Source: Candidatus Saccharimonadota bacterium (GTDB lineage Bacteria; Pseudomonadota; Gammaproteobacteria; Enterobacterales; Enterobacteriaceae). From it: a DNA stretch of 11,305 nt. The stretch spans positions 225,995 to 237,299 of the forward strand of contig NZ_CP046218.1 in assembly GCF_012571345.1 (NCBI RefSeq), read 5' to 3'. Positions 1-11,305 of the stretch are shown here, piece after piece. The notes under the pieces are model-generated. The model saw nothing but the letters and a program-made list of their open reading frames with translations, did no database searches and had not been told where the DNA came from. Every line of letters starts with the position of its first letter. The stretch's first letter is position 1. The position numbers and the translations under genes were made by a program.

Positions 1-996
1 CAAGGGCAAATTTTACAAGAAGGTATTAATGAAGCAGGTGCATTTGCTTCTTGGATAGCCGCTGCAACATCATATTCTACTAATAATTTAGTTATGATCC
101 CATTTTATATTTATTATTCTATTTTTGGTTTCCAACGTATTGGTGATCTTTGTTGGGCCGCCGGAGATCAACAAGCTAAAGGATTTTTAATAGGAGCAAC
201 ATCTGGTAGAACTACTTTAAATGGCGAAGGTTTGCAACATGAAGATGGGCATAGTCATATACAATCTTTAACTATTCCAAATTGTATTTCTTATGATCCT
301 GCTTATATGTATGAATTAGCTATTATTATATATAATGGTTTATATCGCATGTATGGTTCACAACAAGAAAATATATATTATTATATAACTGTTACTAATG
401 AAAATTATATAATGCCTTCTATAAACAAGAATATATCTTCTAATATAATAGAAGGAATATGTAAGGGGATATATCATTTACGTAATATACATGGTAATAA
501 AAATAATTGCATACAATTATTAGGTTCTGGAGCAATATTACAACATGTCATACAAGCAGGGAAAATTTTATATCAAGAGTATGATATTAGTTCTCATATT
601 TTTAGTGTAACTTCTTTTACAGAAATTGCACGTGATGGACAAGATTGTGATCATTGGAATATGTTACATCCTATGGAAAAACGTCGTATACCTTATATAA
701 CTAATATTATGCAAAATCACCCTACAGTAGCTGCTACTGATTATATGAAAATTTTTGCAGAACAAATTAGGAAATATGTACCTACACATAATTATTTTGT
801 ATTAGGTACTGATGGCTTTGGTCGTTCTGATAGTAGAGCTAATTTACGTGATTTTTTTGAAATTAGTGCGCCATATATTGTACTTGCTGTATTGAATATT
901 TTATTAGATTTAAATATTATTAGTAATAATATTATTAACCATTTTATTAAAAAATATAATATTAATATTAATAAAAAGAATCCTAGAATCTCTTAA
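1..996 (+). CDS. aceE: Pyruvate dehydrogenase E1 component, C-terminal 331 codons (5' end lies left of the window)
   Basis: Frame 1 is open from base 1 (QGQILQEGINEAGAFASWIAAATSYSTNNLVMIPFYIYYS...), so the ORF-track Met at 94 is internal, not the start. Long near-identical blocks match E. coli AceE as I recall it (FGFQRIGDLCWAAGDQQA, GRTTLNGEGLQHEDGHSHIQSLTIPNCISYDPAY, VLGTDGFGRSDSR, C-terminal ..NPR..). TAA stop at 994-996. Followed by aceF and lpdA in canonical operon order. Confidence 0.96.
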   Translation, partial: QGQILQEGINEAGAFASWIAAATSYSTNNLVMIPFYIYYSIFGFQRIGDLCWAAGDQQAKGFLIGATSGRTTLNGEGLQHEDGHSHIQSLTIPNCISYDPAYMYELAIIIYNGLYRMYGSQQENIYYYITVTNENYIMPSINKNISSNIIEGICKGIYHLRNIHGNKNNCIQLLGSGAILQHVIQAGKILYQEYDISSHIFSVTSFTEIARDGQDCDHWNMLHPMEKRRIPYITNIMQNHPTVAATDYMKIFAEQIRKYVPTHNYFVLGTDGFGRSDSRANLRDFFEISAPYIVLAVLNILLDLNIISNNIINHFIKKYNININKKNPRIS

Positions 997-997
997 A

Positions 998-1002
998 AAG
1001 GA
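998..1002 (+). promoter_or_regulatory. Shine-Dalgarno (AAGGA) for aceF in the 11-bp aceE-aceF spacer
   Basis: AAGGA lies 5 nt upstream of the ATG at 1008. G-containing pentamers are rare in the spacers of this window. Confidence 0.6.
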
Positions 1003-1007
1003 ATTAC

Positions 1008-2510
1008 ATGAATAATAATATTATAATATTACCAGATATTGGTAATGACAATATGAAAGTTACTGAAATTTTAGTACAATTAGGAGATTATATATATAAA
1101 GACCAAAGTATTATTGTCGTAGAAAGTGATAAAACTTCTATAGAAGTACCCGCAGATCAAGAAGGTGAAATTAAAAAAATTTGTGTTAATGTTGGTGATA
1201 TAGTACATACTAATAGTCCAATTTTAATTTTATTAAATAAAGAAAAATTAACAAATAATACTTTAGGTATAAATAGCACTAAACAAAATAAAATACATAA
1301 TACTATAAATATTTTAGTGCCAGATATTGGCATACAAAAAATGTTAGTAAAAAAAATTTTAGTCAATGAAAAAGAACAAATACAAAAAAATCAATCATTA
1401 GTTATTATACAAGATAAGACAAATATTATAGAAATTGCATCATTATATGCTGGATATATTAATACTATTCATATAAAATTAAATAGTTATATAAAAAGTA
1501 ATGATATAATAATTACATTATGCATTAATAAAATAAGTAATGAGAACATAATATTAAATTATAATATGACATCATTTATTAAAAAAAATAATATGAAAGG
1601 GGGAACACAAATTATTCAAAAACAAACAGAACCAGAATATTTTTATGCTACTCCATATATAAGAAAAATAGCACGTCAATTTAATATTAATTTATCGACA
1701 ATTAAAGGTAGTGGTAATAAGAATAGAATTACAAAAGAAGATATTATGCAATATATAAAAAATAATAATCTTGATAATGTACGAACCAATGATAAAAATA
1801 TACATGAAAAATATGGTCCTATAGAAATAATTATTTTAAATAACATACAAAAAGCAACTAGTATTAATTTAACCAATAATTGGAAAAATATTCCTCATGT
1901 TACACAACATATTCAAGCGGATATAACTGAATTAGAATCTTTCCGTATTAAAAAAAATTATGAATTAAAAAATACACATAATATTAAAATTACTATACTT
2001 AGTTTTATGATTAAAATATGTGCTCATGCTTTAAAACAATTTCCTTATTTTAATTCATCTATAATAGATGAAACAACTTTAATTCTTAAAAAATATTATA
2101 ATATAGGTATTGCAGTTAATACACCACAAGGTTTAATAGTTCCAATAATATTTAATGTATTAGATAAGAATATTATTGAAATTTCTAAAGAAATCATACT
2201 TTTAGCAAATAAAGCTAAAAATAATAAATTAATGCCTCAAGATATTAAAGGTGGATGTTTTACTATTTCTAATTTAGGTCAATTACGTAGTAATTTTTTT
2301 ACTCCTATCATTAATGCGCCAGAAGTTTCTATTTTAGGAATATCACAAGCTATGATACAACCAATATGGGATGGTAATAAATTTATTCCAAAATTAATGT
2401 TACCATTGTCTTTATCTTATGATCATAGAATCATTAATGGTGTAGATGGTGTTATGTTTTTAAATTTCATATGTGATTTAATATCTGATATTAGAAATTT
2501 ATTAATTTAA
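1008..2510 (+). CDS. aceF: Dihydrolipoamide acetyltransferase (PDH E2), 500 aa, with two lipoyl domains
   Basis: Lipoyl domain 1 covers about aa 3-76, with lipoyl-Lys motif VESDKTSIEVPA (K42, nt 1131-1133). Lipoyl domain 2 covers about aa 100-174, with the more diverged IIQDKTNIIEIAS (K137, nt 1416-1418). The E1/E3-binding domain is ATPYIRKIARQFNINLSTIKGSGNKNRITKEDIMQYI (about nt 1644-1760). The C-terminal acyltransferase core has DHRIINGVDG (His473, nt 2424-2426) and ends SDIRNLLI, as in E. coli SDIRRLVM. An AAGGA Shine-Dalgarno lies 5 nt upstream of the ATG. Confidence 0.95.
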   Translation: MNNNIIILPDIGNDNMKVTEILVQLGDYIYKDQSIIVVESDKTSIEVPADQEGEIKKICVNVGDIVHTNSPILILLNKEKLTNNTLGINSTKQNKIHNTINILVPDIGIQKMLVKKILVNEKEQIQKNQSLVIIQDKTNIIEIASLYAGYINTIHIKLNSYIKSNDIIITLCINKISNENIILNYNMTSFIKKNNMKGGTQIIQKQTEPEYFYATPYIRKIARQFNINLSTIKGSGNKNRITKEDIMQYIKNNNLDNVRTNDKNIHEKYGPIEIIILNNIQKATSINLTNNWKNIPHVTQHIQADITELESFRIKKNYELKNTHNIKITILSFMIKICAHALKQFPYFNSSIIDETTLILKKYYNIGIAVNTPQGLIVPIIFNVLDKNIIEISKEIILLANKAKNNKLMPQDIKGGCFTISNLGQLRSNFFTPIINAPEVSILGISQAMIQPIWDGNKFIPKLMLPLSLSYDHRIINGVDGVMFLNFICDLISDIRNLLI

Positions 2511-2535
2511 TATTTATTATTTAACTTTCATGTAG

Positions 2536-3960
2536 ATGATAATATTTATGAACAAAAATCAAAAAACACAGATAATAGTTATTGGTGGTGGCCCAGCGGG
2601 ATATTCAGCTGCTTTTCGTTGTAGTGATTTAGGAATGCAAACTACTATTATAGAAAAATATGATAATTTAGGAGGTGTATGTTTAAATGTCGGATGTATT
2701 CCTTCTAAAGCTTTATTACATATTGCAAATATATTAAAAGAACAAAAAATATTAATGAAATATGGCATTTTAAATCATGTTTGTGAAATTAATATTTCTA
2801 AATTATTATTATGGAAAAATAATATTATTACTAAATTAACTAATGGATTAAAATTTTTAGCAGAGAAAAGAAATGTAAAGATTATTAATGGTATGGCACA
2901 TTTTATTAATGATAACAGTGTAGAAGTAATAAATAATAATATTACTACAATAATTAATTTTGATAATGCTATTATCGCAACTGGTTCAAAACCAAATAAT
3001 ATGACTGGTATGTATAAAAATGACCCAAGAATATGGAATTCTACAGATGCTTTAATGTTAAAAACTATACCAAAAAAAATGTTAATTATAGGTGCTGGTA
3101 TTATTGGATTAGAAATGGCTACAATTTATTGTGCTTTAGGTGCAAAAATAGATATTATAGATTCATCTGATATATTATTACCAGAAACTGATATAGACAT
3201 TACAAATATATATAAAAGTGTTATTCATCAAGAATTTAATATAATATTACATACTAAAATTATCTCTATAGATACTACACAAGACCAATTACATGTACAT
3301 TTAACTAGTGATAATAACCAATCTGTATATGCAAAATATTATGATATTATTTTAATAGCTATAGGGAGAACTCCAAATTCTCAATACATTAATAAAAATT
3401 TTGGTAAATTAGATATTAATGAACAAAATTTTATTAACGTTGATAATCAAATGAGAACTAATATACCAAACATATATGCTATTGGTGATGTAATTAGCAC
3501 TCCTCTGTTAGCACATAAAGGTATACATGAAGGACATTTAGCAGCTGAAGTTATAGCAGGGAAAAAACATTATTTTATACCCAAAGTTATACCTTCAATA
3601 GCATATACTAATCCTGAAATTGGTTGGGTGGGTTTGACTGAAAAACAGGCTCAACATAATAATATAAAATATAAAACATCATCGTTTCCCTGGCAAGCGT
3701 TAGGTCGCGCTCTTGCAACGAATTCTGAACATGGCATAACAAAACTAATTATAGAAAAAGAATCTAATAGAGTTATTGGTGGCGCTGTTATTGGACATAA
3801 TGCAGGAGAATTATTAGGAGAAATTAGTTTGGCTATAGAAATGGGTTGTGATATTGAAGATATAGCATTAACTATGCATGCACATCCTACATTATATGAA
3901 TCCATTGGTTTAACAGCAGAAATATTAACTGGTACTATTACTGATATTTTAAACAAATAA
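2536..3960 (+). CDS. lpdA: Dihydrolipoyl dehydrogenase (E3), 474 aa from the first ATG; an alternative start at 2548 gives 470 aa
   Basis: FAD-binding GGGPAGY, redox-active disulfide GGVCLNVGCIPSKALLH, NAD-binding GAGIIGLEM, and C-terminal His-Glu dyad region HAHPTLYES. Co-linear with E. coli LpdA over the full length. Alignment to the E. coli N-terminus (MSTEIKTQVVVLG) fits the second ATG (MNKNQKTQIIVIG) slightly better. Neither start has a Shine-Dalgarno. Confidence 0.95.
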   Translation: MIIFMNKNQKTQIIVIGGGPAGYSAAFRCSDLGMQTTIIEKYDNLGGVCLNVGCIPSKALLHIANILKEQKILMKYGILNHVCEINISKLLLWKNNIITKLTNGLKFLAEKRNVKIINGMAHFINDNSVEVINNNITTIINFDNAIIATGSKPNNMTGMYKNDPRIWNSTDALMLKTIPKKMLIIGAGIIGLEMATIYCALGAKIDIIDSSDILLPETDIDITNIYKSVIHQEFNIILHTKIISIDTTQDQLHVHLTSDNNQSVYAKYYDIILIAIGRTPNSQYINKNFGKLDINEQNFINVDNQMRTNIPNIYAIGDVISTPLLAHKGIHEGHLAAEVIAGKKHYFIPKVIPSIAYTNPEIGWVGLTEKQAQHNNIKYKTSSFPWQALGRALATNSEHGITKLIIEKESNRVIGGAVIGHNAGELLGEISLAIEMGCDIEDIALTMHAHPTLYESIGLTAEILTGTITDILNK

Positions 3961-4032
3961 TATTTGATTATTAAAAAACAAATATGTTTAGATAGTATGA
4001 TATAAATCAAATTATATAAAATAACTATAGGA

Positions 4033-4069
4033 TATAATAATTTTATTTATAATAAAATGTTTTTATAAT
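4033..4069 (+). promoter_or_regulatory. Candidate -10 elements upstream of the GH28 gene (two perfect TATAAT hexamers at 4033-4038 and 4064-4069)
   Basis: Both hexamers lie in the 113-bp lpdA-GH28 spacer. No convincing -35 lies at 16-18 bp from either. TATAAT is expected by chance in sequence this AT-rich, so this is only a candidate. Confidence 0.2.
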
Positions 4070-4073
4070 ATAT

Positions 4074-5351
4074 ATGTTTAATTATAAACAATTTAATGCT
4101 ATTAGAAAAAATATAAGTTCTATTTATACTAATCAAAAACAACATTATATATATACGCATTTAAAAAATAAAACTGATATCACCATAATTATTAATAATA
4201 CTATAACTAATTGTCATAATAATGGTGGTGGAATTATTGTGATACCAAATGGAGAATATTATTCTGGTCCCATACATCTTAAAAGTAATGTACACATACA
4301 TTTACAAGATGATGTTATCATAAAATTTTATACTGATCCTAAAAAATATTTTAATGTTTTAACACGTTGGGAAGGTATTGATTGTATTAATTACACACCA
4401 TTAATTTATGCTTATAAACAAAAAAATATTGCCATTACAGGACATGGCGTCTTAGATGGTCAAGCTAGTATGAATAATTGGTGGTCTTGGAAAAATGATA
4501 TAAATGGCAATTATTTACAAAATAAAGATGTAAAAGTTTTAATAAATATGATGCGGAATAATATTCCGATAAAAAACAGAATTTTTGGATACCATCATTA
4601 TCTTCGTCCTAATTTTATACAATTTTATTTATGTACTAATATATTAATTAAAAATATTACTATCATTAATTCTCCTATGTGGGAAATACATCCTGTATTA
4701 AGTAATAATATACATATTAGTCATGTTCATATCAACAGTATTGGTCCAAATAATGATGGTTGTAATCCAGAATCTTGTAACAATGTATTAATTGAACATT
4801 GTTCTTTTAATACTGGTGATGACTGCATTGCAATTAAATCTGGTAAAAATAATGATGGCAGAAAGAATAATATTCCTTCTAGTAATATTATTATACAAAA
4901 CTGTTTAATGTATAAAGGTCATGGTGCTGTAGTATTAGGTAGTGAATGTAGTGGAGGAATTAATAATATTTTTATAAAAAATTGTCAAACATTTGGGAAA
5001 AAATTACAATCATTTTTAAGAATTAAAAATAATGCTGTTCGTGGTGGAAATATATATGAAATATATTTACAAGATACTAAGATTTACTGTGTAAATTCTA
5101 GTATTTTAAATATAAATTTTGTATATGATGAAGGCCAACATGGTTCTTACATACCTAAAGCATATAATATTTATATAAATAATATATATGCATATATGTG
5201 TTACCGTGTAATGGATATTAACACATTTCAGAAGTCTTATGTAAATAATATTTTTTTAAAAAATAATGTTTTCCAGCATATACAATATCCTTCAAAAATA
5301 AATATTTGTAATCCTAATAATATTTATTTATTTAATACTAAATATTTATAA
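4074..5351 (+). CDS. Glycoside hydrolase family 28 polygalacturonase (pectinase), 425 aa, probably of the bacterial exo-acting clade; no signal peptide
   Basis: All four GH28 signature motifs are present in order and with the expected spacing. They are NNDG (N226-G229, catalytic D228 at nt 4755-4757, equivalent to NTD), GDD (G248-D250, nt 4815-4823), GHG (G282-G284, nt 4917-4925) and RIK (R316-K318, nt 5019-5027). Further blocks typical of bacterial GH28 enzymes are GGGIIVIPNGEYYSGPIHLKSNVHIHL, LTRWEGI..NYTPLIYAY, NIAITGHGVLDGQ, WWSWK, HYLRPNFIQFY and IINSPMWEIHPVLS. The ATG at 4074 is the only possible start, because an in-frame TAA lies at 4053-4055 with no start codon between them. Confidence 0.88.
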   Translation: MFNYKQFNAIRKNISSIYTNQKQHYIYTHLKNKTDITIIINNTITNCHNNGGGIIVIPNGEYYSGPIHLKSNVHIHLQDDVIIKFYTDPKKYFNVLTRWEGIDCINYTPLIYAYKQKNIAITGHGVLDGQASMNNWWSWKNDINGNYLQNKDVKVLINMMRNNIPIKNRIFGYHHYLRPNFIQFYLCTNILIKNITIINSPMWEIHPVLSNNIHISHVHINSIGPNNDGCNPESCNNVLIEHCSFNTGDDCIAIKSGKNNDGRKNNIPSSNIIIQNCLMYKGHGAVVLGSECSGGINNIFIKNCQTFGKKLQSFLRIKNNAVRGGNIYEIYLQDTKIYCVNSSILNINFVYDEGQHGSYIPKAYNIYINNIYAYMCYRVMDINTFQKSYVNNIFLKNNVFQHIQYPSKINICNPNNIYLFNTKYL

Positions 5352-6497
5352 TAATATATTTTTCATGATATTATAATAAATTTTATATAATGTATATATA
5401 TCGTTAATATGTGTACATTCGTCTATTTTATGAATAGTAGAATTAATTAAACCTAATTCTACTATTTGTGCGCCAGTAGTTATAATAAATCTACCATCAG
5501 AAATACCACCATCATTTATAATAGTAGGTATCAAATTATTTACTGTGGCAATACTTTTTTTAACAATACTAATTAATTGTTTTTTTTGATTCATAGCATT
5601 ACTGATAAATGGTTTGCCAATTAAATTCCAATCAAATTGATAATTATAAATATTATATTTATTAAGAAGTAAATGTAATTTATCTAAAATAGTACTATAA
5701 TGGATGGTATGCATATATCTAAAATTGATTTGTAAAATAACATGATTAGGGATTACATTAGTATTATTTTGTATAGAAGATATAAGATTAGTAATCTGCA
5801 TACTTGTATTAAGTAAGTCTTTATTTTTAGGTTCCCAAGTAATGTTTAATAATTCATATAAAAAAGGTATGACAGTATGAATTGGATTTATTGCTAATTT
5901 ATGATAAGCTACATGCCCTTGTATACCATAAATTTTTAAAGTAATATTTAAAGAACCTCTTCTACCATTTTTAATATTATCACCAATTATTTGGTAACTT
6001 GTTGGTTCGCCTAATATGCAATAATCTATTTGCTCTTTTTTTTTCATTAAATGATTAATAACTTGTTTAGTACCATCTTGTGCCGTACCTTCCTCATCAG
6101 AAGTAATTAAAAAAGCTATTTTACCGTGATGTTGGTTATGTTTTTGTATAAAAGATTTAGCTGCAAAGACCATTGCAGCTAACGCACCTTTCATATCGCA
6201 TGTGCCTCTACCATACATGATATTATTATGAATCACACCGTCAAAAGGAGGATATTTCCATAAAGATATATCTCCTGGAGTAACAATATCTGTATGTCCT
6301 GCAAAAACTAATGTTGGAGTATTATTATTAGCATGATAAGCCCAAAAATTATTTGTTTGATTAATATTTATTGAATTAATTGTAAAATTTAATTTTTGTA
6401 AAAAAGAAATTAATATTTTTTGACAACCGTAATCTTTAGGACTTATAGATGGACACTGAATTAAACTTTTTGTAAATTCTATAATTTTTTTTAACAT
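5346..6497 (-). CDS. dapE: Succinyl-diaminopimelate desuccinylase (M20 metallopeptidase), 383 aa
   Basis: Co-linear with E. coli DapE. Metal-ligand and catalytic blocks are intact: FAGHTDIV, GRGTCDMKG, ITSDEEG, LGEPT, KNGRRGSL, GIQGHVAY, STIHKIDE. The TAA stop is the reverse complement of 5346-5348 and overlaps the end of the GH28 gene. Confidence 0.94.
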   Translation of the reverse strand: MLKKIIEFTKSLIQCPSISPKDYGCQKILISFLQKLNFTINSININQTNNFWAYHANNNTPTLVFAGHTDIVTPGDISLWKYPPFDGVIHNNIMYGRGTCDMKGALAAMVFAAKSFIQKHNQHHGKIAFLITSDEEGTAQDGTKQVINHLMKKKEQIDYCILGEPTSYQIIGDNIKNGRRGSLNITLKIYGIQGHVAYHKLAINPIHTVIPFLYELLNITWEPKNKDLLNTSMQITNLISSIQNNTNVIPNHVILQINFRYMHTIHYSTILDKLHLLLNKYNIYNYQFDWNLIGKPFISNAMNQKKQLISIVKKSIATVNNLIPTIINDGGISDGRFIITTGAQIVELGLINSTIHKIDECTHINDIYTLYKIYYNIMKNILL

Positions 6498-6528
6498 ATG
6501 TTATAATTTTATAAGTTATATAAATATT

Positions 6529-6560
6529 ATTTTTTATGAAGTATTTTTTGCATAAAAAAT
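6529..6560 (-). repeat. Perfect 10-bp inverted repeat (ATTTTTTATG / CATAAAAAAT) with a 12-nt loop in the lon-dapE spacer; possible weak terminator or attenuator
   Basis: Positions 6529-6538 are the exact reverse complement of 6551-6560. It lies 8 nt downstream of the lon stop and 31 nt upstream of the dapE ATG. The stem has only one G:C pair and no clean U-tract follows on the - strand, so the repeat is certain but its function is doubtful. Confidence 0.25.
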
Positions 6561-6567
6561 AACTAAT

Positions 6568-8895
6568 TTATTTTTTTAATAAAGATAATTTCCATACTTC
6601 TTCAATATTTTTTACAGGATATATTTTTAGAGCAGTTATAATATTTTTAGGAATATTTTCTAGATCTCTTTTATTTTGATATGGTATTAATACTATATCT
6701 ATACCACCTCGATGTGCAGCTAATAATTTTTCTTTTAAACCACCAATCGGCAATACTTGCCCTCTTAAAGTAATTTCACCAGTCATAGCAATATTGGCTT
6801 TCACAGGAAAATTACTTAAACTAGATACTAAAGCAGTACAGATAGCTATTCCAGCACTAGGACCATCTTTTGGTGTAGCTCCTTCAGGAACATGGACATG
6901 TATATCAGTAGTTTTATAAAATTCATTATTAATATCTAACTTTTTTATACGAGCCCTTACAACGGTTAAAGCAGCTTGGATTGATTCCTGCATAACTTCA
7001 CCTAAAGAGCCAGTATATGTTAATTTTCCTTTACCAGGGATACATGCGGTTTCAATAGTTAATAAATCTCCTCCAGCTTCTGTCCAAGCTAAGCCAGTAA
7101 CTTGACCAATGCGATTAATATTTTCTGCTTTCCCATAATCATATTTTTTAACACCTAAATATTTTTTTAAATTTTTTTTATTTATTTCAATAAATTTAGT
7201 ATTTTGATCTATTAAGATAGTTTTAACAGCTTTTCTACATAAAGACGATAATTCTCGTTCTAAATTTCTTACACCAGCCTCTCTCGTATAATACCTAATA
7301 ATATCCAAAATAGTGTCTTGTTGTATAATTAATTCTTGTTTTTTTAAAGCATTACGATAAAATTGTTTAGGTAATAAATATTTTGTTGCGATATTTAGTT
7401 TTTCATCTTCAGTATATCCAGATAATTTAATTACTTCCATCCTATCTAATAATGGTAATGGTATATTGGTAACAGAATTTGAAGTGGCAACAAACATAAT
7501 ATCAGATAGATCATAATCTATTTCTAAATAATGATCATTAAAAGACATATTTTGTTCTGGATCTAATACTTCTAATAATGCTGAAGAAGGATCACCACGC
7601 ATGTCATATGCCATTTTATCAATTTCATCTAATAAAAATAATGGATTTTTTACTCCTGAACGTGTAATTTTTTGTATAATTTTACCCGGCATAGAACCAA
7701 TATATGTTCTTCTATGACCCCTAATTTCACCCTCATCACGAATACCACCCAAAGCCATTCTAATAAATTTTCTACCTGTTGTTCTTGCAATAGATTTACC
7801 TAAAGATGTTTTACCAACTCCAGGTGGTCCAACAAAACATAAAATTGGTCCTTTAATTTTATTAGATCTATTATGTACTGCTAAATATTCCAAAATACGT
7901 TCTTTTACATGTTCTAAACCAAAATGATCTTGATCTAATGTAATTTTAGCTTTATATAAATCTTTTTTTAATCTACTTTTTTGAAACCAAGGTATTTGAA
8001 TCATCCATTCAATATATCCTCGTACAACGGTTGCTTCTGCAGACATTGTAGACATCATACGTAATTTATGTAATTCAGAATATGTTTTTGCTTTTGCATC
8101 TTTTGGCATTTTAGCTCTGTCTATCTTTTTTTTTAAAATATCATTTTCATCAGGATAAACATCCATTTCACCTAATTCTTTTTGTATAGCTTTTATTTGT
8201 TCATTTAAATAATATTCTCTTTGACTCTTTTCCATTTGTTGCTTAACTCTATTACGAATTTTTTTCTCAACTTGCAAAAGATCAATTTCAGATTCCATAA
8301 TTGCCATAAGATATTCTAATCTTTCACTAATATTAAACATTTCTAATATTAATTGTTTATCAGATAATTTTAAAGGCATATGAGAAGCTATAGTATCAGC
8401 TAGTTTATCTACATGATGAATATTATTTAAAGAAGATAAAACTTCAGGTGGAATTTTTTTATTTAATTTGATATATCCTTCAAATTGATTAACAGCAGTA
8501 CGTATTAAAGCTTTTTGTTCTTTAGGTTCAATCATAGGAGAATTAATATATATAATTTGCGCTGTAAAATATTCTCCATTATCTGATAAAATATCAATTT
8601 GCGCCCTTTGTATTCCTTCAACTAATATTTTTAATGTACCATCAGGCAATTTTAACATTTGTAATATTGATGTTACTGTACCAACTGTAAATAAATCATT
8701 AATATCAGGGTTATCTTTCGCAGCATTTTTTTGTGCTACAAGCATAGCTTTTTTATTATTTTTCATTACTGCTTCTAAACAACGTATAGATTTTTCTCTA
8801 CCAATAAATAAAGGAATTACCATATGAGGATATATTACAACATCACGTAATGGTAATACAGGCATTACAATAGGTTCTGAATGATTAACATCCAT
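6568..8895 (-). CDS. lon: ATP-dependent Lon protease, 775 aa
   Basis: The N-terminus MPVLPLRDVVIYPHMVIPLFIGREKSIRCLE is nearly identical to E. coli Lon. Walker A is GPPGVGKTS and Walker B is LFLLDEIDK. The protease domain has PKDGPSAGIA (catalytic Ser) and GGLKEKLLAAHRGG (catalytic Lys). An AGAGGA Shine-Dalgarno lies 7 nt upstream of the ATG. Confidence 0.98.
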   Translation of the reverse strand: MDVNHSEPIVMPVLPLRDVVIYPHMVIPLFIGREKSIRCLEAVMKNNKKAMLVAQKNAAKDNPDINDLFTVGTVTSILQMLKLPDGTLKILVEGIQRAQIDILSDNGEYFTAQIIYINSPMIEPKEQKALIRTAVNQFEGYIKLNKKIPPEVLSSLNNIHHVDKLADTIASHMPLKLSDKQLILEMFNISERLEYLMAIMESEIDLLQVEKKIRNRVKQQMEKSQREYYLNEQIKAIQKELGEMDVYPDENDILKKKIDRAKMPKDAKAKTYSELHKLRMMSTMSAEATVVRGYIEWMIQIPWFQKSRLKKDLYKAKITLDQDHFGLEHVKERILEYLAVHNRSNKIKGPILCFVGPPGVGKTSLGKSIARTTGRKFIRMALGGIRDEGEIRGHRRTYIGSMPGKIIQKITRSGVKNPLFLLDEIDKMAYDMRGDPSSALLEVLDPEQNMSFNDHYLEIDYDLSDIMFVATSNSVTNIPLPLLDRMEVIKLSGYTEDEKLNIATKYLLPKQFYRNALKKQELIIQQDTILDIIRYYTREAGVRNLERELSSLCRKAVKTILIDQNTKFIEINKKNLKKYLGVKKYDYGKAENINRIGQVTGLAWTEAGGDLLTIETACIPGKGKLTYTGSLGEVMQESIQAALTVVRARIKKLDINNEFYKTTDIHVHVPEGATPKDGPSAGIAICTALVSSLSNFPVKANIAMTGEITLRGQVLPIGGLKEKLLAAHRGGIDIVLIPYQNKRDLENIPKNIITALKIYPVKNIEEVWKLSLLKK

Positions 8896-8902
8896 AAAAC
8901 AA

Positions 8903-8908
8903 TCCTCT
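8903..8908 (-). promoter_or_regulatory. Shine-Dalgarno (AGAGGA) for lon
   Basis: The + strand reads TCCTCT at 8903-8908, which is AGAGGA on the - strand, 7 nt upstream of the lon ATG (8895-8893). Confidence 0.6.
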
Positions 8909-8935
8909 TTTATTGTTAAAACAATTTTTCATTAT

Positions 8936-10207
8936 TTATGTTTTATTAATAATATTATTTTTATATTCTATAATTGGTTCAGATAAGTTTTTCACGACTT
9001 CATAAGTAATATTGATTTTATAAACATTAGATAATGCAGGTATATTATACATAATATCTAGTAATATTTTTTCCATAATAGTTTTTAACCCTCTTGCTCC
9101 TGTATTTAAAATAAGAGCTTGTCGTACTATTTCCTGGAGTGCTTGGATATCGAACACTATATCAACGTTATCATATTTAAATAACTGTTGATATTGTTTT
9201 ATTAAAGCATTATGCGGTTTGGTCAAAACTTGCATTAATCCTCTACTATCTAAAGCATCTAAAGTTACTATAATAGGTAAACGACCTATAAATTCTGGTA
9301 TTAGACCAAATTTGATTAAATCCGTGGTCTGAATTTGTTTATTAATATTATTAGTTTGATGATTTATATGTTTATTTTGTTTTTTTATATTAAATCCAAT
9401 ACTATGAGTAATTAAATTTGATCTATCAGTTATAATTTGATCTAACCCATAGAACGAACCAGCACAAATAAATAATATGTTATTTGTATTAATTTGTATG
9501 AATTCTTGTTGTGGATGTTTTCTTCCTCCTTGAGGCGGTACAGATACTATAGAACCTTCAATAAGTTTTAATAAAGCTTGTTGAACACCTTCACCAGATA
9601 CATCTCTTGTGATAGAAACGTTTTCAGATTTTTTAGCAATCTTATCAATTTCATCTATATAAATAATGCCTTTTTCTGTATTGTCAATATTATAATTAGC
9701 ATTTTGTAATAGTTTTTGCAAAATATTTTCAACATCCTCGCCAACATATCCTGCTTCTGTAAAAGAAGTGGCATCAGTAATTACAAAAGGTACATTTAAT
9801 ATACGTGCTAATATTTTTGCTAATAATGTTTTCCCGCTACCTGTAGGTCCAATGAGCAAAATATTACTTTTTTCAATGTCAATATCATTATTATGTTTTT
9901 GATTATATAAACGTAATCTTTTATAATGATTATAAATAGCTACAGCCAGGGTTTTTTTAGCATTATCTTGATTAATAACATATTTATTTAAATAATGAAA
10001 AATGTTTTGGGGTTTTAATAATACATCATCATACATATTATTATTGTGATTTTTTGATTTATTAAAAATGTTATTACATAATAATATACATTGTTTGCAA
10101 ATATATGCTTTATGACCTGATATTAATTTACCAATTTCATTTTGAAATTTACCACAAAAAGAACAACATAAAATTTTATTTAAATCATCCTTTTTATTTA
10201 TCATCAT
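8936..10207 (-). CDS. clpX: ClpX AAA+ unfoldase subunit of ClpXP, 423 aa
   Basis: N-terminal zinc-binding C4 motif (CSFC...CKQC), Walker A GPTGSGKT, pore-1 loop GYVG, Walker [13 protein letters not shown] loop [10 protein letters not shown], and IGF ClpP-docking loop (HSIGFN). The start aligns residue-for-residue with E. coli ClpX up to CSFCGK. Confidence 0.98.
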
Positions 10208-10211
10208 ATAA

Positions 10212-10216
10212 CCCCT
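10212..10216 (-). promoter_or_regulatory. Possible weak Shine-Dalgarno (AGGGG) for clpX
   Basis: The + strand reads CCCCT at 10212-10216, which is AGGGG on the - strand, 4 nt upstream of the clpX ATG. The match to the anti-SD is imperfect and the spacing is short. Confidence 0.35.
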
Positions 10217-10258
10217 ATTTATATGTTAAATACAATTTCATCTTTATTATCTTATTTT

Positions 10259-10882
10259 TTAATGAGAAGATATAATATCATCTATTAAGCCATATTGCAT
10301 TGCTTCCTTAGAAGTTAAAAACCTATCTCTTTCTGTATCTTGTTCAATAGTAGAAATATTTTGTCCTGTATGTAATGCTAATAATGTATTTATATGTTTT
10401 TTAATTCTTAAAATTTCTTGAGTATATATTTCTATATCTGTTGCTTGTCCTTGATAACCACCTAATGGTTGATGTATCATAATCCGTGCATTAGGTAAAC
10501 CAAAACGTTTTTTTTTTGCACCTGCAGCTAATAAAAATGCTGCCATAGAACAAGCTTGACCAATACAAATAGTATTAATATCTGGTTTAACAAGTTGCAT
10601 TGTATCATAAATAGATAAACCTGATGTTATAATACCTCCTGGACTATTTATATAAAGATAAATATCTTTGTGACAATTTACAGATTCTAAAAATAACATT
10701 TGTGCTATAATTAAATTAGACATCCTATCTTCTATAGAACCGGTTAAAAAAATAATTCTTTCTTTTAATAATTTGGAAAAAATATCATAAGAACGTTCAC
10801 CACGACTATTTTGCTCTATAACCATAGGAACGTAATTATAATAATTAGGTATATTATTTATATTGTTATTATTGTTATACAT
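10259..10882 (-). CDS. clpP: ClpP protease proteolytic subunit; preferred start at 10882 (207 aa), while the ORF-track maximum start at 10918 gives 219 aa
   Basis: The Ser-His-Asp triad contexts are intact ([25 protein letters not shown]). [29 protein letters not shown] is nearly identical to E. coli. The Met at 10882 gives 207 aa (E. coli ClpP is 207 aa as I recall) and has an AGGA (complement of 10891-10894) 8 nt upstream. The 10918 ATG has no Shine-Dalgarno and adds 12 residues with no homolog counterpart. Confidence 0.95.
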
Positions 10883-11305
10883 TGTACATATCCTATTAAT
10901 TTGTATATAATCATGCATAAATTATAATAGTTATATAAAATGTTAATTTAATTAGTTATTTTAACTATGCATATATCAAAATATATATAAATTATTATTT
11001 AATCATGTCTTAAAATGTTTTTATTTATTTACATAAAAAAATAATATATTTACTACAAAAATTTGTTATATGTGTAAAATATATTAAATATTTTTATATG
11101 ATATAACATACTAACCTGATATATATAATCTTATATATTAATGTTATAAATAAAATATTAACATACTAATTTTTAACTTAATTTAATATTAACATATATA
11201 TAATATTTACATGAAATACATGTTTTCATATTTATATATTAAATACTTATCAATAAAATTATTTGATAAATGTTTAATATATAAAATAAAAATATTATTT
11301 ATATT
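10883..11305. other. Long (at least 423 bp, runs off the window) extremely AT-rich non-coding region upstream of clpP
   Basis: No ORF of meaningful length occurs on either strand. Hand count of 11221-11280 gives 6 G+C in 60 nt. Every other spacer in the window is 113 bp or shorter. Confidence 0.7.
10891..10894 (-). promoter_or_regulatory. Shine-Dalgarno (AGGA) supporting the clpP start at 10882
   Basis: The + strand reads TCCT at 10891-10894, which is AGGA on the - strand, 8 nt upstream of the ATG at 10882-10880. Confidence 0.45.

What the first reader, a model, noticed from the sequence alone, without database searches (positions are those of the whole stretch)
4074..5351. Intact GH28 polygalacturonase embedded among core housekeeping genes of a minimal, symbiont-type genome
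Seven of the eight genes here are core metabolism or proteostasis genes (aceEF-lpdA, dapE, lon, clpXP) in a tightly packed, very AT-rich context typical of obligate insect endosymbionts. The eighth is a plant-cell-wall pectinase. Its complete catalytic set (NNDG with D228, GDD with D249/D250, GHG with H283, RIK with R316/K318) argues it is under purifying selection rather than decaying. Its base and amino-acid composition (Asn/Ile/Lys/Tyr-rich; hand-counted lines at 15-28% GC) matches the neighbours. No IS, integrase, tRNA or flanking direct repeat is present, so it is a long-resident gene, not a recent insertion. Genomes this reduced usually keep only what the host needs, so this looks like a digestive symbiosis in which the bacterium supplies pectin depolymerisation to a herbivore. 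From memory, such systems are described for tortoise-beetle (Stammera) and reed-beetle (Macropleicola) symbionts. If the source is a different lineage, this would be a new independent case.
Basis: partly seen in the sequence, partly recalled or inferred. Interest (0 to 1): 0.85.

Follow-up and report, generated by a model that had tools for sequence, protein, structure and literature searches.

The report
Known reed-beetle symbiont pectinase gene
This is a real, intact pectin-digesting enzyme gene in a tiny beetle-symbiont genome, but it is the already published chromosomal pectinase of the Macroplea mutica reed-beetle symbiont, so it is confirmed and not new.

Summary
It lies between aceEF-lpdA and dapE-lon-clpXP in a 24.5% GC window, with no tRNA, mobile element or flanking repeat.

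The GH28, DapE and Lon proteins are 100% identical to QJC31241.1, QJC31242.1 and QJC31243.1 of 'Enterobacteriaceae endosymbiont of Macroplea mutica' (Ca. Macropleicola muticae). The gene is 'Mmut-cPG' of Reis et al. 2020, and its expression was measured in a 2025 EMBO Reports paper.

- **Exo-type enzyme.** It resembles the Thermotoga maritima exo-polygalacturonase 3JUR (335 bits, TM 0.93), not endo-polygalacturonases or the Stammera/plasmid type.
- **No signal peptide.** All five chromosomal orthologues lack one. The plasmid PGs, the Stammera PG and most free-living relatives have one.
- **Purifying selection.** dN/dS is 0.18, within the range of the housekeeping neighbours.
- **Conserved promoter box.** An FNR-type palindrome (3997-4010) lies 30 nt upstream of a TATAAT in all five lineages. 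This gives a concrete site for the published but untested idea that FNR controls the pectinases.

Verdict: already known, low interest, with two modest new leads.

The parts
4074..5351 (+). Chromosomal GH28 gene (cPG; QJC31241.1 / WP_168895580.1), 425 aa, exo-polygalacturonase type, no signal peptide
   Evidence: ORF. PF00295 81.4 bits. Exact match to the M. mutica symbiont protein. 3JUR 335 bits and TM 0.93. No N-terminal hydrophobic segment.
4749..4760 (+). Codons for NNDG 226-229 (catalytic D228)
   Evidence: N226, D228 and G229 are invariant in 22 homologues.
4815..4823 (+). Codons for GDD 248-250 (catalytic D249, D250)
   Evidence: Invariant in alignment A1.
4917..4925 (+). Codons for GHG 282-284 (H283)
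   Evidence: Invariant in A1.
5019..5027 (+). Codons for RIK 316-318 (substrate-carboxylate binding R316, K318)
   Evidence: K318 is invariant and R316 is at least 90% conserved.
3961..4073 (+). lpdA-cPG spacer (113 bp, 9.7% GC) holding the putative cPG promoter
   Evidence: Aligned with four orthologous spacers.
3997..4010 (+). FNR-type palindrome ATGAT-ATAA-ATCAA (9/10 match to TTGAT-N4-ATCAA). It is conserved in all five cPG-bearing lineages examined and holds the only invariant G and C of the spacer.
   Evidence: All 10 specified columns are invariant, against 32 of 93 outside the box. It is absent from the lpdA-dapE spacers of four lineages that lost cPG.
4033..4038 (+). TATAAT -10 hexamer, starting 30 nt after the box centre in all five lineages. 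With a start site about 7 nt further on (about 4045), the box centre falls near -41.5.
   Evidence: The geometry is inferred; the transcription start site is not mapped.
1..996 (+). aceE, 3' part (pyruvate dehydrogenase E1), runs off the window start
   Evidence: PF17831 and PF22613. Full-length orthologues in L005-L008.
1008..2510 (+). aceF (E2, two lipoyl domains)
2536..3960 (+). lpdA (E3)
5346..6497 (-). dapE, convergent with cPG and overlapping its 3' end by 6 bp
   Evidence: NF009557 449.7 bits. Exact match to QJC31242.1.
6568..8895 (-). lon
   Evidence: Exact match to QJC31243.1.
8936..10207 (-). clpX
10259..10918 (-). clpP

Best explanation
The ORF is the chromosome-encoded GH28 ('cPG') of Candidatus Macropleicola muticae, the obligate symbiont of the reed beetle Macroplea mutica (genome about 0.47 Mb). 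It is a functional enzyme under selection, of the exo-polygalacturonase type. [quoted passage not shown] Those oligomers are produced from homogalacturonan by the symbiont's second, plasmid-encoded endo-polygalacturonase (pPG), which carries a signal peptide. Together the two enzymes complete pectin digestion for a host that has cellulases but no pectinases.

- Shown here: identity, fold, catalytic residues, exo-type affinity, purifying selection, ancestral synteny, clean loss in other lineages, absence of any export signal.
- Shown by others: co-occurrence with pectin-rich host plants; better oligomer breakdown in gut homogenates of species carrying both PGs; transcription, slightly higher in adults.
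- Inferred: the exact substrate and cleavage mode. Recombinant Mmut-cPG was lost during purification, so it has never been assayed.
- Inferred: the route to the substrate. Because the protein is leaderless, this is probably release from lysing extracellular symbiont cells in the Malpighian-tubule lumen.
- Inferred: transcriptional control by the CRP/FNR-family regulator FNR through the conserved box at 3997-4010.
For: - Identity: GH28, DapE and Lon are 100% identical to proteins of the M. mutica endosymbiont, on a contig of 467,736 bp. Orthologues are 93% (M. appendiculata), 69% (Neohaemonia), 64% and 61% (two Donacia) identical.
- Family and fold: PF00295; AF2 pLDDT 91.5; eight GH28 key residues conserved (residue list as in PMC10059216).
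- Exo type: the best PDB hit is T. maritima exo-poly-alpha-D-galacturonosidase 3JUR (335 bits, E 5e-99), then galacturonidase 5OLP (227 bits); the endo-PG 1BHE reaches only 49 bits. Foldseek TM scores are 0.93 and 0.87, against 0.64-0.68 for endo-PGs. The best NCBIfam model is an alpha-D-galacturonidase. Identity to the Stammera plasmid PG is only 25-29%.
- Selection: dN/dS is 0.178 between the two Macroplea symbionts; neighbours give 0.06-0.41.
- Residency: lpdA-GH28-dapE synteny holds in five lineages. Lineages without cPG have a 98-313 bp spacer at the same place with no remnant.
- Leaderless: the five cPGs start at the mature domain. Maximum 10-residue hydropathy is 0.65-1.54, against 2.84-3.38 for four pPGs and the Stammera PG. 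Of 17 free-living relatives, 7 have a twin-arginine motif and 8 a Sec-type leader.
- Promoter: the FNR-type box and -10 hexamer are conserved in sequence and spacing. pPG promoters keep a perfect TTGAT half-site at a similar distance from a -10 hexamer.
- Literature: PMC7289800 and PMC12508126. The latter's supplement gives baseMean 3037, log2FC 0.895 and padj 0.0039 for WP_168895580.1.
Against: - No enzymatic activity has ever been measured for this protein. The published heterologous expression failed.
- The published oligomer-digestion evidence comes from gut homogenates. These would release a cytoplasmic enzyme artificially, so they do not show that cPG reaches the gut lumen.
- The score against the BT4155 galacturonidase equivalog model is far below its cut-off (269.8 against 800), so the exact specificity (homogalacturonan oligomers or RG-I-derived oligomers) is open.
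- The FNR-type box could be a CRP site (8/10 match to TGTGA-N6-TCACA by my own count).
- Matches to the FNR consensus with one mismatch or fewer are not enriched in the window (3 found, 2.1 expected). The case therefore rests on conservation and geometry.
- The five lineages share ancestry, so the invariant columns are not independent.
- Life-stage regulation of cPG is weak (log2FC 0.89).
Confidence: 0.85

Rival explanations
1. cPG is a strictly cytoplasmic enzyme that serves the symbiont rather than the host. Oligogalacturonides made by the secreted pPG are imported and cleaved to galacturonate inside the bacterium as its own carbon source, as with the T. maritima exo-polygalacturonase (intracellular there, from my own recollection of the literature).
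For: All five cPG orthologues lack a signal peptide, while pPG keeps one. The closest characterised relative is the T. maritima exo-PG. The published activity data used homogenates.
Against: Losses of cPG track host-plant shifts, which points to a host-level benefit (PMC7289800). A genome of about 0.47 Mb is unlikely to keep an oligogalacturonide transporter plus the uxaCBA-kdgK-eda pathway; I could not check this because only about 20 kb around the gene was available. Neither paper reports such genes ('galacturonate' and 'transporter' each have 0 occurrences in PMC7289800).
Confidence: 0.15
2. The enzyme is not a homogalacturonan exo-PG. It is an alpha-D-galacturonidase acting on rhamnogalacturonan-I backbone oligosaccharides, like Bacteroides thetaiotaomicron BT4155.
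For: The best NCBIfam model is the BT4155 alpha-D-galacturonidase (269.8 bits, full-length alignment). The galacturonidase structure 5OLP is the second-best structural match (TM 0.87).
Against: The score is far below the equivalog cut-off of 800. The T. maritima exo-PG scores clearly higher in sequence (335 against 227 bits) and in structure (TM 0.93 against 0.87). No rhamnogalacturonan lyase or rhamnosidase partner is reported for these symbionts. Published gut-homogenate data show better breakdown of galacturonic acid oligomers when cPG is present.
Confidence: 0.1
3. The gene is a decaying relic or a recent horizontal insertion with no current function.
For: Several related symbionts have lost it. 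Recombinant protein was unstable.
Against: dN/dS is 0.178. All catalytic residues are intact. The reading frame is full length in five lineages that diverged to 61% identity. It is transcribed at a level similar to lon and clpX (baseMean 3037). GC and GC3 are indistinguishable from the neighbours. It occupies the same position in five genomes. There is no tRNA, IS or repeat.
Confidence: 0.02
4. The conserved palindrome upstream of cPG is a CRP site, or a regulator-independent promoter element, and not an FNR site. CRP activates pectinase genes in Dickeya and Pectobacterium, and all Donaciinae symbionts keep crp.
For: The site reads TATGA-N6-TCAAA, an 8/10 match to the CRP core (sequence; my own count). 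CRP is present in all four symbionts studied. CRP control of pectinolysis in soft-rot Enterobacterales is established knowledge (from my own knowledge).
Against: Both half-sites lack the G/C that distinguishes CRP sites (GTGA/TCAC). The right half-site is a perfect FNR half-site (TTGAT on the bottom strand), and the pPG promoters keep a perfect TTGAT. fnr is reported as the only gene whose presence correlates perfectly with the pectinases (PMC12508126).
Confidence: 0.25

Closest known systems
Mmut-cPG, the chromosome-encoded GH28 of 'Candidatus Macropleicola muticae' (Reis et al. 2020, Nat Commun 11:2964; GenBank QJC31241.1)
   Same: It is the same gene: 100% protein identity, the same neighbours and the same genome. 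The published synteny, monophyly, loss with host-plant shifts and inferred role in oligomer digestion all apply.
   Different: Nothing differs. The exo-type assignment by sequence and structure, the missing signal peptide and the upstream FNR-type box were not found in the two papers or in the searched supplements of the 2025 paper.
[quoted passage not shown]
   Same: Closest solved structure (335 bits; TM 0.93, rmsd 2.1 A, 36% identity). The alignment is nearly gap-free over residues 33-401, and the conserved GH28 key residues N226, D228, D249, D250, H283, G289, R316 and K318 are all present in cPG. The N-terminus has a similar length without an obvious leader.
   Different: It comes from a hyperthermophile and forms a tetramer (title of Pijning et al. 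2009, cited). The oligomeric state and activity of cPG are unknown. cPG is extremely Asn/Ile/Lys-rich.
Plasmid-encoded PG of Donaciinae symbionts (pPG) and the PG of Candidatus Stammera capleta (tortoise-beetle symbiont)
   Same: Both are GH28 enzymes in genome-reduced beetle symbionts that supply pectin digestion to the host. pPG is in the same organism as cPG, and its promoter carries a related TTGAT element.
   Different: They belong to a different GH28 lineage (25-29% identity to cPG). They are endo-acting (Mmut-pPG gives dimers, trimers and larger oligomers), plasmid-borne, and have a clear Sec-type signal peptide that cPG lacks.
Bacteroides thetaiotaomicron BT4155 alpha-D-galacturonidase (NCBIfam NF049892; galacturonidase structure PDB 5OLP, whose correspondence to BT4155 I assume from the names and did not verify)
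   Same: Same exo-type GH28 clade, with a full-length alignment.
   Different: The score is 269.8 bits against an equivalog cut-off of 800, so cPG is not an equivalog. BT4155 belongs to an RG-I utilisation locus and is exported.
Class II FNR-activated promoters of Escherichia coli (TTGAT-N4-ATCAA centred at -41.5)
   Same: 9/10 match to the consensus. The fixed 30-nt distance from the site centre to a TATAAT places the centre near -41.5.
   Different: The transcription start is not mapped and binding has not been tested. The symbiont's FNR may have diverged in ligand and specificity (PMC12508126).

Membership tests
Glycoside hydrolase family 28 (CAZy GH28 / Pfam PF00295) | Significant match to the family profile above the curated threshold | tested here: met
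   PF00295 81.4 bits against a cut-off of 22.9, E 8.3e-23
Glycoside hydrolase family 28 (CAZy GH28 / Pfam PF00295) | Four conserved active-site segments (NxD, G/QDD, G/SHG, RIK) with the three catalytic Asp residues | tested here: met
   NNDG 226-229, GDD 248-250, GHG 282-284, RIK 316-318. Invariant or at least 90% conserved in 22 homologues.
Glycoside hydrolase family 28 (CAZy GH28 / Pfam PF00295) | Right-handed parallel beta-helix fold | tested here: met
   AF2 model with pLDDT 91.5, pTM 0.92 and all-beta coils. TM 0.93 to 3JUR.
Glycoside hydrolase family 28 (CAZy GH28 / Pfam PF00295) | Hydrolysis of alpha-1,4-galacturonosidic bonds | not testable with these tools
   The published attempt to assay recombinant Mmut-cPG failed because the protein was lost on buffer exchange (PMC7289800)
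Exo-polygalacturonase / galacturonidase clade of GH28 (EC 3.2.1.67 type, T. maritima 3JUR) | Closer in sequence and structure to characterised exo-enzymes than to endo-PGs | tested here: met
   3JUR 335 bits and 5OLP 227 bits, against endo-PG 1BHE at 49 bits. TM 0.93 and 0.87, against 0.64-0.68.
Exo-polygalacturonase / galacturonidase clade of GH28 (EC 3.2.1.67 type, T. maritima 3JUR) | Releases GalA monomers from the non-reducing end | not testable with these tools
   Only indirect evidence exists: gut homogenates of species with both PGs degrade oligomers better
NCBIfam NF049892 alpha-D-galacturonidase BT4155 equivalog | Score at or above the curated equivalog cut-off (800 bits) | tested here: not met
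   269.8 bits. cPG is a relative, not an equivalog.
Endo-polygalacturonase of the Stammera / Donaciinae-plasmid (pPG) type | Close sequence relationship to Stammera PG or pPG, and an N-terminal signal peptide | tested here: not met
   25-29% identity to Stammera plasmid PGs. There is no hydrophobic N-terminal segment: maximum KD10 is 1.34, against 2.84-3.38.
Chromosomal pectinase (cPG) of Donaciinae symbionts (Ca. Macropleicola and relatives) | Identity or orthology with the published genes, and the conserved position between lpdA and dapE | tested here: met
   100% identical to QJC31241.1. Orthologues of 61-93% identity sit in the same position in four other symbiont genomes.
Exported protein (Sec or Tat substrate) | N-terminal signal peptide (basic n-region, hydrophobic h-region, or a twin-arginine motif) | tested here: not met
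   The ORF cannot extend upstream, because it starts at the first start codon after a stop. The cPGs begin at the mature domain of their relatives. There is no h-region and no RR motif. No dedicated predictor such as SignalP was available.
Class II FNR-dependent promoter | TTGAT-N4-ATCAA-like palindrome | tested here: met
   ATGATATAAATCAA at 3997-4010, a 9/10 match, conserved in five lineages
Class II FNR-dependent promoter | Site centred near -41.5 relative to the transcription start | tested here: inconclusive
   A TATAAT starts 30 nt after the centre in all five lineages, which fits -41.5 if the start is 7 nt after the hexamer. The start site is not mapped, and TATAAT-like hexamers are common in 90% AT DNA (22 promoter-like sites found against 24 expected).
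Class II FNR-dependent promoter | An fnr gene in the genome, and binding of its product to the site | not tested
   fnr is reported present in symbMMUT and only in pectinase-encoding symbionts (PMC12508126). The fnr gene lies outside the DNA available here, and binding needs an experiment.

The most novel reading that the evidence does not exclude
The chromosomal pectinase is a leaderless exo-galacturonidase transcribed from an FNR-activated class II promoter, and the secreted plasmid endo-PG shares a related element. If so, oxygen availability, or whatever ligand the symbiont's FNR now senses, would be the switch for pectinase production as the symbiont moves between intracellular larval organs and the adult Malpighian-tubule lumen. 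Delivery of cPG to the gut would then depend on symbiont lysis and not on secretion. That would be a defined cis-regulatory circuit surviving in a 0.47-Mb genome that has only four or five transcription factors.
Probability: 0.3. Interest if true: 0.45.

Novelty: already known. Interest (0 to 1): 0.17.

Why it matters
The finding itself adds nothing new. The gene, its organism, its evolutionary history and its presumed role were published in 2020, and its expression in 2025.

The case shows that the first-stage reading was accurate. It gave the correct family, the correct catalytic residues, the correct ecological inference and the correct candidate lineage.

Two small points may help people working on this symbiosis:
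- cPG has no export signal while its partner pPG does. The published evidence for cPG's digestive role (from homogenates) therefore does not show that the enzyme reaches the gut.
- A conserved FNR-type box at class II spacing upstream of cPG turns the published hypothesis that 'FNR may regulate pectinases', which rests on co-occurrence, into an experiment with a defined 14-bp target.

Tried and rejected
- **Genome-collection scan.** A scan of GTDB species representatives for relatives of the GH28 returned only distant Bacteroidota and Verrucomicrobiota hits at 25-30% identity, and not the symbionts. The organism was identified by exact protein look-up instead.
- **GH28 remnants in loss lineages.** I searched the lpdA-dapE spacers of four cPG-less symbionts. 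tblastn found nothing significant (best E 0.065 in a tiny database). blastn gave only low-complexity AT-rich noise, which I disregarded.
- **Donaciinae plasmids in PLSDB.** Guessed accessions were not in the collection. The plasmid PGs were reached through the Stammera PG instead.
- **A mistyped spacing.** My first count of the palindrome used TGAT-N6-ATCA and missed the site. I corrected it to N4.
- **The box as a sigma-70 -35 hexamer.** I rejected this because the distance to the conserved TATAAT is about 30 nt, not 17 (sequence; my own count).
- **A trigger-factor remnant in 10919-11305.** None was found.
- **Rfam.** No hits in the window.
- **Recent horizontal transfer or decay.** Rejected on composition, synteny, dN/dS and expression.
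- **Not run.** I did not use the representative-protein HMMER search, a second structure prediction, or a formal GH28 phylogeny. The published phylogeny (PMC7289800, Supplementary Figs 1-2) already places cPG and pPG in separate clades.
Full report
**1. What is in the window**

Six-frame ORF listing gives eight long genes packed into 11.3 kb at 24.5% GC. Profile searches identify them as the 3' part of aceE, then aceF and lpdA on the + strand. Next comes a 425-aa ORF at 4074..5351 (+), followed by dapE, lon, clpX and clpP on the - strand.

The 425-aa ORF matches Pfam Glyco_hydro_28 well above threshold (81.4 against 22.9 bits).
- NNDG at 226-229
- GDD at 248-250
- GHG at 282-284
- RIK at 316-318

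The gene's GC (0.231), GC3 (0.115) and Asn/Ile/Lys/Tyr/Phe content (0.48) fall in or next to the range of its neighbours. There is no tRNA and no Rfam family. Only short AT-rich chance repeats surround the gene.

**2. Where it comes from**

An exact-sequence look-up shows that the GH28, DapE and Lon proteins are 100% identical to QJC31241.1, QJC31242.1 and QJC31243.1. These belong to 'Enterobacteriaceae endosymbiont of Macroplea mutica', on a 467,736-bp chromosome. The nearest other proteins are the orthologues in four related symbionts:
- Macroplea appendiculata, 93%
- Neohaemonia nigricornis, 69%
- Donacia provostii, 64%
- Donacia proxima, 61%

After these, identity drops to about 53% for free-living bacteria.

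This organism is 'Candidatus Macropleicola muticae'. Reis et al. 2020 (PMC7289800) sequenced 26 reed-beetle symbionts and described one GH28 on the chromosome and one on a plasmid. They showed that both sit in the same position in all genomes that have them. They showed that their phylogenies mirror the symbiont tree, and that both were lost when hosts moved to pectin-poor Poales. They also synthesised this very gene as 'Mmut-cPG'.

A 2025 EMBO Reports paper (PMC12508126) measured its transcription. Its supplement gives WP_168895580.1 a baseMean of 3037, similar to lon and clpX, with log2FC 0.895 (adults over larvae) and padj 0.0039.

**3.

*Purifying selection.* I computed Nei-Gojobori dN/dS between the M. 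mutica and M. appendiculata symbionts. GH28 gives 0.178 (dS 0.18). The range is 0.062 (lon) to 0.41 (aceF) for the six neighbours. The pectinase is as constrained as lpdA, dapE and clpX.

*Long residency.* The order lpdA-GH28-dapE-lon-clpX-clpP is identical in five lineages.

*Loss elsewhere.* In four lineages without cPG, lpdA and dapE are separated by only 98-313 bp of roughly 11% GC spacer. These are D. tomentosa, D. versicolorea, D. cinerea and Plateumaris sericea. No GH28 remnant is recognisable in any of them.

**4. What kind of GH28**

Sequence comparison with all PDB chains puts the Thermotoga maritima exo-poly-alpha-D-galacturonosidase 3JUR first (335 bits, E 5e-99, nearly gap-free over residues 33-401). 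A Bacteroides galacturonidase (5OLP) comes second at 227 bits. The classical endo-PG 1BHE reaches only 49 bits.

An AlphaFold2 model built from 22 homologues is confident (pLDDT 91.5). It superposes on 3JUR at TM 0.93 (rmsd 2.1 A) and on 5OLP at 0.87, but on endo-PGs only at 0.64-0.68.

The best NCBIfam model is an alpha-D-galacturonidase equivalog. However, the score of 269.8 bits is far below its 800-bit cut-off, so the exact specificity stays open. The PG of Stammera, which is the type related to the Donaciinae plasmid PG, is only 25-29% identical.

The enzyme is therefore best described as an exo-acting galacturonidase. This agrees with the published indirect inference that cPG improves digestion of galacturonic acid oligomers left by the endo-acting pPG. 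No activity has been measured directly, because recombinant Mmut-cPG was lost during buffer exchange.

**5. A point not found in the literature: no export signal**

In the alignment, all five symbiont cPGs begin a few residues before the first conserved helix of the mature domain. Free-living relatives carry 22-78 extra N-terminal residues. Of 17 such relatives examined:
- seven have a twin-arginine motif (S/T-R-R-x-hydrophobic-hydrophobic)
- eight have a Sec- or lipoprotein-type hydrophobic leader
- two have none

The maximum 10-residue Kyte-Doolittle hydropathy in the first 60 residues is 0.65-1.54 for the cPGs, and the maxima lie within or next to the mature domain rather than in a leader-like segment. 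It is 2.84-3.38 for four plasmid PGs and the Stammera PG, and there the maxima form textbook n-h-c signal peptides. The ORF cannot be extended upstream.

Neither paper mentions signal peptides for the pectinases ('signal peptide' and 'secret' each have 0 occurrences in PMC7289800).

The symbiont therefore pairs an exported endo-PG with a leaderless exo-enzyme. Either cPG is released when extracellular symbiont cells in the Malpighian-tubule lumen lyse, or it works inside the bacterium on imported oligomers. The published homogenate assays cannot tell these apart. I favour release and host benefit, because cPG losses track host diet. The cytoplasmic alternative remains open (about 0.15).

**6. 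A second point: a conserved FNR-type box**

The 2025 paper proposes that FNR regulates the pectinases. Its only basis is that fnr is the one gene whose presence matches theirs. No binding-site analysis appears in the text or the supplements, and the regulator column for GH28 in their table is 'NA'.

In the 113-bp, 9.7% GC spacer upstream of cPG I find ATGATATAAATCAA at 3997-4010. This is a 9/10 match to the FNR consensus TTGAT-N4-ATCAA.

I aligned the five orthologous spacers, which have otherwise diverged strongly. The results are:
- All 10 specified positions of the box are invariant, against 32 of 93 columns outside it (Fisher p about 6e-5; the columns are not independent).
- The box contains the only invariant G and C of the spacer.
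- The box opens the most conserved 16-column stretch.

In all five lineages a TATAAT begins exactly 30 nt after the centre of the palindrome, and the centre lies 67-70 nt from the ATG. With a start site 7 nt after the hexamer, the site centre falls at -41.5, which is the class II FNR/CRP activation geometry.

The core TGAT-N4-ATCA occurs 12 times in the 121 kb examined, against 5.1 expected. Five of the 12 are these promoters. The lpdA-dapE spacers of the four cPG-less genomes have none.

The four plasmid PG promoters I could retrieve keep an invariant TTTTTGAT, which is a perfect FNR half-site. They also have a degenerate second half and a -10-like hexamer 29-30 nt from the centre.

Several caveats apply:
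- One-mismatch matches to the consensus are not enriched in the window (3 found against 2.1 expected).
- TATAAT-like hexamers are abundant in DNA this AT-rich.
- The lineages share ancestry.
- The site is also an 8/10 match to the CRP core, although both half-sites lack the CRP-specific G/C.

I rate functional FNR-family control at about 0.5.

**7. Comparison with known systems and verdict**

The gene is a member of GH28 (profile, motifs and fold all tested and met). It belongs to the exo-PG/galacturonidase clade by similarity, though its activity is untested. It is identical to the published Donaciinae cPG. It is not of the Stammera/pPG endo type, not an equivalog of BT4155, and not a Sec or Tat substrate.

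Novelty class: already known. Interest is low for the finding as submitted. The leaderless state and the conserved promoter box are modest, testable additions to a published system.

Noticed in passing
window 10919-11305 (and L005 16803-17389; L006 14944-16209): Upstream of clpP the window ends in a 387-bp spacer of 9.8% GC. At this position the Neohaemonia symbiont still has a 421-aa trigger factor gene (tig) between clpP and bolA. The Macroplea and Donacia symbionts have none, and tblastn finds no tig remnant. The spacer is 85% identical between the two Macroplea symbionts, which is about the synonymous-site divergence.
   Followed up: partly
window 1008-2510 vs L005 7169-8428: aceF is 500 aa with two lipoyl domains in the M. 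mutica symbiont, 419 aa in the M. appendiculata symbiont, and 485-510 aa in the others. It also has the highest dN/dS of the block (0.41). This suggests the number of lipoyl domains changes between sister symbionts.
   Followed up: no
L012 1505-3226 and 3324-3943 (Plateumaris sericea symbiont): lon is called as two ORFs (574 aa and 205 aa) instead of one of about 777 aa. This may be a frameshift, an incipient pseudogene or a sequencing error.
   Followed up: no
L009 5165-5477 (D. tomentosa symbiont chromosome) and protein P0280: The D. tomentosa symbiont has no GH28 between lpdA and dapE (313-bp spacer), but it has a plasmid GH28 (P0280). A sentence in the Results of Reis et al. 2020 refers to 'a PG in the symbiont chromosome' for this species. 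Their Discussion says the genome copy was lost. The Results sentence looks like a slip.
   Followed up: partly
L014 1-2834 vs L015 1-2898, L016 1-2916, L017 1-2829 (symbiont plasmids): The roughly 6.4-kb plasmids carry a 942-971-aa invasin/intimin-like ORF (IAT_beta, BIg21, InvE_AD domains) directly upstream of pPG, plus a prephenate dehydratase gene and trfA. In the M. appendiculata plasmid no gene is called in the corresponding 2.8 kb, so the adhesin may be degraded there.
   Followed up: no
L016 2971-4284 (D. versicolorea plasmid pPG): The annotated start gives MLNNYELNK before MKILFYKK. The other pPGs start at the MK(I/K)LF methionine, so the annotated start is probably nine codons too far upstream.
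   Followed up: no
window 4554-4568 and 4431-4448, - strand: Two terminator-like hairpins followed by T-runs lie antisense inside the GH28 coding region (2 found against 0.2 expected in shuffles). They are 800-900 nt beyond the end of dapE, so they are probably chance products of the few GC-containing codons.
   Followed up: no
window 10811-10918 (clpP 5' end): The clpP ORF starts with a 36-residue Asn-rich extension ([36 protein letters not shown]). This makes it 219 aa, against 198-212 aa in the related symbionts. The true start codon may be internal.
   Followed up: no
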